In this document: one piece after another, positions 1 through 64,000 of the stretch | Layout: each line of letters starts with the position of its first letter | How positions within the stretch are numbered: the stretch's first letter is position 1 | From: Candidatus Omnitrophota bacterium | GTDB lineage: Bacteria; Omnitrophota; Gorgyraeia; Gygaellales; Profunditerraquicolaceae | Assembly: GCA_030691865.1 (NCBI GenBank) | Contig: JAUYDL010000018.1 | Span: forward strand, 9,518-73,517 | Direction: 5' to 3' | DNA: 64,000 nt | Program-made: the position numbers and the translations under genes | Notes under the pieces: model-generated | What the model saw: the letters and a program-made list of their open reading frames with translations, nothing else | The model's database searches: none | What the model was told of the DNA's origin: nothing

Positions 1-1
1 C

Positions 2-193
2 CAAGATAAGGGGATTACTCCGGACATTCTGGCGGACGAGAAGAAAGTCTTGGATACCAAAATTGATGAGGTGGAGGGTAAAAAGCCCGATGAGATAAAA
101 GATGCCTTTAATTATAAAGCCGATACGCAGCTTATGCGCGCCGTAGATACTTTAAAAGCAATCCAGATTTATAAGCAGGTCAAGGGCTTTTAA
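2..193 (+). CDS. 3' end of an S41-type carboxyl-terminal processing peptidase (partial, start lies outside the window)
   Basis: Frame-2 translation ends ...QDKGITPDILADEKK...YKQVKGF* with TAA at 191-193. A GIxPDI motif near the C-terminus is typical of Ctp/Prc peptidases. Only 64 aa are visible. Confidence 0.4.
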   Translation, partial: QDKGITPDILADEKKVLDTKIDEVEGKKPDEIKDAFNYKADTQLMRAVDTLKAIQIYKQVKGF

Positions 194-208
194 GTCGGGG
201 TTTGTCAA

Positions 209-991
209 ATGAAAAACAAAACCTTTAAGGGGTTGGGGATTATCTTGCTTTTGCTTGTATTTATTGCGCTCATTTTGACTCCGATTCATAAAAAAGCCAT
301 GGTTAAGAAACCACCAAAGATGGCCGGCCGGATTGCTATTGTAATCGATGATTGGGGGTATAGCTTAAATAATCTTCTGATTATTGAGCAGATAAAACAA
401 CCTTTAACCTGCGCGATTTTACCCGGCTTAAAAAATTCAAATCCGGTTATGCAAAAATTAAATAATTTAGGTTTCGAAATAATTTTACATTTACCCATGG
501 AGCCAAAAGAAAAGTGGGGCCCCGCCCCAAATTTAGAAAACAATATGATTACCTTGGGGTTGGATGCTGAGGGAATCCGTAATATTTTTGAGAAAGATTT
601 ATCCAGCGTTGCTTTTGCCAGGGGGGTATCGAATCATATGGGGTCGCGCATTACCGAAGATAAAAAGGCAAGCGCCTTGGTGATGGCTGAAGCAAAAAAA
701 CGTAAACTATACTTTTTCGATAGTTTTGTAACTAACAAATCCGTCTGCTCAGCTTTGGCTAAGAAAATAAAGATTAGATTTGCTAAAAGGGATGTGTTTT
801 TGGATAATCAGGATGATTTTGGATATATAAAAGGGCAGTTGATAAAATTAAAGAATTTAGCCAGAAGGCAAGGCACAGCTATTGGCATCGGACATGACCG
901 TAAAAATACCTTACTGGTATTAAAGGAGATGCTTGCGCAACTGGAAGCAGAAGGTTATAAATTTGTTTTTCTTTCGCAGGTGGTGCAATGA
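209..991 (+). CDS. divergent polysaccharide deacetylase family protein (YibQ-like), membrane anchored
   Basis: 260 aa with an N-terminal TM helix and an AIVIDDWGYS motif characteristic of the divergent polysaccharide deacetylase (YibQ) family. Confidence 0.55.
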   Translation: MKNKTFKGLGIILLLLVFIALILTPIHKKAMVKKPPKMAGRIAIVIDDWGYSLNNLLIIEQIKQPLTCAILPGLKNSNPVMQKLNNLGFEIILHLPMEPKEKWGPAPNLENNMITLGLDAEGIRNIFEKDLSSVAFARGVSNHMGSRITEDKKASALVMAEAKKRKLYFFDSFVTNKSVCSALAKKIKIRFAKRDVFLDNQDDFGYIKGQLIKLKNLARRQGTAIGIGHDRKNTLLVLKEMLAQLEAEGYKFVFLSQVVQ

Positions 992-1956
992 TTGTTTTAG
1001 GGATTGAGAGCTCTTGTGATGAAACCGGGGTGGCCATTGTTAAGGATGAGAAAAAGATTTTAGCTAATGTCGTGGCTTCCAGCCTAAAATTACATAGCCG
1101 CCACGGAGGGGTGATCCCGGAGATTGCCTCGCGTATGCAGCTGGAAAGTATAGCCGGTCTATTTACTGAGGCAATTAAGACCGCTAAAATAAGGCCTGAA
1201 CAGATCGACTTGGTTGCGGTTACCACCCATCCCGGTTTGCCTGGGTCACTGATGGTGGGAATCGCATTTGCCAAAGCACTGGCTTTAAGCTTAGGTAAGC
1301 CGATACTGGGGGTTAATCATATTTATAGCCATGTTTATGCCAATGTTCTTTGTCACGGTAATATTAAGTTGCCGGTTGTAGCTTTAGTTGTTTCCGGAGG
1401 GCACACCTCTCTTTTTTATATAAAAGATTTTTCTAAAATTCAGGTATTGGGGCAAACCCGTGATGACGCCTGCGGGGAGGCTTTTGATAAAGTAGCCAAG
1501 ATGATGGGCATGGGTTATCCGGGAGGCCCATTAATTGAAAAAATAGCTAAAGGTGGAAATAAGCATAAAATTAGATTTGCCTGTTGGGGAACGAATGCTG
1601 AGCTGGATTTTAGTTTCAGTGGTATAAAAACCGCAGTTTTATATTATTTAAAAGATAAAAAATCCGGCATTAAATTGAGCAAAGACCTGGCTGCTTCTTT
1701 CCAGGAGAGCGCCGTCAATGTTTTAGTAAAAAAATCCCTACTTGCCTGTAAACGAAAAAATGTTACGAATCTTTTAATCGGCGGAGGGGTGGCGGCCAAC
1801 AGCTGTTTGCGTCAAAAATTCATGGCGAGCGCTAAGTTGGAAGGAATTGACTGTTTTTTTCCGAATATTAATCTGTGTATGGATAATGCTGCGATGATTG
1901 CCGGTTTTGGAGGTTGTCTTTATAAGCGCGGAGCAAGAAGTGACTTTAACAACTAG
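988..1956 (+). CDS. tsaD: tRNA N6-adenosine threonylcarbamoyltransferase TsaD (Kae1/YgjD family)
   Basis: 322 aa. The N-terminus MIVLGIESSCDETGVAIV and the overall length match TsaD. Its start overlaps the stop of the upstream gene. Confidence 0.9.
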   Translation: MIVLGIESSCDETGVAIVKDEKKILANVVASSLKLHSRHGGVIPEIASRMQLESIAGLFTEAIKTAKIRPEQIDLVAVTTHPGLPGSLMVGIAFAKALALSLGKPILGVNHIYSHVYANVLCHGNIKLPVVALVVSGGHTSLFYIKDFSKIQVLGQTRDDACGEAFDKVAKMMGMGYPGGPLIEKIAKGGNKHKIRFACWGTNAELDFSFSGIKTAVLYYLKDKKSGIKLSKDLAASFQESAVNVLVKKSLLACKRKNVTNLLIGGGVAANSCLRQKFMASAKLEGIDCFFPNINLCMDNAAMIAGFGGCLYKRGARSDFNN

Positions 1957-1999
1957 GGGACGGTTCTATTTTTCTTTTCAGAAAAATAGAACCGTCCCC
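1956..1999. repeat. perfect 19-bp-stem hairpin GGGGACGGTTCTATTTTTC-loop-GAAAAATAGAACCGTCCCC directly after the tsaD stop; member of a dispersed hairpin family
   Basis: The inverted repeat was read directly. The same arms recur at 41171-41224 and 48966-48994, with degenerate copies at 11888-11905 and 12901-12985. There is no U-tract after this copy. Confidence 0.7.
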
Positions 2000-2020
2000 T
2001 GATTCAAAAAAGGAGGATGT

Positions 2021-2467
2021 ATGCCTACGGATTTACAAATGATCGTGCGCTTATTATTAACTTTGGTTTTAAGCGGCCTAATCGGACTGGAAAGGCAAGT
2101 ACACCGTAGAGATGCCGGCCTGCGTACACATATATTAGTCGCTTTGGGTAGCTGCCTTATCATGTTGACATCTCTGTATGTTTTTGATATATATAAAGAT
2201 CAGGTGGCCTTAGATCCCGTGCGGATTGCTGCCGGAGTAGTTACCGGTATTGGTTTTCTTGGCGCCGGTACAATAATTCGGGAATCTGATGGGGTCAGGG
2301 GCTTAACCACGGCGGCTAGTCTCTGGGTGGTTGCGGGGATTGGTTTAGCGGTGGGAGTGGGTTTTAATAAAATAGCAATTTATACCACGATCTTGGTTTT
2401 AATTGTTTTGCATTTTTTACACTATATAGAAGTACCACTTTCAAAGGAGGGTAAATATGGCCTTTAA
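2021..2467 (+). CDS. mgtC: MgtC/SapB family membrane protein
   Basis: 148 aa and polytopic. The LERQVHRRDAGLRTHILVALGSCL motif is typical of the MgtC N-terminal membrane domain. Confidence 0.7.
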   Translation: MPTDLQMIVRLLLTLVLSGLIGLERQVHRRDAGLRTHILVALGSCLIMLTSLYVFDIYKDQVALDPVRIAAGVVTGIGFLGAGTIIRESDGVRGLTTAASLWVVAGIGLAVGVGFNKIAIYTTILVLIVLHFLHYIEVPLSKEGKYGL

Positions 2468-2960
2468 AAAGAATGTAGAGGAAAAGACGCTGGATGTCGA
2501 TGCCGCAATGCAGGGGAGTTTAAGTTTTAAGGATCCGGTTAATCTGCGGATTAATGGAAAATTTGAAGGCAATCTGGATACCCGGGGTAATTTGACTATC
2601 GGCACTACGGCTGTAATCAACGCAGATATCGTGGGAGATAATATTATTATTGGCGGCCGGGTCAAGGGCAAAATTACTGCTAAAGAAAGACTTACCCTTC
2701 TTCCGCAGGCGATAGTTGAAGGACATATCTATCCGGCAAAACTTAATATTGCCGAAGGCGCAGTTTTTGAAGGACAGTGCACGATGCTGCATGATTTTCT
2801 TAATTCTGAGCAGCTGGCCAAATACCTGGAGGTAGAATTAAGCTCGATCATGGAATGGGCTAATTCAGGAAAAGTGCCGGCAAGTAAAGAAAATAACGAC
2901 TGGAAATTTGAACGTAAAGCAATAGATTCCTGGGTAGCTTCAGGCAAAATCGCAAAATAA
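2457..2960 (+). CDS. bactofilin with a C-terminal excisionase-type (HTH_17-like) DNA-binding tail
   Basis: The bactofilin beta-helical repeats GNLTIGTTAVINADIVGDNIIIGGRVKGKITAKERLTL are followed by a ~55-aa tail (LAKYLEVELSSIMEWANSGKVPASKENNDWKFERKAIDSWVASGK) that resembles the HTH_17/excisionase fold. The gene overlaps the mgtC stop. Confidence 0.6.
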   Translation: MAFKKNVEEKTLDVDAAMQGSLSFKDPVNLRINGKFEGNLDTRGNLTIGTTAVINADIVGDNIIIGGRVKGKITAKERLTLLPQAIVEGHIYPAKLNIAEGAVFEGQCTMLHDFLNSEQLAKYLEVELSSIMEWANSGKVPASKENNDWKFERKAIDSWVASGKIAK

Positions 2961-2973
2961 ATTTATATAAAAA

Positions 2974-3285
2974 ATGACTGAAGAAAAAATGCTCACCGTT
3001 AGAGACGTATCAATTATGCTGGGGGTCTCGGAAAAAGATGTTTTGGATCTGACTGAGAACGGAACGATCCCGGGTTATAAGGTAGGAGGCGTATACCTAA
3101 GGTTTAAGAAGGAGCAGGTTGAGCAATACAAGAAGAATCAAAGCCTCCTGTTGTCTAAGGCGGCTAAAGGAGAATCTGAAGGCTTAGGAAGCAGGATTCA
3201 TGATTTCTTTTATTTTAATGATTTTTATATTTTTGCCCTAATCTTCATAATCCTCTTGGGATATCTGGTTTACCGGGGCCTATAG
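2974..3285 (+). CDS. small membrane-anchored HTH_17 (excisionase family) DNA-binding protein
   Basis: 103 aa. The N-terminus LTVRDVSIMLGVSEKDVLDLTENGTIPGYKVGGVYLRFKKEQVEQY is HTH_17-like. The C-terminus has a single TM helix, FFYFNDFYIFALIFIILLGYLVY. Confidence 0.5.
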   Translation: MTEEKMLTVRDVSIMLGVSEKDVLDLTENGTIPGYKVGGVYLRFKKEQVEQYKKNQSLLLSKAAKGESEGLGSRIHDFFYFNDFYIFALIFIILLGYLVYRGL

Positions 3286-3289
3286 AGCA

Positions 3290-3970
3290 ATGTCTGCACG
3301 CAAAGGGTTTTGCGATTTAGGGTTTGCCAAAATTGATACCGATAGAAAGAAACGAAAAGGATTTGCGGAAGTTATTTATTGCCCGGGAAAAGATCGCCTG
3401 CACTTAAAGGAAATTGCTAAGAAAACAATTGATTCCCGCGAAGACCTGCTTTTAACCAAGCTAGATAAAACTACATTTTCCTTTTTAAAGAAAACAATCC
3501 CTGTTTTAAAATATAACCCCCTGGCAAAAATTGGTTATTATATAAGTAAACCCAAAACCCTCTCGGAAGGTTCGGTTTTGGTGGTTTCTGCCGGAACAGC
3601 TGATATTCCGGTGGCTGAAGAAGCGGCACAAACCCTGCTCGTTATGGGTAACCGGGTCGAAAAGCTCTATGATGTAGGTGTAGCCGGAGTGCACCGCCTG
3701 ATGAATAATATTGATAAATTAAGAAAGGCTCAAGTAATTGTGGTAGTGGCGGGTATGGAAGGAGCTTTAGCTAGTTTGGTCAGCGGATTAGTCAAGGCGC
3801 CAATTGTGGCTGTACCGACCAGTTGTGGATATGGCTCCAGCTTTTCTGGTTTGGCAGCGCTTCTAACTATGTTAAATGGTTGTTCGCCGGGAGTGAGTGT
3901 AGTCAATATTGATAATGGATTTGGGGCAGGCTATTTTGCCAGTTTAATCAATAACACCCCGCGCTTATAA
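3290..3970 (+). CDS. larB: nickel-pincer cofactor biosynthesis protein LarB (PurE-like NaAD carboxylase/hydrolase)
   Basis: 226 aa. The PurE-like C-terminal half VVVAGMEGALASLVSGLVKAPIVAVPTSCGYGSSFSGLAALLTMLNGCSPGVSVVNIDNGFGAGYFA and the N-terminal FAKIDTDRKKRKGFAEVIYCPGK match the LarB/COG1691 family. No larA, larC or larE is nearby. Confidence 0.6.
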   Translation: MSARKGFCDLGFAKIDTDRKKRKGFAEVIYCPGKDRLHLKEIAKKTIDSREDLLLTKLDKTTFSFLKKTIPVLKYNPLAKIGYYISKPKTLSEGSVLVVSAGTADIPVAEEAAQTLLVMGNRVEKLYDVGVAGVHRLMNNIDKLRKAQVIVVVAGMEGALASLVSGLVKAPIVAVPTSCGYGSSFSGLAALLTMLNGCSPGVSVVNIDNGFGAGYFASLINNTPRL

Positions 3971-4078
3971 GGAATTGCGCGGGTGTTGTATTCCTAGCAA
4001 AGTAATGTTCCCCCTCGCGGGAGCTCGGGGTCATTTTTCCCCAAGCGCCGGAGGCTGGGGAAAAATGAGGAGATAATA
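3958..4078 (+). promoter_or_regulatory. composite 5' leader of acsC: a GC-palindrome module overlapping the larB stop, followed by a 65-nt conserved leader with a 12-bp perfect hairpin covering the SD
   Basis: ACACCCCGCGC-TTATAAGGAATT-GCGCGGGTGT lies at 3958-3990. TCATTTTTCCCC (4031-4042), the loop AAGCGCCGGAGGCT and GGGGAAAAATGA (4057-4068) follow, then GGAG and the ATG at 4079. A near-identical 65 nt precedes panE at 56060-56125. Confidence 0.6.
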
Positions 4079-5410
4079 ATGGCGTTATCGGGTTTGGATA
4101 TTTATAAATTATTGCCTAAAACAAATTGTCGACAGTGTGGTTTAGCCACTTGCCTGGCTTTTGCCATGCAGCTGGCTAAGAAAACATTGCCGATTGAAAA
4201 ATGCCCTTTTGTTTCGCTTGAGGCTAAAACCACTTTGGAAGCGCAGGCAATGCCCGCGATTAAATTAATTACTTTAGGTAGTAATGAATCGAAATTTGAT
4301 ATTGGTAATGAAACGGTAATGTTTAGGCATGAAGAAAAATTCCGTAATCCGACCGGAGTTGGTTTTATTATTGATGATAATCACAGCGATACCGAAATAA
4401 AAGAGCGGCTTAAAAAAATTAATCAATTAAAATTCGAACGTGTAGGCCAGGAGCTTCGAGTTAATCTTGTTGCAATAAAGCAAAATAAGGATGCCCAGAG
4501 GTTTCTAGAGGCAACTAAATTGCTTCTGGATAATACTACTTTGCCGATTATGTTGATGAGCAGCGACCCGGCTGCTTTAAAACAGGCGGCAGTTATCAGC
4601 CAAGAGCGTAAGCCGCTGCTTTATTCTGCGCAGCAGAAGAATTTCGCGCAAATCGCTGCAATAGCTAAAGAATTTCAGTTGCCTTTAGTAGTAACTGCAC
4701 AGGATATTGACCAACTGAGCCAGCTTACCAAGGAACTTAACGCCCTGGGAGTTAAAGAGCTGATTTTAGATACCGGGATAAAGCCTATAGCGGATAAAAT
4801 CTGGGATTTAACGCAAATCCGCCGGCAGGCACTTAAGAAATCAAATCGCGCATTGGGTTATCCGAGCCTGGCAATTGTCCAGAAATCTGACCCTTATGAA
4901 GAGGCAATGGAGGCAGGCGCTTATATCGCTAAATATGCCGGGATCGTTTTGATTAAAGGCTGGTATAGCTGGGAGGTTCTTTCAATTTTGACGTTGAGAC
5001 AAAATATTTATACTGATCCGCAAAAACCTTTACAAATTGATCCTAAGCTTTACCCCATTGGGCAGGTAAGCCGGGATTCGCCGGTTTTGGTTACCACTAA
5101 CTTTTCCTTAACTTATTATACTGTTTTGACAGAGGTAGAGGCCGGTAAAATACCTGCATATATTTTAAGCGTAGATACCCAAGGCATGTCTGTGCTTACT
5201 GCCTGGGCTGCCGAAAAATTTAACGCCGAGGCAATTACAAAATCATTAAATAGCTTAGGTGTAAAAGAGGTAATTGGACATAAGAATTTGATTATTCCCG
5301 GTTATGTTGCCATGATCAGCGGTGACCTGGAAGATCAGTCAGGGTTTAAAATAATTGTGGGCCCGAAAGAAGCAGCCGGGATTCCCAGCTTTTTGAAAAA
5401 TTTACAGTAA
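4079..5410 (+). CDS. acsC: corrinoid iron-sulfur protein large subunit (acetyl-CoA decarbonylase/synthase gamma subunit)
   Basis: 443 aa. The N-terminus MALSGLDIYKLLPKTNCRQCGLATCLAFAMQLA carries the CxxCx4C 4Fe-4S motif typical of CFeSP gamma. TIM-barrel and B12-binding regions follow. Confidence 0.85.
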   Translation: MALSGLDIYKLLPKTNCRQCGLATCLAFAMQLAKKTLPIEKCPFVSLEAKTTLEAQAMPAIKLITLGSNESKFDIGNETVMFRHEEKFRNPTGVGFIIDDNHSDTEIKERLKKINQLKFERVGQELRVNLVAIKQNKDAQRFLEATKLLLDNTTLPIMLMSSDPAALKQAAVISQERKPLLYSAQQKNFAQIAAIAKEFQLPLVVTAQDIDQLSQLTKELNALGVKELILDTGIKPIADKIWDLTQIRRQALKKSNRALGYPSLAIVQKSDPYEEAMEAGAYIAKYAGIVLIKGWYSWEVLSILTLRQNIYTDPQKPLQIDPKLYPIGQVSRDSPVLVTTNFSLTYYTVLTEVEAGKIPAYILSVDTQGMSVLTAWAAEKFNAEAITKSLNSLGVKEVIGHKNLIIPGYVAMISGDLEDQSGFKIIVGPKEAAGIPSFLKNLQ

Positions 5411-5474
5411 CTCTAAGCCACCCGCAAAATCATTTACTGTTTTTACAAAAAACTGGTAGAGGTTAGAAATAAAT

Positions 5475-7400
5475 ATGCAAAAATTCAAAGTTACATTTCT
5501 TCCTGATAATTTATCTGTTGCTGTTGAAAAAGACAAGACTATCCTTGCCGCGGCGATATCCGCGGGGGTCTATATTAACTCTAACTGCGCAGGGGATGGA
5601 ATTTGTGGGCGATGCAAGGTGATTGTTAATCAGGGCCAAGTCCATAGCCAGCCAAACGGAATAATTACCGCGCAAGAGAAAAAAAATAATGTGTATCTGG
5701 CTTGTCTGACAACTATCCACAGTGATTTAGAGGTTTTGATTCCGGATAGCTCGCGGATTAATTTTGATAAGCTTACTCCGGAGGAGCTGGAGGAGCGGCT
5801 GAGCGGCCTTTATTCAAAGGCAGAAGATATCCAGTCCGTGAAGGCAAAATTCCAGGATAAAGTCTTTAAGCATTCGCCATTTGCCACAAAATTATATCTA
5901 GAGCTTCCCCAGCCAACGCTTAATGACAGTATCAGCGATTTAGAAAGATTGTATCGGGCCTTGCGCAGCTTTGGAGAATTCCCCGTGGTGGCCACCGGGT
6001 TATTCAACATTCGCCAGTTGGGTGAATTATTACGCGACTATGCCTGGAAAGTCACCGTTACCTTAGGCAGGCGCAATGATGCGGTTGAGATCGTTCTGAT
6101 TGAGCCAAATGACACAACGGCTAGGAACTTTGGGCTTTGTTTTGATATCGGCACTACGACAATTTCCGGACAACTGATAAATCTAAATTCAAAAAAAATT
6201 CTAGGGACCAAAGCAACCTATAACCAACAGGCTGCTTTTGGCAGCGATGTAATTACACGTATAGTCTATGCGGCCAAAACTGACGGTTTAGAAAAATTAC
6301 ATAACGCTGTTTCTGATACGATGAATCAAATTATCAAGGATTTAGTCAGCGAGCATAAGGTGAGCCTTTTTGATGTTAACTGTATTGTTTGTTCGGGAAA
6401 CACGACGATGATTCATCTGTTTTTAAGCATGGATCCGGCGCATATCCGCCGTGAGCCATATGTTCCTACGGCAAATTTTCTGCCGGTTTTACGCGCCGCA
6501 GAAGCAGGGATAAACATTAATCCCAGAGGATTGCTCAGTTGCGTTCCCGGTGTTTCTAGTTATGTGGGCGGGGATACCACCGCCGGAGTTTTATCCAGCG
6601 GCATATATCAAAAAGAAGAGCCCTGTATTTTAATTGATATCGGGACAAACGGAGAGATTGTTTTAGGTAATCGGGATTTTCTGGTAGCCTGCGCGGCATC
6701 GGCTGGCCCGGCTTTTGAAGGCAGCGGGGTAACTAGCGGCATGCGCGCCTCAAGCGGGGCAATTCAAAAAGTAAGTATAAATAAAAATGATTTTAGCGTT
6801 AAGTATTCGACGATTCAGAATAAATTACCCCGGGGGATTTGCGGGTCAGGTTATATTGATTTACTCAGCGAAATGTTAGAGTCCGGAATAATTGATAAAG
6901 GTGGAAAGATTAAAGCTGCAGGCAAACGGATTCGCTCAACAGATAATGGGGTTGAGTTTGTGGTTTGTTTTAAAGAAGAAATCCAGGCTCAAGCAGATAT
7001 TGTGATTAACGAGGCAGACATTGAAAATCTTAAGCGCTCTAAGGGGGCGATATATTCAGCTACCGCTATTCTAGTTAAACATTTAGCCTTAGAATTCTCC
7101 GCCATTTCTAAGATATTTATCGCCGGGGGGTTCGGCACATACCTGGATATTGAGAAAGCCATCAACATCGGATTATTGCCGGATTTAGAGCGTTCTAAAT
7201 TTGTTTTCATCGGTAATAGTTCTTTGGCCGGCTCCAGAGAAATACTTTTATCCAGCCAGGCGATGGCCATGGCGGATGCGCTTGCCTCTAAGATTACTTA
7301 TTTTGAATTATCGGTTGATCCGGGATACATGGAAGAATATAGCCAGGCGTTATTTTTCCCGCATACGGATTTAACTAAGTTTCCTACGGTGAAATTTTAA
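5475..7400 (+). CDS. reductive activator of corrinoid iron-sulfur protein (RACo; 2Fe-2S ferredoxin plus ASKHA ATPase)
   Basis: 641 aa. The N-terminal plant-type 2Fe-2S motif CAGDGICGRCKV is followed by a long ASKHA-type domain (DIGTTTISGQL...DIGTNGEIVLG). Size and position after acsC match RACo (orf7 in Moorella). Confidence 0.8.
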   Translation: MQKFKVTFLPDNLSVAVEKDKTILAAAISAGVYINSNCAGDGICGRCKVIVNQGQVHSQPNGIITAQEKKNNVYLACLTTIHSDLEVLIPDSSRINFDKLTPEELEERLSGLYSKAEDIQSVKAKFQDKVFKHSPFATKLYLELPQPTLNDSISDLERLYRALRSFGEFPVVATGLFNIRQLGELLRDYAWKVTVTLGRRNDAVEIVLIEPNDTTARNFGLCFDIGTTTISGQLINLNSKKILGTKATYNQQAAFGSDVITRIVYAAKTDGLEKLHNAVSDTMNQIIKDLVSEHKVSLFDVNCIVCSGNTTMIHLFLSMDPAHIRREPYVPTANFLPVLRAAEAGININPRGLLSCVPGVSSYVGGDTTAGVLSSGIYQKEEPCILIDIGTNGEIVLGNRDFLVACAASAGPAFEGSGVTSGMRASSGAIQKVSINKNDFSVKYSTIQNKLPRGICGSGYIDLLSEMLESGIIDKGGKIKAAGKRIRSTDNGVEFVVCFKEEIQAQADIVINEADIENLKRSKGAIYSATAILVKHLALEFSAISKIFIAGGFGTYLDIEKAINIGLLPDLERSKFVFIGNSSLAGSREILLSSQAMAMADALASKITYFELSVDPGYMEEYSQALFFPHTDLTKFPTVKF

Positions 7401-8153
7401 ATGGGTTATATTATTGCGCTGGCCGGAAAAGGTGGTACGGGAAAAACTACGATTGCCGCTTTAATTGTTCGTGCCTTAAAAGAAAAAAAATTGGGTTCAG
7501 TTTTAGCCATCGATGCAGACCCCAATAGCAATTTAGGGGAGGTTTTGGGCGCAAAGCCGGGTGATAATGTGGGTGCAATCCTTGATAATATATCTGTTGA
7601 TCCGAATAAAGTTCCTGCGGGAATGACCAAAGAGCGCTTTATCCAGCATCAGGTTCAAGCAGCCATTCAGGAAGAGGATGGTTTTGATTTATTAAGCATG
7701 GGCAAGCCCGAAGGGCCAGGCTGTTATTGTTACGTAAATAATGTTTTACGCGGCCTGATGGCTAAACTGATTAAGGATTATGATTACATAGTAATGGATA
7801 ATGAGGCCGGATTAGAGCACTTGTCTCGGCGCACCTGCCGCCTTGCGGATATGCTGATCGTGGTATCGGATGCCTCTAGCGTAGGTTTAAAATCAGCTAA
7901 AAGAATTATAGAACTAGTCGGTGCTTTAAAATTTGAAGTTAAAAAAAGTTTTCTTTTGATTAACCGTTTTAATAAAGGTACTCAAAAGGATAAAATTAAA
8001 GAAACCGGTTTGGATCATTTAGGCAACTTGCCGCTGGAGCCGCAAATTGAGCAGTTGAGCTTACAAGGTAGATCAATTTTTGATTTAAAATCAGGTGCGC
8101 AGATATTAACGGCGCTTAATTTATTGGGAGACCAGATATGGAAACACAATTAG
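7401..8153 (+). CDS. cooC: CooC/AcsF-type Ni-insertion ATPase (MinD/ParA superfamily)
   Basis: 250 aa with a deviant Walker A GKGGTGKTT and the CxC nickel-binding motif GPGCYCY. It sits inside the acs cluster. Confidence 0.8.
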   Translation: MGYIIALAGKGGTGKTTIAALIVRALKEKKLGSVLAIDADPNSNLGEVLGAKPGDNVGAILDNISVDPNKVPAGMTKERFIQHQVQAAIQEEDGFDLLSMGKPEGPGCYCYVNNVLRGLMAKLIKDYDYIVMDNEAGLEHLSRRTCRLADMLIVVSDASSVGLKSAKRIIELVGALKFEVKKSFLLINRFNKGTQKDKIKETGLDHLGNLPLEPQIEQLSLQGRSIFDLKSGAQILTALNLLGDQIWKHN

Positions 8154-9073
8154 TGCTTGAGAAATGGCAGGGAGTAATTTCCACTGTAATTATCGGTGCT
8201 AAAAAAGAAGAAGGCGGTTCCCGCAGCGATACTGTAAAAATCGGCGGGCAAATCACCATGCCTCTATTATTTAAGGAAGGCGCTACTCCTAATAAACCTA
8301 GGATTGCCTTTGAAATTTCCGACATTGCTCCGTTTGACTTCGACGAAGAGTTGATCGCAACCTACGGCAAAGCAGTAAATGACCCCTTTGCCTGGGCGGA
8401 TATCTGCGTTAATGAATATAAAGCAGGGTTGCTCTGCCTAAAAATGCAAGGAACGCATCCTGATTTTGGCAATAAAAGCCCTGAAAGTGCAGCAAAGTTT
8501 ATCTCTGCATTATTAAGTAAAGTTAAAGTTCCTTTAATAATTATAGGAAGCGGGGATGACGCCAAAGATAACCTGATTATGCCGGCTTGTTCGGAGGCAG
8601 CTAGGGGGGAGCGTTGCCTGATTGGTTGCGCAGTGCAAGATAATTATAAAACTTTAGTGGCTTCTGTATTAGCTGACGGCCATAGTATTATTGCTGAAAG
8701 CCCGATAGATATTAATATTGCCAAACAATTAAATATTTTAATCTCCGATATGGGGTTAAGCCTGGAGCGCATTGTAATTAATCCGACGATCGGCGCATTA
8801 GGGTATGGTTTGGAATATGCCTATTCCATTATGGAGAGGGCAAGGCTGGCTGCTTTATCCGGAGATAAAACTTTGGCTTCGCCGTTTATTTGTTTTGTGG
8901 CTCAAGAGGCCTGGAAGACCAAAGAGGCAAAAGCTAGTTCCCAGCAGGGAATTATCTGGGAGACGCTTACCGCCACCAGCCTTATTCAATCAGGAGCGGA
9001 TCTTTTGGTCATGCGCCATCCTAAAGCCGGCCAGAATGTAAGTAATTATATAGAGGCATTATTCAAGGGGTAG
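8138..9073 (+). CDS. acsD: corrinoid iron-sulfur protein small subunit (acetyl-CoA decarbonylase/synthase delta subunit)
   Basis: 311 aa with a TIM-barrel CdhD/AcsD-like sequence (ERIVINPTIGALGYGLEYAYSIMERARLAAL). The gene sits between cooC and acsE. Confidence 0.75.
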   Translation: METQLVLEKWQGVISTVIIGAKKEEGGSRSDTVKIGGQITMPLLFKEGATPNKPRIAFEISDIAPFDFDEELIATYGKAVNDPFAWADICVNEYKAGLLCLKMQGTHPDFGNKSPESAAKFISALLSKVKVPLIIIGSGDDAKDNLIMPACSEAARGERCLIGCAVQDNYKTLVASVLADGHSIIAESPIDINIAKQLNILISDMGLSLERIVINPTIGALGYGLEYAYSIMERARLAALSGDKTLASPFICFVAQEAWKTKEAKASSQQGIIWETLTATSLIQSGADLLVMRHPKAGQNVSNYIEALFKG

Positions 9074-9075
9074 AG

Positions 9076-9864
9076 ATGTTTATAATCGGTGAGTTAATTA
9101 ACGGGATGTATTCTAATATAGCTTTGGCGCTTAAGGATCGTGATAAAAAAATCGTGCAAACCTGCGCGTTGGAGCAAATTGCCAGCGGAGCAGATGCACT
9201 AGACCTAAGTTGCGGGCCAGCTTCTAAAAATCCCTTAATTGATATGCCCTGGCTGGTGGAAGTAATCCAGGAGGTAACCGATAAACCGCTTTGCCTTGAT
9301 TCCGGTAAGCCTAAAGTTATTGAAGAAGGTTTAAAAGTTGCCAAAAATAAAACTATAATTAATTCTACGACTGCAGATGTAGAAAAATTGGAAATACTTA
9401 TTCCGTTGGCTAAGAAATATAGATCTAAGCTCATTGGAATAACCATTAGCGCCAAAGGTATTCCGCAGAATAAAGATCAACGCCTGGAGTTAGCGGCAAC
9501 GATTCTTACACATACTGGTGAACAAGGGTTTCCTATTGAAGATCTGTATCTTGACCCAATAGTTATGCCGATTAATGTGGCGCAAGGCCAAATCCGAGAT
9601 ATCCTGGAGGTGTTGCTTGAGTTTAAGATGATTTCACAGCCTCCTCCGAAAACAATTATAGGCTTAAGTAATATTTCTCAAGGCGCGAAGGCTCGCAGCC
9701 TGATCAACCGCACATTTTTGTCGATGGCGGTTGCATCCGGTTTAGATTCTGCTATACTTAATCCTAAAGATAAAGAGCTTATGGATGCATTAATTACTGC
9801 AGAGCTCATTTTAAATAAAAACATTTATTGTGATTCGTATTTAGAGGCTTATAGAAAAAAGTAG
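9076..9864 (+). CDS. acsE: methyltetrahydrofolate:corrinoid/iron-sulfur protein methyltransferase (pterin-binding DHPS-like domain)
   Basis: 262 aa. The N-terminus MFIIGELINGMY resembles MLIIGERING of MeTr/AcsE. The pterin-binding barrel length is correct. Confidence 0.8.
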   Translation: MFIIGELINGMYSNIALALKDRDKKIVQTCALEQIASGADALDLSCGPASKNPLIDMPWLVEVIQEVTDKPLCLDSGKPKVIEEGLKVAKNKTIINSTTADVEKLEILIPLAKKYRSKLIGITISAKGIPQNKDQRLELAATILTHTGEQGFPIEDLYLDPIVMPINVAQGQIRDILEVLLEFKMISQPPPKTIIGLSNISQGAKARSLINRTFLSMAVASGLDSAILNPKDKELMDALITAELILNKNIYCDSYLEAYRKK

Positions 9865-9888
9865 TTGATAAATTTGATGTTGATTTAT

Positions 9889-9962
9889 GGCGGAGTAGCT
9901 CAGCCTGATAGAGCACGCGGCTCATACCCGCTTGGTCGGTGGTTTAAATCCACTCTCCGCCA
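9889..9962 (+). tRNA. tRNA-Met/Ile2 family (anticodon CAU)
   Basis: Acceptor GGCGGAG/CTCCGCC, D-arm GCTCAGCCTGATAGAGC and anticodon loop CTCATAC (CAU). T-arm GGTTTAAATCC, discriminator A. CCA is not encoded. Confidence 0.85.
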
Positions 9963-9992
9963 TTTTAAGTCGAAAGAGGCATCCTCCCCCTC

Positions 9993-10569
9993 ATGAAAAA
10001 TAAAATTATATTTTTATTAATACTGCTGTTTCTCGGAAATATTTATGATTTTTCGTTAGCCGAAGAACTTACCCATAATAAAGAAAAATCTTTTGTCCGG
10101 GAGATTTTTAATTTTCATGTTGTCGAGCCGGGAGTCCTGCGGGGCAGCCAGCCTTCGGAAACCAGCCTTAAATTACTGAAAGATTATTGCGGGGTCAAAA
10201 CAATTTTAAATCTTCGCGACGATGAAAAGAAGGTTAATTGGGAAAGGCAAGTGTCTGAAAAATTAGGCATGGATTTTATCAATATTCCGATGAATGGGGG
10301 CCAGAAACAGTCGGCTAAAAAAAATAGAGCAGTGTCTTAATATCATGCACGATAAATCCATGCAACCTGTTTTTGTGCATTGCCAGGCAGGTAAAGACAG
10401 GACAGGCATGATTTGCGCTGCCTATAAAATGAAATATGATAATTGGAGCTTAGAAAATGCCTTGTTTGAGATGCTTGTTTATGGCTATAGCCGGAGTTGT
10501 TGTTTTCAGCTTGAGGAATCCTTATCCGCTTGGAATTTATGGAGAAAAGAAAAGCCGTTAAACCCCTGA
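9993..10569 (+). pseudogene. secreted dual-specificity/tyrosine phosphatase (HCxxGxxRT), split by a +1 frameshift in an A8 homopolymer (10318-10325)
   Basis: ORF 9993-10340 has a signal peptide MKNKIIFLLILLFLGNIYDFSLA. ORF 10294-10569 carries the catalytic VHCQAGKDRTGM. Removing one A from the A8 run joins them as ...QKQSAKKIEQCLNIMHDKSMQPVFVHC..., about 190 aa. Confidence 0.6.
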
Positions 10570-11847
10570 TTATTTTCTTGAGATTTTCTTCGCCAGTTTC
10601 TCAACAATCAAGGAAGTAAGAATAAATACGCCTGCCTCAGTGAATACCGTGGCTAATGCTGCCCCCACGTAAGAAAACTGATTTATCAGTATGAATATAA
10701 GCGGTAAGCCGGTGAGTGCGGCGGCAATGTGAATTTTGGCATAGAGATCTTGTTTACCGCAGACGAGAAGAAACTGCACCTTAAAGTTATTCGCCCCCAC
10801 AAAAAATACCGCTGCTAACAGAAGCCGCAAAGCAAACACTACTTCTTTATAAGCAACTCCGCAAGCCAGGCTGATAATCCAGGGAGCTAAAAAAAAGGCA
10901 ATGGGCAGGCTGATGACAAAGCCTAAAGTTATGCCATCCTGGATCTGATACATTATGGCTACTGCGCGCTGCTTATTTTTTGCGAAAACATTACTGATCC
11001 TGGGGTATACTGCCCGGGTGAATGAATCCATAGGGAATGTCTGAATAATATTGGCGATCTTTTCAGCCAGTGAATAATAACCGGTAAGCACATTGTTGGT
11101 AAGCAATCCTACGGCAAAAACCCGGCTGGTAGTATAGGCGTTAACCGCTAAAATAGAAATAAAAATATCCCAGCCCGTTTTAAGTTCCTTTTTTATATCC
11201 GCATATTTCTGTAAAATAAATTCCAGTCGAAATTTCTTAAAGGCAATATAAAGCCCAAGTATTCCGCTGATTATAGATAAAAGCGAACCTAATAGCGGCA
11301 CGAGCAGGTAATCCTCGGGCCCCTTGATAAAAATAAAAATACAAATTGCGTAAGTTATGCCGCTGATTACATTGACTACGGCAATATAGCTCATTTTTTC
11401 TTTACCTTGGAAAAACCAGACAGGGAATAAAGTGCTGCCCACCACTGTCCCAAAACATAAGATGTAAACTATCCAATTATCTCTGAATCTAGGCACAAGA
11501 TATAGAATGGCACAAAGGGCCAGCAAACTTATTGCCGCAAAGATAAGTTTTACGGTCATTACCGTAGAAAATAGCGCGCTAATCTTTTTTTTATGTTCTT
11601 CGATCAGCGCGATCGTCCGGGTAGCTGATAAGCTGAAACCATAATCAGTTAAAATCATAAAATATTGCACCAGGCTTTGGGCAAAAGCGATTAAGCCGAA
11701 TTTTTCTATGCCGATTACCCTGATCAAATACGGAAGAACAACTATGGGCAGGATATAGCTAATACTCTGGAGAGTGGTGAGGGAAATAAAATTTCCCAGG
11801 ACAATTTTTCTTTCTTTGTGGGTGACGATTTTAGCAGTCATCTGCAT
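10570..11847 (-). CDS. oligosaccharide/polysaccharide flippase (Wzx/MOP superfamily) membrane protein
   Basis: 425 aa and about 12 TM helices, with an organisation typical of Wzx-like polysaccharide biosynthesis proteins. It is the only minus-strand gene in the window. Confidence 0.65.
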   Translation of the reverse strand: MQMTAKIVTHKERKIVLGNFISLTTLQSISYILPIVVLPYLIRVIGIEKFGLIAFAQSLVQYFMILTDYGFSLSATRTIALIEEHKKKISALFSTVMTVKLIFAAISLLALCAILYLVPRFRDNWIVYILCFGTVVGSTLFPVWFFQGKEKMSYIAVVNVISGITYAICIFIFIKGPEDYLLVPLLGSLLSIISGILGLYIAFKKFRLEFILQKYADIKKELKTGWDIFISILAVNAYTTSRVFAVGLLTNNVLTGYYSLAEKIANIIQTFPMDSFTRAVYPRISNVFAKNKQRAVAIMYQIQDGITLGFVISLPIAFFLAPWIISLACGVAYKEVVFALRLLLAAVFFVGANNFKVQFLLVCGKQDLYAKIHIAAALTGLPLIFILINQFSYVGAALATVFTEAGVFILTSLIVEKLAKKISRK

Positions 11848-11887
11848 TAATTTACACTTTCAGCGGAGTAAAGTCAACAAAAACCCA

Positions 11888-11912
11888 GGGGACGGTTGTC
11901 CCCTAGTTTTTT
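11888..11912 (+). repeat. short hairpin AGGGGACGGTTGTCCCCT followed by T7; a truncated relative of the GGGGACGGTTC hairpin family
   Basis: Read directly. It lies in the divergent region between the flippase start and tilS. It looks like an intrinsic terminator on the + strand, but no upstream + gene ends here. Confidence 0.4.
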
Positions 11913-11940
11913 TATAATTTTATGCTAAGATAAATCCAAG

Positions 11941-12900
11941 ATGAATGAGTTTAGGGAAACAATTAAAAAACATAATTTGATCCAAAGAGGGGATAAAATT
12001 CTAGTGGGAGTTTCCGGAGGGCCGGATTCACTGGCGTTGCTCTTGAAGCTTTTTAGCCTAAAATCTAAGTTAGGCTTAACTTTACACATTGCGCATTTGG
12101 ATCATGGTTTACGTAAAGACTCTAAGCTTGATGCGCTTTTTGTAAAACGTTGGGGCCAAAAGCTCAATCTTCCCGTAACTATAAGACAATTAGCTGATCA
12201 GCAGATTAAAACAAAAGGCTCTTTAGAAGAATTCTTCCGGGAAGAAAGATTAAAATTTTTTATTCAAACCGCAAAAACAATAAAAGCGGATAAGATCGCC
12301 TTGGGGCATAACCTCGATGATCAGGCAGAGACGGTGTTGATGCGCCTATTACGCGGTACCGGTTTATCCGGTTTATCCGGAATATCCGCCAGAAGAGTCA
12401 TCCGGGGCGCAGTGTTTATCCGGCCATTCCTTGAAACTACGCGCCTCCAAATCGATAAATTTTTAAAAAACAGGGGCATAAAACCGCGCATTGACTCAAC
12501 CAATCAAGAAGATATCTTCTTGCGCAATAAGATCCGCCATCATTTAATTCCTTTGCTTAGGAATAAATATAATATTAACATCCTAAAAGTATTGGCTAAT
12601 CTGGCTGAAACTGTTTCCTATGATTATGAATATTTGGATCAAGTTGCTAAACGCAGCTTAAAAGGTAACCCCCTGCGGCTGGATCTTAAGAAAATTACGA
12701 AATTGCATCAAGCAATCCTGCGCCTTAAACTGCGCCAGTCCATATCCTGTATTCAGGGAGATACGCGCAGAATAAGTTTTCAGCATATTAAGGAGCTTGA
12801 GGATTTAATTCGCTGCCGTCCGAGTGGGTCAATTGTTGATTTGCCCAAAGGAATCTGCGTACAAAAATCCCGCAATAATCTACTTTTTTTTAATAAATAA
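11941..12900 (+). CDS. tilS: tRNA(Ile)-lysidine synthetase
   Basis: 319 aa. The PP-loop SGGPDS within LVGVSGGPDSLALL and the TilS N-terminal domain architecture are present. Confidence 0.85.
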   Translation: MNEFRETIKKHNLIQRGDKILVGVSGGPDSLALLLKLFSLKSKLGLTLHIAHLDHGLRKDSKLDALFVKRWGQKLNLPVTIRQLADQQIKTKGSLEEFFREERLKFFIQTAKTIKADKIALGHNLDDQAETVLMRLLRGTGLSGLSGISARRVIRGAVFIRPFLETTRLQIDKFLKNRGIKPRIDSTNQEDIFLRNKIRHHLIPLLRNKYNINILKVLANLAETVSYDYEYLDQVAKRSLKGNPLRLDLKKITKLHQAILRLKLRQSISCIQGDTRRISFQHIKELEDLIRCRPSGSIVDLPKGICVQKSRNNLLFFNK

Positions 12901-12985
12901 GGGGTACGTTTCTGTTTTTTAAATTTAAAAAATATAACCGTCCCGACGATTCTCAAGGAAAAATAGAACCGTCCCCTTTATTTTA
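12901..12985. repeat. degenerate copy (1.5 units) of the GGGGACGGTTC hairpin family after the tilS stop
   Basis: GGGGTACGTTTCTGTTTTTT...AAAAAATATAACCGTCCC...GAAAAATAGAACCGTCCCC. The last 19 nt are identical to the canonical 3' arm. Confidence 0.5.
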
Positions 12986-12991
12986 AAATAC

Positions 12992-13020
12992 TTGATTTTA
13001 CACATTTTTCAGGATATAAT
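12992..13020 (+). promoter_or_regulatory. putative sigma-70-type promoter for ftsH (TTGATT-N17-TATAAT)
   Basis: -35 TTGATT at 12992-12997, a 17-nt spacer, and -10 TATAAT at 13015-13020, about 50 nt upstream of the ftsH ATG. Confidence 0.45.
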
Positions 13021-13068
13021 AAAAATCTAAATCGTTTAAGCGATTTTCTTAAACCCGGGAGAAATTAA

Positions 13069-14925
13069 ATGGCCAAGCAAAAAAAATCTAAACCCAATAA
13101 AACCAACATCATCAAGCGTTTTCCTTTCGGTTGGTTGTTGGTCTTTTTTCTACTGATGATGTTGATGAATTCTTTTAATAATATTTCCACAACCGGTATT
13201 CCTAAAGAGATCAGTTATAGTCATTTTTATCAAACTTTAAAAAATAACCCTGAGAGCATAAAGAAAGTTACCAAAACGGAGACTATCCTCCAGGGAGAAT
13301 TTTCGGATAATTCAAAATTTTTTGTGAATATCCCGGAGAATGACCCGGAGATGCTTGGCCTGATGCGGCAGAATTTAAAGAATTTTGAGATTAAACCGGC
13401 GCGAACATTTTGGATCAGCCTGCTCTTTAATTTAGGGCCGATATTATTGCTTATCTTTTTCTGGTGGATGATGGCAGCCCGCGGAGAACAGTTAGGCTCA
13501 AGAATTATGTCTTTTGGAAAAGTTAAGTCTAAAATTCAAAACAGTAATGAAAAGGCTACTTTTGATGATGTAGCGGGCGTTGATGAAGCGAAAGAGGAAT
13601 TGAAAGAAGTAATTGAATTCCTTAAAGACCCTAAAAAATTTCAAAAGCTGGGCGGTAAAATCCCTAAAGGAGTACTTTTAATTGGTCCACCGGGATGTGG
13701 AAAAACACTCATCGCTAGGGCTGTGGCCGGTGAAGCTAATGTGCCTTTTTTTAGTATATCCGGCTCTAATTTTGTCGAGATGTTTGTAGGGGTGGGAGCT
13801 AGCCGGGTAAGAGATTTATTTGATCAGGGGCGTAAAGCCGGGGTAGTCTCGGGAAAAGGAGCAATAATTTTTATTGATGAAATTGATGCTGTAGGGCGCT
13901 TGCGTTTTTCCGGAATTGGCGGAGGCAATGATGAACGTGAACAAACCCTTAATCAGTTGTTAGTAGAGATGGATGGGTTTGACAGCCAGCAAGGCCTCAT
14001 TCTGATTGCTGCCACTAATCGTCCGGATACACTAGATCCGGCACTCCTGCGCCCGGGAAGGTTTGATCGCACCATTATTATTAACCTGCCGGATATCAAG
14101 GGGCGTGAAGAAATACTTAAAGTACATACACGTAAGATTAAGCTTGCCGAATCAGTTAATTTAAAATCTGTGGCCAGCCAAACCCCGGGTTTTTCCGGAG
14201 CGGACCTGGCTAATCTTTGTAATGAAGCTGCGTTGATGGCTGCCCGCAATAATAAAGAAGCAGTGGAAGAGATTGATTTAGATAAATCAGTAGAAAGAGT
14301 GCTGATGGGGCCGGAAAAGAAAAGCCATATTATGTCTAAGAAAGAGAAACAGATCACTTCTTTGCATGAGTCCGGGCATGCCCTGCTTTCTTTGCTGTTA
14401 CCTGAAGTCAATCCCTTAAAGAAAGTTTCAATTATCCCACGCGGACTGGCCGGTGGGTATACCTTTACTCCGCCGTTGGAAGACCGGCATTACTGGACGA
14501 AGAAAGAACTGCTTGCAGAGATTACCATGATTCTGGGGGGCAGGGCTTCAGAAGAGTTGAGCTTAAGCGAAGTGACTACCGGAGGGCAAAATGATTTGGA
14601 GGTGGCTACCGGTATGGCCAGGCGCATGGTTACTCAATTCGGTATGTCTGAAAGGCTGGGGAATTTGACTCTAGGTAGGAGAGAAGGGCTGATATTTTTA
14701 GGCCGCGATATTATGGAGGAAAAAAACTATAGCGAACAGACTGCGCACATCATTGATGAAGAGGTAAAGCAAATAACTGATGATGCTTATAATAAAGCTA
14801 TAGAGCTGTTAAGAAATAACCAGGATAAACTCAAGCTTCTTTCAAATTCTCTTCTAGAAAAAGAAGTCTTAAGTGGAGAGGAAGTAAAAAAAATACTGGG
14901 AATCGAAAAGAGCGATCTGGTTTAA
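13069..14925 (+). CDS. ftsH: ATP-dependent zinc metalloprotease FtsH
   Basis: 618 aa. Present are N-terminal TM helices, the AAA+ Walker A GPPGCGKT, the second region of homology and the zinc motif HESGHAL. Confidence 0.95.
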
Positions 14926-14929
14926 ATTA

Positions 14930-16132
14930 ATGCGTATCTTCCGATTTAATTGCCAAAAAGAAGTAGAAAATATTATGCATGATATTGGGGTTGATCCTTA
15001 TGGGATTAAAATCATGCTCCCTAAAACTTCGGCATTTTTAATCCAATTAAACTCAATATCAAATATCTCTGCCAATATCCTTAAACAAGAAATGCTTTCT
15101 TTGGGAGCTGACGCGGCAATTGCCAGAGGCGCACTTACCGGTAAAACCAAAAAAACCGATATTCTTTTGATCGGACAACTTGCCCAGTTTGCTGCTTTGG
15201 CAAATAAATTAAAAATTCAGCCATTTGGCCTGCAAAAGCTGGCGGGTGAGTTAGATGAAAATATCAAAAATTTTACTAAAAATGATTTTGTCCTGTCTTT
15301 AAGAAAAGGTTTTTTAAATCTTAGTAAAAAAACGCATATTATGGGTATTATTAATTTAACGCCTGATTCATTCAGCCATGACGGTTTATATCGGGAGTTT
15401 AGTAATAACTATCCTGGTTTGGCTTTAAAGAAAGCAGAAGCGATGGTGGCTGACGGAGCAGATATTATTGATCTGGGAGGCCAATCCAGCCGGCCAGGAG
15501 CAAAAAACATAAGCGTAAAAGAAGAATTATGCCGCACTGTGCCTGTAGTAAAACTGTTGGCAAAGAAAATCAATGCGCCGATTTCTATTGATACTACTAA
15601 ACCCGAGGTAGCCAAGGCAGCTTTAGATGCCGGCGCGCAAATCATTAACGATATCTGCGGCTTAAGAGACAAACGTATGATTAAGGTGGCTGCTGGATAT
15701 AAAGCCGCGGTGGTGATTATGCACATGCTGGGAAGGCCCGCAAATATGCAAAAAATAATTGCCTATGAATCTTTGATTGATGATATCGCTATTTACCTAA
15801 AAAAATCTATTGATTCTGCGCAGGCAGGCGGGATTAAGCCGGATAAAATCATTATTGATCCGGGTGTGGGATTTGGTAAAACGCCGGCTCATAATTTTGA
15901 GATAATTAAGCATCTGGCAGATTTTAAGGCCTTAGGCAAGCCTATACTGATCGGCCCTTCCAGAAAATCATTTATTACCAAAGTTTTAGGGCCAAAATCG
16001 CTCGACATAACTAGCGGTACTTTGGCTGCCTGTGTAATGGCTGCCCAGCGCGGCGCGAATATTGTGCGTGTGCATGATGTAAAAGAAGTAAGCCAATCCT
16101 TAAAAATAGTGGAAGCGGTGAAAAAATGTTAG
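14930..16132 (+). CDS. folP: dihydropteroate synthase with a ~130-aa N-terminal extension
   Basis: The C-terminal ~270 aa begins GIINLTPDSFSHDG and has a pterin-binding barrel. The order ftsH-folP is conserved in many bacteria. The N-terminal 130 aa have no recognisable match. Confidence 0.85.
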   Translation: MRIFRFNCQKEVENIMHDIGVDPYGIKIMLPKTSAFLIQLNSISNISANILKQEMLSLGADAAIARGALTGKTKKTDILLIGQLAQFAALANKLKIQPFGLQKLAGELDENIKNFTKNDFVLSLRKGFLNLSKKTHIMGIINLTPDSFSHDGLYREFSNNYPGLALKKAEAMVADGADIIDLGGQSSRPGAKNISVKEELCRTVPVVKLLAKKINAPISIDTTKPEVAKAALDAGAQIINDICGLRDKRMIKVAAGYKAAVVIMHMLGRPANMQKIIAYESLIDDIAIYLKKSIDSAQAGGIKPDKIIIDPGVGFGKTPAHNFEIIKHLADFKALGKPILIGPSRKSFITKVLGPKSLDITSGTLAACVMAAQRGANIVRVHDVKEVSQSLKIVEAVKKC

Positions 16133-16893
16133 GGCACAATTTAATCCTATATTGGAAACCGGCAATTGAGATTGCTATTCTTTGGTTTCTTATTTACCAG
16201 ATCATGCTTTTTTTTAAAGGTACCCGTGGCCTGCAAGCTTTACGCGGCATAATCATACTTTTACTTGCTTTTTTGGTTTTTCAAAAATTTGATTTTTTGG
16301 TATTAAGCTGGTTATTTAAAAAGCTCTTTGGAATATCCGTTATTGCGATATTAATTATATTTCATCCGGAAATAAGAATGGGCCTTGCCCAGATAGGCAA
16401 ACGTCAAATCTTTAAAAATAATCTAAAGGACGAGGATATCATACTTCTTAGCCGGCAAATCGCAGAGGGCTGCGAAAACTTAGCTAAAAATAAATTAGGG
16501 GCTTTAATTGCCATTGAAAAAGATGATTCCCTGGCTGCCTATATTCAAAGTGGGGAGGCTATAGATTCGCGTGTTTGTGCAGATTTGATTGAGGCAATTT
16601 TTACCCCGAATAATCCTCTGCACGACGGCGGCCTGATCATTAGCCGTGGAAGAATTGCTGCCGCAGGATGTATCTTCCCCTTAGCCATAAATCAAGAATT
16701 AAGCAGGGTCTTCGGCACGCGGCATCGGGCAGCCTTGGGCTTAAGTGAAGAGACCGATGCCATATTAATTGTGGTTTCTGAAGAAAGGCGCGATATATCC
16801 ATTATTTACCGAAGGAAATTTTATAAAGATTTAGGCGCGGTACAGTTAGAGACAAAAATTAAAGAGCTGCTTAAAACAAAAGAGAATGAATAA
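16126..16893 (+). CDS. cdaA: diadenylate cyclase CdaA (three N-terminal TM helices plus DAC domain)
   Basis: 255 aa. DAC motifs LHDGGLIISRGRIAAAGCIFPL and GTRHRAALGLSEETDAILIVVSEE are present. Confidence 0.85.
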   Translation: MLGHNLILYWKPAIEIAILWFLIYQIMLFFKGTRGLQALRGIIILLLAFLVFQKFDFLVLSWLFKKLFGISVIAILIIFHPEIRMGLAQIGKRQIFKNNLKDEDIILLSRQIAEGCENLAKNKLGALIAIEKDDSLAAYIQSGEAIDSRVCADLIEAIFTPNNPLHDGGLIISRGRIAAAGCIFPLAINQELSRVFGTRHRAALGLSEETDAILIVVSEERRDISIIYRRKFYKDLGAVQLETKIKELLKTKENE

Positions 16894-17014
16894 AAACCGC
16901 AAGTATATTTTTTCGCATATTGTTTGTTCAATCTCTACCCATCCGTGGTTGAAACTTATTTCTTTGCTCCTGGCGGTGATCATCTGGTTTTCTGTAAAAG
17001 GGGAAAGAATATAA
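16886..17014 (+). CDS. 42-aa remnant resembling the N-terminal membrane anchor of the CdaA regulator CdaR (YbbR), truncated
   Basis: The ATG overlaps the cdaA stop. The ORF encodes MNKNRKYIFSHIVCSISTHPWLKLISLLLAVIIWFSVKGERI*, which resembles the YbbR N-terminus (...LKILSLLLAILLWFYV). It is below the ORF-track size cutoff. Confidence 0.35.
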   Translation: MNKNRKYIFSHIVCSISTHPWLKLISLLLAVIIWFSVKGERI

Positions 17015-17024
17015 AATCAAAACT

Positions 17025-17738
17025 ATGCCTAGATTAGGAGTAAATATCGACCATGTAGCAACTTTACGCCAGGCACGCGGCGGGAACCTGCCTGATCCTG
17101 TTTATGCGGCGTTTTTGGCTGAACAAGCCGGTGCCCAGAGCATCGTGGCGCATTTAAGGGAAGATCGCCGGCACATCCAGGATCAGGATATTAAGCTTCT
17201 GCGTAAAAAGATTGGAACTAAACTTAACCTTGAGATGTCCATTGCGCCAGAGATTTTAAAAATTGCATGTTCGATCAGGCCTTACCAGGCAACCCTGGTG
17301 CCTGAAAGAAGGAATGAATTAACTACCGAAGGCGGATTAAACGTAGCCGCTAACCTTAAGATTATTGCTGCGGCCATAAAAAAATTAAAAGAATCTGATA
17401 TCCGGGTGAGTTTATTTATTGATCCGGACAAAAATCAGGTTGATGCCGCCCAAGGCGCCGGCGCTAAGATTATTGAGTTTCACACCGGCCGCTATGCGTT
17501 GGCAAAAAATTCCAGGCAAAAAGAAAAATTTTTCAACCAGCTAAAACACGCTGTGGATTATGCCCAAGCCCAAGGGCTAGTGGTTAATGCCGGACACGGC
17601 CTTGATTATGCCAATGTCAGGCGGATTGCTCAAATTAAGGGGATAGAAGAACTTAATATCGGTTATTCCATTATTTGCAAAGCCTTATATGTGGGGTTAT
17701 TTGCGGCAGTTAAAGAAATGCGGGAGTTAGTCAGGTAA
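17025..17738 (+). CDS. pdxJ: pyridoxine 5'-phosphate synthase
   Basis: 237 aa. The N-terminus MPRLGVNIDHVATLRQARGG is the PdxJ signature. Confidence 0.9.
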   Translation: MPRLGVNIDHVATLRQARGGNLPDPVYAAFLAEQAGAQSIVAHLREDRRHIQDQDIKLLRKKIGTKLNLEMSIAPEILKIACSIRPYQATLVPERRNELTTEGGLNVAANLKIIAAAIKKLKESDIRVSLFIDPDKNQVDAAQGAGAKIIEFHTGRYALAKNSRQKEKFFNQLKHAVDYAQAQGLVVNAGHGLDYANVRRIAQIKGIEELNIGYSIICKALYVGLFAAVKEMRELVR

Positions 17739-18094
17739 TGTTAATCGGGACCGGGGTAGATATTACTGAGGTACGGCGTATCCGTCAAGCAGTTGAAAAA
17801 TGGGGGGAGGATTTTCTTAAACGTGTTTTTACGGAAGCGGAAATAAAAAATGCTAAAACTAAAACTTCTTTTTATCAGCATTTGGCCGGAAGATTCGCTG
17901 CCAAAGAGGCAATTTTTAAGGCAGTAGGAGATAATCAGCTTTCCTGGCAGGATATTCAAATACATAATGACCAACAGGGTAAGCCGGTTTGTCTATTCTT
18001 AAACGGCAGAGGTAAAAATATTAACGTACATATTTCTATTTCGCATGTTAAAACTTATGCGGTTGCCAACGCAGTTGTTACGAAGAAAAGCTGA
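17738..18094 (+). CDS. acpS: holo-[acyl-carrier-protein] synthase
   Basis: 118 aa with the 4'-phosphopantetheinyl transferase fold, beginning MLIGTGVDITEVRRI. Confidence 0.85.
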   Translation: MLIGTGVDITEVRRIRQAVEKWGEDFLKRVFTEAEIKNAKTKTSFYQHLAGRFAAKEAIFKAVGDNQLSWQDIQIHNDQQGKPVCLFLNGRGKNINVHISISHVKTYAVANAVVTKKS

Positions 18095-18911
18095 TTCCCA
18101 TAAGGGTGACTATGGAAGAATCCTGATTTTAGCCGGCTCAAACAGATTTTCCGGAGCGGCTTTGCTTTGCGCCGAATCAACTTTGCGCGCCGGAGCAGGA
18201 GCCGTCACAGTAGGTATACCGGCGAGCATCAATGCGGCCTTAATTAAAAACAAAACAAAAGAAGTGATGACTTTGCCGCTGCCGCAGACCAGAGCAGGAA
18301 CGTTAAGTTTAGCGGCATTTTCTAAAATCAAGCCTTTTCTTAAAAATACTGACGTCTTAATAATTGGCCCAGGCTTAGGTTGCGATAAATCAACTTACGC
18401 GTTGGTAAGAAAAATAGTCAGGGAATTAAACCTGCCCATGGTGATTGATGCTGATGCGCTTGGAGCCCTTAATCGTCATTTGGGGATACTTAAGCAGCAC
18501 AAAGGAAAAGTTATCTTAACTCCACACGCTAAAGAGATGGCCGGCCTTTTCGGAATAGACATTGATTTTATAAAGAAAAATAGGAAATTGGTTGCGAAAA
18601 AGTATGCGAAACATTATAATAGTATAATTATCCTTAAGGGACATAAGAGTATTGTAACTGATGGTAGAAGAAAGTTTTATATAAATAAGACCGGTAATCC
18701 CGGAATGGCAACTGCCGGAAGCGGAGATGTGCTCAGCGGTATTGTGGGTGCATTTTTAGCCCAGGGATTAGATGCTTTTAGTGCGGCAAAATATGCAACA
18801 GGAATTCACGGCTTAGCCGGGGATATCGCAGCAAAAGATAAAACTCAAATGGGATTAATTGCCTCTGATATTATCAACAGAATTCCAGATGCGATTAAAA
18901 AATCTAGTTAG
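18045..18911 (+). CDS. nnrD: ADP-dependent NAD(P)H-hydrate dehydratase (YjeF C-terminal domain)
   Basis: 288 aa. The motif KGDYGRILILAGS and the carbohydrate-kinase-like domain are present. The true start may be the internal Met at 18060, because the ORF overlaps the acpS 3' end. Confidence 0.8.
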   Translation: MLKLMRLPTQLLRRKADSHKGDYGRILILAGSNRFSGAALLCAESTLRAGAGAVTVGIPASINAALIKNKTKEVMTLPLPQTRAGTLSLAAFSKIKPFLKNTDVLIIGPGLGCDKSTYALVRKIVRELNLPMVIDADALGALNRHLGILKQHKGKVILTPHAKEMAGLFGIDIDFIKKNRKLVAKKYAKHYNSIIILKGHKSIVTDGRRKFYINKTGNPGMATAGSGDVLSGIVGAFLAQGLDAFSAAKYATGIHGLAGDIAAKDKTQMGLIASDIINRIPDAIKKSS

Positions 18912-18912
18912 T

Positions 18913-18984
18913 GCCGGCGTAGCTCAGTTGGTAGAGCGATAGTTCTGTAAACTATGGGTCGGGGGTTCAATTCCTCTCGCCGGC
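18913..18984 (+). tRNA. tRNA-Thr (anticodon UGU)
   Basis: Acceptor GCCGGCG/CGCCGGC, D-arm GCTCAGTTGGTAGAGC and anticodon arm ATAGT-TCTGTAA-ACTAT. Overall it resembles Bacillus tRNA-Thr(UGU). The loop reads UCUGUAA, which places C at nominal position 33. Confidence 0.75.
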
Positions 18985-19011
18985 TTAATATGAAGGAATT
19001 TATATTGAAAT

Positions 19012-19296
19012 GGGCAGGTACCCAAGTGGCCAAAGGGGACAGACTGTGTGAACGCAGCGTCTTGCCGAAAGGCAGGGTGGAAAAGTAGGTGAATTCAGGG
19101 GAGCCCCAAGTAACTCTTGGGGGAATCCTGAGCCAAGCCCGCTGTTCATCATCGCGGGAAGGTGCAGAGACTAAGCGCCTACCACCTAAAGTTAAAAACC
19201 AGGGTGATGAGATAGTCCAAGCTTCGGGGTAACTCGAAGGCACTTGAAATCTGTTGCACTCGTGCTTCAAAGGTTCGAATCCTTTCCTGCCCACCA
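19012..19296 (+). tRNA. tRNA-Tyr (anticodon GUA) interrupted by a 199-nt group I intron; CCA encoded
   Basis: The 5' exon is GGGCAGGTACCCAAGTGGCCAAAGGGGACAGACTGT and the 3' exon AAATCTGTTGCACTCGTGCTTCAAAGGTTCGAATCCTTTCCTGCCCACCA. Joined, they give a class-II tRNA-Tyr with the long variable arm and anticodon loop CUGUAAA, very similar to E. coli tyrU. Confidence 0.75.
19048..19246 (+). ncRNA. group I self-splicing intron (IC3-like, Azoarcus tRNA-Ile intron type) in the anticodon loop of tRNA-Tyr
   Basis: The 5' exon ends in U, and the intron's GCAG can pair with exon CUGU to form P1. A P2 hairpin CUUGCC-GAAA-GGCAGG is present. The core GGGAAGGUGCAGAGACUAAGCGCCUACCACCUAAAG nearly matches the Azoarcus intron core GAUGAAGGUGUAGAGACUAGACGGCACCCACCUAAGG. 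The intron ends with G (CACUUG) before AAA. Confidence 0.7.
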
Positions 19297-19344
19297 TTTT
19301 TTGCGGGGTACTCCCGCAAAGACGATTGAAAAGTTACATCTTTT

Positions 19345-19415
19345 GCGGGAGTAGTTCAGTGGTAGAACAATAGCCTTCCAAGCTATGAATGGGGGTTCGA
19401 TTCCCCTCTCCCGCT
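19345..19415 (+). tRNA. tRNA-Gly (anticodon UCC)
   Basis: Acceptor GCGGGAG/CTCCCGC, anticodon arm ATAGC-CTTCCAA-GCTAT, T-arm GGGGGTTCGATTCCCC and discriminator T. Confidence 0.85.
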
Positions 19416-19424
19416 TATGCCACT

Positions 19425-20873
19425 ATGAGCACCGAAATGAAAGATATGTTTCCCAGTCTAATAGAAAATGCCGCAGTATTGATGCTTTATTTAGACCATA
19501 ATGGAAAGGTTGCTCTTTGTAATAAGAAAACTGAAAGCATGGTTGGGCTTAAACATGCGGATATCATAGGAAAAAACTGGCTTGAGGTATTGTTCAGGGA
19601 TACAAATAATACTATGAAAAGAGAGATGTTTAAGGCAGTGCTGGATGATGCTTTGACCTATAAAAGGGCAAAGGACTTTGAGTGTCATCTCTTGAGTAAT
19701 CATGGTAACGCCCGGCTGGTCTCTTGGAATATCACTCCCATTCTTGACAAAAATAATCAGATTCAGGGAAGCCTGCTTTTTGGCCATGATATTACCGAGA
19801 TCCAGGAACGAGAAAATTCGGTCAAGAATATCGACGACACCCTAAAGAATATTATCTCCAGCATTAATGAGTATGCTTTATACGTAATTAATCTGGATGG
19901 CCTGATTACTTATTTCGGGATGGGTTGCGAAACGATGTTCGGCTACAGTAAGCCCGAGATCATCTTTAAACACGTAAGCATTCTGCATAATATTAATCAA
20001 GCCGTCTCTGAGCTTGGCCTGATTTTGGAGCGTGTGCGTCTATTTGGTAAGTACGAATTAGAACTGAAACTGTTTACTAAAGCTGGCGTGGTTATTCCGG
20101 TGAGATTAACGGTTAATCAATTTCTAGATGCCAGTAGCAAGCTAACCGGTTATATATTTATTGCCAAAGATATAACCGAGACAAAAAAATTGGAATACCA
20201 GGTCTTCCAGGCTGAAAAATTAGCCGCTCTGGGGCAACTCTCTACCGGTATGGCCCACGAAATTAATAACCCTCTTTTTGTTATCTCCGGAAGGTTAGAG
20301 ATGCTTAAACAGGAAGGGCTTAGTCAGGAGTTTAAAGAGACGATTAATTTAATTGACTCTCAGGTTAATCGTATACGTAAACTGGTTGATCGGATTCTAA
20401 AGTTTGCACGTAAATCAACCATGACTCCGGAGGCGATTAATATTAATGAAATTATCGAACTAGTTTTACCCCTGGTTCATTATAATAAATTACCGTCGGT
20501 TAAAGTTGAAATCGAAAAATCTTTTGAAAAAAATATGCCAAAAATCTCAGGCGACCCGGATCAGCTACAAGAAGTTTTTCTGAATATGATTATTAATGCT
20601 TATCAGGCCATGCCTGAGGGTGGAATAATTAAAATTACTACGAGCAATTTCCAGAATCTTTATGCCCAGATACAAATAACTGACACCGGGGTCGGCATTC
20701 CGGCGGCTAACTTTAAAAATATTTTTATGCCTTTTTTTTCAACTAAAGGCCAGGGTACCGGATTAGGATTATCAATTTGTCATAACATTATTAAGAACCA
20801 TAACGGCTCTATTGAATTGGAAAGCCGGATCAATCAAGGAACAACTTTTACCGTTAAATTACCTTTTATCTAA
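19425..20873 (+). CDS. cytoplasmic PAS-domain sensor histidine kinase
   Basis: Two PAS-like regions, a HisKA H-box LSTGMAHEINNPL and HATPase_c G-boxes GTGLGLS. The start was moved to the Met (MSTEMKDM) because the track ORF start at 19389 overlaps tRNA-Gly. Confidence 0.8.
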   Translation: MSTEMKDMFPSLIENAAVLMLYLDHNGKVALCNKKTESMVGLKHADIIGKNWLEVLFRDTNNTMKREMFKAVLDDALTYKRAKDFECHLLSNHGNARLVSWNITPILDKNNQIQGSLLFGHDITEIQERENSVKNIDDTLKNIISSINEYALYVINLDGLITYFGMGCETMFGYSKPEIIFKHVSILHNINQAVSELGLILERVRLFGKYELELKLFTKAGVVIPVRLTVNQFLDASSKLTGYIFIAKDITETKKLEYQVFQAEKLAALGQLSTGMAHEINNPLFVISGRLEMLKQEGLSQEFKETINLIDSQVNRIRKLVDRILKFARKSTMTPEAININEIIELVLPLVHYNKLPSVKVEIEKSFEKNMPKISGDPDQLQEVFLNMIINAYQAMPEGGIIKITTSNFQNLYAQIQITDTGVGIPAANFKNIFMPFFSTKGQGTGLGLSICHNIIKNHNGSIELESRINQGTTFTVKLPFI

Positions 20874-20875
20874 AG

Positions 20876-20975
20876 ACACCCGGCGCTAATTGGCACCCCA
20901 CGCTAAGCTGAATTGCGTGGGTGTCCGTCAGGTGACGGAGAATTGCGCCGGTGTTGTGTTCGTACACAAGGAGGT
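20876..20975 (+). repeat. nested GC-rich palindromic element in the 5' leader: outer ACACCCGGCGC...GCGCCGGTGT enclosing CACCCCACGC-TAAGCTGAATT-GCGTGGGTG and CCGTCAGGTGACGG, then TTGTGTTCGTACACAAGGAGG
   Basis: Inverted repeats read directly. An almost identical copy lies at 28213-28310 and related copies at 3958-3990, 23135-23165 and 34736-34881. The element begins 3 nt after the HK stop. Confidence 0.7.
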
Positions 20976-20979
20976 AACT

Positions 20980-21366
20980 GTGCTCTATAAAGTTTTAGTT
21001 GTTGATGATGAATCAGCCGTGAGGGACTTACTGAGAGATTTTTTAAAAAAAGAGGATTGTCTGTCGATTACTTGTAGAAGTGGTGAAGAGGCATTGGCCA
21101 TACTTAAAAAAGAAACTTTTGATGCTGTATTATTGGACATCAAGCTCTCCGGAATGAGCGGTTTAGAGGTGCTTAAAGAAATCAGAAAGAATTATGCGAA
21201 TTTGCCGGTAGTGATGATCACGGGTTTTGGATTTGATGAAGAATTGATTTATAAAAGCAAACAGCTTGGCTGCAGCGGTTTTATCGGTAAAAACATACCG
21301 ATGACCCAAATTATCGTTACCTTTAAGCAATTTGTAAAAGAGGCTAAAGGAAAAGGCAGCTCTTAA
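20980..21366 (+). CDS. stand-alone response-regulator receiver (REC) protein
   Basis: GTG start 5 nt after AAGGAGG gives MLYKVLVVDDESAVRDLL... with a conserved Asp in LLDIKLSGMSG. There is no output domain. The track ORF start at 20890 reads through the repeat and was rejected. Confidence 0.7.
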   Translation: MLYKVLVVDDESAVRDLLRDFLKKEDCLSITCRSGEEALAILKKETFDAVLLDIKLSGMSGLEVLKEIRKNYANLPVVMITGFGFDEELIYKSKQLGCSGFIGKNIPMTQIIVTFKQFVKEAKGKGSS

Positions 21367-22124
21367 TGAGTGAAGAATTTTTAAAACCGGTTTTTATTGA
21401 TGCCTTTGATCTTGATGATGCCTGGTTTCAATGCCTATCCGTGATTTTAGATAAAGGGCATGTTTATACGATTACCCGCGGAAGCTACGAAGGGCAAAAG
21501 AGGCTGGAATTTGATTTTATTTCCATCCGGATACGTAAACCCAGCCATCAGATTATTCCTATAATTCCGGAAGGCATGAGTATTCCTGCTCCGACAGATA
21601 TGGATTATATCCAGGGGTATCTTAGTTATCTGCTTACCGGGGCCAAGACTGAAACTGAGGATTATACTTACGGGGAAAGGTTAGTTGATCCTAAGGTTAA
21701 GATTAAGCAAAATTTAAATGGCCAGGAATTGATTTCGGATATGCCTTTAAATGTTAATCAAATAGAAGAAGTAATTAAAATGTACAAAGAAAAGGGCTCA
21801 GGGACTAATCAAGCGGTCATGGAAATCGGTATGCCTTCAGATATAAAGTTAATTGATCCGCCTTGCTTAAGGTTAATTGATACACGGCTGCGTTATGGTA
21901 AATTGCATTTCATACTTTATTTTCGTTCCTGGGATCTTTGGGGCGGTTTTCCCTCCAACCTGGGTGGTTTACAACTGGTAAAACAATATATGGCTGAAGA
22001 GATCGGGGTCGAGGATGGAGAAATTATTGCCGTAAGCAAAGGCTTGCATCTTTATGATTATGCTTGGGATCTGGCAATGTTAAGAACAAATAAAAAGAGG
22101 GATTTTAAAGTAAATCATGTCTAA
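21366..22124 (+). CDS. thymidylate synthase ThyA-like protein (archaeal-type, short form)
   Basis: 252 aa. A ThyA-fold catalytic Cys lies in DPPCLRLID, an R-S-x-D phosphate-binding motif in FRSWDLWGG, and the pyrimidine-binding Asn in GFPSNLGG. The C-terminus has KGLHLYD. The length fits archaeal-type ThyA paralogs. Confidence 0.55.
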   Translation: MSEEFLKPVFIDAFDLDDAWFQCLSVILDKGHVYTITRGSYEGQKRLEFDFISIRIRKPSHQIIPIIPEGMSIPAPTDMDYIQGYLSYLLTGAKTETEDYTYGERLVDPKVKIKQNLNGQELISDMPLNVNQIEEVIKMYKEKGSGTNQAVMEIGMPSDIKLIDPPCLRLIDTRLRYGKLHFILYFRSWDLWGGFPSNLGGLQLVKQYMAEEIGVEDGEIIAVSKGLHLYDYAWDLAMLRTNKKRDFKVNHV

Positions 22125-23112
22125 GCTGCGCATTGCGATATTAGGAGATGGGGGGTGGGGAACGACATTAGCGGTATTGCTTTCTAATAAAGGCTATTCT
22201 GTTACGCTTTGGGGTGCCTTTGCCGACTATACTAAAAGGATGGTTAAAACCAGGTATAATCCAAAATTCCTACCGGGAATAAAAATTCCGCGCCGAATCA
22301 AAATAACCAGCGATATAAAAAGTGCAGCCAAAGATAAAGAAATTGTCGTATTGGCGATCCCTTCTCAATATACCAGGCTGACGCTGAGAAAGATTGTAGG
22401 TAGCTTTGCTAAAAAAACTATTTTTTTAAGTGTGACTAAAGGGATTGAAATAAGCTCTTCTAAAAGAATATCCGAAGTAATCCGCGCAGAGCTTGGGCCG
22501 GTCAAACTTGCCGTCCTATCCGGGCCGACTATTGCCGGCGAGGTAGCTAAAGAAGTTCCGACGGCCGCGGTGGTGGCTTCAAGTAGTAAGCAAATACGCA
22601 AAACTATCCAAGCAGTATTTAGTACAAAAAGATTTCGCGTGTATACTAACCCGGATGTGATTGGCGTAGAATTAGGGGGCAGTTTAAAGAATGTAATCGC
22701 CATTGCCTGTGGCGTATCTGATGGGTTAGGATTTGGCACCAACACTAAAGCCGCCATCCTTACCCGGGGGCTTGCCGAGATTTCCAGATTAGGCAAGGCA
22801 ATGGGTGCAAAATTAGAGACCTTCAGCGGGATAAGCGGATTAGGAGATCTAGTTACAACCTGTATCAGTAAACAGAGCCGTAATCGCAGTGTGGGAGAAC
22901 TGATCGGAAAAGGTAAGAACCTGGAAGAAATTTGCCGGCACATGCAGATGGTCGCTGAGGGGGTACCCACAGCAAAATCTGCCTATGCTTTAAGTTTGAA
23001 ATATAAGATAGATATGCCTATAATCAGAGAGGTGTATTATTTACTTTATAAGAATAAATCTCCAGCTCAAGCGGTAAAAGATCTGATGACGAGAAAAAGT
23101 AAAGAAGAATAG
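22117..23112 (+). CDS. gpsA: NAD(P)H-dependent glycerol-3-phosphate dehydrogenase
   Basis: 331 aa. The N-terminus MSKLRIAILGDGGWGTTLA has the Rossmann GxGxxG motif, and the GpsA C-terminal domain is present. Confidence 0.9.
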   Translation: MSKLRIAILGDGGWGTTLAVLLSNKGYSVTLWGAFADYTKRMVKTRYNPKFLPGIKIPRRIKITSDIKSAAKDKEIVVLAIPSQYTRLTLRKIVGSFAKKTIFLSVTKGIEISSSKRISEVIRAELGPVKLAVLSGPTIAGEVAKEVPTAAVVASSSKQIRKTIQAVFSTKRFRVYTNPDVIGVELGGSLKNVIAIACGVSDGLGFGTNTKAAILTRGLAEISRLGKAMGAKLETFSGISGLGDLVTTCISKQSRNRSVGELIGKGKNLEEICRHMQMVAEGVPTAKSAYALSLKYKIDMPIIREVYYLLYKNKSPAQAVKDLMTRKSKEE

Positions 23113-23134
23113 CAACTGACATCAATAAACAACG

Positions 23135-23165
23135 GCACCCGGCGCTAAGCGGAATTGCGCCGGTG
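23135..23165. repeat. single-module copy of the GC-palindrome family: GCACCCGGCGC-TAAGCGGAATT-GCGCCGGTGC
   Basis: A 10-bp stem with an 11-nt loop of the same TAA..GAATT type as the other copies. It lies between gpsA and tRNA-Pro. Confidence 0.65.
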
Positions 23166-23178
23166 CGCAATAGGTATT

Positions 23179-23256
23179 GCGGGGCGTGGCTCAGCTTGGT
23201 AGAGCGCTTGAATGGGGTTCAAGAGGTCACAGGTTCAAGTCCTGTCGCCCCGACCA
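23179..23256 (+). tRNA. tRNA-Pro (anticodon GGG), CCA encoded
   Basis: A C1:G72 acceptor (CGGGGCG/CGCCCCG) is typical of bacterial tRNA-Pro. The anticodon arm is CTTGA-ATGGGGT-TCAAG (GGG), and the T-arm ACAGGTTCAAGTCCTGT is followed by ACCA. Confidence 0.85.
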
Positions 23257-23270
23257 GATTAGAGGTAATT

Positions 23271-23612
23271 ATGGAGGAAAAAAGGCAAAACGCTCGAATT
23301 GATAAGCCATTGATTATGCAATATGCTCAAAGTACACCAGAACCACTGCGCTGGGATTCTACTACAATTAAGAATATTAGCACCGATGGGATTTTATTTA
23401 ATACCAATAAAATTTTCGGCAAAAACGAAAGGCTGCAGTTACGTTTTACAATACCAGCTGATCCCTTTAATCGCCTGGAAGCAGTAGGCGAAGTGGTGGA
23501 ATCTGTCCTCCATGGCCATAGAACGCGTATAAAGTTTATCAATCTGGGCGAGCATGAGAAGAAGGTAATCGGCGATTATGTGGAGTGTTTATTAAGAAGC
23601 AATAAAAAGTAA
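23271..23612 (+). CDS. single-domain PilZ (c-di-GMP-binding) protein
   Basis: 113 aa from the ATG after tRNA-Pro. It has an RxxxR motif (RQNAR) and a (D/N)xSxxG motif (NISTDGI). The 149-aa track ORF start overlaps the tRNA and was rejected. Confidence 0.6.
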   Translation: MEEKRQNARIDKPLIMQYAQSTPEPLRWDSTTIKNISTDGILFNTNKIFGKNERLQLRFTIPADPFNRLEAVGEVVESVLHGHRTRIKFINLGEHEKKVIGDYVECLLRSNKK

Positions 23613-23624
23613 AGAGGAGGATAT

Positions 23625-23984
23625 ATGTCAAAAAAATACGAAGGCACAGAGAGAAGAAAGTATTCCCGCGCAAACGGAAGATTTATTGTTTCCTATAGGG
23701 TTATTCCAAATAACAGAAACGCCGATATTTCACAGACTAAAAATTTAAGCTTAGGCGGGATGCTTCTGACCACCAATTGTCAGTTTTCGGTAGGAACAAA
23801 TTTAGCGCTTGAGATTCGCCTGCCCTTTGATCCTGATCCGATTATGACTATCGCTAAGGTCCTGGAATCAAATGAAATTACCAAGGGTATAATTTATGAT
23901 ACGCGTCTTGCTTTCTTAGCGGTAGATGAAAAGCATCGCAAAGTAATCGGTGAAACAGTCGCTTATTATCTTAAGAAAGGTTAA
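23625..23984 (+). CDS. single-domain PilZ (c-di-GMP-binding) protein, a paralog in tandem
   Basis: 119 aa with the RxxxR motif (RRKYSR) and NLSLGGM (DxSxGG-type). Confidence 0.6.
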   Translation: MSKKYEGTERRKYSRANGRFIVSYRVIPNNRNADISQTKNLSLGGMLLTTNCQFSVGTNLALEIRLPFDPDPIMTIAKVLESNEITKGIIYDTRLAFLAVDEKHRKVIGETVAYYLKKG

Positions 23985-23986
23985 CT

Positions 23987-25282
23987 ATGAGAAAAATCAA
24001 TGTCGGGATTATCGGTTTCGGCAATATCGGATGTGGAGTGGTAAAGGTCCTTGGTTCTAGAAAATCGCTATTGGCGCAAAAAATAGAAACCGAAATCGTA
24101 ATTAAAAAAATATGCGACAAGGATCTTACCAGGGAAAGAGATGTTGTTGTAGATAAAGCCTTACTCACTAACGATGCCTATGAAATTATTAATGATCCCG
24201 GAATTGACATTATTGTGGAATTAATAGGCGGGATTAATCCGGCCAAAGAGTTTATTTTAGCGGCTTTAAAAAAAGGTAAACATGTGGTTACTGCCAATAA
24301 AGCCCTGTTGGCCCAACATGGTAATGAGTTATTCAGAGAGGCCATGGAGCGAGGAAAAAATATTTATTTTGAAGCTTCGGTAGGCGCAGGCATCCCAATT
24401 ATAAAATCCATTAAAGAAGGGCTGGTGGCCAATAAATTCAGCAGTATTTTTGGTATTGTAAACGGCACATCAAATTATGTGCTTACGCAGATGTCTAAAG
24501 AAAACTGCTCTTTTGTTAATGCCTTAAGCAAAGCTAAGCTTAAGGGATTTGCCGAAAAGGATTCCACTTTCGATATCCAGGGTATTGACTCAGCGCATAA
24601 GCTCGTATTGCTTACTTATCTGGCTTTTGGAAAAATTGTTAATCTAAAAGATATTTTTATTGAAGGTATAACTCAAGTTTCTGCCTCTGATATTGCTTAT
24701 GCTAAAGAGTTAGGATACACCATAAAATTATTGGCCATCGCTAAGAAGGAAATCGATGAGTTAGAAGTTCGGGTTCATCCAACCCTTTTACCCAGCGAAC
24801 ATCTGCTTTCTTCGGTAGACGGGGTTTTTAATGCTATTTATGTCTCTAGCGACCTGGCAGGGGATCTTATGTTTTACGGACCGGGGGCAGGGCAATTACC
24901 CGCTGCCTCGGCAGTTGTTTCGGATATTGTTGATCTCACTCAGGATATTAAAGCTGGATTGTTTAGGCCAACTTTAAATTCCCGGGAAGATAACTCCATT
25001 AAAGGTTTACGTAAAATAGATGAATTTGAAAATAAATATTACATCCGAATTACGGCAGTAGATAAACCGGGAGTATTAGCAAAAATATCCGGAATCCTGG
25101 CAAAATTCGGTATTAGCATTGCTTCCGTTACTCAAAAGGAGAGGCTAAAATCTCATATTGTGCCGGTAGTGATGGTTACGCACGAAGTAAAAGAAAAAAA
25201 TCTGCGGGGCGCCTTAAAAATGATTGATAAATTGGCAGAGATTAAAGATAAATCTATCGCCATACGGATCGAAGGTGTTTAA
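23987..25282 (+). CDS. hom: homoserine dehydrogenase with a C-terminal ACT domain
   Basis: 431 aa. The N-terminus [20 protein letters not shown] has the NAD-binding motif. A catalytic domain and ACT domain follow. Confidence 0.9.
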
Positions 25283-26361
25283 TGAGCGAGCAAAAATATA
25301 AAGGGATAATTCAGAAATACAGGCGATTTTTGCCGGTGAGCGAGGAAACTCCGGTGATTACTTTAAATGAAGGAAATACTCCCTTGATTTATGCCGGCTA
25401 TTTAAGCAGGCTGGTGGGAAAAAATTGCGAAGTTTATTTAAAGTGCGAAGGCCTTAATCCTACCGGTTCTTTTAAAGACAGGGGGATGACACTGGCTATT
25501 TCCAAAGCCTGCGAGGAAAAGGCTACTGCGGTGATGTGCGCTTCTACCGGAAACACTTCGGCATCTGCTGCTGCTTACGCCGCAGTCGCCGGAATAAAAT
25601 GCATCGTTCTTATCCCCAGCGGAGCAATTGCTTTGGGAAAACTTAGTCAGGCGTTAATTCACGGGGCAAAGGTTTTAGCGATTAAGGGAAATTTTGATAC
25701 CGCTTTGAGCATGGTCAAAGAAATTACTCAAGCCTTTCCCATTACACTAGTGAATTCTTTAAATCCTTATCGTATCCAGGGGCAAAAAACTGCCAGTTTT
25801 GAAATATGCGATTACCTGGGCGATGCGCCGGATTTTCAGATTATGCCGGTAGGAAACGCCGGAAATATCACTGCTTACTGGAAAGGCTACCAAGAATATC
25901 AGAGCCAGGCTTTAAGTAAAAAACTTCCGGTAATGTTAGGTTTTCAGGCACAAGGATCTGCTCCGATTGTAAGAAATAAACCGATTCTTAACCCTGAAAC
26001 GATTGCCACCGCCATCCGGATCGGAAACCCGGCCAGCTGGAAGGGTGCGACAGATGCGCGCGATGAATCGGGTGGATTAATTGATATGGTTTCAGATACA
26101 CAAATACTTGCCGCTTATAAAATGCTTGCGGAAAAAGAAGGTGTATTTGCTGAGCCGGCTTCTGCGGCTTCGATTGCCGGGCTATTGAAATTAATAAAAA
26201 AGGGTTACTTTACACCGAGCACCAAACACCGAAAAATTCGTATTGTCTGTATTCTGACCGGGCATGGCTTAAAGGATCCTGAACGGGCGATTAAAACAAT
26301 TAAACCGCCTAAGCTGATGCGCGCAGATTTAAAAACAATTATTAAAGAAATTGGCTACTAG
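25282..26361 (+). CDS. thrC: threonine synthase
   Basis: 359 aa with the PLP-lysine motif SFKDRGMT and the tryptophan-synthase-beta-like fold II. Confidence 0.9.
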
Positions 26362-26989
26362 AAAAAGAATTCTGATTACTGCCGGGCCTACCTGGGTAGC
26401 GATAGACCGGGTGCGGGTAATTAGTAACGAGGCCTCGGGAGAAACCGGATTCATCCTGGCAAATAAATTTAGAAAACTTGGGGCTAAAGTTACCCTGTTG
26501 CTTGGCCCGGGAAATTTCTGCCGAGCTGACCAAACGGGCATCCAAGTAATCCGTTTTAAATATTATTCTGAATTAGCGCAGCTCTTAGATAAAGAATTAA
26601 AAAATGGGAAATATGCGGCGGTTATTCATGCTGCGGCAGTTGCTGATTATGCGCCCAAAGAAATAATTCACCGTAAAGTCAGTTCTCAACGCAGGAGCTG
26701 GAAAATAAATTTAGTTCCCACGAAGAAACTGATCAAGAGCTTAAAAATTTACCAACCGGATTTATTTACTGTGGGTTTTAAGTTCCAACCGAATGCAGAT
26801 AAAGATAAACTGATAGCAAAAGGCAGGGAGCTGTTTGAGTCGGCAAATTTAGATTTGGTGGTAGCTAACTCTAATAAAAGCAGGGGTTATCAAGCCTACA
26901 TTTTAGACGGCCAAAATAAATACGGGCCTTTCTTAAATAAAACAAAAATGGCTATTTATTTATCCAGATTAATTTTGTCCAGAGCTTAA
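26351..26989 (+). CDS. coaB: phosphopantothenate-cysteine ligase, CoaB domain only (stand-alone)
   Basis: 212 aa. [27 protein letters not shown] matches the CoaB (DFP C-terminal) domain. There is no CoaC flavoprotein domain. Confidence 0.65.
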
Positions 26990-27017
26990 AAAAAATTTAT
27001 GAGGTAAAATTTCTAAT

Positions 27018-28226
27018 ATGACAAAATACATTGTATTGGTTGGTGATGGTATGGCAGATTACCCTATCGAAGGGTTGGGCATGCGCACACCCTTAGAGGC
27101 AGCCCGCACGCCGAACATGGATTTTATTGCTAAAAATGGGTGTCTGGGACAGGCCAAAACCATTCCGGATAAAATGACTCCGGCATCTGATGTAGCTAAT
27201 CTTTCAATTCTGGGGTATGACCCAAAAAAATATTATTCAGGAAGAGGGCCTTTAGAAGCTGCCAACCTGGGTATTGAATTGGAAGATGACGATGTTGCTT
27301 TTCGCTGCAACTTAATTACCGCTGAAGGTGATACTTTACTTGATTACAGTGCCGGGCATATTAAATCTACGGAAGCGGAAAAGTTACTTAAATTTATTGA
27401 TCAAAAATTAGGAAGTAATAAATTGCGCTTTTTCTCTGGGGTAAGCTACCGGCATTTGCTTCTGGTTAAGCGCGGCGCAGAGTTAAAACTGCAAAATTTG
27501 AAATGCTGGGCTCCGCATGATATTACTGGCCTGAGTATTAATCGGCACTTACCTAAAGGGGATAACGCGGATATAATTATTAAACTTATGCTGGATTCTA
27601 AAGAAATTCTGTGGAGCCATGAAATTAATCAAGTCCGGCTGGAATTAAAAGAAAACCCGGCAAATATGATCTGGCTTTGGGGGCAGGGTGTAAAACCAAG
27701 TATGCCTAAATTTATGGATAAATTCGGTTTATCCGGAAGCGTAATTTCAGCGGTTGACTTGATTAAAGGGCTAGGACGCATTTTGGGCCTAGAGGTAATT
27801 AATGTTCCCGGGGCAACCGGTTATTATGATACTGATTATGAAGGCAAGGCCAAGGCAGCAATTAAGTCTTTAAAGAAAAACGATTTTGTCTTTGTGCATG
27901 TTGAGGCTCCGGATGAAGCCGGGCATAACGGTGATTTACGCCAAAAGCTTACTGCCATTGAGCGTTTTGATCAATTAGTGGTCGGCTCCTTTCTGGAATA
28001 TTGTAAAGGTAAGGATGATTTCCGGATTATGGTTTTACCGGATCATGCCACTCCACTGACTTTAAAAACGCATACAGCAGAAGCCATTCCCTTTGCGATT
28101 TACGGAAAGGATATACCAAAAGGAGAATTTCTTAATTACAGCGAAAAAGAAGCACAAAAATCGCAACTTTATTTTGAGAATGGTTATCAACTTATGGAAT
28201 ATTTTATCTTAAACACCCGGCGCTAA
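27018..28226 (+). CDS. archaeal-type cofactor-independent phosphoglycerate mutase (ApgM) family protein; candidate non-canonical homoserine kinase from its thr-cluster context
   Basis: 402 aa. The N-terminus MTKYIVLVGDGMADYPIEGLG and the metalloenzyme domain match the ApgM family. It sits between thrC/coaB and ask. The last codons and stop (NTRR*) are supplied by the downstream repeat arm. Confidence 0.7.
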   Translation: MTKYIVLVGDGMADYPIEGLGMRTPLEAARTPNMDFIAKNGCLGQAKTIPDKMTPASDVANLSILGYDPKKYYSGRGPLEAANLGIELEDDDVAFRCNLITAEGDTLLDYSAGHIKSTEAEKLLKFIDQKLGSNKLRFFSGVSYRHLLLVKRGAELKLQNLKCWAPHDITGLSINRHLPKGDNADIIIKLMLDSKEILWSHEINQVRLELKENPANMIWLWGQGVKPSMPKFMDKFGLSGSVISAVDLIKGLGRILGLEVINVPGATGYYDTDYEGKAKAAIKSLKKNDFVFVHVEAPDEAGHNGDLRQKLTAIERFDQLVVGSFLEYCKGKDDFRIMVLPDHATPLTLKTHTAEAIPFAIYGKDIPKGEFLNYSEKEAQKSQLYFENGYQLMEYFILNTRR

Positions 28227-28310
28227 TTGGCACCCCACGCTAAGCTGAATTGCGTGGGTATCCGTCAGGTGACGGAGAATTGCGCCGGTGTTGTCTAGGT
28301 AGACAAGGAG
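28213..28310 (+). repeat. second near-identical copy of the nested GC-palindrome leader element, ending TTGTCTAGGTAGACAAGGAG
   Basis: About 85 nt match 20876-20960 with only a few substitutions. It is followed by the perfect palindrome TGTCTAGGTAGACA and GGAG 8 nt before the ask ATG. Confidence 0.7.
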
Positions 28311-28318
28311 AGTACAGA

Positions 28319-29542
28319 ATGCCTAAAGGTTTAGTAGTGCAAAAATACGGCGGCTCCTCCGTCGCTAATGTCGAGTGTATTCAAAGAGTAGCGCAAAGGG
28401 TGGTTGGGTATAGTAAAAAGGGCTATGATTTGGTAGTGGTTGTTTCGGCTTTAGGAGATACTACCGATGAATTAATCAAACTGGCTGATAAAATTAATCC
28501 TAATCCTTCAGAGCGGGAAATGGATATGCTGCTTTCTACCGGAGAGCAGATCTCGGTTGCGCTTTTGGCGATGGCTATTCATAAGTTAGGATCTGAAGCT
28601 ATTTCATTTACCGGCGCCCAAGTCGGAATTATTACTGATAGCAGCCATACCCGGGCTAGAATTATCAAAATAAACGTAGATAAAATTAAAGAGGAATTAA
28701 AAAAAGGCAGGATCGTGATCGTGGCAGGTTTTCAGGGAGTAACCTTAAATCAGGATATTACCACTTTAGGCAGGGGCGGCTCAGATTTAACCGCGGTAGC
28801 TTTAGCTAAAGAACTCCAAGCAAATTCCTGTGAGATTTACACGGATGTCATGGGTATTTATACTACTGACCCGCGCATTGAACCCAATGCTAAAAAAATT
28901 AAAGAGATTACTTATGACGAAATGCTTGAGATGGCTTCTTTGGGGGCTCAAGTAATGCAACCGCGTTCTATCGAGGTAGCTAAAAAATTTAATGTTCCTT
29001 TGCATGTGCGTTCTTCATTTAATACCAAAAGCGGAACCATGATTATTAAGGAGGTTAAAAAGATGGAAGATGTCCTGGTCAGTGGGGTGACTTTAAATAA
29101 AAATGAAGCAAAAATTACTCTTTGCGGGGTTCCGGATAAACCCGGAGTAGCGGTAAAATTATTTAAAGATCTGGCGACCTGCGGAGTAAGTGTGGATATG
29201 ATCGTACAAAACGTAAGCCATACCCGCTGGACAGATATATCTTTTACAATTGCTAAAGCCGACTGCGCCAAAGCCACCAGGATTACTAAAATGGCAGCTA
29301 AAAAAATCGGCGCCGGCGAAGTTTTGCTTGACGAAGATATCGCCCGTGTCTCGATTGTCGGGGTAGGCATGAGATCTCATCATGGCGTTGCGGCAAAAAT
29401 GTTCGGGATCTTGGCGGACAATAAAATTAATATTGAAATGATCTCTACTTCGGACATCAGTATTTCATGTATTATCAAGAAGAAAGACGCTGAAATAGCA
29501 GTAAGAAAATTACACGCTGATTTCGGGCTAAATAAGGGGTAA
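28319..29542 (+). CDS. lysC: aspartate kinase (monofunctional, with C-terminal ACT domains)
   Basis: The ATG after the SD gives [24 protein letters not shown], the amino-acid kinase fold and two ACT domains. The track ORF start at 28250 reads through the repeat and was rejected. Confidence 0.9.
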
Positions 29543-29545
29543 CTT

Positions 29546-31111
29546 ATGACAACGGTAAAATTATACGATACCACATTACGGGACGGCTCACAGGCAGAAG
29601 GAATATCTTATTCGGTAATGGATAAAATCCGCATTGCTGAAGAGCTGGATAAGATCGGCATACATTTTATTGAGGGCGGCTGGCCAGGTTCGAATCCTAA
29701 GGACCGGGAATTCTTTGAAAAAATAAGCCAGTCTAAGCTCAAAAATTCTAAGATCGCTGCTTTTAGCATGACCCGCAGGCCAAATATTCCCGCTAGCCAG
29801 GATAGTAATTTATTGGCCCTGCTAAAATCTAAAGCCCAAGTGATTACCATCGTCGGTAAAACCTGGGATTTTCATGTGGTTGAGGTTTTAAAAACTACGC
29901 TGGATGAAAATCTGGCGATGATTTTTGACAGTATTAATTTTCTAGTTAAAAAGGGGTTCTTAGTATTTTATGACGCGGAGCATTTTTTTGATGCATACCG
30001 CGCCAATAAAGATTACGCCTTAAAAACTTTAATCGCGGCGCAAACTGCCGGCTGTTGCGCAGTTTGTCTTTGTGATACTAACGGTGGGTCTTTAACCAGC
30101 CAGATAAGTTCTACCATTAAAGAGATTAAAGAAAAAATTAAGGTCGATTTAGGAATTCATTGCCATAATGACGCCGGAGTGGCTATTGCTAATTCCCTGG
30201 CAGCTGTAGAGGCCGGAGCAAACATGGTTCAAGGGACGATTAATGGATACGGGGAACGCTGCGGAAATGCAGACCTAATTGCGATTATTGCGAATTTAAA
30301 AATTAAGTTAAAAATCGACTGTATTCCGGATGCGCAGTTAAAACAGCTAACGCATCTTTCACATTTTGTTAGTGAAATCAGCAATATGCGGCTAAAGAAT
30401 GAGCAGCCTTTTGTGGGTGATTCAGCATTCGCGCATAAGGGCGGGATGCATATTAATGCCATTATGAAAAACCCCTTAACTTATGAGCATCTGGATCCCC
30501 ATTTAGTCGGAAACAGGCGCCGAATCCTAGTTTCCGAGTTAGGGGGTAAAACCGGAATCTTATTAAGGGCCAAAGAACTAAACTATGACCTAACCAAGAC
30601 GGATCCGCAAACAAAAAAAATCCTGGAATTAGTGCAAGCCTTGGAACATAAAGGTTTTCAATTTGAAGCTGCTGAGGCGTCTTTTCAAATATTAATGCAA
30701 AGATCTTTAAAGAAATTTAAAAAATTCTTCGAATTGGAGGGGTTTAGAGTAGTTATAGAAAAAGGTCAAAACAAGAAGATTACCTCTGAAGCCATCATCA
30801 AGTTAAAGGTCAGCGGGGTTAAAGTGCATACTGCTGCCGAAGGAGATGGCCCGATAAACGCATTAGATAATGCCCTGCGCAAGGCGCTGGCGGATTTTTA
30901 TCCGACTTTAGCCAAAATGCATCTGTCCGATTTTAAAGTGCGCGTTTTGGATGAAAAAGCAGGCACTGCCGCCCGGGTGCGCGTATTAATCCAATCACAG
31001 GATGAAAAAGACATCTGGAATACAATCGGAGTCCATGAAAATATTATTGAGGCCAGTTGGCAGGCTCTGGTTGACAGTGTTGAGTATAAGCTCCTAAAGG
31101 ATAAGCAGTAA
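29546..31111 (+). CDS. cimA: citramalate synthase / 2-isopropylmalate synthase family enzyme (CimA-like, DRE-TIM plus LeuA-dimer domain)
   Basis: 521 aa. The N-terminus VKLYDTTLRDGSQAEG and the HxH metal site are present. The length and regulatory C-terminal domain are typical of (R)-citramalate synthase. Confidence 0.75.
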   Translation: MTTVKLYDTTLRDGSQAEGISYSVMDKIRIAEELDKIGIHFIEGGWPGSNPKDREFFEKISQSKLKNSKIAAFSMTRRPNIPASQDSNLLALLKSKAQVITIVGKTWDFHVVEVLKTTLDENLAMIFDSINFLVKKGFLVFYDAEHFFDAYRANKDYALKTLIAAQTAGCCAVCLCDTNGGSLTSQISSTIKEIKEKIKVDLGIHCHNDAGVAIANSLAAVEAGANMVQGTINGYGERCGNADLIAIIANLKIKLKIDCIPDAQLKQLTHLSHFVSEISNMRLKNEQPFVGDSAFAHKGGMHINAIMKNPLTYEHLDPHLVGNRRRILVSELGGKTGILLRAKELNYDLTKTDPQTKKILELVQALEHKGFQFEAAEASFQILMQRSLKKFKKFFELEGFRVVIEKGQNKKITSEAIIKLKVSGVKVHTAAEGDGPINALDNALRKALADFYPTLAKMHLSDFKVRVLDEKAGTAARVRVLIQSQDEKDIWNTIGVHENIIEASWQALVDSVEYKLLKDKQ

Positions 31112-33816
31112 TGAGCGAAGAGCTTGGTAAGCAGTATAACCCCAAAGATACCGAAACCAAGTGGTATAAAATTTGGGAACAAAATAATCTTTTTTCCGCC
31201 AAACCATCTCCGGATAAATTACCCTATTGTATAGTTATTCCGCCGCCTAATGTTACCGGAATCCTACACATGGGGCATGCCTTAAACAACACTATTCAAG
31301 ATATATTAATCCGTTACAAAAAAATGAAGGGTTTTGCGGCTCTGTGGATGCCGGGTACGGATCATGCCGGAATAGCCACGCAAAATGTGGTAGAAAAAGC
31401 TTTAGCTAAAGAAGGGCTAAGACGGCAAGATTTAGGCCGGGAAAAATTCCTGGACAGAGTCTGGGAATGGAAACAACTCTACGGGGCAACCATAATTACA
31501 CAGCTTAAAAAACTCGGTTGCGCCTGCGATTGGTCCCGCGAGCGCTTTACTATGGATGAAGCGTATTCTCGATCTGTGAGAGCAGCTTTTGTTGTGCTTT
31601 GGGAGAAAGGGCTTATCTATCAGGGGGATAAGGTTATTAACTGGTGTCCGCGCTGCCAGACCGCGCTCTCTGACGAAGAAGCTCCGCATCAAGAAATTTT
31701 AGGTAAACTTTTCTACTTGAAGTATCCGTTTAAAGATAATTTAAACGATTCCATTATTGTTGCTACTACTCGTCCAGAGACTATGCTTGGTGATACAGCG
31801 GTTGCCGTCAATCCAAAAGACAAACGTTATAAGAAACTTATTGGCACAACGCTTATTCTGCCGCTTTTGAATCGGGAAATTAAGATAATTTCCGATGCTT
31901 CAGTAGATATGGAATTTGGAACAGGAGCGGTCAAGATTACACCTGCGCATGACCCCAATGATTATCTAACCGGAAAAAAACATAAGCTTGAGTTTATTAA
32001 TGTTATGCATCCTGATGGCAGAATGAACGAAAATGCCGGCAATTATTCAGGAATGGATAGATTTACAGCGCGGAGTCATATTTTACAGGATTTATCGGAT
32101 AGGGGGTATCTAGTTAAGGAAGAACTACATAAACTTTCAGCCGGTCACTGCTATCGTTGCCACACTATTATAGAACCATACTTGTCTCGCCAATGGTTTG
32201 TCAAGATGGAACCGTTGGCAAAACCGGCTATTGAAGCAGTCAAAAATGGCAAGATCACTTTTCATCCTGCGCGTTGGACCAAGGTTTATTTGAACTGGAT
32301 GGAAAACATTCAGGATTGGTGCATCTCCCGTCAGATCTGGTGGGGACACCGTATCCCTGTCTATTATTGTAAGGAATGCCAGACAGGGAAATCCCAAATC
32401 CTAAATCCTAAATCCCAAACAAATCCAAAATCCAAAATCCAAAATCCAAAAATAGAAAACGGAGTAATCGTATCTCGTACTAATCCTGACAAATGCCCCA
32501 TTTGCGGTTCAATGGATATTTATCAGGATGAAGATGTGCTCGATACCTGGTTTTCCAGCTGGCTTTGGCCATTTGCTACCTTCGAACAAAAAGCTGATTT
32601 AGATTATTTTTATCCTACTTCAACTCTGGTTACTGCTCCGGAGATTATCTTCTTTTGGGTAGCGCGCATGATTATGGCGGGGTTTGAATTTAAACAGCAG
32701 ATCCCGTTTAAGGATGTCTATATCCACGGCACAGTGCGCGACAGCCAAGGAAAAAAGATGTCTAAGTCTTTAGGCAATGCGCTTGACCCCCTGGAGATCA
32801 TCGCTGAGTATGGGGCAGATGCTTTACGTTTTGGTCTTATCTCGATAACTACCCAAGGTCAGGATATATATTTATCCAAAGAAAGGTTCCAGCAGGGCAG
32901 GAACTTTGCCAATAAGATCTGGAATGCCTCACGCTTTATTTTAATCAATCTTAAACCTGAAGATGTAAATGTAGATTTGTGCGTTTTCTTTAAACACGAG
33001 CAACTGGATATTGTTAACCGTTGGATCCTAAGCCGTTTTTATACAACTCTAGAGAAAGTAGATAAAGAATTAGATAGTTTTAAATTCAATGAAGCCGCTA
33101 ATAGCTTATATTCATTTTTCTGGCATGAATTCTGTGATTGGTACCTGGAATTAATTAAACCCCAAATTGGCCAAAAGCAAACCCAGGTAGTGATGTATAA
33201 AGTTTTAGAAAAAACCTTGAGATTAATCCATCCTTTTATGCCTTTTATCTCCGAGGAAATTTGGCAGCGCTTGCCGTGCGCCAAAGATTCAATTATGCAA
33301 CAGAACTGGCCGCACCTGCAGAGCGAGCTAATCAATAAGAAGGATGAATTACAGATGGAGTTAGCTTTTGACCTGATTAATACTATAAGAAATATGCGCG
33401 CAGAGCTGGAGATTAATCCTGCCAGCCGTATTAACATCCAATTAACGGTTATTAGTAAGCTCACCCAAAAATCCCTGGAGCTGCTTTCAGGCTACATAAA
33501 AAATTTGGCCAAAGTTAACAACCTAACTCTGACAGATAAATATATTGCCCAAAATAACCAATACGCAGTTGTTTTTAAGGATCTGCATATTGTAATGCCG
33601 CTTGAAGGAATCGCAGATGTCGTCGAGCAACTTAAGAAAACTAATCTAAAAATTGATAAATTAAAATCCGAGATTAAAATCAAAGAGGCCATGCTGGCAA
33701 ATAAAAATTTTACCACGCGGGCCCCGAAAGAAATTGTAGATGCGGAGAAAAATAAATTAATCGATATGCATGAACAGGCCAAGAAGCTGGAGGCAGTAAA
33801 AAATGGCTTACGCTAA
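31111..33816 (+). CDS. valS: valine--tRNA ligase
   Basis: 901 aa with a HIGH motif (HMGHALNN), KMSKS, a CP1 editing domain and a C-terminal coiled coil. It contains an (AAATCC)n-encoded NPKS-rich insertion at 32385-32455. Confidence 0.95.
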   Translation: MSEELGKQYNPKDTETKWYKIWEQNNLFSAKPSPDKLPYCIVIPPPNVTGILHMGHALNNTIQDILIRYKKMKGFAALWMPGTDHAGIATQNVVEKALAKEGLRRQDLGREKFLDRVWEWKQLYGATIITQLKKLGCACDWSRERFTMDEAYSRSVRAAFVVLWEKGLIYQGDKVINWCPRCQTALSDEEAPHQEILGKLFYLKYPFKDNLNDSIIVATTRPETMLGDTAVAVNPKDKRYKKLIGTTLILPLLNREIKIISDASVDMEFGTGAVKITPAHDPNDYLTGKKHKLEFINVMHPDGRMNENAGNYSGMDRFTARSHILQDLSDRGYLVKEELHKLSAGHCYRCHTIIEPYLSRQWFVKMEPLAKPAIEAVKNGKITFHPARWTKVYLNWMENIQDWCISRQIWWGHRIPVYYCKECQTGKSQILNPKSQTNPKSKIQNPKIENGVIVSRTNPDKCPICGSMDIYQDEDVLDTWFSSWLWPFATFEQKADLDYFYPTSTLVTAPEIIFFWVARMIMAGFEFKQQIPFKDVYIHGTVRDSQGKKMSKSLGNALDPLEIIAEYGADALRFGLISITTQGQDIYLSKERFQQGRNFANKIWNASRFILINLKPEDVNVDLCVFFKHEQLDIVNRWILSRFYTTLEKVDKELDSFKFNEAANSLYSFFWHEFCDWYLELIKPQIGQKQTQVVMYKVLEKTLRLIHPFMPFISEEIWQRLPCAKDSIMQQNWPHLQSELINKKDELQMELAFDLINTIRNMRAELEINPASRINIQLTVISKLTQKSLELLSGYIKNLAKVNNLTLTDKYIAQNNQYAVVFKDLHIVMPLEGIADVVEQLKKTNLKIDKLKSEIKIKEAMLANKNFTTRAPKEIVDAEKNKLIDMHEQAKKLEAVKNGLR
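32385..32455 (+). repeat. in-frame microsatellite-like repeat (A)AAATCC x ~9 inside valS, encoding ...KSQILNPKSQTNPKSKIQNPKIEN...
   Basis: Read directly: aaatcccaaatcctaaatcctaaatcccaaacaaatccaaaatccaaaatccaaaatccaaaaat. It lies between the two CxxC zinc-knuckle pairs of ValRS. Confidence 0.7.
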
Positions 33817-34690
33817 ATATTTCTTATCTGAAACCAAGCCTAAGATTAACCGCCGCCAACTAAAATCAATCATCAAACGCGCCTTGATGGAAGATATTGG
33901 CCGGGGGGATATTACCACGCAACTAACTATACCTAAAAACGTACTAATTAAGGCTAAAATTATCGCCAAAGAAGATTTCCTGCTTTGCGGCATTGATTTA
34001 GCTTGCGATGTATTTAAAACCGTAGACCCTAGTTTAAAATTCAAGCTTCAGATCAAAGAAGGCAGGCAAGTTTTTAATAAGAATACCCTGGCGATTATCT
34101 CAGGAAAGGCGCGCAGCATTCTTACAGCTGAGCGAGTGGCCTTGAATTTATTATCTTTACTTTCCGGGATTGCTACTAAAACATCTAAATTTGTTAAAAA
34201 GATAGAGCCCTTTAAAACTAAAATCACCGATACGCGTAAAACTATAGCCGGCTTAAGGCTGCTGCAGAAATATGCGGTCAGAATCGGCTCAGGCTATAAT
34301 CACCGGATGCGCCTGGATGAAATGGTCCTGATTAAAGATAACCATTTAAAAATTATGGGAGGCTATTCTGGGCTGCCCAGGGTGCCTAAGGGATGTAAAA
34401 TTGAAATCGAAACTCAAAATCTGAAGGAGTTTAAGTACGCTTTGAGTTTTAAGCCGGATATCATTATGTTGGACAACATGAAGATCCGGGATATTCAAGA
34501 GGCGGTGAGAATTAGGAATAATCTTAAATTTAATGGCTCAAGCTGCCTTACTTGGCTAGAGGCAAGCGGAGGTATACATCTGGCTAACGTAAAAAAATAC
34601 GCCGCAACCGGAGTTGAAATAATTTCCATAGGAGAGCTAACCGATTCCATAGAATCCGTGGATATCAGTTTAGAGGTTTTACAACTCTAG
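33803..34690 (+). CDS. nadC: nicotinate-nucleotide pyrophosphorylase (quinolinate phosphoribosyltransferase)
   Basis: 295 aa with a QPRT fold, a GRGDITT motif and a C-terminal TIM-like barrel. Confidence 0.85.
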   Translation: MAYAKYFLSETKPKINRRQLKSIIKRALMEDIGRGDITTQLTIPKNVLIKAKIIAKEDFLLCGIDLACDVFKTVDPSLKFKLQIKEGRQVFNKNTLAIISGKARSILTAERVALNLLSLLSGIATKTSKFVKKIEPFKTKITDTRKTIAGLRLLQKYAVRIGSGYNHRMRLDEMVLIKDNHLKIMGGYSGLPRVPKGCKIEIETQNLKEFKYALSFKPDIIMLDNMKIRDIQEAVRIRNNLKFNGSSCLTWLEASGGIHLANVKKYAATGVEIISIGELTDSIESVDISLEVLQL

Positions 34691-34735
34691 CTTGGCAGGC
34701 CGGTTGGAGGTATAATATAAACATATAATTAAAAG

Positions 34736-34881
34736 ACACCCCGCGCTAATAAGGCACCCGGCCCTTAATGGAATTGGGCCGGTATCCGCCTCGTGGATGT
34801 ACCCCGCGCTTATTGGAATTGCGCGGGTGTCCGTCACGTGACGGAGAGAATTGCGCGGGTGTTGTCTAGGTAGACAAGGAG
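34736..34881 (+). repeat. longest copy of the nested GC-palindrome leader element (three hairpin modules plus CCGTCACGTGACGG), ending TTGTCTAGGTAGACAAGGAG
   Basis: ACACCCCGCGC-TAATAAGG[CACCCGGCCC-TTAATGGAATT-GGGCCGG]...[ACCCCGCGC-TTATTGGAATT-GCGCGGGTG]TCCGTCACGTGACGGAGAGAATTGCGCGGGTGT. The last 21 nt are identical to the ask leader. Confidence 0.7.
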
Positions 34882-34884
34882 CTA

Positions 34885-36180
34885 ATGATGAAGAAGATTT
34901 CAACTATAATGCTAGCGTTATTTTTTTGTTTGCTATTCTTCTATGCCAGTCTTTTTGCGCTCCGGCAAGTTAATAAGCCCGTAAAACCTCATCCGGATTC
35001 TAAATGCGCTAGGATAGTCGTTTGCTCTAAAGTCCTTGAAGCCTTGGGCAGGATCGGCGACCCCCGCATGAAAGACGTGCTGATCAGCGGTTTTAAAAAC
35101 AAAGAGTTCCTCATACGTGCCTCAGCGGCGGAAGCCTTAAGCAGGCTCAGCGACAAGAAAACCATCCCTCTGTTAAAAGAGTCTATAGAAGATGAAAACT
35201 ACATGATAAGAATCCTGGTTACTAAGGCCCTGCTTAATTTAGGCGAACCAGATATGGAAAATAAGCTGCTTGATTTTTTAAACAGCAATAAGGCGTCGGT
35301 AAGGGCAGCTGTCGTGGAACAATTGGGACAGTTCAAAGATAAGTATTTACCCAGGCTTGCGCAAGTCCTCTCGAATGATAATAGTGATCTCGTAAGATTG
35401 AGGGCCATCCAGCAATTAGGTATTAACAGATTCAATCCAGCTATTCCTCTGATAGAAGAGGCTTTAAAGGACCCTAATCCCCAGATACGTCAAGTTGCTT
35501 GTATTGCCATGGGTCAGATTGGAGATAACAAGACGTTCCCTTTTGTTATTGAGAGGTTAAGTGATAAGGAGGCTATTGTCCGTGCCGCAGCAAAAGAAGG
35601 CGTGACTATGTTTAAACCAGAGAAAAAAGAATTAGCCAGGGTTAGCGTTGACAAGGGAGAGAAGGAGAATGGGCTTCTTATTTTGCTTAGAAAGGACCTG
35701 GACAATAAGGATTCCATATTAAGGGTGAGTTCTTTTGTAGGCTTGGCCAATCTTAAAGATGTAACAATACTCCCCCTGCTTTTAAAGGAAGTGGTTTTTC
35801 CGGGAAATACTACTTTTGTTAAAAAGGGTGCTGCCAGGGCCTTGCGTATATTGAAGCCTCATGTTGTTTGCTTACTCGACGAGTTGGCAAAGTCTAATAT
35901 TATCTCTTCGCAAAATCTGGAATTAAACTATAAAGCTGATGGCAAGAACCTGCTTTCGCTGATCATCAATGCCTTGGAAGATGGCGCCAATCCCCTGCAT
36001 TCTGACTCCGTGTTTATTCTCGGAGAATTAAAGGATGAAGCGAGCCTCCCTGCATTACGTCGGGCACTCTCTCAGGAAGATCCCGATATTGTGGCTAATG
36101 CAGCCTATGTATTAGGCCTGTTTCAGGATAAAGAAGCAGTCCCCTACCTTATTAATGTTTGTAATAGTTACGGGTTGTAA
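34885..36180 (+). CDS. secreted HEAT/PBS-lyase-repeat protein
   Basis: 431 aa. An N-terminal signal/TM segment is followed by multiple HEAT-like repeats (VRASAAEALSRLSDKKTIPLL, VRAAVVEQLGQ, etc.). Confidence 0.6.
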   Translation: MMKKISTIMLALFFCLLFFYASLFALRQVNKPVKPHPDSKCARIVVCSKVLEALGRIGDPRMKDVLISGFKNKEFLIRASAAEALSRLSDKKTIPLLKESIEDENYMIRILVTKALLNLGEPDMENKLLDFLNSNKASVRAAVVEQLGQFKDKYLPRLAQVLSNDNSDLVRLRAIQQLGINRFNPAIPLIEEALKDPNPQIRQVACIAMGQIGDNKTFPFVIERLSDKEAIVRAAAKEGVTMFKPEKKELARVSVDKGEKENGLLILLRKDLDNKDSILRVSSFVGLANLKDVTILPLLLKEVVFPGNTTFVKKGAARALRILKPHVVCLLDELAKSNIISSQNLELNYKADGKNLLSLIINALEDGANPLHSDSVFILGELKDEASLPALRRALSQEDPDIVANAAYVLGLFQDKEAVPYLINVCNSYGL

Positions 36181-38159
36181 TGTCTTCGCAGAATTTTAAA
36201 TTAAAGACCAGGCTAAGGCCTGCCGGCGATCAGCCTAAAGCAATACAAGAACTCTCTGAATCCATCCTGGCTAAGCAACGCTATTCTACGCTTCTAGGGG
36301 TTACCGGCAGCGGTAAAACCTTCACCCTGGCCAATGTCATCGCCAAAGTAAACTTACCGACGCTGGTAATCTCGCACAATAAGACTTTAGCTGCCCAGCT
36401 TTATTCTGAATTTAAAGAATTTTTTCCGCATAATGCGGTTGAATATTTCGTAAGTTATTACGATTACTACCAACCGGAAGCCTACATTCCCTCTACGGAT
36501 ACTTATATAGAAAAAGATTCCTCGATCAATGAACGCCTGGACCGTTTGCGGCTTTCTGCGACTACCTCCTTAATCAGCCGGCCGGATGTAATTGTCGTGG
36601 CTTCAGTTTCCTGCATTTATAATTTAGGCTCTGTGCAGGATTACAAAGAAATGCTGGTTATCTTAAATAAGAACACTTCCATTCAGCGGGATGAATTAAT
36701 CGCTAAACTTATCCAGATTCAATATGAGCGTAATGACTATGAATTTAAGCGCGGAAAAATCAGGGTGCGCGGAGATGTAGTTGAAATATTCCCATCTTAC
36801 AGCCAACAGGCGCTGCGCCTGGAATTAACCCAAGACAAAATATCCCAAATTTCAGTAATCGACCCAGTATCGGCAAAAATAATTAACCGGATCGATAAAG
36901 TAGCTATTTATCCGGCCAAGCATTTTATCGCCTCAGGCGAAAGAATCCAGGCAGCGATAGGCTCGATAAAAGAAGAATTGGCTGTCCAGTTAAAAGAATT
37001 ACGGGAAAAAAATAAATTATTGCAGGCAGAGCGCCTCGAGTCGCGCACAAATTATGATTTGGAGATGCTCAAAGAAATCGGATATTGTCATGGGATAGAA
37101 AATTATTCTCGCCATTTGAATGGTTCTGCGGCAGGATCCCGGCCATCGGCAATGATTGACTATTTCCAGGGAGATTTTTTGACGATTATTGACGAATCAC
37201 ATGCGACTATACCGCAAATCAGGGGGATGTATGCCGGTGACCGGGCCAGAAAAGAAACGCTAGTAGATTACGGATTCAGGCTTCCTTCATGCCTGGATAA
37301 CCGTCCGCTAAAATTTAATGAATTTAACCGCTTGGTAAAACAATTAGTCTTTGTTTCCGCTACACCGGATGAATATGAATTAACCTTAAGCGCCAATAAG
37401 GTTACTGAGCAGATTATCCGCCCTACCGGGTTAATTGATCCACAGATTATTGTTAAACCCACAGCAGGCCAAATCGAGGATTTGATTCTACAGATAAAGC
37501 AGCGTGCGAAAAATAATCAACGAGTCCTGGTAACCACACTGACCAAGAGCTCCTCCGAAGACCTGGCCAATTATCTTACGGAACAGGGGATAAGAGTAAA
37601 ATATTTACACTCTGAAATACAAACTATCCAGCGATCGGTGATACTTAAAGAACTGCGCGAAAAAAAATTTGACTGCCTGGTAGGAATTAATCTTCTTCGT
37701 GAAGGCCTGGATTTACCGGAAGTTTCATTAGTGGCAATCCTGGATGCTGACAAAGAAGGGTTTCTGCGCAGCAGCACTGCGCTTATTCAGGTCGGTGGCC
37801 GCGCTGCGCGCAACTTAAACGGTACAGTAATTATGTATGCTGATACCATCACCAAATCCATGAAAAAAGCAATTAACGAAAGCCAACGCCGCAGAATTAT
37901 TCAAATGGAATTTAACCGCAAAAATAAAATTACCCCTCGTTCTATTCGTACAGCAATCAAAAGAGGTATCCAAGACTCAAACCAGGCTCAGGAGTTTGTG
38001 CAGGCACTAACCGGAGAACCAATCGAGCAATACCAGTTGCATAAATATATTACTGAGTTAGAATATGAAATGGAGTTGGCGGCCCGAAACTTACAATTTG
38101 AAAAAGCCGCCGGTTTAAGGGATAAAGCCAGGGAGTTACGCAATGCTATTAACCATTGA
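36180..38159 (+). CDS. uvrB: excinuclease ABC subunit B
   Basis: 659 aa. Helicase motifs (GVTGSGKT, DESH), the beta-hairpin region and the C-terminal UvrB/UvrC interaction domain are present. Confidence 0.95.
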   Translation: MSSQNFKLKTRLRPAGDQPKAIQELSESILAKQRYSTLLGVTGSGKTFTLANVIAKVNLPTLVISHNKTLAAQLYSEFKEFFPHNAVEYFVSYYDYYQPEAYIPSTDTYIEKDSSINERLDRLRLSATTSLISRPDVIVVASVSCIYNLGSVQDYKEMLVILNKNTSIQRDELIAKLIQIQYERNDYEFKRGKIRVRGDVVEIFPSYSQQALRLELTQDKISQISVIDPVSAKIINRIDKVAIYPAKHFIASGERIQAAIGSIKEELAVQLKELREKNKLLQAERLESRTNYDLEMLKEIGYCHGIENYSRHLNGSAAGSRPSAMIDYFQGDFLTIIDESHATIPQIRGMYAGDRARKETLVDYGFRLPSCLDNRPLKFNEFNRLVKQLVFVSATPDEYELTLSANKVTEQIIRPTGLIDPQIIVKPTAGQIEDLILQIKQRAKNNQRVLVTTLTKSSSEDLANYLTEQGIRVKYLHSEIQTIQRSVILKELREKKFDCLVGINLLREGLDLPEVSLVAILDADKEGFLRSSTALIQVGGRAARNLNGTVIMYADTITKSMKKAINESQRRRIIQMEFNRKNKITPRSIRTAIKRGIQDSNQAQEFVQALTGEPIEQYQLHKYITELEYEMELAARNLQFEKAAGLRDKARELRNAINH

Positions 38160-38895
38160 TATCGGCAATACTAATATATCCGGCGGGATCTTCGTCGGGG
38201 AAAAACTAAAACACCGGTTCGATATTGCAACTAAAACCTATAAAAAAGCGGAGTTGGCAAAAAAAATAAGAGCTTATCCTGAAATATCCGCCAGTATTAT
38301 CTGCAGCGTTGTCCCTAAGCTGGCCCGGATTATTCAGCGCAACTTAAAGTTCTTAACCGGCAGAAACCCCTATATAATAGGTAAAGACTTAATTGTCCCC
38401 ATAGAAAATCGTTACCGTATACCCAAACAAGTTGGCCAAGACCGGCTGGTAAATGCTTATGCTGCCAGCAGCCTTTACACTGGCCCACTGATTGTTATAG
38501 ATTCCGGCACTGCCATTACCTTTGATGTAATTTCTAAAGACAAAGCATACTTAGGAGGTTTAATTTTTCCGGGAATGAATATTTCTCTGGAGGCCTTAAA
38601 AGAAAAAACCGCGTTATTACCTCAAGTAAAATTACAACCACCCCAAATGCTTATTGGACGGGATACCAAAAATAGCATATTAAGCGGAGTTGTTTACGGT
38701 TTTGCTGCGCTAAACGATGGTTTGGTGATAAGGATAAAAAACAAAATCTGCAAAGAAGCAAAAGTTATCGGAACAGGTGGTAATATTGATTTAATTAGAA
38801 AATATTGCAGGCAGATTAATAAAATAGATAAAGATTTAACCCTTAAGGGATTGAATTTTATTTATAATAACATACCTAATATAAAAAGAGGGTAG
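38143..38895 (+). CDS. coaX: type III pantothenate kinase
   Basis: 250 aa. The N-terminus MLLTIDIGNTNISGG and the ASKHA fold are characteristic of CoaX. Confidence 0.85.
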   Translation: MLLTIDIGNTNISGGIFVGEKLKHRFDIATKTYKKAELAKKIRAYPEISASIICSVVPKLARIIQRNLKFLTGRNPYIIGKDLIVPIENRYRIPKQVGQDRLVNAYAASSLYTGPLIVIDSGTAITFDVISKDKAYLGGLIFPGMNISLEALKEKTALLPQVKLQPPQMLIGRDTKNSILSGVVYGFAALNDGLVIRIKNKICKEAKVIGTGGNIDLIRKYCRQINKIDKDLTLKGLNFIYNNIPNIKRG

Positions 38896-39032
38896 CTACG
38901 GGTATATATTTTATCTACTTGTCCAGGAGCAAGAACGAAAAACTAGTGAAGTGGGGTAAGCATAAGAGAGCCCTTGCACGGCAAAAATTTTGTAGTAGCG
39001 CGCAGGCAAAACCCATAAAATAAAAAAACTCT

Positions 39033-39060
39033 TGACAAGAATTTTTTTTTATCTATAATT
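39033..39060 (+). promoter_or_regulatory. sigma-A-type promoter of groESL (TTGACA-N16-TATAAT)
   Basis: TTGACA at 39033-39038, a 16-nt T-rich spacer and TATAAT at 39055-39060. Confidence 0.7.
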
Positions 39061-39086
39061 AGCACTCTAGGAAAAAGAGTGCTAAA
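39060..39086 (+). promoter_or_regulatory. CIRCE operator (HrcA binding site), perfect consensus TTAGCACTC-N9-GAGTGCTAA
   Basis: TTAGCACTC TAGGAAAAA GAGTGCTAA was read directly. It overlaps the -10 and transcription start of groES. Confidence 0.9.
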
Positions 39087-39116
39087 ATAAGGTTCTCAAT
39101 TTAAGGAGGTGACAAG

Positions 39117-39407
39117 ATGGAGATTAAACCATTGGGTGATCGCATCGTCGTAAAACCTTTAGAGGCAGAGAAGAAAAGTAAGGGCGGTATTGTCCTGCCG
39201 GATTCTGCCAAGGAAAAACCGCAAGAGGCCAAAGTGGTTGCTGTAGGCAAAGGCAAGGTATTAGAAAGTGGTGCTGTGCAGACCCCTGAAGTAAAAGTTG
39301 GTGACAAGGTGATATTCGGAAAATATTCCGGTAATGAGTTTATTACCAAGGAAGGCGAAGAGTTGCTTATTTTGCGCGAGGAAGATATTTTAGCAATTAT
39401 CAAATAA
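39117..39407 (+). CDS. groES: co-chaperonin GroES
   Basis: 96 aa, beginning [44 protein letters not shown]. Confidence 0.95.
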
Positions 39408-39431
39408 TTAAGAAGAGCCCAGGGATGAGGA

Positions 39432-39456
39432 TCCTGACTCGCTGCGCTCGTCAGGA
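39432..39456 (+). promoter_or_regulatory. intercistronic stem-loop between groES and groEL (TCCTGAC-N11-GTCAGGA followed by CUUUUCUU)
   Basis: A 7-bp stem read directly. It is probably an mRNA processing/stability or partial attenuator hairpin. Confidence 0.4.
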
Positions 39457-39487
39457 CTTTTCTTGATAAAACATTAAGGAGGGATTT

Positions 39488-41128
39488 ATGGCAAAGCAAT
39501 TATTGTACAGCGATGATGCCCGTCGTAAGATTTTAAGGGGCGTGGAACAGCTGACCGCTGCAGTAAAAATAACTTTAGGCCCTAAGGGACGTAACGTAGT
39601 AATTGACAAAAAATTTGGTTCCCCAACTATAACCAAAGACGGCGTAACTGTGGCTAAAGAAATTGATTTAGAGGATGCTTTTGAAAATATGGGCGCACAG
39701 ATGGTCAAAGAAGTTGCCGAAAAAACCTCTGATATAGCCGGTGACGGAACCACTACCGCCACTATTTTAGCAGAAGCAATTTATCGTGAAGGATTAAAGA
39801 ATGTCACTGCCGGTTCTAACCCCATGGAACTAAAACGCGGTATTGAAAAGGCGGTAATAAAGGTAGTGGAAGAACTGGAAAAACTCTCCACTCCTATAAA
39901 AGATAAAAAGGAAATAGCTCAGGTTGCCTCCATCGCCGCTAATTCTGATACTGCTATCGGTGAATTAATTGCCGAAGCAATGGATAAAGTAGGTAAGGAC
40001 GGCGTAATTACCGTTGAAGAAGCTAAATCTACTGCTACTACTTTGGACATTGTGGAGGGTATGCAGTTTGATCAGGGCTATTTATCGCCCTATTTTGTAA
40101 CCGATGCCGAGAGAATGGAAGTGCTCCTGGAAGATGCTTACATTCTTATTTATGAGAAAAAAATATCTTCGATTAAAGATATCCTGCCTTTATTGGAGAA
40201 AATTGCCCGTGTAGGCAAGCCGCTTTTGATCGTTGCTGAAGAAGTTGACGGGGAAGCTTTAGCCACTTTAGTGGTTAACAAGATTCGGGGTACTTTTGTT
40301 GCCTGCGCGGTAAAAGCTCCGGGCTATGGTGATAGACGTAAAGCTATGCTTGAAGATATCGCTATTTTAACCGGTGGTAAAGCCTTGACTGAAGATTTAG
40401 GTATCAAGCTGGAAAATATCGATATTGAAGACTTGGGACGCGCGAAAAAAATAAAAATCGATAAAGAGAATACGACCATTGTTGAAGGTGCGGGCAAGAA
40501 TGCAGCGATCAATGCTAGAATCAGCCAGTTAAAGAAACAAATCGAAGATACCGATTCAGATTATGACAAAGAGAAGCTGCAGGAACGCCTGGCAAAGCTT
40601 GCCGGTGGAGTTGCAGTAATCAACGTAGGCGCAGCCACAGAAACAGAGATGAAGGAAAAGAAGGCTCGCGTTGAAGATGCCTTGCATGCAACTCGCGCAG
40701 CTACCCAGGAAGGTATTGTTCCCGGAGGCGGCGTAGCGTTTATTCGCACCATTGCGGCTTTAGATAAACTAAAGCTGGAAGGTGATGAGAAGGTTGGCGC
40801 TGATATTGTAAAACGCGCTATTGAGGAACCTCTAAGACAGATTGCGCAAAACGCCGGCCTGGAAGGCTCAGTGGTGGTGCAAAAAATCAAACAGGAAAAA
40901 ACCAATATCGGTTATGATGTTAACCAGGATGCTTATGTGGATATGATTGAAGCTGGCGTAATCGATCCTACAAAAGTAACGCGTTCAGCTTTACAGAATG
41001 CTGCTAGTATTGCTGCCTTGTTACTTACCACCGAGGCTTTGATTGTGGACAAGCCGGAAAAGGATGAAAAAATGCCTGGAATGCCTGGTGGCGGAATGGG
41101 AGGCATGGGTGGTGGAGGAATGTATTAA
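39488..41128 (+). CDS. groL: chaperonin GroEL
   Basis: 546 aa. The N-terminus [18 protein letters not shown] is typical, and the C-terminus has the GGM repeat tail. Confidence 0.97.
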
Positions 41129-41170
41129 AAAACAATAGAAGTTAGAATAAAGGGGACGGTTCTATTTTTC

Positions 41171-41234
41171 TTGAGTTAAACTGTAGAAAAATAGAACCGT
41201 CCCCGTGTTTTTTTAAATATATATATTGACAAAT
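41171..41234 (+). terminator. Rho-independent terminator of groESL formed by the canonical GGGGACGGTTCTATTTTTC / GAAAAATAGAACCGTCCCC hairpin plus a T8 tract
   Basis: 19-bp perfect arms at 41171-41189 and 41206-41224 are followed by GTGTTTTTTT. Confidence 0.8.
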
Positions 41235-41244
41235 AACTCTGTTT

Positions 41245-41273
41245 AATATAAAATTATTAATCTTGTCAGCAAC
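41245..41273 (+). promoter_or_regulatory. putative promoter for the guaB-like/guaA unit (TTGACA-N17-TAAAAT)
   Basis: TTGACA at 41245-41250 and a -10-like TAAAAT at 41268-41273. Confidence 0.35.
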
Positions 41274-41347
41274 GTTCCCAAATGAGGCTAAATATTCATA
41301 ACTTATTGCAAAACAACGGGTTAATATCATAATAAGGAGAATTTAAG

Positions 41348-42508
41348 ATGGCAGAGTGGATAGGTATAAACAGACGCGCAAGAAGATGTTATGGTTTTGA
41401 TGAGGTGGCCTTAGTTCCCGGGTCCCAAACTGTAAATCCTAATGAAGTTGACATCCGCTTTAAATTCAACGGAAAGAACTTTAAAATACCCATTCTTGCC
41501 GCAGCGATGGATGGAGTGGTAGATGTAAAGTTTGCCATTGAAATGTCGCGTTTAGGCGGGATTGCGGTTTTAAACCTTGATGGTATACAGACCCGTTATG
41601 AAAATCCGGATGCGGTGCTTGAAAAGATCTCCAAAGCTACTCCCCAAAAAGCTACGGAATTAATCCAAACGATTTATACCACACCGATCAAAGAAAAACT
41701 GGTCACCAAAAGAGTCGCAGAAATTAAAAAAGCCAGGGCCATGGCTGTGGTCAGCTGTATCCCGGCTAATGCCGAAAGATTTTCGAAATTAGCCATTGCT
41801 GCCGGGGTAGATATTTTTGTCATCCAGTCCACCGTGGCCACACTTAAGCATCTCTCTAAGGAATATAAAACATTAGATCTAGTCAAGTTTTGTAAGTCCA
41901 TAAAAATTCCGGTTATCCTGGGAAATTGCGTAACTTATGAAACAACCCTGGAGCTTATGGGAACCGGGGCCAGCGGCTTACTCATCGGCGTTGGGCCGGG
42001 TGCCGCCTGCACTACGCGCGGCGTATTAGGTATCGGAGTTCCCCAGGTTACCGCGACCGTGGATGCCGCAGGAGCACGTGATTTTTATTTTAAACGCACA
42101 GGAAAATATGTTTCAATTATTACTGACGGCGGAATGAACCGCGGCGGAGATATTTGTAAGGCCTTTGCTTGCGGAGCAGATGCCGTAATGATCGGCTCAA
42201 GTTTTGCCCGCGCCAAAGAAGCTCCCGGAAGAGGATTCCATTGGGGTATGGCTACTTCACATGTTAATCTGCCTCGCGGAACCCGTATTCAGGTGGGTAC
42301 TACCGGCGCATTAAAAGATATTTTATTTGGCCCGGCAAAAGTTGATGACGGCTCACAGAACCTCCTGGGTGCTTTAAAAACATCTATGGGTTCATTGGGA
42401 GCATCAAACTTGAAAGAAATGCATGATGTCGAAATAATTATCGCTCCTTCAATCCAAACTGAAGGCAAAATTTTCCAGGTAGGCCAAAGAGTAGGAATGG
42501 GGAAATAA
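41348..42508 (+). CDS. guaB: IMP dehydrogenase family protein lacking the CBS subdomain
   Basis: 386 aa. The IMPDH barrel has the catalytic-loop Cys in [20 protein letters not shown]. There is no CBS pair. It lies immediately upstream of guaA. Confidence 0.6.
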
Positions 42509-42509
42509 A

Positions 42510-44099
42510 TTGAAGAAAAAATCCAGGTTAAAAAAACTACAGGAAAAGAATAACGGGGTAACTAGACAAACAATATTAATCTTGGATTTTGGTTCGCAAT
42601 ATACGCAACTAATCGCGCGCAGGGTAAGAGAAAATAAAGTTTTCTCAATAATTATTCCTTACAACACCCCGGCCAAAGAGATTGCCGCGTTAAATCCAAA
42701 AGGGATCATTCTTTCCGGCGGCCCGGCTTCAGTGGTCGATAAAAAATCACCCTATCCTGACATCGGCATCTTTAAATTAGGCGTACCGATACTGGGCATC
42801 TGTTACGGAATGCAGGTTATCTGTGAGCTTTTGGGGGGCAAGGTCAGGCACACCCGCGAGCGTGAATATGGAAAAGTAGAATTATTTATTGATGACAACA
42901 GTAATCTGTTTAGCCATCTGCCGGGTAATTTTACCTGCTGGGCTAGCCACGGAGATTATGTAACCAAAATGCCCTCCGGATTCCACACCATCGGACATAC
43001 CATCAATACCCCGATTGCGGCAATCTCTAACCAAAAAAGAAAAATATTTGCCGTTCAGTTTCATCCGGAAGTAACGCATACGGAAAAAGGCAACCAGATT
43101 TTAAGCAACTTTTTATTCAAAGCCTGCGGCGCCTCAAGCAAATGGACGATGCAGTCGTTTATTAAAGAATCGATTGCTAACATTAAAAAAACCATTGGCA
43201 AAGATAAGGTAGTTCTGGGTTTAAGCGGCGGGGTGGATTCTTCCGTAGCGGCTTTGTTAATTCATAAAGCCATCGGTAAAAATTTACGCTGTATTTTTAT
43301 CGATAACGGCTTGCTCAGGAAAGGCGAAGCCGAGCAGGTCAGGAGCGTTTTTAAGGAGATGTACCATCTTAATTTAAGCTATGTTGACAGAAGCAAAAGA
43401 TTTCTGGAGCGCTTAAAAGGAGTAATCGATCCGGAGGAAAAAAGAAAGATCATCGGAGATGAATTCATCAAGGTTTTTGAAGAAGAGGCTAAAAAAACCA
43501 AAGGAGCAAAGTTTTTAGGCCAAGGCACTCTTTATCCGGATGTGATTGAATCTGTTTCACCTACAGGCGGGCCAAGCAGGAAAATAAAAAGCCATCATAA
43601 TGTCGGAGGCCTGCCCGCACAGATGAAGCTAAAACTTATAGAGCCATTAAGGGAGTTATTTAAAGATGAGGTGCGTCAGATCGGCAGCCAGTTAGGATTG
43701 CCGGAGAATATCATTCAGCGCCAGCCGTTTCCCGGGCCGGGACTGGCGGTTAGAATTATCGGAGAAATTAATACCCAGCGCCTGGATCTTCTGCGCGAAG
43801 CGGATAAACGCGTGATAGAAGAAATTTCAAAAGCCGGGCTATATGATCAAATCTGGCAGTCTTTTGCCGTATTGCTTCCGATTAAAAGCGTAGGCATAAT
43901 GGGCGATGAGCGTACCTATGAAAATGTCGCAGCCCTGCGTTGTGTATCCAGTTTTGACGGCATGACCGCTGACTGGGTAAAGCTTCCCTATGAAGTCATG
44001 GAAAAGATCTCTAATCGCATCATCAACGAAGTAAGGGGGATCAACCGAGTTGTTTATGATATAAGCTCTAAGCCCCCGGCAACAATAGAGTGGGAATAA
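42510..44099 (+). CDS. guaA: GMP synthase (glutamine-hydrolysing)
   Basis: 529 aa. Class-I glutamine amidotransferase (Cys in GICYGMQ), the PP-loop SGGVDSS and the C-terminal dimerisation domain are present. Confidence 0.95.
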
Positions 44100-44106
44100 A
44101 CCTGCA

Positions 44107-47100
44107 ATGTCACACTCGGAATTCGTCCACCTGCATCTACATACTCAATACAGTCTTCTTGACGGAGCCTGCCGTATACCTGAGATACTCGCCATTGCCA
44201 AAAGTTTCAAAATGGATTCTCTGGCCATCACCGATCATGGCAGTATGTTCGGAGCAATTGAATTCTATTTAGAAGCGCAAAAAGCAGGAATCAAACCCAT
44301 CATTGGCTGCGAAGTTTATGTTGCCCCGCAAAGCCGCTTGGATAAAAAAAGCGGCTCCGGAATAGAAGATACCGCTAACCACTTAATCCTTTTAGCCCGC
44401 AATGAAGAGGGGTACCATAACTTAATGAAGCTGGTTTCCATCAGCTACCTGGAAGGATTCTATTACCGGCCGCGGATTGATAAAGAGGTTCTCGCCCAGT
44501 ATGCCGCAGGATTAATCGGCTCAAGCGCCTGCCTTAAAGGAGAAATTGCCTGTCTGATACTGCAAAAACGTTTTAATGACGCATTAAAAGCTGCCGACAC
44601 TTATCAGAACATATTGGGAAAGGGCAACTTCTATTTGGAAATCCAAGGCAACTCTATTCCCGAACAGAAAATAGTAAATGCAGGGATGATTAAGATCTCT
44701 GGCGAACTAGGCATTCCTTTAGTTGCCACTAACGACGTACATTATCCCACCAAAGACAGGGCCGCCGCCCATGAAGCATTGCTGTGCATTCAAACACAAA
44801 CTACCCTGGATGATCCTAAACACATGCGTTTTCAGACTGAAGAATTTTATTTTACCTCACCTGCAGAAATGAAGGAGCTGTTTAGCGAATGTCCGGAGGC
44901 TTTAAAAAATACCTTAGAGATTGCCGCACGCTGTAATCTGGAGCTAGATTTTACTCAGTTGCACTTACCTAAATATTCTCCTCCTGGGGGCAAAAACAAA
45001 GAAGAGTTTCTGCTGGAGTTGTGTGAAAAAGGGTTAACTGAGAAAAATCTTAGGGATAACCCTGAGGTGCAAAGCCGCCTGGATCATGAATTGAAAATTA
45101 TCCGGCATATGGGTTTTATCAGCTATTTTTTAATTGTCTGGGATTTTATTGCTTACGCTAAAAGCCAAACCATCCCCGTTGGACCGGGTAGAGGTTCTGC
45201 CGCAGGAAGCCTGGTAAGCTATCTTTTAGGAATTACCGACCTTGATCCGTTAAAATACGGATTGCTCTTTGAAAGATTCTTAAATCCTGAGCGCATGGGG
45301 CTGCCGGATATTGATATTGATTTCTGCTACGAACGCCGGCAAGAGGTGATCGATTATGTCACTAAGAAATACGGCCAGGAAAATGTTGCCCAAATTATTA
45401 CCTTCGGGACTATGCAAGCGCGCGCCGTAATCCGGGATGTCGGGCGGGTGATGGCTGTCCCCTATGCCGATGTCGACCGGATTGCCAAGATGATTCCCGC
45501 CGAACCTGATATTACCCTTAAAAAAGCCTTAGAGAGTGAGCCCGAACTAAACAACCTCTATAAGAATGACCCTGTAATTACCAAGCTGATTAATATCGCT
45601 CTATCCTTAGAAGGATTAAACCGCCATGCTTCGGTTCATGCTGCCGGAGTAATTATCGCGGATAAACCGTTAAATAATTATATGCCTGTGTTTAAAACTC
45701 AAGATGGTCAGATTACTACCGGCTATAGCATGGGGACACTAGAGAAAATTGGATTGCTCAAGGTTGACTTTCTTGGCCTAAGGACACTTACCGTAATTGA
45801 TGAAACTCTGAAATTAATTAAAAAAATCCGCGGCATTCAAATTGATATTGAAAAACTGCCGCTAGATGACCAAAATACTTATAAGCTATTAGCCTCAAGC
45901 CATACGATCGGGATCTTCCAGGTAGAAAGTTCAGGAATGCGCGATTTGCTTAAGAAGCTGGCCCCTGAACGTTTTGAAGATTTAATCGCGCTCCTGGCAT
46001 TGTACCGGCCCGGGCCAATTGGCTCCGGAATGCTGGATGACTTCATGAAACGTAAGCACGGAATCATTCCGATTAAATACGAACATCCTAAACTTGAGTC
46101 AATCCTTAAGGAAACTTATGGGATTATGGTTTATCAGGAGCAGATTATGCAGATTGCATCTGTTTTGGCAGGATTTTCACTTGCCCAGGCAGATATCTTA
46201 CGTAAGGCCATGGGTAAAAAAATCCCTGAAGTTATGGAAAAGGAACGCAAGAATTTCCTTAGCGGCTGCATCAAAAATGAGATCAAGGAAAGCACCGCCA
46301 GTAAGATATTTGATTTGATAGAATATTTTTCGGGGTACGGATTCAATAAATGTGTCATAGGCTCAACGAAAATTATAGATGCGGATACAGGCAATATGAT
46401 TACCATGAAAGAACTGTTCAGCAATGAAAAATCGGTAAAATCCACGTTAAGCTGCAATGATAACCTTAAAATTGTAAAAACCAAGATAAAAGACGTGGTC
46501 TATAACGGTATTAAACCAGTCTATAAATTGAAAACCGCTTTAGGAAGAGAAATTACCGCAACATCAAATCATCCTATGTTCACCCTTAAAGGATGGGAAA
46601 ATTTAGGGGATTTAACTACCGGTGAACGAATCGGCTTATGTAGAACTCTTCCAATAAAAACGAAATCAAGATTAGAAGAGTACAAAATAATTGTGTTGGC
46701 AGGCGTACTTTCAGAAGGCAACACTTGCCATCCAAGCGGTATTTATTTCTACAACAAAAATATAGCCCTCATAAATGATTTCGTAAAGAATATTGAGAAG
46801 TTTAAAAATACTATACCTACAATAAACGAAAGAAGAAGCTGTTTTGAGGTATATGCCGGGACAGGTAAAGATAACAAATTTTTAAAGGATTCTTCTCCTT
46901 GGAATAAAGGCTATGTTAAAGAAAGTTACTCGACAGCGCTTAAAGCAATGGCTAACAAAAAAAGCGGAGCAAGGCTATATATAGAGAGCTTGGGATTGGA
47001 TTATAAAAAAGCGACGGAAAAATTCATTCCGGAAGAGATTTTTTACTTAAATGACGCTCAGTTGGCGTTATTTATAGGAAGGCTTTGGTCAGGCGACGGC

Positions 47101-48960
47101 TTCCTCTTTAGTCGGAATAATTCTATTCCTTTTTACGCAACGTCTTCATATAAACTATGCCAGCAACTGCAAGACCTTTTATTAAGGCTAGGCATTACCT
47201 CAAAATCAAAGAGCAAAGTATTTAAATATACATATAAAAATATTTTTACCCCAAAAACCGGTTATACCTTATATTTATTCGGGTATGAGAGTATAAATTT
47301 ATTTATCCAGCGTGTCTGTCCATTCATAATCGGGAAAAATAAACAACTGAAAGAATTACGTAATTATTATAAAGCTGTTTCCCCTGATATGGAATCTAAA
47401 GATACCTTGCCCCCTGAAGTACGAGAAATTGTAAAGCTAGAAAAAGAAAAATGCGGCTTAACCTGGAGAGAGGTTGAAAAAAAGGCCGGAGTTTCTATTA
47501 AGGAGTTTTGTGGAGAGGCTAAGGCGCATAAAAAGGGATTCAGAAGGCAGACGATAATGCAGCTAGCGCAATTTTTTGAGTCTGATCAACTCTTAAGATT
47601 AGTGAAGGCGGATGTTGTCTGGGACCGGGTTTTATCTGTAGAATACGCGGGTAGAGAGAAAACTTATGACCTTGAAATTGAAGGAATACATAACTTTATT
47701 GCCAACGGAATTATAGTCCATAATTCTCATTCAACGGCGTACGCTTTGATTTCATACCGCACTGCTTATTTAAAAGCCAATTACCCGGTAGAGTTTATGA
47801 CTGCCCTGCTTACTTCGGAACGCGATAATACCGATAAAATAGTCGAATATGTAAATGAATCGCTGCGCATGGGCTTAAAGGTACAGCCGCCGGATATCAA
47901 TGAAAGTGATGCGCTTTTTAAGGTAGAGGATAAATCAACTATCCGTTTTGGACTCTTGGCGATTAAGAATGTCGGAGGCGGCGCAGCAGAATCAATTGTT
48001 GCACGGAGAGAACAGGCGAAATTTAAATCCATGGAAGATCTTTGTCAGCGTATAGACTTGCGGTTAGCTAACCGCAAGGTTTTAGAAAGCCTGATTAAAT
48101 GCGGGGCCCTGGATTATTTTGGCCTTCCACGGGCTAAAATGTTTGTTAGCCTGGATATAATATTAGCAGGAGCGCAAAAAATCCAAAAAGAAAAATCTAG
48201 CGGTCAACTTTCATTCTTTGACCAAACTATAAAAAACAATGGATTCGGAAAAATTACGAACAATTTAGTTGATTGCAAAGAATGGCCGGAGCCGCAACTT
48301 CTGGCTTTTGAAAAAGATATGCTTGGTTTTTACGTCAGCGGCCACCCCTTAGCACGTTATGCTAAAGCGCTTAAACGCTTTGTTTCCTGCTCTACTGCTA
48401 ACCTGCATGAACATAAGGACCAGGATATAATTAAGATCGTCGGCTTAATCGTTAAAATCAAACATACCGTCACCCGGGCCAAACAAGAGAAAATGGCTAT
48501 ATTAAAATTAGAGGATTTAGATGGTGCGGTAGAAATATTGGTTTTTCCACGCGCATTCGCTAAAATAAGCTCCCATATCCAAGCCAACACCATTGTGTAT
48601 ATCCGCGGAGTGCTTGACCTTAAGGAAGAAACGCCTAAAATTATCACAGAAGACCTTTTCCCGTTTGAAGAAATTTACAAGCTCATCACAGCTATAAACA
48701 TTAACTTGTCCGGGATAAGGGAGAATATCTTTGAATCCTTAAAAACGTTATTGGGGGCTCACCGCGGTCGAGTCCCTGTATATTTACGCCTGGATACCAG
48801 CCTCGCCGGCAGGCAGGCCAGCCTCGCCGACAGGCAGGCGCCCGCTAAATCCCGTGTACAGTTAATTGTCGGTGAAGGGCTGTATGTTGAGCCAAGTGAA
48901 CAACTTATCCAGGATTTGGATGAGCTCTTAGGCCAAGAGCACTTATCTCTGGTGATATAA
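44107..48960 (+). CDS. dnaE: DNA polymerase III alpha subunit (DnaE) containing a 458-aa intein
   Basis: 1617 aa. The N-terminal PHP domain begins HLHLHTQYSLLDGA. The polymerase core and OB fold are present. The extein is 1159 aa once the intein at 46351-47724 is removed. Confidence 0.9.
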   Translation: MSHSEFVHLHLHTQYSLLDGACRIPEILAIAKSFKMDSLAITDHGSMFGAIEFYLEAQKAGIKPIIGCEVYVAPQSRLDKKSGSGIEDTANHLILLARNEEGYHNLMKLVSISYLEGFYYRPRIDKEVLAQYAAGLIGSSACLKGEIACLILQKRFNDALKAADTYQNILGKGNFYLEIQGNSIPEQKIVNAGMIKISGELGIPLVATNDVHYPTKDRAAAHEALLCIQTQTTLDDPKHMRFQTEEFYFTSPAEMKELFSECPEALKNTLEIAARCNLELDFTQLHLPKYSPPGGKNKEEFLLELCEKGLTEKNLRDNPEVQSRLDHELKIIRHMGFISYFLIVWDFIAYAKSQTIPVGPGRGSAAGSLVSYLLGITDLDPLKYGLLFERFLNPERMGLPDIDIDFCYERRQEVIDYVTKKYGQENVAQIITFGTMQARAVIRDVGRVMAVPYADVDRIAKMIPAEPDITLKKALESEPELNNLYKNDPVITKLINIALSLEGLNRHASVHAAGVIIADKPLNNYMPVFKTQDGQITTGYSMGTLEKIGLLKVDFLGLRTLTVIDETLKLIKKIRGIQIDIEKLPLDDQNTYKLLASSHTIGIFQVESSGMRDLLKKLAPERFEDLIALLALYRPGPIGSGMLDDFMKRKHGIIPIKYEHPKLESILKETYGIMVYQEQIMQIASVLAGFSLAQADILRKAMGKKIPEVMEKERKNFLSGCIKNEIKESTASKIFDLIEYFSGYGFNKCVIGSTKIIDADTGNMITMKELFSNEKSVKSTLSCNDNLKIVKTKIKDVVYNGIKPVYKLKTALGREITATSNHPMFTLKGWENLGDLTTGERIGLCRTLPIKTKSRLEEYKIIVLAGVLSEGNTCHPSGIYFYNKNIALINDFVKNIEKFKNTIPTINERRSCFEVYAGTGKDNKFLKDSSPWNKGYVKESYSTALKAMANKKSGARLYIESLGLDYKKATEKFIPEEIFYLNDAQLALFIGRLWSGDGFLFSRNNSIPFYATSSYKLCQQLQDLLLRLGITSKSKSKVFKYTYKNIFTPKTGYTLYLFGYESINLFIQRVCPFIIGKNKQLKELRNYYKAVSPDMESKDTLPPEVREIVKLEKEKCGLTWREVEKKAGVSIKEFCGEAKAHKKGFRRQTIMQLAQFFESDQLLRLVKADVVWDRVLSVEYAGREKTYDLEIEGIHNFIANGIIVHNSHSTAYALISYRTAYLKANYPVEFMTALLTSERDNTDKIVEYVNESLRMGLKVQPPDINESDALFKVEDKSTIRFGLLAIKNVGGGAAESIVARREQAKFKSMEDLCQRIDLRLANRKVLESLIKCGALDYFGLPRAKMFVSLDIILAGAQKIQKEKSSGQLSFFDQTIKNNGFGKITNNLVDCKEWPEPQLLAFEKDMLGFYVSGHPLARYAKALKRFVSCSTANLHEHKDQDIIKIVGLIVKIKHTVTRAKQEKMAILKLEDLDGAVEILVFPRAFAKISSHIQANTIVYIRGVLDLKEETPKIITEDLFPFEEIYKLITAININLSGIRENIFESLKTLLGAHRGRVPVYLRLDTSLAGRQASLADRQAPAKSRVQLIVGEGLYVEPSEQLIQDLDELLGQEHLSLVI
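46351..47724 (+). mobile_element. full-length intein with a LAGLIDADG homing-endonuclease domain, inserted in the conserved DnaE motif ...GYGFNK | SHSTAYAL...
   Basis: It starts with Cys (CVIGSTKIIDADTG, block A) and has block B ITATSNHPMF. LAGLIDADG-type blocks LAGVLSEGNT and LALFIGRLWSGDGFL are present. It ends NGIIVHN and is followed by Ser. It is in frame, at 1374 nt. Confidence 0.85.
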
Positions 48961-48965
48961 AACTA

Positions 48966-48994
48966 GGGGACGGTTCTCTAAGAGAACCGTCCCC
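48966..48994 (+). terminator. short version of the GGGGACGGTTC hairpin (GGGGACGGTTCTC-TAA-GAGAACCGTCCCC) after the dnaE stop; probable terminator
   Basis: A 13-bp stem with a 3-nt loop, followed by ATTTATT. Confidence 0.55.
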
Positions 48995-49025
48995 ATTTAT
49001 TCAACAGATTATTTCTTGACACTGT

Positions 49026-49054
49026 AACTTTTTGCTGTTATTATACTTAGCAAT
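49026..49054 (+). promoter_or_regulatory. putative promoter for the HU gene (TTGACA-N17-TATTAT)
   Basis: TTGACA at 49026-49031, a 17-nt spacer and TATTAT at 49049-49054. The SD GGGGGTGG precedes the ATG at 49067. Confidence 0.45.
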
Positions 49055-49066
49055 AGGGGGTGGAAG

Positions 49067-49339
49067 ATGACCAAAAAAGATATTGTCTTAAAAGTATCTG
49101 ATGAAACTAATCTTAAGCAGATAGACGTCAAAAAAATAGTACAGAAAACCTTTGATTGTATTATTGATGCCTTGATCAGAGGCGAAAAAATTGAATTACG
49201 TAATTTTGGTGTTTTCAAAGTAAAGCAAAGAAGGAGCCGCACAGGCAGAAATCCGCGTACTAATCAGGTTATTCCTGTCCCACCCAGAAAAGTTGTAGTC
49301 TTTAAAGCTGGCTTGAAAATGAAGCAAAAGATAAGATAA
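49067..49339 (+). CDS. hup: HU/IHF family nucleoid-associated DNA-binding protein
   Basis: 90 aa. RNFGVFKVKQRRSRTGRNPRTNQVIPVPPRKVVVFKAG forms the HU arm. Confidence 0.85.
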   Translation: MTKKDIVLKVSDETNLKQIDVKKIVQKTFDCIIDALIRGEKIELRNFGVFKVKQRRSRTGRNPRTNQVIPVPPRKVVVFKAGLKMKQKIR

Positions 49340-49421
49340 AATACGAGAGTAGTTAGTAGATAGTAGGTAGTATTTAGGGAAACCTATATGCTGACTGCTA
49401 AATGTTATATACTAAATTTAC

Positions 49422-50672
49422 ATGTTCAAAAGAATCCCTGGGACTAAAGATATCTTGCCGCAAGAATCATCTTCCTGGCAAACAGTCGAAGCAACAGCGC
49501 GCAGAATATTTTCATTCTATAATTATCAGGAAATCCGTACGCCGGTAATTGAAGAGGCATCGCTTTTTAACCGTACTTTAGGCGCAACAACCGAGATCGT
49601 ACAGAAGCAGATGTTCCTCATCCATAACCAACAGGATACTTACGCGCTGCGTCCGGAAGGAACGGCCTCAATAGTACGCAGCTATCTGGAAAATAATTTA
49701 GAAAAAACCAGCGGTTTTACAAAATTATATTATATTGGCCCGATGTTCCGACTGGAACGTCCGCAAAAAGGAAGGCTGCGTCAATTTCATCATATTGGGG
49801 CTGAAGCTATCGGCTCCGGCCAGGCCAGCCTGGATATAGAGGTAATCAGTTTAGCCGAACAATTACTAAAAAGTTTCGGAATTGCCGGTTACAAGATTAA
49901 GATTAACAGTTTGGGTTGTCCAAAAGATAAACAGGCGCTAAGAGTTGATTTGAAAAAAAGTTTACCGGAAAAATTAACCCAGTTGTGCGCGAATTGTCAA
50001 CAAAGAGCTAAAAATAACGTATTAAGAATATTAGACTGCAAAAACGAAGATTGTCAAAAAATAGTTAAAACACTTAGGGCTGGACACACCCATCTTTGTC
50101 CGGATTGTCGAAGACATTTCCAAGAGGTAAAATGCGGATTAAATGACCTGGGTATTTCATTTCAGGTGGCCCCACAACTGGTGCGCGGGCTGGATTACTA
50201 CAACCGCACGGTCTTTGAAATTACACATAGCGATCTAGGCAGCCAGGATGCGATTGGGGCAGGCGGCCGCTATAATAATTTGGTCCAGGATCTTGGCGGG
50301 CCGGAGTTAGGGGCAATCGGTTTTGCTTTCGGGGTCGAAAGGCTGCTTTTAGTGCCAAACACTTTAGTTGGGAATCCGCCAAAAAAGTTAGTTTATTTAA
50401 TTACGCTGGGAGAGGCTGCAAAATCCGCAGGCATAAAAATATTAAACCAGCTAAGATGCGCCGAAATATCTGCGGATACGGATTATTTAAATAAATCCTT
50501 AAAAGGCGCACTCCGCGCTGCTAATGATAACGGTGCAACTTTTGTTTTAATCTTAGGAGATGATGAATTAAAGAAGAATACTATTTCCGTCAAAAATATG
50601 GCTTCAAGCATACAGAAGGAAGTAGCCATACAAAATTTAACCAAGGAACTACTCAAGCCTTTCAATAAATAA
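49422..50672 (+). CDS. hisS: histidine--tRNA ligase
   Basis: 416 aa with class II motifs, the HisRS-specific region and the anticodon-binding domain. Confidence 0.9.
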   Translation: MFKRIPGTKDILPQESSSWQTVEATARRIFSFYNYQEIRTPVIEEASLFNRTLGATTEIVQKQMFLIHNQQDTYALRPEGTASIVRSYLENNLEKTSGFTKLYYIGPMFRLERPQKGRLRQFHHIGAEAIGSGQASLDIEVISLAEQLLKSFGIAGYKIKINSLGCPKDKQALRVDLKKSLPEKLTQLCANCQQRAKNNVLRILDCKNEDCQKIVKTLRAGHTHLCPDCRRHFQEVKCGLNDLGISFQVAPQLVRGLDYYNRTVFEITHSDLGSQDAIGAGGRYNNLVQDLGGPELGAIGFAFGVERLLLVPNTLVGNPPKKLVYLITLGEAAKSAGIKILNQLRCAEISADTDYLNKSLKGALRAANDNGATFVLILGDDELKKNTISVKNMASSIQKEVAIQNLTKELLKPFNK

Positions 50673-52066
50673 TGCTAAGGACACATACCTGCGCACAGCT
50701 TAAGGTTACCGATACGGGCAAACAGATAACCCTCTGCGGTTGGGTTGCCAATCGGCGCGACCATGGTAAATTAATCTTTATCGATATCCGCGACCGCTAT
50801 GGCCTTACTCAGGTCGTTTTTATCCCCAAAGAATGCCCTGCCGATAGTTATGAGAAGGCAGGGCAATTAAGAAACGAATTCGTAATTAAATTAAAAGGTT
50901 TAGTGAATAAGCGCCCCGCAGGCACAATTAATTCCAAGCTGGCTACCGGAGAAGTGGAAATTTTAGCGCAGGAATTAGAAATATTAAATCCCAGCCTTAC
51001 TCCGCCGTTTGAAATCCGGGAGGATATTGAAATAAACGAAGAGATTCGCCTTAAATATCGCTACCTGGATTTAAGGAGAACTAAAGTTTTTAATAACCTG
51101 CTTTTAAGAAGCAACCTCTATAAAGTTATTCGCGGCTATCTGGGGGGAAAGGATTTCATTGAATGCGAAACACCGATCCTTACTAAATCTACACCCGAAG
51201 GCGCCCGGGACTATCTGGTTCCTTCGCGGGCAAATCTTGGCCAATTTTTTGCTTTGCCCCAGTCTCCGCAATTATTCAAGCAGATACTGATGGTGGCCGG
51301 AATTGAAAAATATTACCAGATCGCTAAATGCTTCCGGGATGAGGATCTGCGCGCTGACCGCCAGCCGGAATTTACCCAGCTGGATATTGAAATGTCTTTT
51401 ATAAACGAAGAGGATGTCTTTAGCTTAACTGAAGGGTTAATGAAATTAATCTTCAAAGAATTTAAAAATATCGATATCCCTGTGCCTTTTACGCGCATCA
51501 GCTATAAAGAAGCGATGGAAAAATATAAGTGCGACAAACCCGACTTACGGGAGCAATTAAAGATGGATTTTGCCTTCTGCTGGGTAGTAGATTTTCCGCT
51601 TTTCAAATTTAATACCGAAGAGAAACGCTGGGAAAGCGAACATCATCCTTTTACCGCGCCGGCCACCGAAGATCTGGAAAATTTAGAGGTTGCCCCGGAT
51701 AAAGTTAAATCCCGCTCTTATGATTTAGTTTTAAATGGAATAGAGTTGGGTTCAGGCTCAATCAGAATTCATCGCCAGGAACTCCAGGAAAAGATTTTTA
51801 ATATTATCGGCCTGGAAAAAGAAGAAATTCAGAAGCGTTTTGGTTTTCTCCTGGAAGCTTTTCAGTTCGGCGCGCCGCCACATGGAGGAGTGGCTTTTGG
51901 GTTAGATCGGCTCCTGGCTATACTCTCCTGTGAGTCAAGTATCCGTGAGGTAATTACCTTTCCCAAAAACTCAAGCACATTTTGTCCGTTAACCAGTGCG
52001 CCTTCGGATGTTGAAGATAAGCAATTAAAAGAATTAGGTCTAACCGTAAGAAAAGGAGGGAAGTAA
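50672..52066 (+). CDS. aspS: aspartate--tRNA ligase, compact form lacking the GAD insertion domain
   Basis: 464 aa. The bacterial-type N-terminus MLRTHTCAQLKV...ITLCGWVANRRDHGKLIFIDIRDRYGLTQVVF forms the OB fold. Motif 3 is PHGGVAFGLDRL. It is about 125 aa shorter than typical bacterial AspRS. Confidence 0.85.
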   Translation: MLRTHTCAQLKVTDTGKQITLCGWVANRRDHGKLIFIDIRDRYGLTQVVFIPKECPADSYEKAGQLRNEFVIKLKGLVNKRPAGTINSKLATGEVEILAQELEILNPSLTPPFEIREDIEINEEIRLKYRYLDLRRTKVFNNLLLRSNLYKVIRGYLGGKDFIECETPILTKSTPEGARDYLVPSRANLGQFFALPQSPQLFKQILMVAGIEKYYQIAKCFRDEDLRADRQPEFTQLDIEMSFINEEDVFSLTEGLMKLIFKEFKNIDIPVPFTRISYKEAMEKYKCDKPDLREQLKMDFAFCWVVDFPLFKFNTEEKRWESEHHPFTAPATEDLENLEVAPDKVKSRSYDLVLNGIELGSGSIRIHRQELQEKIFNIIGLEKEEIQKRFGFLLEAFQFGAPPHGGVAFGLDRLLAILSCESSIREVITFPKNSSTFCPLTSAPSDVEDKQLKELGLTVRKGGK

Positions 52067-52067
52067 A

Positions 52068-52592
52068 ATGAACAGATTTAAACTAGCAGGAATTTGTGTA
52101 TTAACATCAACCCTGGCATTATCAGGATGCGTGGCCAGAACCTACAATTTAACGCGCGATCGGGTTGATCAAGAGCTCTCTTTGACCTCAGGTAACCGCG
52201 GCTACATCATGGGGCAAGCTCCGGAACCCAAGGAAAGAAAAACCACCCGGACCACCAGAGTCTTTGAGTTAGAGCTAGGAGCAACGAATAAAACTAAAAC
52301 CAGTTACCCGGCTGCTATTCCACTAGCAACCGGCAGCATGGATGAACCCGGAATGGTTCAGGAAACACAACCGGAAACACAAACTGAAGAAGCAAATTTG
52401 AGTTTTGAAAAATATACCGTCGCTAAAAATGATACTTTACAGAAAATCTCGAACAAATTTTACGGAACAACTAAAAGATGGATGAAGATTTATGAAGCAA
52501 ACAAGGATGTTTTGCGCGGGCCGGACAAGCTTTATCCCGGACAAATTTTAAATATTCCTTCCGGGCCTAAAGTAAGTGCGGAGAGCCAATAG
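52068..52592 (+). CDS. LysM-domain lipoprotein
   Basis: Lipobox LALSGC. The C-terminal LysM is YTVAKNDTLQKISNKFYG...YPGQILNIP. Confidence 0.6.
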   Translation: MNRFKLAGICVLTSTLALSGCVARTYNLTRDRVDQELSLTSGNRGYIMGQAPEPKERKTTRTTRVFELELGATNKTKTSYPAAIPLATGSMDEPGMVQETQPETQTEEANLSFEKYTVAKNDTLQKISNKFYGTTKRWMKIYEANKDVLRGPDKLYPGQILNIPSGPKVSAESQ

Positions 52593-52617
52593 TCCTTTGT
52601 AGTCCTTAAGCTTCATT

Positions 52618-53565
52618 ATGGATAAGATAATTCGATTCCAATCCCAAAAAGAAACGCAAGGGCTCTTGGGAGCCCATGATGCCAATCTCAAAAGCATCGA
52701 AAGAGAGTTTAAGGTAAAACTTACCTTACGCGGCGAACACCTAAAAATAAGCGGAAGCGCTGCCAATATTAAAAAAGCAAGCCAGCTGGTAGAATACCTG
52801 CTAGTGGGCTTGCGTTCAGGCAGCACTGAAATCGGCCAAACCGACCTAGCTTATTTAATTTCTAATTTAAAAAAAGGGAAGAAATCTCTGCAGTTAGAGC
52901 AATTAGACACCGGAATTATACGCTCTTGCGCAGGTAAACAAATTGGCCCCAAAACCATCGGCCAGAGGGATTATGTGGAAGCCATCCAAAAACATGATAT
53001 TGTTTTTGGCATTGGCCCCGCAGGAACGGGCAAGACTTATCTGGCGATGGCTTGCGCGGTTGAGGCGCTAAAGAAACAGGAAGTACGCCGCATTATTTTA
53101 ACCCGGCCGGCCATTGAAGCAGGAGAATCCCTGGGGTTTCTTCCCGGAGATTTAGAAGCCAAAATCTCACCGTACTTAAGGCCGCTTTATGATGCCTTAT
53201 ATGACATGATGGAGGCAGCTCGCATTGAAAAATATATCGAAACCGGAATAATCGAGGTTGCCCCGCTGGCCTACATGAGAGGCAGGACGTTAAATGATGC
53301 TTTTATTATCTTGGATGAAGCGCAGAATTGCACTGCTGAACAAATGAAGATGTTTTTAACCCGGCTGGGATTTGATTCTAAAGCCGTAATTACCGGAGAT
53401 ATAACCCAGAGCGATTTACCCGGAGCCAAACCCATCGGCCTGCTTCAGGCACAAGAGATCCTTAAAGAAATTGGGGGAATTAAATTTATTTACTTTAGCG
53501 GTTCTGATGTCGTCAGGCACTCACTGGTACAAAGAATAATTCAAGCATATGAAAAAGCTGTTTAA
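52618..53565 (+). CDS. phoH: PhoH-like ATPase
   Basis: 315 aa with Walker A GPAGTGKTYLAM and the PhoH family domain. Confidence 0.85.
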   Translation: MDKIIRFQSQKETQGLLGAHDANLKSIEREFKVKLTLRGEHLKISGSAANIKKASQLVEYLLVGLRSGSTEIGQTDLAYLISNLKKGKKSLQLEQLDTGIIRSCAGKQIGPKTIGQRDYVEAIQKHDIVFGIGPAGTGKTYLAMACAVEALKKQEVRRIILTRPAIEAGESLGFLPGDLEAKISPYLRPLYDALYDMMEAARIEKYIETGIIEVAPLAYMRGRTLNDAFIILDEAQNCTAEQMKMFLTRLGFDSKAVITGDITQSDLPGAKPIGLLQAQEILKEIGGIKFIYFSGSDVVRHSLVQRIIQAYEKAV

Positions 53566-54856
53566 TAAAACCAAACTTCTTCCTATTGGGGTATGCGTTT
53601 TCATGTTTTTCTTTAGCTACATTATCCGCATAAACCCAGGTATCCCATTCTTTTTAATCCTGCTTTATTTATGTTTTTACAAAAAATTTACTAAAATCAA
53701 GAATGCCGGATTGGTCAATTTAAGTTTTCTTTTTCTGATTTCTTTCTGCCTGGGTTATTATTTAATTAGGCAGGGATTGTCATTTTGGTTTATCCCGGTT
53801 GCGATTATCCCCATGCTCAGCGTGCTGCTATTTAATAATCTGGAAGTTGCTTATTTTTTGTCGCTGGGAACCTGCATCTCCCTGGCATCTTTGAGCCCGG
53901 AGCCATTTAAGGCCTGGTTTATTTTTATGACCTCCTGCGCCTGCGCAATACTATTGGTAAACCAAGCCCGTAAACGTACCCAGGTTATTCAGGCAGGGGT
54001 TATTGCCGGCATCCTGCAATTAGTCAGCTTGATACTCCTGGAGCATCTTTGGATTAATCATCCGCAAAGATACCTAATAATTTTAATCAATGGTTTGCTT
54101 TCCGGGGTTATCACCTTGGGAATTCTGCCCCTCTTTGAATATATCCTGCAGACCGTAACCAATATCAGCCTGTTAGAACTAGCGGATTTTAATCACCCCA
54201 TCTTACAGAGGATGGTGCTTGAGGCACCGGGGACCTATCACCACAGCCTGATTGTCGGTAATCTTTCGGATACGGCTTGCGCCGCGGTAGGAGCCAACGG
54301 CCTTTTAGCCAGAATTGGCGCATATTACCATGATATCGGTAAACTGCAAAAACCAGAGTATTTTATCGAAAATCAGGATATCAAAAAGAATGTCCATGAT
54401 GAACTTACTCCGACCATGAGTAAATTAATTATCATGAACCATGTTAAGGAAGGCTTAGAGTTAGCTAAAAAGTACTCCTTAAGCCCGGTACTCTGGGATT
54501 TTATCCAACAACACCACGGCAGGAGCCTGGTTTATTATTTTTACCGGCGGGCATTAGAGGGCAAGGAAGAAAACCAGGAGGTGGCCGAGGAAGGCTTCCG
54601 ATATCCGGGACCAAAACCCAACACCAAAGAAACCGCTATCGTATTATTGGCGGATTCCGTAGAGGCGGCCACGCGCAGCTTAAAAGACCCTACTCCGGAC
54701 AAGGTCGAAGAAATAGTGCGTAAGGTAATTAACAATAAATTTATCGACGGGCAGCTTGATGAATGCGAGCTTACTCTAAAAGATATTGAAAAGATATCCA
54801 GTGTCTTTAGTAAAATATTAAGCGGCATATATCATAGCCGGGTTAATTACCATTAA
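53549..54856 (+). CDS. 7TM receptor with intracellular HD hydrolase domain (7TMR-HD, YqfF-like)
   Basis: 435 aa. A polytopic N-terminus is followed by an HD domain (HHSLIVGNL...YHDIGK). Confidence 0.8.
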   Translation: MKKLFNKTKLLPIGVCVFMFFFSYIIRINPGIPFFLILLYLCFYKKFTKIKNAGLVNLSFLFLISFCLGYYLIRQGLSFWFIPVAIIPMLSVLLFNNLEVAYFLSLGTCISLASLSPEPFKAWFIFMTSCACAILLVNQARKRTQVIQAGVIAGILQLVSLILLEHLWINHPQRYLIILINGLLSGVITLGILPLFEYILQTVTNISLLELADFNHPILQRMVLEAPGTYHHSLIVGNLSDTACAAVGANGLLARIGAYYHDIGKLQKPEYFIENQDIKKNVHDELTPTMSKLIIMNHVKEGLELAKKYSLSPVLWDFIQQHHGRSLVYYFYRRALEGKEENQEVAEEGFRYPGPKPNTKETAIVLLADSVEAATRSLKDPTPDKVEEIVRKVINNKFIDGQLDECELTLKDIEKISSVFSKILSGIYHSRVNYH

Positions 54857-54884
54857 AAAGATGAGATGTGGAAGGAAAAGTTGA

Positions 54885-55301
54885 GTGAGGATAACTTTAA
54901 AAAATCTACAAAATAAGCTACCTATTCACTCCGGAAAAATAAAAAAATTAATCCTTAAAGTCCTTAAAGGTGAAAAGGTAAAAGAATCCGGATGGATTAA
55001 CATTTGTTTTGTAGATAATCCGCAGATTAAAAAATTTAACGCTAAATTCCTTAAAACTAAAGGTTCAACTGATGTTTTGGCTTTTAACCTAAGCGATAAA
55101 AAAGAAAAAAACATTATTTTGGCTGATATTATGATTTCCGCGCAAGCAGCTTTAAATCAAGCACGCAACTTCAAAACTACCCCGGATTATGAATTATCCC
55201 TTTATGTTGTCCACGGTATACTGCACATTTTAGGGTTTAATGACCACACGCGCGAACAGATAAAGCTGATGCGTAAAAAAGAAAGCCAATATGTCTATTG
55301 A
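54885..55301 (+). CDS. ybeY: rRNA maturation endoribonuclease YbeY
   Basis: 138 aa with the zinc motif HGILHILGFNDH. Confidence 0.85.
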   Translation: MRITLKNLQNKLPIHSGKIKKLILKVLKGEKVKESGWINICFVDNPQIKKFNAKFLKTKGSTDVLAFNLSDKKEKNIILADIMISAQAALNQARNFKTTPDYELSLYVVHGILHILGFNDHTREQIKLMRKKESQYVY

Positions 55302-56049
55302 TCGAGCTAGAGGATTAGTTTTAAACAAGAGAGAGTTACGCGAGACTTCCTTAATTGTAGATTTTTACACCCAAGAATTTGGAAAAATAAGCGGGATACT
55401 TAAAGGTATCCGCACTGATCCGAAAAAGTTCGCTTCAAATTTAGAGCTTTTTTCACTAAATGAGATTATCTTTTACAGAAAAACGCACTCCAGCTTCCAT
55501 TTAGTAAGCCAGGCGGATAAAATAGATAACTTTACCCGCATCAGGCAAAATATCGAAAGAACAACTACTGCGAGTTTTATGATGGAAATGGTCTCTACTA
55601 TAATGCAGCTTGAAGATAAAAACGAGGAGATCTTTAATTTAACATTGGCAGCCTTGAAAGAATTAGAGACCAACTATAGCCCGGAAAAAATTGCCACCAT
55701 ATTTAAAATTAAAATGCTCAGTCTTTCAGGATTTAAGCCGCATTTCGATTCCTGCGTTTGTTGCCGGGATAAGATTATGGGGCAATCCAAGTTTAGTCTT
55801 TCTTTAGGCGGTCTGCTTTGTCCGCGCTGTATGCCCAAAGACCCCGGCAGCCGCTCGATATTCCGGGGGACCATCGCCACGGTCTTACATATCGAAAAAA
55901 ACAGTTTTAACAGCTCCTTGAGCCTGGGAATGAATCCTCAGATAAAAAAAGAATTGGAGTTGATCCTGAATGCTTTTTTGAATTTTCACCTTGGCCGCGA
56001 ACTAAAATCTCAGAAGCTGATTAATAAATTAGAAGTCCCCGTTGGATAA
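55291..56049 (+). CDS. recO: DNA repair protein RecO
   Basis: 252 aa. The N-terminal OB fold MSIDRARGLVLNKRELRETSLIVDFYT is present, with a C-terminal Cys4 zinc site (CVCC...CPRC). Confidence 0.8.
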   Translation: MSIDRARGLVLNKRELRETSLIVDFYTQEFGKISGILKGIRTDPKKFASNLELFSLNEIIFYRKTHSSFHLVSQADKIDNFTRIRQNIERTTTASFMMEMVSTIMQLEDKNEEIFNLTLAALKELETNYSPEKIATIFKIKMLSLSGFKPHFDSCVCCRDKIMGQSKFSLSLGGLLCPRCMPKDPGSRSIFRGTIATVLHIEKNSFNSSLSLGMNPQIKKELELILNAFLNFHLGRELKSQKLINKLEVPVG

Positions 56050-56059
56050 AATACTTCCC

Positions 56060-56125
56060 CCCTCGCGGAGCTTTAGGGTCATTTTTCCCCAAGCGCCGGA
56101 GGCTGGGGAAAAATGAGGAGGCTAA
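56060..56125 (+). promoter_or_regulatory. second copy of the 65-nt conserved leader, with a 12-bp perfect hairpin (TCATTTTTCCCC...GGGGAAAAATGA) overlapping the SD of panE
   Basis: 56079-56116 is identical to 4031-4068. The flanking CCCCCCTCGCGGAGCTTTAGGG versus CCCCCTCGCGGGAGCTCGGGG is near-identical. Confidence 0.6.
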
Positions 56126-57055
56126 ATGAAAATTGTCGTTGTCGGCCCGGGAGCAATGGGATGTCTTTTCGCGGCATATCTAGCAAAATCAAAAGAAGAG
56201 ATTTGGCTTCTAGATAAAAGTAAGGAACGGGCTGCTAAGATTAATGAGTGCGGGATTTCCCTGGAAGAAGAAAGCGGCTCCTGGCAGTCAAAACCAAAAG
56301 CTACCGCCAATCCCCAAGATATTGGCAAAGCCGATTTAATACTTATCTGCGTTAAATCTTTCCATACCAAAGTAGCCATTGAACAAATCAAACCGCTTCT
56401 GGGCCAGGAGACCAAAATTCTAACCTTGCAAAACGGAATCGGCAATGTTGAAATCATCTCTGAGCTAACCGGTGAAGAAAGAGTCGTTGCCGGCGTAACC
56501 AATGAAGGTGCAACTTTAATGGATATCGGTAAAATTCGCCACGCCGGGCGCGGTGAGACGATTATCGGAGCTATCGACGGCAAAACCCCGGTTCAAATGC
56601 GCGCTATCCGCGAGGTCTTTAATAAAGTCGGCTTTGAATGCAAAATGTCACGCGACATAAAAAGCCTGCTCTGGAGCAAATTAATTATTAACGTTGGAAT
56701 CAATGCTTTGTCCGCAATTACGCGCCTGCCTAACGGCAAACTTATAGAATACGAAGGCACCAGAAGAATCTTAAGGGATGCGGTCACGGAAGCCGCGCGT
56801 ATTGCCAAGAGAAAACGTATAAAATTAATTTTTGATGATCCGCTGGCAAAAGTGGAAGCAGTTTGTGAAGGCACGCAGGGTAATCTTTCTTCGATGCTTC
56901 AAGATGTATTAAGAAAAAAGCACACCGAGGTTGACTTCATTAACGGAGTAATTGTGCGGCTGGGGCAAGAGTTGGGTATTGCTGTGCCAACCAATAAGTT
57001 CCTTCTGGACCTGGTGAAAACCATTGAATCCAGCTACGCGCAATCAGCGCAATAA
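56126..57055 (+). CDS. panE: 2-dehydropantoate 2-reductase (ketopantoate reductase, ApbA/PanE)
   Basis: 309 aa. The N-terminal Rossmann region is MKIVVVGPGAMGCLFAAYL, followed by the ApbA C-terminal domain. Confidence 0.8.
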   Translation: MKIVVVGPGAMGCLFAAYLAKSKEEIWLLDKSKERAAKINECGISLEEESGSWQSKPKATANPQDIGKADLILICVKSFHTKVAIEQIKPLLGQETKILTLQNGIGNVEIISELTGEERVVAGVTNEGATLMDIGKIRHAGRGETIIGAIDGKTPVQMRAIREVFNKVGFECKMSRDIKSLLWSKLIINVGINALSAITRLPNGKLIEYEGTRRILRDAVTEAARIAKRKRIKLIFDDPLAKVEAVCEGTQGNLSSMLQDVLRKKHTEVDFINGVIVRLGQELGIAVPTNKFLLDLVKTIESSYAQSAQ

Positions 57056-57087
57056 ACTTTAAAAACGTTAAAAAAACTTTTAAACTA

Positions 57088-58050
57088 ATGGCTTTTAGCG
57101 CAAAAACACGCAGATACTTAGTTGCTTTTTTGATCATTGGATGGAGCATAACCTTAATTTATTCTCTGTCACGTTCTAATCCGCCAAAATACCCGCTAAA
57201 AGCAAAACGGCTTTACCGTGACAATCGCCTTTTAATGGGGACATTTTGGCAGGTTTCCTCACCAAATAATCAAGCCGGCGCGATTGTTTTCTCAGAAGTC
57301 AGCCGGATCCAACAGCTACTCAGTAAATATATCCAGACCAGTGAAATCTCCCGGCTTAATCGTTTAGGAAGATTAAAAGTAAGCGCGGATACGTTTTTTG
57401 TTATAAAAAAATCCCAGGAATTCTGCCGCCTTACTCAAGGAGCCTTTGACATTACAGTTGCCCCATTAGTTGACCTTTGGGGATTCACCAATCAAGAATT
57501 CCAGGTGCCCAGCGATGATAAAATCCGTGCTGTTTTAGAGCTGGTGGGAAGCGATAAAATTATTTTACATGAAAAAGATAATGTGGTAGAATTCAAAATT
57601 CCGGGAACCCGGATTGACCTGGGGGCAATTGCCAAGGGTTTTGCCCTGGATTGTGCGGTCAAAAAGTTAAAAGAAAACAATATTGATAGTTGCCTGATTA
57701 ACGCCGGAGGCCAAGTTTATGCCTTAGGAAATAAATTCGGCCAAGCTTGGAAGATCGCCATCCGGGGGGCAAATAAATCTGAAATCACAACTACACTGGA
57801 GCTGAAAAACAAATCCGCATCTACCACCGGTAATTACGAGCAATTCTTTTTTAAAAATGGCAAGCGTTACTGTCATATCATCGACCCCCGCTCCGGTTAT
57901 CCAGCTCAGACCCAAATTACTTCGGTAACTGTCGTTGCTGACCAAGGATTAACTGCGGACGCTTTATCTACAAGCCTATTTGTGTTAGGAAAGAAAGATG
58001 TTGAAGAAATATTAAAAAAATTTCCCGGAACTTTAGTTAAAATTTATTAA
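57088..58050 (+). CDS. apbE: FAD:protein FMN transferase (ApbE family), membrane anchored
   Basis: 320 aa with ApbE motifs (TVAPLVDLWGF, IDLGAIAKG). Confidence 0.8.
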   Translation: MAFSAKTRRYLVAFLIIGWSITLIYSLSRSNPPKYPLKAKRLYRDNRLLMGTFWQVSSPNNQAGAIVFSEVSRIQQLLSKYIQTSEISRLNRLGRLKVSADTFFVIKKSQEFCRLTQGAFDITVAPLVDLWGFTNQEFQVPSDDKIRAVLELVGSDKIILHEKDNVVEFKIPGTRIDLGAIAKGFALDCAVKKLKENNIDSCLINAGGQVYALGNKFGQAWKIAIRGANKSEITTTLELKNKSASTTGNYEQFFFKNGKRYCHIIDPRSGYPAQTQITSVTVVADQGLTADALSTSLFVLGKKDVEEILKKFPGTLVKIY

Positions 58051-59396
58051 TGAACATACCTAATCAATCAACTGATATAAATATCTCTGCGGCCAAGATG
58101 TTTATTTTTTTCTCCCGGCTAATGGATAAACCTGTGCTGGATAAAGACGGCAAAACCGTCGGAGAGATTTATGACCTGGTGGTAAAATCCTCTCAAGTCT
58201 ACCCGCTTTCCGATGCCTTGATTATTCGCAAAGGTTTTCCCAATCGTAAATACGCGCTGGTCAATTGGCCGGATATTGAAAGAATCGACAAGGAAGGGGC
58301 CCAGCTAAAAATAGAAAGATCTGTACTAAATTTCAACCAGATTCACGATGAGAAGAAAGAGTTTACGCTAAGACGGGATATACTCGATCAGCAGGTAGTG
58401 GACACTCATAATCATAAAGTCATCCGCGTAAATGATATCCAGCTTTTGGTTGTTGACCATGCTTTAATGATCGCTCACGTAGATATTGGAAGCCGCGGTC
58501 TCCTGCGGCGCCTGGGATTTGAAAAAAGCGTAGACTTAATCGTGAAGCTATTTAATCCCCAAGCCAGATATCTTAGCAACGAACATTTGATCTCCTGGAA
58601 ACATATTCAACCGCTGACCATTAATCCGGTAAGTATGACCATAAAGATTGACCTGCCGCAAGAGAACCTCGCCAGCATACCGGCAGCGGACTTAGGAGAC
58701 ATTTTTCTGGATTTAAATATAAATCATCAGATCGCGCTCTTTAAATCATTGAATCTGGCCAATAAAACAAAAATCTTTACCAACATTGATTTTAAAACTC
58801 AAGCCTTACTGCTTGATGAAATGAATGATTTTGAAATTTCCGAATTACTTAATAATACCCCTTCAGATGAAGCCACGGATTTCCTGGAAAAATTACCCAG
58901 GGAAAAAATCAAACACATCTTGAGCTTAATCGAAAATAAATATTCTAAACGCCTTTCACAACTGTTGGGTTATTCCGGTGATTCTGCCGGAGGCCTGATG
59001 ACTACCGAATATATCGTTTTTACCAAAGACACCCTTGTCCAGGCAGCCTTAAACCAAATACGGGAACGTAAATTTAAATCCGAGCCGGCGCAGTTTATTT
59101 ATATTATTGATGAAACTCAGCATCTAATTTCGGTAACTAATTTTCGCCGGCTCATTCTGGCTAACCCTGGCGAGCCAATTGCCAACTCCGCTTTCCCCAA
59201 GACATATTTTGTGCACTTAGATTCAAGCGTTAAAGAGGTTGCCTACTTAATGGAAAAATACAAATATTTTGCTATCCCCGTTGTGGATGAAAATAATGTT
59301 TTGCAGGGGATTATCACGGTTGATGATATCCTAAGCCAGCTGATTGCCTTTGCCTGGCGCAGGCTTAAAAGAATAAAAATTATGCAAAAGATATGA
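58050..59396 (+). CDS. soluble MgtE-type regulatory protein: two PRC-barrel-like modules, an MgtE N-domain and a CBS pair, with no transmembrane channel domain
   Basis: 448 aa. PRC-barrel-like regions are VLDKDGKTVGEIYDLVV and VVDTHNHKVIRVNDIQLLVV. The MgtE_N region is LGDIFLDLNINHQIALFKSL...LDEMNDFEISELL. Two CBS motifs follow. The ORF ends where the 5-TM MgtE channel domain would start, and its stop overlaps the next start by 4 nt. Confidence 0.65.
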   Translation: MNIPNQSTDINISAAKMFIFFSRLMDKPVLDKDGKTVGEIYDLVVKSSQVYPLSDALIIRKGFPNRKYALVNWPDIERIDKEGAQLKIERSVLNFNQIHDEKKEFTLRRDILDQQVVDTHNHKVIRVNDIQLLVVDHALMIAHVDIGSRGLLRRLGFEKSVDLIVKLFNPQARYLSNEHLISWKHIQPLTINPVSMTIKIDLPQENLASIPAADLGDIFLDLNINHQIALFKSLNLANKTKIFTNIDFKTQALLLDEMNDFEISELLNNTPSDEATDFLEKLPREKIKHILSLIENKYSKRLSQLLGYSGDSAGGLMTTEYIVFTKDTLVQAALNQIRERKFKSEPAQFIYIIDETQHLISVTNFRRLILANPGEPIANSAFPKTYFVHLDSSVKEVAYLMEKYKYFAIPVVDENNVLQGIITVDDILSQLIAFAWRRLKRIKIMQKI

Positions 59397-60631
59397 AAAA
59401 CCTAAAAACTTTTTGGGCAAAAATTCTGATTTTCCTTTCTGTAATGGGCCCGGGAATTATCACGGCTAACGTGGATAATGATGCCGGCGGGATTACTACT
59501 TACTCCGTAGCCGGGGCGCACTTTGGTTATGCCCTGATCTGGTCATTTATCCCGATTATTATTGCCCTGGTAATTATCCAGGAGATGTGCAGCCGGATGG
59601 CGGTAGTTACCGGTAAAGGCCTGGCGGATTTGATCCGGGAAGAGTTCGGAGTCAGAGTGACTTTTTACGCGATGACAGTTTTAGTCCTTTCCAATATCTT
59701 TAACACGATTTCAGAGTTTGCCGGCATTGCCGCCAGCGCCGAACTTTTTGGAATCAGTAAATATCTGTTGGTACCGGTCTGCGCATTATTTGTCTGGTGG
59801 TTGATTGTAAAAGGCACCTATAAATCAGTAGAGAAGGTGTTTTTGGTTGCCTGTTTATTTTATGTTTGCTATATCGTCTCGGGGTTTCTCTCTAAACCTG
59901 ACTGGAACTTAATCGCCAAAAGCTCGGTTCATCCAAATTTCCAGTTTGATAAAGCCTATATTTTTATGCTCATCGGGGTCGTCGGCACCACGATTGCCCC
60001 CTGGATGCAATTCTACCAGCAATCTTCGGTAGTTGAGAAGGGGATCAAGCTTGAAAATTACAAATACTGCCGGTTAGATGTAATTATTGGAGCATTTATA
60101 GTTAATATCATTGCCATCTTTATTATTATCGTCTGCGCCAACACTCTTTTTGCTAACGGCATCAGAGTCGAAACAGCCAAGGAAGCGGCCCTGGCCCTAA
60201 AGCCATTAGCCGGGCAATACTGTTTTTATCTTTTTGCCTTTGGGCTGCTCAATGCCTCAGTATTTTCGGCCTGTATTTTACCATTATCTACGGCATATTC
60301 GGTATGCGAAGGAATGGGCTGGGAGATCGGGGTCAATCGCACATTTAAAGAAGCGCCGCAATTTTATAGCTTATATACTGCAATCATCGTAATCGGCGCT
60401 GCGGTAATATTAATACCGGGAGTCAAACTCATACCGGTTATGCTCATCTCTCAGGCCACGAATGGCATCCTGCTTCCTTTTGTATTGATCTTCATGCTGC
60501 TTTTGGTAAATAATAAAAGGCTGATGGGTAAATATATTAATTCTAAATTCTATAATTTCTGCGCTATACTCATAATCGTGGCGATGATTTTACTTTCTCT
60601 ATTTCTGTTTTTTACTGTATTTATTAAATAA
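59393..60631 (+). CDS. NRAMP-family divalent metal cation transporter (MntH-like)
   Basis: 412 aa with 11-12 TM helices. The Nramp signature is MGPGIITANVDNDAGGITTYS. Confidence 0.75.
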   Translation: MKNLKTFWAKILIFLSVMGPGIITANVDNDAGGITTYSVAGAHFGYALIWSFIPIIIALVIIQEMCSRMAVVTGKGLADLIREEFGVRVTFYAMTVLVLSNIFNTISEFAGIAASAELFGISKYLLVPVCALFVWWLIVKGTYKSVEKVFLVACLFYVCYIVSGFLSKPDWNLIAKSSVHPNFQFDKAYIFMLIGVVGTTIAPWMQFYQQSSVVEKGIKLENYKYCRLDVIIGAFIVNIIAIFIIIVCANTLFANGIRVETAKEAALALKPLAGQYCFYLFAFGLLNASVFSACILPLSTAYSVCEGMGWEIGVNRTFKEAPQFYSLYTAIIVIGAAVILIPGVKLIPVMLISQATNGILLPFVLIFMLLLVNNKRLMGKYINSKFYNFCAILIIVAMILLSLFLFFTVFIK

Positions 60632-60639
60632 AATTTTCT

Positions 60640-61464
60640 ATGGATATAAACGAAATTAAGGATTTAAAAGGCAAACGCAAGATTACTATGTTGACAGCCT
60701 ATGATTATCCCACGGCTTACCTAGTGGATAAAGCCGGAATTGATATAATCTTAGTCGGTGACTCTTTGGCGAATGTTGTTTTGGGGCTGGAATCCACAAC
60801 CCAGGTGGGAATGCCGGAAATGCTGCACCATACCAAAGCAGTGAGCCGGGCAGTAAAAAACTCACTTCTGATCGCTGATATGCCCTATAGCTCTTACCAA
60901 CTTAACCCCCATGAATGCGTTATTAATGCTCAGAGATTTATCACCGAAGCAGGTTGCCAGGGAGTAAAACTAGAATGGTTTGATAATTGCCTGAAGGTAA
61001 CTGAACAAATTATTCGGGCGCAAATCCCGGTGATGGGCCATATCGGGTTAACTCCCCAGACCGCGGATAAAATCAATGGTTTTAAGTGCCAGGGAAAAGA
61101 TGCCAAAACAGCTAGCCGCCTGATTAACCAAGCAGAAGAACTCGAAAAAAAAGGATGCTTTGCTATTGTTTTAGAGTGCCTGCCTGATAAAATTGCTGAA
61201 CTGATTACTAAAAAAATAAAAATTCCTACCATTGGTATAGGGGCCGGAATTCATTGTGACGGACAGGTCCTGGTGATTAATGACATGCTTGGCCTGTTTG
61301 ATCGTTATACCCCAAAATTTGTCAAAAAATACGCTGATCTTTCTCCCCTGATATTAGAAGCCGTCCAGAATTTTAAAAATGAGGTTATTCAGGAAAAATT
61401 TCCCACCCCCCAACATTCTTTTATTATCAAAGAAGAAGAGCTTAAGAAAATTAATGGCCACTAA
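60640..61464 (+). CDS. panB: 3-methyl-2-oxobutanoate hydroxymethyltransferase (ketopantoate hydroxymethyltransferase)
   Basis: 274 aa beginning KITMLTAYDYPTAYLVDKAGIDIILVGDSLANVVLG. Confidence 0.9.
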   Translation: MDINEIKDLKGKRKITMLTAYDYPTAYLVDKAGIDIILVGDSLANVVLGLESTTQVGMPEMLHHTKAVSRAVKNSLLIADMPYSSYQLNPHECVINAQRFITEAGCQGVKLEWFDNCLKVTEQIIRAQIPVMGHIGLTPQTADKINGFKCQGKDAKTASRLINQAEELEKKGCFAIVLECLPDKIAELITKKIKIPTIGIGAGIHCDGQVLVINDMLGLFDRYTPKFVKKYADLSPLILEAVQNFKNEVIQEKFPTPQHSFIIKEEELKKINGH

Positions 61465-62170
61465 ACGCTTCGCCAAAAACTCCAGCCGCGCGATTTTATT
61501 GATCATCGCCCTGGCATTCATTATTAAATTTGCCGGGCCGAATATTTTAAGGCAATATATCAGCTATGGTATCGGTAATTGTAAAATCACTCCGATACTG
61601 TGCATGCAGCCCGAAGAGAAAATTTTTGCCCCACAAATCAATAATGAATACCTGGACACTTTGGTCCCGCACGCATTCCCCAAAATGTCGGTTTGTGTGC
61701 CCAAGGGTTTTGCTTTAGTTCAGGAGTTAATTAAGAAACAATACTATAAAAAAAGACATGCCAACAATAAGGCAGTTATTTATCTGCTCATCCAGGAACC
61801 GGGTGGTTTTATTAAACTTTATCCGGATGTGCAAAAGCAGGGAGTCAGGGATAACTATGAATTCATCCGCCGCCTGATGTATGCCCATCTGGATCAGGTA
61901 AATAATATTACCGATGCTTTCTTTCTGGTTATGAAGAGCGTGTTTACTCCAGACATAGGAAACCAAAATACTGCCAAAATGATTAGATTCCAAATAAAAG
62001 ATAAAAAGGGATTTATAAACTACACCATGGCTAGGCCTGATAATTATTTTGATTGCAATGTTTCTGATGCCGATGGAAATTTCTTTAAGGTGTATATAAA
62101 GGATATTGGCGCGCTTCTGGACCTAAATAATGTATTTGCAATAATTTCTACGCTTAGGCCGGTTAATTAG
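61454..62170 (+). CDS. hypothetical membrane-anchored protein
   Basis: 238 aa from the ATG, beginning MATKRFAKNSSRAILLIIALAFIIKFAGP, with one N-terminal TM helix. No recognisable domain. The start was moved from the track ORF start at 61379, which overlaps panB. Confidence 0.4.
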   Translation: MATKRFAKNSSRAILLIIALAFIIKFAGPNILRQYISYGIGNCKITPILCMQPEEKIFAPQINNEYLDTLVPHAFPKMSVCVPKGFALVQELIKKQYYKKRHANNKAVIYLLIQEPGGFIKLYPDVQKQGVRDNYEFIRRLMYAHLDQVNNITDAFFLVMKSVFTPDIGNQNTAKMIRFQIKDKKGFINYTMARPDNYFDCNVSDADGNFFKVYIKDIGALLDLNNVFAIISTLRPVN

Positions 62171-62200
62171 TTCGAGGATTTAACAGTTCGAGGATTTAAC
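62169..62200 (+). repeat. perfect tandem direct repeat 2 x AGTTCGAGGATTTAAC upstream of glyQS
   Basis: Read directly. It lies 39-70 nt upstream of the glyQS ATG. Confidence 0.7.
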
Positions 62201-62238
62201 TTGCTTTTTGGACTAGTTTATGCTAAAAATATAAAACT

Positions 62239-63627
62239 ATGGCAGAAAATTTAATGGATAAAATTGTTTCCCTGTGCAAACGCCGGGGTTTTATTTTTCA
62301 GGGCAGCGAAATTTACGGCGGGCTGGCCAATACCTGGGATTATGGCCCTTACGGGGTAGAATTAAAAAATAACATTAAGCGCGCCTGGTGGAAAGCTAAT
62401 GTCCAGGAGCGCAATGATATCTTAGGCATGGACTGTGCCATTCTTATGCACCCCGGAGTCTGGGAAGCCAGCGGGCATGTGGAGAATTTTTTTGATGAGG
62501 TGATGGAATGTAATAAGTGCAAGAAAAGGTTTAAGGTTGAACAAGTTCAACAAAAATATCCAAGTATAACTACGGGCGGAGGCGTTGGTAAGTGGAAGTG
62601 CTTGGAGTGCGATGGCGAACTGGGCCTGCCGAGAAAATTTAATTTAATGTTTAAAAGTTCTAAAGGTTCTCTTGAGGACACCTCATCACTTGTTTATTTA
62701 CGGCCTGAGACCGCCCAAGGCATGTTTGTGAATTTCTTAAATATCCTTGACACAAAACACCCTAAGCTTCCTTTTGGCCTGGCGCAGATCGGCAAGGCTT
62801 TCCGTAATGAGATTACGACGGGAAATTTTACCTTTCGTACCTGCGAGTTTGAGCAGATGGAGATAGAATATTTTGTCAGGCCGCAAGACGCAGACAAAAA
62901 ATTAGCAGAGTGGATTGAGGCAAGGTTTAACTGGTATCTAGATCTGGGGATAAAAAGCCAAAACCTAAGGAAACGCCAGCACGGTAAAGATGAGCTGGCG
63001 CATTATGCCCATGCCTGCACTGACATAGAATATAATTTCCCGTTCGGCACTTCGACTTCGCTTGAGTGCCATGGTGAGAGTAGTCGAACCGTCGGTTGGG
63101 CAGAATTAGAAGGTATTGCTAACCGTTCGGATTTCGATTTAAAACAGCACGCTCAATACAGCGGCAAAGATTTACAATATTTTGACGATCTAAAAAAAGA
63201 AAAATTTTATCCTTATATTATTGAGCCTTCAGGAGGAGTTGATCGGGCAGTCTTGGCCTTTTTAATTGATGCCTACCATGAGGAGAAGGTCAAAGAAGAA
63301 ACCCGCGTGGTCTTAAAATTAAATAAGGATCTGGCCCCGACAAAAGTAGCCATCTTGCCGCTGCTGCGCAATCGGCCGGAAATTGCGGAATTAGCTAAAA
63401 AAATTTCCCAGGATTTAAAAAAATCTTTTACTGCGATTTATGACGATACCGGTTCCATTGGTAAACTCTACCGCCGGCAAGACGAGGTAGGCACGTTCTA
63501 CTGCGTAACCGTAGATGTGCAGACACTGGAAGATAAACAGGTAACTGTGCGCGACCGTGACACAATGTTACAGGAAAGGATTGGAATTGACAGGGTTAAG
63601 GATTATTTGGTTGAGAAACTAATTTAG
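62239..63627 (+). CDS. glyQS: glycine--tRNA ligase (class II, alpha2 archaeal/eukaryal-type GlyQS)
   Basis: 462 aa with class II motifs, an insertion carrying the CxxC...CxxC zinc knuckle, and a C-terminal anticodon-binding domain. Confidence 0.9.
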   Translation: MAENLMDKIVSLCKRRGFIFQGSEIYGGLANTWDYGPYGVELKNNIKRAWWKANVQERNDILGMDCAILMHPGVWEASGHVENFFDEVMECNKCKKRFKVEQVQQKYPSITTGGGVGKWKCLECDGELGLPRKFNLMFKSSKGSLEDTSSLVYLRPETAQGMFVNFLNILDTKHPKLPFGLAQIGKAFRNEITTGNFTFRTCEFEQMEIEYFVRPQDADKKLAEWIEARFNWYLDLGIKSQNLRKRQHGKDELAHYAHACTDIEYNFPFGTSTSLECHGESSRTVGWAELEGIANRSDFDLKQHAQYSGKDLQYFDDLKKEKFYPYIIEPSGGVDRAVLAFLIDAYHEEKVKEETRVVLKLNKDLAPTKVAILPLLRNRPEIAELAKKISQDLKKSFTAIYDDTGSIGKLYRRQDEVGTFYCVTVDVQTLEDKQVTVRDRDTMLQERIGIDRVKDYLVEKLI

Positions 63628-63659
63628 TATTTTAACAGAAAGGGAAGGTTTAAAAAGTA

Positions 63660-64000
63660 ATGGCAAAGAAATATGTTTACAGTTTCGGCGGCGGTAAAGG
63701 CGAAGGCAATGAAAGTATGAAGAACCTCTTAGGCGGAAAAGGTGCAAATTTAGCCGAGATGGCCGGTAACAAGAATTTGATGTTGCCTGTACCTGCGGGA
63801 TTTACCTGCACCACAGAGGTCTGCACATATTATTATCAGAATAAAAAGAAATATCCCAAAGAATTAAAAGGGCAGGTTTTAAAGGCCTTGGAAAAAGTAG
63901 AAAAATTAATGGACAGGAAATTCGGCGATTGCCTTAATCCATTATTATTTTCTGTGCGTTCCGGCGCCAGAAAATCCATGCCGGGTATGATGGAGACAGT
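63660..64000 (+). CDS. ppdK: pyruvate, phosphate dikinase (N-terminal 113 aa; continues beyond the window)
   Basis: [36 protein letters not shown]... is the canonical PPDK N-terminus. Confidence 0.85.

Follow-up and report, generated by a model that had tools for sequence, protein, structure and literature searches.

A compact group I intron in the tRNA-Tyr(GUA) gene of Candidatus Omnitrophota

We analyzed a 64-kb stretch of DNA from a Candidatus Omnitrophota genome, hereafter the window, and found that its tRNA-Tyr(GUA) gene is split in the anticodon loop by an insertion of 199 nt. The explanation that best accounts for the locus as a whole, and in which we have high confidence, is a genuine group I intron without an open reading frame (ORF), located between U35 and A36 of a functional tRNA-Tyr(GUA). 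From the gene itself and from its homologues, we establish here what the intron is, where exactly it begins and ends, that its structure is conserved, and that selection acts on its exons. An earlier reading of the same DNA, made from the letters alone (the first-pass annotation), had already proposed such an intron, and we note below where our results depart from it.

The interrupted tRNA-Tyr gene

The gene is the middle member of a Thr-Tyr-Gly cluster on the forward strand, as the first-pass annotation had it. The upstream neighbor is tRNA-Thr(UGU) at positions 18913-18985 (ARAGORN anticodon tgt; Rfam tRNA score of 64.7 bits), and the downstream neighbor is tRNA-Gly(UCC) at 19345-19415 (ARAGORN anticodon tcc; 73.9 bits). 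Between these two, ARAGORN in its default mode calls no tRNA gene. With introns allowed, the same program calls tRNA-Tyr(gta) at 19012-19296 with an intron i(37,199), which is 199 nt long and begins at gene position 37. This places the insertion at 19048-19246 on the plus strand, exactly the coordinates that had been proposed. The 5' exon (19012-19047, plus strand, 36 nt) contains the 5' strand of the acceptor stem, the D arm, the 5' strand of the anticodon stem, and loop nucleotides C32, U33, G34, and U35. The 3' exon (19247-19296, plus strand, 50 nt) resumes with A36, A37, and A38 and continues through the 3' strand of the anticodon stem, a long variable arm, the T arm, the 3' strand of the acceptor stem, a discriminator A, and an encoded CCA. 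Both exons are supported by the intron-aware call and by a separate run on the spliced product.

We joined the two exons in silico, and ARAGORN called the resulting 86-nt sequence tRNA-Tyr(gta), with its long variable arm and encoded CCA. The spliced product therefore is the class II tRNA-Tyr with the loop CUGU|AAA that was expected from the first reading, and it displays the hallmarks of a bacterial tRNA-Tyr, including the GUA anticodon, the class II variable arm, a canonical cloverleaf, and the discriminator A. Both splice sites are unambiguous, because only the arrangement CUGU|...G|AAA gives the seven-nucleotide loop CUGUAAA together with a U at position -1 and a terminal G in the intron. 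An insertion between nucleotides 35 and 36, previously put forward as the most parsimonious choice, is thus what both the ARAGORN intron call and the spliced product indicate. No second tRNA-Tyr gene was found by ARAGORN in the 64-kb window, and the interrupted gene is probably the only tRNA-Tyr gene of the genome.

When the whole window was compared with Rfam, the one match other than tRNAs was to the group I intron family Intron_gpI (RF00028), at 19037-19239 on the plus strand. The match covers the full model from position 1 to 253 and scores 85.9 bits against a gathering threshold of 50, with an E-value of 1.8e-20. The two sequence patterns that we used to find family members (see below) gave no matches in 100 shuffles of the window each. 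A chance match is excluded by this result and the Rfam E-value together. The first-pass annotation had named an Rfam search as one check on its assignment to group I, and both that search and the covariation across homologues described below bear the assignment out. It had also noted that the intron has no homing endonuclease ORF, and we agree: no such ORF is present, the 199-nt intron is too short for one, and the sole ORF that overlaps it, a 129-aa frame on the minus strand, has no Pfam match. We considered whether this frame, which runs across the locus, could itself be a gene, and rejected it because, besides lacking a Pfam match, it lies antisense to both tRNA-Thr and tRNA-Tyr and overlaps them.

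Structure and conservation of the intron

We scanned reference genomes with a pattern made of the J8/7-P7 segment, the G|AAAUC junction, and the T loop, which gave 120 listed matches, so that the Omnitrophota count is a lower bound. About 90 of the 120 matches listed are archaeal tRNA-Ser genes (Methanobrevibacter and related), in which the pattern collides with the D arm, and these were discarded. The scan yielded at least 26 homologous loci, at least 22 of them complete. All listed homologues come from metagenome-assembled genomes (MAGs) and are labelled Candidatus Omnitrophota except one, which is labelled Patescibacteria group. In the complete genome homologues (at least 22), the introns are 181-290 nt long, and all have the guide GCAGC, a terminal G, and a common insertion site; spliced in silico at the identical site, they give ARAGORN calls of tRNA-Tyr(gta). 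RF00028 recognizes all 15 of the homologues tested, with scores of 84.7-107.3 bits. The Thr-Tyr-Gly order is retained in several of the homologous loci. The genes flanking the cluster are syntenic with those of Omnitrophota MAGs, with nucleotide identities of 65-78%; for intron and exons together, identity to the closest loci is 86-90%. These similarities also place the window in Omnitrophota.

We mapped the helices of the intron by hand, guided by the Rfam alignment, and evaluated them in an alignment of 18 sequences. All elements lie on the plus strand. P1 is formed by C32-U35 of the 5' exon (19044-19047) and the guide GCAG at 19054-19057, with a U35·G wobble at the 5' splice site, and matches the pairing proposed earlier. 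None of the four pairs, U35·G included, varies in any of the 18 aligned sequences, and hence P1 carries no covariation signal. P2, at 19058-19079, is a 9-bp hairpin capped by the GAAA tetraloop that had been predicted (19067-19070), with compensatory changes at seven of its nine pairs. P3 pairs GUAGGUG at 19085-19091 with CGCCUAC at 19176-19182; 100% of its cells are paired, and two of seven pairs are double-changed. P4 (19095-19100 with 19126-19131) is invariant and encloses P5 (19104-19110 with 19116-19122), in which two of the four proximal pairs covary and the distal pairs, being variable in length, align poorly. The segment at 19132-19163 contains P6 (GCC/GGU) and P6a (19138-19142 with 19154-19158), the latter with four of five pairs compensatory.

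P7 pairs GAGACU at 19167-19172, with a bulged A19168, to AGUCC at 19214-19218, and forms a pseudoknot with P3; all five pairs are invariant across the 18 sequences. The bulged A19168 and the adjacent G-C pair of P7 make up what we take to be the guanosine-binding site. The P7/P3 core motif GGUGCAGAGACUA...CACCUAAAG is present at the position given in the first-pass annotation. P8, at 19184-19205, has an internal loop (CCUAAAG...CAGGG) resembling a GAAA-tetraloop receptor, and three of its four proximal pairs covary. It is followed at 19206-19218 by J8/7 (GAUGAGAU) and the 3' strand of P7 (AGUCC), with the invariant block GAGAUAGUCC. The P9 hairpin at 19222-19239 has a GUAA loop, with 100% of cells paired and compensatory changes at five of seven pairs. 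P9.0, which is our own assignment, pairs AAG at 19219-19221 with CUU at 19243-19245; both strands are invariant, so no covariation is seen. The intron ends in G19246, the terminal omega-G of the earlier reading, which is invariant in all aligned homologues. The intron in the window therefore has a minimal helix set, lacking P2.1, P5abc, P7.1/P7.2, and P9 extensions. A minimum free energy (MFE) fold alone recovers P2, P4, P5, P8, and P9 with a z score of -3.37. In the 18-sequence alignment, we looked for a P10 helix joining L1 to AAAUC of the 3' exon and saw none that is conserved.

Over the 18-sequence alignment, 96.5% of cells pair in the P1-P9 model of the intron, compared to 33-49% after shifting the 3' partners by one to three columns. 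Compensatory changes are found at 30 of the 65 pairs, and none of 500 shuffles reached the observed values. These changes are concentrated in P2, P3, P5, P6a, P8, and P9, with P1, P4, and P7 invariant. The invariance of P1, P4, and P7 is covariation evidence neither way; that of P4 and P7 is consistent with a core. The exons show the same kind of constraint. Among 19 distinct spliced sequences, 100% of the cloverleaf cells pair and 10 of 23 pairs are double-changed; the 3-bp stem of the variable arm covaries, and no sequence departs from the discriminator A. Purifying selection therefore acts on ribozyme and tRNA alike.

The fold is probably stabilized by two tetraloop contacts, one between L2 (GAAA) and P8 and another, a candidate, between L9 (GUAA) and P5. 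Among homologues with a GAAA L2, 23 of 27 have a CCUAA...UAUGG-like receptor motif in P8. All five members with a GUAA or GCAA L2 have a plain helix in P8 and no CCUAA. That the loop type of L2 tracks the motif in P8 is suggestive of a tertiary signal, with counts that are not a strict test, as the sequences are related.

Relation to known tRNA introns

A recent survey of 4,934 complete bacterial genomes recorded 333 tRNA group I introns, of which 28 are at position 35/36, and 25 of those 28 are placed in subgroup IA (PMC13011429, mSystems 2026). It also reported accurate in vitro self-splicing of the 35/36 introns of Patescibacteria tRNA-Asn and tRNA-Asp, and its Table 1 includes a Tyr(GUA) 35/36 intron in the Patescibacteria genome GCA_016699995.1. 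Two statements of the first-pass annotation are outdated by this survey: that tRNA-Tyr was not among the known bacterial hosts, and that the 35/36 position looks atypical. The Patescibacteria intron, as far as its Table 1 entry allows a comparison, shares isotype, anticodon, and position with the intron in the window and differs in phylum. Furthermore, the survey states that it placed no Patescibacteria tRNA intron in subgroup IC; the helix set of our intron, in contrast, resembles IC3. Among the entries examined in Table S5 of the same article, the one complete Omnitrophota genome is given a tRNA-fMet 33/34 intron only. Going by that entry, the Tyr intron is therefore not universal in Omnitrophota.

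We compared a hidden Markov model (HMM) of the Tyr introns with those published introns that were available to us. Asn(GUU) 35/36 introns from Nitrospirota and Bipolaricaulota match along the entire length, guide included, at 62-74 bits, with nhmmer alignments spanning HMM positions 14-210. IC3 introns of tRNA-fMet and tRNA-Leu score 27-55 bits, with alignments limited to the P3-P8 core. Judging by sequence similarity, the closest of the published introns compared thus appear to be these IA1-labelled Asn(GUU) introns, ahead of the IC3 fMet and Leu introns. The first-pass annotation had called the intron IC3, and this label holds for the helix set, which is IC3-like; as a family assignment, IC3 is no more than a candidate, the closest published introns compared by sequence being labelled IA1 instead.

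The Tyr introns share with the published Asn and Asp 35/36 introns available to us the insertion site, the 5' target CUGU, and the guide GCAGC, and the Asn introns are also collinear with ours in the P2-P6 region and at the 3' end (GAUGAGAUAGUCCAAGC...GCACUUG). Most of these Asn and Asp introns, in the same material, have no homing endonuclease, and two members self-splice in vitro. They differ from the Tyr introns in their host and in length, the Tyr introns being shorter among the matches listed (median 216 vs 252 nt). A further difference lies downstream of the 5' strand of P7. The distance from GAGACUA to the 3' strand of P3 is 0 nt in the window intron and 15-95 nt in every pattern-matched Asn intron listed. 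An insertion at this place, forming P7.1/P7.2, defines subgroup IA. Among the matches listed, 5 of 35 Tyr introns have this position filled, with 32-48 nt, and in the window intron it is empty.

Like the compact IC3 introns of cyanobacterial tRNA-Leu(UAA) (34/35) and of tRNA-fMet (33/34), the window intron sits in the anticodon loop, is about 200 nt long, and has no ORF. It also shares their minimal P1-P9 set and, in the IC3 sequences available for comparison, the nearly identical core motifs GGUGCAGAGACU and AGAUAGUCC; the insertion site and the guide sequence are different. The tRNA-Ile intron of Azoarcus is another compact IC3 intron, with an L2 tetraloop and a receptor-like P8 as well as a GNRA loop in L9. 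Introns also occur in the tRNA-Tyr genes of eukaryotes and archaea, where they are short and of the bulge-helix-bulge type. Like the intron described here, these sit within the anticodon loop, and the tRNA cannot function until they are removed; unlike it, they lie at 37/38, a single nucleotide 3' of the anticodon, are removed by an endonuclease and a ligase, and have no ribozyme fold (PMC4090602). The literature that we searched on Omnitrophota or Omnitrophica and introns contained no report of a tRNA-Tyr intron clade in this phylum, and a paper on cyanobacterial tRNAs, although it covers both tRNA-Tyr and group I introns, describes none in tRNA-Tyr. Neither the tRNA-Tyr host nor the 35/36 position is new, and the Omnitrophota clade appears to be unreported in the literature searched.

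We searched metagenomes with a second pattern that uses the 5' side of the intron only (CUGU, then GCAGC, then GGUGAAUUCAGGGRA), which matched at least 120 contigs. The metagenome contigs among the matches listed comprise about 84 tRNA-Asn and about 16 tRNA-Tyr genes; the latter add at least some 16 further Tyr introns, with Omnitrophota-like exons and with the insertion site, guide GCAGC, and terminal G of the genome homologues. Among the pattern matches, we rejected five assignments to tRNA-His and one more to tRNA-Tyr, as the 3' exons begin with TAACC and are those of tRNA-Asn. The pattern also matched four viral contigs; in three of these, the intron lies within a phage tRNA array. The intron in the window belongs to this lineage, which targets CUGU| at 35/36 of tRNAs with GUN anticodons, mostly tRNA-Asn among the matches listed.

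Splicing, inheritance, and significance

We infer that the Tyr intron is removed by the guanosine-initiated, two-step chemistry of group I introns, from homology with its relatives, and that this may proceed independently of protein. In the pathway that we propose, the Thr-Tyr-Gly tRNA cluster would be transcribed and the intron would fold into its P1-P9 group I core. P1 would arise by pairing of C32-U35 with the guide GCAG, placing the U35·G wobble at the splice site, and would dock into the core. A free guanosine bound in P7 would then attack the bond after U35. Next, the terminal G19246, positioned by P9.0, would take over the binding site of the guanosine, and the 3'-OH of U35 would attack after G19246, joining U35 to A36 and restoring the loop CUGUAAA. 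Without a conserved P10, the intact anticodon stem would presumably hold the exons together. In the unspliced precursor, the anticodon loop is disrupted and the tRNA cannot decode.

Three other explanations deserve consideration. The first-pass annotation had itself raised the alternative of a pseudogene, in which a decaying tRNA-Tyr gene holds a dead intron relic that is never removed, with tyrosine decoded by another gene. The failure of default ARAGORN to find the gene would fit this idea. However, all cloverleaf pairs are kept in the 19 spliced sequences, 10 of 23 with compensatory changes, even though flanking genes are only 65-78% identical, and in the intron the core, guide, splice-site U, and terminal G are invariant while the peripheral helices covary. 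A relic is not expected to keep both its exons and its ribozyme constrained. With purifying selection acting on ribozyme and tRNA, a dead relic is therefore very unlikely, and removal of the intron is implied. A different question is whether the intron is genuine but needs a protein cofactor or RNA chaperone in the cell, so that it is not truly self-splicing. Introns of this group are very small, some members measuring 181-199 nt, and have few peripheral stabilizing elements, and a chaperone might be needed for efficient splicing in vivo because P1 is just 4 bp and no P10 is conserved. The two candidate tetraloop contacts, with an L2/P8 pair that co-varies by type, speak against a strict dependence on protein, as does the lack of an intron-encoded maturase, and we regard such dependence as quite improbable.

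The remaining alternative concerns how the intron came to be where it is. An actively mobile intron could be spreading horizontally among tRNA genes, either by reverse splicing into CUGU sites or with phages. The lineage is found in the tRNA-Asn of many other bacteria and in tRNA-Tyr here, and because these hosts have the target CUGU in common, at least one host switch must have taken place; the viral contigs with related introns inside tRNA arrays also point toward mobility. Against ongoing spread, the intron encodes no homing endonuclease. In a midpoint-rooted neighbour-joining tree, calculated without bootstrap, the 35 distinct Tyr introns form one clade, and none of the 81 Asn introns falls inside it (among the matches listed). 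The Thr-Tyr-Gly order and the synteny of the flanking genes are conserved. Finally, the divergence of the intron correlates with that of a linked, conserved 252-aa host protein across 12 loci (Mantel/Spearman rho of 0.43, reached by 70 of 2,000 permutations). Active horizontal spread is thus unlikely, and mainly vertical descent is favored on account of the protein correlation, the synteny, the grouping of the Tyr introns in one clade, and the lack of a homing endonuclease. On this evidence, which is modest, descent of the Tyr introns within Omnitrophota appears to have been largely vertical, following a single host switch out of a CUGU-sharing tRNA with a GUN anticodon.

A broader scenario can be drawn from these observations, which we put forward tentatively and with more doubt than conviction. 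A large part of Omnitrophota may make all of its tyrosine tRNA by way of an obligatory ribozyme, a vertically inherited intron of 181-220 nt without an endonuclease in the sole tRNA-Tyr gene. This intron would have moved from tRNA-Asn to tRNA-Tyr through the common CUGU, then lost an IA-type P7.1/P7.2 and converged on a minimal IC3 form.

The Tyr intron leaves the understanding of how group I introns work unchanged. It extends the class of 35/36 introns to a second, phylum-wide host tRNA, and it offers a natural case of one intron lineage residing in different tRNAs that have the CUGU half of the anticodon loop in common. The presence of introns with and without the P7.1/P7.2 insert in one clade blurs the boundary between subgroups IA and IC3. 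If the broader scenario above is true, the members of 181 nt would rank with the smallest self-splicing group I introns found in nature. The members of 181-199 nt are attractive minimal candidate ribozymes for structural and engineering work. For Omnitrophota, the intron has a practical consequence as well. When introns are allowed, ARAGORN assigns some of the homologues wrongly, to tRNA-Ser or tRNA-Phe. With the split gene missed by default tRNA finders and sometimes mislabelled in the intron-aware mode, Omnitrophota genomes will seem to lack tRNA-Tyr, and inferences on their completeness and codon usage will be distorted.

Architecture and size of the introns

Among the matches listed, a minority of the tRNA-Tyr introns, namely those at reference loci L010, L012 and L063 and two from metagenomes, contain 32–48 additional nt between GAGACUA, which precedes the 3′ strand of P3, and AAGCGCC. 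These inserts form small hairpins, such as UUCC-GUAA-GGAA, and occupy the P7.1/P7.2 position. This position is the defining feature of subgroup IA; therefore, IA-like and IC3-like architectures coexist within a single tRNA-Tyr intron clade.

The shortest family members among the matches listed, L111 (720–904) and the metagenome locus L191, measure 181 and 186 nt, with P6a shrunk to CCC-GAAA-GGG. Despite its small size, L111 had the top score against the Rfam group I model within the tested set (107.3 bits). Both introns are shorter than that of Azoarcus, which is ~205 nt and is usually said to be a minimal natural group I ribozyme.

Pitfalls in motif searches and tRNA calling

The AGAUAGUC octamer is common to the group I J8/7-P7 core, which was part of our search pattern, and the D arm of archaeal tRNA-Ser (AGAUAGUCUAGCCUGGUAAGG...). 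For this reason, ~90 of the pattern matches listed (within L001–L120; Methanobrevibacter and other Methanobacteriaceae) were false and were rejected as tRNA-Ser D arms. Searches for introns by motif need to allow for this technical pitfall. ARAGORN, run with introns allowed, also placed introns wrongly, and thus miscalled several genes: Tyr genes (L004, L024, L026 and L028) as tRNA-Ser(tga) or tRNA-Phe(gaa), and Asn genes, at many loci, as tRNA-Thr(tgt). This mislabelling of intron-split tRNA genes agrees with a caution in a 2026 survey of bacterial tRNA group I introns (PMC13011429).

The spacer 3′ of tRNA-Tyr

The spacer that separates tRNA-Tyr from tRNA-Gly opens, immediately 3′ of the encoded CCA, with a T run, which is followed by an 8-bp hairpin (UUUGCGGG GUACU CCCGCAAA; window 19297–19325). 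As the T run lies ahead of the stem and not after it, neither strand has the layout of a canonical intrinsic terminator, and we rejected this reading. The element might be a processing signal.

Related introns in a Patescibacteria-labelled contig and in viral contigs

An Omnitrophota-type tRNA-Tyr intron is also borne by L028, on contig DATJPV010000036.1, labelled as a Patescibacteria group bacterium. Its flank aligns with window 13286–14868 at 70% identity, and the assignment to Patescibacteria probably stems from faulty binning or naming.

The matches listed also include group I introns of the CUGU/GCAGC lineage in three IMG/VR viral contigs: L122 (1928–2126; RF00028, 92.8 bits), L123 (5568–5794; 90.1 bits) and L124 (5812–6025; 64.0 bits). 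In all three contigs, the intron sits within an array of densely packed tRNA genes. Introns inserted between nucleotides 35 and 36 may have phages as a vehicle for their spread between bacterial phyla.

Follow-up and report, generated by a model that had tools for sequence, protein, structure and literature searches.

Several families of small dispersed repeats are known in bacteria. The BOX elements of Streptococcus pneumoniae are built in the order A-B(n)-C, with no nesting of modules in loops and no anchoring to Shine-Dalgarno (SD) sequences. The Correia elements of Neisseria and the ERIC elements of Yersinia are 100-150 bp long, with terminal inverted repeats and TA duplications, and form hairpins that change the processing or stability of mRNA in an orientation-dependent manner. 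Rickettsia palindromic elements (RPEs) insert in frame within genes and add residues to proteins. MIRUs (mycobacterial interspersed repetitive units) are 40-100-bp tandem units with small ORFs that couple translation, and were reportedly first seen, by Supply et al. in 1997, between a histidine kinase and a response regulator gene. Finally, REPINs occur mainly as inverted doublets, and in REPIN clusters new units insert into or beside resident ones (PMC3116915).

Candidatus Omnitrophota are uncultured, ultra-small and very compact bacteria whose gene expression is almost wholly uncharted. The hairpin repeats described here, present in a 64-kb stretch of one Omnitrophota contig (the window) and in many relatives, probably form an Omnitrophota-specific family of small, modular, non-coding elements that multiplies within genomes and is gained and lost at genus-level divergence (probability about 0.6). 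They are best read as a mobile or expanding repeat similar to REP, BIME, BOX and MIRU, with an unusual oriented placement beside the SD. The structure of the unit and its covariation, its placement and orientation, the boundaries of indels, turnover between relatives and taxonomic range are shown by the data, whereas the way of copying and the RNA effects are inferred.

The basic unit is about 45 nt long and consists of a conserved hairpin, P1, and, immediately 3' of it, a second hairpin, P2, whose variable sequence covaries. In P1, a 9-bp G+C-rich stem (CACCCSGCGC/GCGCSGGUG) that bulges one C closes a loop of 11-12 nt (UWA-N2-4-GGAAUU). Since the 3' arm, GCGC(C/G)GGTG, is only 9 nt long, one C of the CCC run in the 5' arm is always bulged. 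An earlier note on this DNA had recognized the shared module and the length of its loop but described a 10-bp stem with a 3' arm in ...GGGTG; it also left P2, with which each element continues 3' to the SD or tRNA, out of the element. The P1 variants covary (CG/GC, GACGC/GCGUC, CCUGG/CCAGG and UUGCGC/GCGCAA) and all retain the bulged C. The loop GGA is found in most P1 copies without being invariant, as UGAAUU, GGUAUU and UGUAUU variants occur. P2 is a hairpin of 5-7 bp whose sequence varies while its pairing is kept. At orthologous junctions between histidine kinase and response regulator genes (HK-REC), for example, compensatory changes yield UUGUGU/ACACAA, UUGUCU/AGACAA and UUGCGU/ACGCAA. 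Among 53 simple elements, drawn from about 45 MAGs, pairing is kept in 97.2% of cells and double changes affect 9 of the 15 pairs, a level reached in none of 500 shuffles. G-U pairs have no clear lead over A-C mismatches (26 versus 25; 23 versus 13 when the terminal pair is excluded), and these counts favour neither an RNA nor a single-stranded-DNA role of the hairpin. Covariance-model scores form a continuum between 80 and 23 bits (138 matches in 732 kb of loci), which indicates that decayed copies exist.

The window contains five element sites, all on the + strand and all where the earlier note had placed them. The module pattern ACCCSNSSCTWAN{2,6}GAATTGSSNSGGT has six matches there and none in 100 shuffles. 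An unfiltered covariance-model run, with the model built from homologues elsewhere, recovers these five window sites alone and gives zero matches on the - strand of the window. The sites and their parts are as follows.

3955..3985, +, site 1, a single P1 hairpin (52 bits with the covariance model)
3955-3964, 3965-3976 and 3977-3985, 5' arm CACCCCGCGC, loop UUAUAAGGAAUU and 3' arm GCGCGGGUG of the site 1 P1
3968-3970, loop UAA of site 1, the stop codon of the LarB-like ORF 3290..3970
3986-4002, +, degenerate P2 of site 1
20871-20873, stop codon of the histidine-kinase ORF, 3 nt 5' of site 2
20877..20953, +, site 2, a nested composite with outer P1 arms at 20877-20886 and 20945-20953
20894-20923 and 20924-20939, inner P1 and inner hairpin UCCGUCAGGUGACGGA, both enclosed by the outer loop UAAUUGG...GAAUU of site 2
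20954-20969, +, terminal P2 UUGUGUUCGUACACAA of site 2, adjoining the SD GGAGG (20970-20974)
20980, GUG start of the REC gene downstream of site 2
23136..23181, +, site 3, a single P1 (23136-23165) and P2 CGCAAUAGGUAUUGCG (23166-23181), 55.4 bits
23180-23256, tRNA-Pro(GGG), whose nt 1-2 are the final 2 nt of the site 3 P2 and whose first 3 nt (CGG) are repeated in the left flank of the site (...AACGG)
28214..28290, +, site 4, a nested composite with outer P1 arms at 28214-28223 and 28282-28290
28231-28260 and 28261-28276, inner P1 and inner hairpin of site 4
28224-28226, loop UAA of site 4, the stop codon of apgM (27018..28226)
28291-28306, +, terminal P2 UUGUCUAGGUAGACAA of site 4, adjoining the SD GGAG (28307-28310) of ask (AUG start at 28319)
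34737..34861, +, site 5, a three-module form with outer P1 arms at 34737-34746 and 34853-34861 around two units; model scores at the site, 57.1 and 30.3 bits
34755-34784 and 34785-34797, P1 and hairpin of unit a of site 5
34800-34829 and 34830-34845, P1 and hairpin of unit b of site 5
34862-34877, +, terminal P2 UUGUCUAGGUAGACAA of site 5, adjoining the SD GGAG (34878-34881)
34885 or 34888, AUG start of the HEAT-repeat gene downstream of site 5

Nesting (20877-20953 and 28214-28290) and a three-module arrangement (34737-34861), both reported in the earlier note, are real. Its G+C content of about 70% throughout was too high: four of the five elements have 58-61%, and 69% is reached only in the shortest module (23136-23164), against 41.8% for the window. 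Its suggestion of very stable mRNA structures agrees with the predicted RNA folds of the five sites, which range from -20 to -68 kcal/mol; their z-scores lie between -2.6 and -3.6 at four sites and at -1.25 at site 3. The SD is predicted to be largely unpaired in the folded elements. As had also been noted, the element supplies the C-terminus of two upstream proteins: 3290..3970 ends in ...NNTPRL and 27018..28226 in ...NTRR, both stopping at the loop UAA. This is a general property, the loop UAA being the upstream stop codon in 9 of 70 cases.

Copies are not confined to this region, since at least 110 genome stretches contain the motif, almost every one of them from Candidatus Omnitrophota, and the sequence, bulge and loop of P1 are conserved across the whole phylum. 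Contigs labelled Babeliales, Margulisiibacteriota and Planctomycetales that carry the motif look like Omnitrophota. The element is a sharp phylum marker for binning. No copy was identified in 2.9 million viral contigs. A search of the whole window against Rfam 15 gave nothing at the gathering score, and matches at E <= 10 in the site 5 region were at chance level (E >= 0.7). Literature searches on Omnitrophota RNA motifs, hairpins and intergenic regions, on Velamenicoccus and in one complete-genome preprint did not turn up the element. The family is apparently undescribed so far.

The placement of the element is rigid: P2 nearly always stops right at an SD, or else 2-3 nt into a tRNA gene. Of 118 motif matches, 84 precede an SD with a start codon and an ORF, and GGAG or GAGG stands immediately after 72 of 138 model matches, against a background of 4.9%. 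The distance to the start codon, measured from the P1 pattern match, which ends 1 nt before the end of the 3' arm, peaks at 25-29 nt. The downstream gene is co-oriented with the element in 86 cases and opposed in 14 (n=100), and about 11% of copies are antisense to local genes or lie without any SD or ORF. P2, the rigid placement beside SDs and tRNAs, the co-orientation and the phylum-wide conservation of P1 all go beyond what the earlier note had described. At three loci with a long intergenic region (L052, L030 and L005), a sigma-70-like promoter is located only 8-20 nt upstream of P1, and P2 still adjoins the SD. On the other side of the element, the stop codon of the upstream gene is found 1-8 nt before many P1 copies or inside the P1 loop. 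About 13% of the GGAG-type ribosome-binding sites carry the element in the sampled loci, which were themselves selected for carrying it. Orientation relative to replication, as read from GC skew, is confounded with gene direction.

Downstream genes are functionally diverse, with an enrichment in highly expressed ones (L20, L6, L31, L25, probably S20, EF-Tu, DnaK, ACP, SSB), and copies occur inside ribosomal-protein operons, in the S8-L6, L36-S13 and S13-S11 spacers. The element is also present at 13 of 110 tRNAs. At 6 of 8 tRNA sites the left flank repeats the initial 3-4 nt of the tRNA (GCG, CGG or GCGG), while target duplication at 69 SD sites is not above that of shuffled pairings. A preference for tRNAs with a GGAG-like start is unconvincing (5/13 versus 19/97).

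Presence of the element differs between relatives at about 83% nucleotide identity. At the four orthologous junctions compared, only 5-25% of close relatives carry it: 1 of 20 at HK-REC, 2-3 of 26 at tRNA-Pro and 2-3 of 32 at PilZ, while at apgM-ask about 21 relatives have overlapping genes, 9 a short spacer, 4 remnants and 11 elements, from simple ones up to a tandem of 259 nt. Architectures across these junctions include single, nested and tandem forms as well as remnants, and at HK-REC they differ among the window, L025 and L072. The apgM-ask carriers fall in at least five places on the ApgM tree, which suggests repeated gain, with the reservation that recombination between relatives could mimic such a pattern on this single-protein NJ tree. 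Perfect conservation at orthologous loci, which the earlier note had regarded as the mark of conserved cis-regulators, is clearly not observed, and this argues against a gene-specific cis-regulator. A gene-specific regulatory RNA (riboswitch or leader) was indeed discarded given the 5-25% occupancy and the diversity of the downstream genes.

The boundaries of the insertions are clean. Between loci L012 and L029, and between L024 and L034, the difference is a P1+P2 unit lying after the stop codon and before a conserved SD, and the unit before tRNA-Pro is present in the window and absent from L025. These indels identify P1+P2 as the inserted unit, added to an SD that was there beforehand. The loop-UAA stop at apgM-ask is the footprint of an insertion into the apgM tail. 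Together with the apgM-ask series, these pairs display the presence/absence polymorphism with clean boundaries that is looked for in a MITE. However, a strict MITE was rejected, with no terminal inverted repeats and no autonomous relative seen; neither end of P1+P2 (CACCC... on one side, ...CAA or ...GCG on the other) is the inverted repeat of its partner.

Sites 2 and 4, which precede unrelated genes, share a 98-nt match with 95% identity, whose near-identical part is an 80-nt composite and in which the terminal P2 differs. Units are inserted in the loops of other units and, in L056, inside a copy of an unrelated 63-nt repeat. The family of this 63-nt repeat likewise always ends at an SD. Neighbouring copies within 250 nt are direct in 20 cases and inverted in 2. 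No mobilizing enzyme, autonomous copy or excision product was found. A tblastn search with an IS608 TnpA query, a weak test limited to parts of genomes, returned no homologue in about 1.9 Mb (0.94 + 0.95 Mb) of Omnitrophota DNA, and tblastn for CsrA and Hfq returned none in about 1.9 Mb. The MITE- or REP-like mobility proposed in the earlier note therefore holds for dispersal, turnover between relatives, copying and nested insertion; it fits less well with the predominance of direct neighbours, with a transposase or RAYT not being found in this weak test and with target duplication being visible only at tRNA sites.

As a mobile or expanding repeat, the unit of about 45 nt inserts in sense, so that P2 ends against a pre-existing SD or reaches 2-3 nt into a tRNA gene. 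Further units enter between GG and AAUU of a resident P1 loop, giving rise to nesting, or duplicate head to tail. In these very compact genomes the landing point often falls within a dispensable tail of the upstream ORF, which then ends in the P1 5' arm and the loop UAA. Copying would be a DNA-level, enzyme-mediated insertion, with a putative enzyme recognizing the P1 hairpin. Once transcribed, the unit would fold between cistrons or in 5' leaders into very stable hairpins, with the SD left unpaired. Such a leader would uncouple or insulate downstream translation and could shield mRNA ends, and insertions may be tolerated or mildly useful because of these effects.

Also counter to mobility, P1 is conserved across the phylum far better than is usual for a selfish repeat. 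This conservation and the 63-nt repeat ending at the SD are explained equally well by selection for a structured leader and by target specificity. P1-P2 might then be a dedicated cis-acting RNA leader cassette spread by selection rather than by an element-specific transposition machinery. It would serve as a translation-initiation enhancer or insulator, as an mRNA stabilizer or as a processing signal for a phylum-specific RNA-binding protein or RNase, and would be re-recruited to genes needing strong uncoupled expression. Its geometry relative to the SD or tRNA 5' end, rigid even in long 5' regions, an orientation that tracks the downstream gene, the conserved bulge and loop, the compensatory changes of P2 at HK-REC, the enrichment of highly expressed genes and the predicted accessibility of the SD are all consistent with such a cassette. 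We nevertheless consider it rather unlikely: most close relatives lack the element at the same genes, which are often overlapping and translationally coupled, remnants and decayed copies persist, about one copy in nine (~11%) is antisense or without SD or ORF, G-U pairs show no excess over A-C, and no partner protein was identified. Target specificity could also be carried to its limit. A mobile element might home to the 5' edge of functional RNA starts (the SD or the first nt of a tRNA), with P2 as an exchangeable target-matching module and with a putative phylum-conserved enzyme reading the bulged P1. The matching P2 alleles would be UUG...CAA at AA/GGAGG and CGC...GCG at GCG/GGAG or CGG/GGCG tRNA starts (slash, junction). 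This more specific proposal is doubtful.

A classical REP/REPIN-RAYT system or an IS200/IS605-derived PATE, where a domesticated HUH tyrosine transposase with one gene per genome would recognize the P1 palindrome in single-stranded DNA, is less plausible still. P1 is indeed a short imperfect palindrome that keeps an extrahelical base; it lies outside genes, is highly repeated and is conserved along the lineage, and new units insert into or beside resident ones as in REPIN clusters (PMC3116915). However, neighbours are direct instead of forming inverted doublets, the tblastn test, weak as it was, revealed no TnpA homologue in about 1.9 Mb, and REPs are not known to be tied to SDs. Sites for a CsrA/RsmA-like regulator, with a dimer bridging the GGA of the P1 loop and that of the SD, about 31 nt apart, appear very improbable. 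GGA is present in most P1 loops and in the adjoining SD, and dual-site CsrA binding has been reported over a range that includes this spacing, but the loop GGA varies, CsrA does not require the conserved G+C stem sequence, copies occur before tRNAs and the 1.9 Mb searched contained no csrA homologue. That the hairpins are intrinsic terminators or attenuators closing the upstream transcription unit can be given hardly any credit. Many of these G+C-rich hairpins do lie 1-8 nt past a stop codon. They lack a U-tract, however, and P1 is followed by P2 and the SD; none of the four sites scanned (2-5) gave a terminator-like call on the + strand, ribosomal-protein operons contain internal copies, and the conserved loop and the nesting would be left unexplained.

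Other identities were discarded. Integron attC sites do not apply, as the RYYYAAC / GTTRRRY core sites are absent and copies are dispersed among housekeeping genes and ribosomal-protein operons. A sigma-70 or sigma-54 promoter inside the element does not fit by eye in hexamers or spacings, and a promoter scan was not above chance. The defining features of a K-turn, a UAA/GAN motif, boxA/boxB nut-like sites, a CRISPR repeat and a hammerhead or other small ribozyme are absent by eye. What the loop and 3' arm share with 16S rRNA near position 910 (GGAAUUG) is only a 7-mer, as expected by chance.

A repeat that occupies a sizeable share of the intercistronic spacers must shape operon expression. 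Its insertion pulls apart genes that overlapped and were coupled, places a structured leader between them and gives upstream proteins new C-terminal tails; gene calling in Omnitrophota MAGs is affected for both reasons. If insertion is truly directed by the SD, it would represent a new targeting principle for a bacterial non-autonomous element. The unit would also be a ready-made natural 'RBS insulator' cassette, spread by transposition.

Like the REP/BIME of enterobacteria and the REPINs of Pseudomonas, the Omnitrophota repeats are short imperfect palindromes, extragenic, multicopy, transcribed within operons and assembled in mosaic arrays. Fresh copies enter or flank older ones, and the same junction differs in composition between relatives. 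Unlike REPs and REPINs, they come as direct, nested or tandem copies, are tied to the SD at its 5' edge and follow the orientation of the downstream gene; one sequence is conserved across the phylum, and no RAYT was found in about 1.9 Mb (a weak test). With BOX elements they share modularity, a variable number of modules, stable RNA structures, an intergenic location and a non-autonomous nature with no known enzyme. They have no sequence relation to BOX, and their modules nest in loops and are anchored to the SD. As for the small dispersed repeats of cyanobacteria and the RPEs, they are very small hairpin-forming mobile repeats that enter each other, whereas those families have no fixed relation to ribosome-binding sites. 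Correia and ERIC elements are likewise non-autonomous and co-transcribed with neighbouring genes, but the Omnitrophota unit, of about 45 nt, has another architecture. MIRUs resemble them in being intercistronic within operons, in a single orientation, and in touching the upstream stop and downstream start signals, as is found here; moreover, site 2 also lies between a histidine kinase and a response regulator (REC) gene. Unlike a MIRU, the Omnitrophota unit has no through ORF, and it replaces overlapping genes with a structured spacer of 45-260 nt.

The five elements of the window belong to a family of modular hairpin repeats that is specific to Omnitrophota, apparently undescribed, mobile in its behaviour and unusual in lying next to Shine-Dalgarno sequences (SD). 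They occur where the earlier note had placed them, all on the + strand, and between the genes that it had named:

3955-3985 (+), site 1: between LarB-like and CdhD/AcsC-like genes
20877-20953 (+), site 2: between the genes for a PAS histidine kinase and a receiver-domain protein
23136-23181 (+), site 3: between GpsA and tRNA-Pro, the latter followed by PilZ
28214-28290 (+), site 4: between ApgM and aspartokinase (ask)
34737-34861 (+), site 5: between NadC and a HEAT-repeat protein

This list is complete since a covariance model trained on homologues from other genomes and run with filters off recovers only these five sites and leaves the - strand empty. The module pattern ACCCSNSSCTWAN{2,6}GAATTGSSNSGGT has 6 matches in the window and 0 in 100 shuffles. 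The proposed hairpin module (P1) is present, but its 3' arm, GCGCSGGTG, has 9 nt against 10 nt for the 5' arm, CACCCSGCGC, so that a single C of the CCC run bulges out, as it does in all variants seen. The G+C content, put earlier at about 70%, reaches 69% in the shortest module only; the other four elements have 58-61% and the window 41.8%. Each element is followed by an additional small hairpin (P2), which abuts the SD at sites 2, 4 and 5 and overlaps the first two bases of tRNA-Pro at site 3. RNA structure prediction gives -20 to -68 kcal/mol and reproduces the nested three- and five-way junctions. As reported before, the loop UAA is the stop codon of two upstream ORFs (...NNTPRL* and ...NTRR*).

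P2 lies directly after P1 in most copies (for example GUUGUCUAGGUAGACAA, GUGCCCUUGUGGGCAA and GUGUGUUCGUACACAA) and is followed by (A)AGGAGG and a start codon. In an alignment of 53 simple elements, 97.2% of cells are paired and both-sided changes occur in 9 of 15 pairs, a value that no shuffled or slid control came near. P2, which lies outside the search pattern, covaries at 5 of 6 pairs. P1 covariation is limited to a few positions; pair 8-29, where the search pattern did not impose pairing, is C-G in 30 sequences and G-C in 23, with 0 mismatches. Wider sampling added compensated P1 variants (GACGC/GCGUC, CCUGG/CCAGG, UUGCGC/GCGCAA) that retain bulge and loop, a short-loop subfamily, and a more divergent nested version in the lineage of locus L162 (73% ApgM identity). 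The predominant P1 loops are UAAUUGGAAUU, UAAUCGGAAUU, UUAUAAGGAAUU and UAAGCGGAAUU. The counts of G-U pairs and A-C mismatches (26 vs 25) do not discriminate an RNA from a DNA hairpin. Units also form tandem arrays; in nested forms the outer loop is always interrupted by the inserted unit between ...GG and AAUU.

An SD, a start codon and an ORF follow on the same strand in 84 of 118 pattern matches. Measured from the end of the match, 1 nt before the end of the P1 3' arm, distances to the start codon show a sharp peak at 25-29 nt, and a second group at 47-57 nt corresponds to nested or tandem forms. GGAG or GAGG directly follows P2 in 72 of 138 model matches, compared with 4.9% at random positions. 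In 86 of 100 cases the element points the same way as the nearest gene downstream; several of the other 14 are small genes that the ORF caller overlooked. Within window positions 1-40000 nearly all real-looking ORFs lie on the + strand, many of them with short overlaps of a few bases, and the GC skew stays positive almost throughout. This indicates very long co-directional gene arrays, so that gene orientation in the window is confounded with replication direction. Upstream genes usually stop 1-8 nt before P1; in 9 of 70 cases their stop codon is the loop UAA itself. At three loci (L052, L030, L005) the element occupies a long intergenic region, 8-20 nt downstream of a good TTGACA-N17-TATAAT promoter, and SD adjacency is kept; it is therefore not a trivial product of tiny spacers.

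Over all loci examined, 13 of 110 tRNA genes carry the element, with P1 ending 12-14 nt before tRNA position 1 and tRNA nucleotides 1-3 included in P2. Elements precede a variety of housekeeping genes, many with high expression, among them those for L20, L6, L31, L25, probably S20, EF-Tu, DnaK, ACP, SSB, PstS, PhoU, glutamine synthetase and ArgH; they also lie in the L36/S13/S11 spacers, which places elements inside operons that are certainly co-transcribed.

Presence varies among relatives at orthologous loci, and the perfect conservation that the earlier note regarded as the mark of a cis-regulator was not found. Several genome loci are syntenic with the window (68-83% identity). Before tRNA-Pro, the window and L072 have units with differing P1 and P2 sequences, L025 has a stop codon, 8 nt and the tRNA with no unit, and L078 has an unrelated hairpin. 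At the kinase/receiver junction, elements are present in the window, L025 and L072 and differ greatly in architecture (nested, tandem with a 20-nt palindrome in P2, and with an antisense module, respectively); terminal P2 and SD are retained, with compensatory changes. Two pairs of loci (L012/L029 and L024/L034) exhibit a clean indel of exactly P1+P2 between stop codon and conserved SD, which makes the SD part of the target and not of the unit.

A metagenome scan with ApgM yielded 80 orthologous loci. At apgM/ask, the genes overlap in ~21 relatives, with the ask SD inside the apgM tail; 9 relatives have a short spacer without element, 4 keep the 5' arm alone as the apgM C-terminus, and in 11 an element is present, the smallest a single unit and the largest a 259-nt array. 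All filled alleles have the unit between ...UAUUUUAUU and AGGAGAAC, directly 5' of the SD and within the apgM tail of empty alleles, and their apgM ORF ends at the loop UAA. What had been described as completion of the upstream C-terminus is thus explained as an insertion footprint. Carriers fall in at least 5 places among overlap-type relatives, a distribution which suggests repeated gain at one spot of the junction, within the limits of a single-gene NJ tree of ApgM and of possible recombination. Elsewhere in these loci the element occurs in 1 of 20 relatives at the kinase/receiver junction, 2-3 of 26 before tRNA-Pro and 2-3 of 32 before PilZ. The model finds only 29 matches in their 954 kb, none of them in a locus below 83% ApgM identity, which makes the genome of the window unusually rich in copies.

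Other observations also point to copying. Sites 2 and 4, which precede unrelated genes, match over 98 nt at 95% identity; within this stretch an 80-nt composite is nearly identical, and the terminal P2 differs. In L056 a unit has entered the loop of an unrelated 63-nt repeat. Model scores fall off gradually from 80 to 23 bits, which is what a mixture of young and decaying copies would give. At tRNA sites the first 3-4 tRNA nucleotides end the left flank and are given again by the right end of P2 (CGG/unit...CGG/GGCG in the window, L113 and L072; GCG in L041/L095 and L010; GCGG in L025), with L078 off by one base and L001 not fitting. Judged from sequence, this looks like a 3-nt target duplication in which the element regenerates the tRNA 5' end; 69 SD sites gave no duplication above chance. 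The three bases left of CACCC correlate with P2 type (AGA with UUGUNN...NNACAA; UAA or AAA with UGCCC...GGGCAA) and mark subfamilies whose 5' ends reach beyond P1.

Other repeats and an intron-split tRNA gene were observed in the window:

4010-4072 and 56058-56120 (+): 63-nt leader repeat CCCCCUCGCGGGAGCUCGGGGUCAUUUUUCCCCAAGCGCCGGAGGCUGGGGAAAAAUGAGGAG, two hairpins, unrelated to P1
1981-2007, 12927-12953, 12958-12984 and 41186-41212: four intergenic copies of GAAAAAUAGAACCGUCCCC, which could be part of terminators or promoters
19012-19296 (+): class II tRNA gene with a group I intron, between tRNA-Thr and tRNA-Gly

The 63-nt repeat also occurs in L056 (3 copies), L086 and L116, and in 5 of the 7 copies observed its end is the SD, 4-8 nt ahead of a start codon. 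In the sixth, from L056, a P1+P2 unit occupies the second loop, and another copy of the repeat comes after it; in L116 the repeat takes the place of the P1 element at apgM/ask. A 20-nt perfect palindrome, CCUGCCUGCCGGCAGGCAGG, is found in L086 (one example just upstream of the match at 3697-3751), L072, L116, L025, L063, L028, L087 and L077, in several cases within the P2 5' arm right after GUUG. In L042, L045 and L077 the unit is embedded in runs of heptamer repeats (CCGAKNA; ...ACCGAUAACCGAUAAC[unit]AGCCGAGUACCGAG...) with no SD adjoining. Relatives without P1 before tRNA-Pro often have another conserved long hairpin, GGAGAUGUGAUGGGGCGUGCCCCGUUGCAUCUCC (L114, L116, L133, L148), which may be another repeat family. 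The tRNA intron matches Rfam Intron_gpI at 19037-19239 (85.9 bits). Allowing introns, ARAGORN reads a tRNA-Tyr(GUA) gene whose anticodon loop holds a 199-nt intron and which default settings miss; it is also split in L078, and an HSP of L025 with 84% identity extends over the first part of the gene.

Copies are not confined to this region: in a scan of 185,579 species-representative genomes at least 110 stretches carry the motif. Among the matches listed, nearly all are labelled Candidatus Omnitrophota or Omnitrophica, including two tiles (genome stretches) of the complete Ca. Velamenicoccus archaeovorus LiM chromosome. Typical elements are also listed in nine "uncultured Planctomycetales/Planctomycetia" MAGs (L010, L019, L020, L023, L028, L045, L050, L065, L094), one "Margulisiibacteriota" contig (L068) and one "Babeliales" contig (L095). 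The last aligns with Velamenicoccus tile L041 at 85% identity, element context included, so these labels probably reflect mislabelling, misbinning or generic taxonomy. One Bacteroidales match looks like chance. The motif could serve as an Omnitrophota marker. No match was found in 2.9 million viral contigs, no family in Rfam 15, and no description in full-text literature searches.

Two functional roles can be set aside. Location inside co-transcribed operons, together with the absence of a U-tract after window sites 2-5, rules out a terminator, and imperfect conservation at orthologous loci rules out a conserved gene-specific regulator. It is possible, though less likely, that P1-P2 is in the first place a dedicated cis-acting leader cassette: P1 is conserved throughout the phylum, P2 has changed in a compensatory way at one site, elements are enriched upstream of tRNAs and of highly expressed genes, and another, unrelated repeat likewise ends at the SD, all of which would fit such a role. 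We favour a mobile repeat, in which an enzyme would copy P1+P2 units as DNA by reading P1 with its conserved sequence and bulge. A preference for the tRNA start or the 5' edge of the SD may be part of this mechanism, perhaps via P2, or the placement may be the outcome of strong filtering of insertions. Homologues of csrA, hfq and IS200-type transposases were not found in ~1.9 Mb, a weak negative. Once transcribed, the unit is predicted to fold into a pair of very stable hairpins with the SD left unpaired, an arrangement that would uncouple the downstream from the upstream gene and could protect mRNA ends.

The element resembles REP/BIME/REPIN, BOX, MIRU, Correia/ERIC and small dispersed repeats in being a structured intergenic repeat, but is a member of none of them. 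The MITE- or REP-like reading proposed earlier stands for its mobile behaviour and fails on structure. REPINs are defined by inverted doublets (PMC3116915), whereas neighbouring copies here are 20 direct vs 2 inverted; MITEs have terminal inverted repeats, which the indel unit lacks; and MIRUs, unlike the present element, carry an ORF. It stands out by its two-hairpin unit, by nesting within its own loop, by a strictly sense orientation, by being anchored at the SD or tRNA start, and by the conservation of one sequence phylum-wide.
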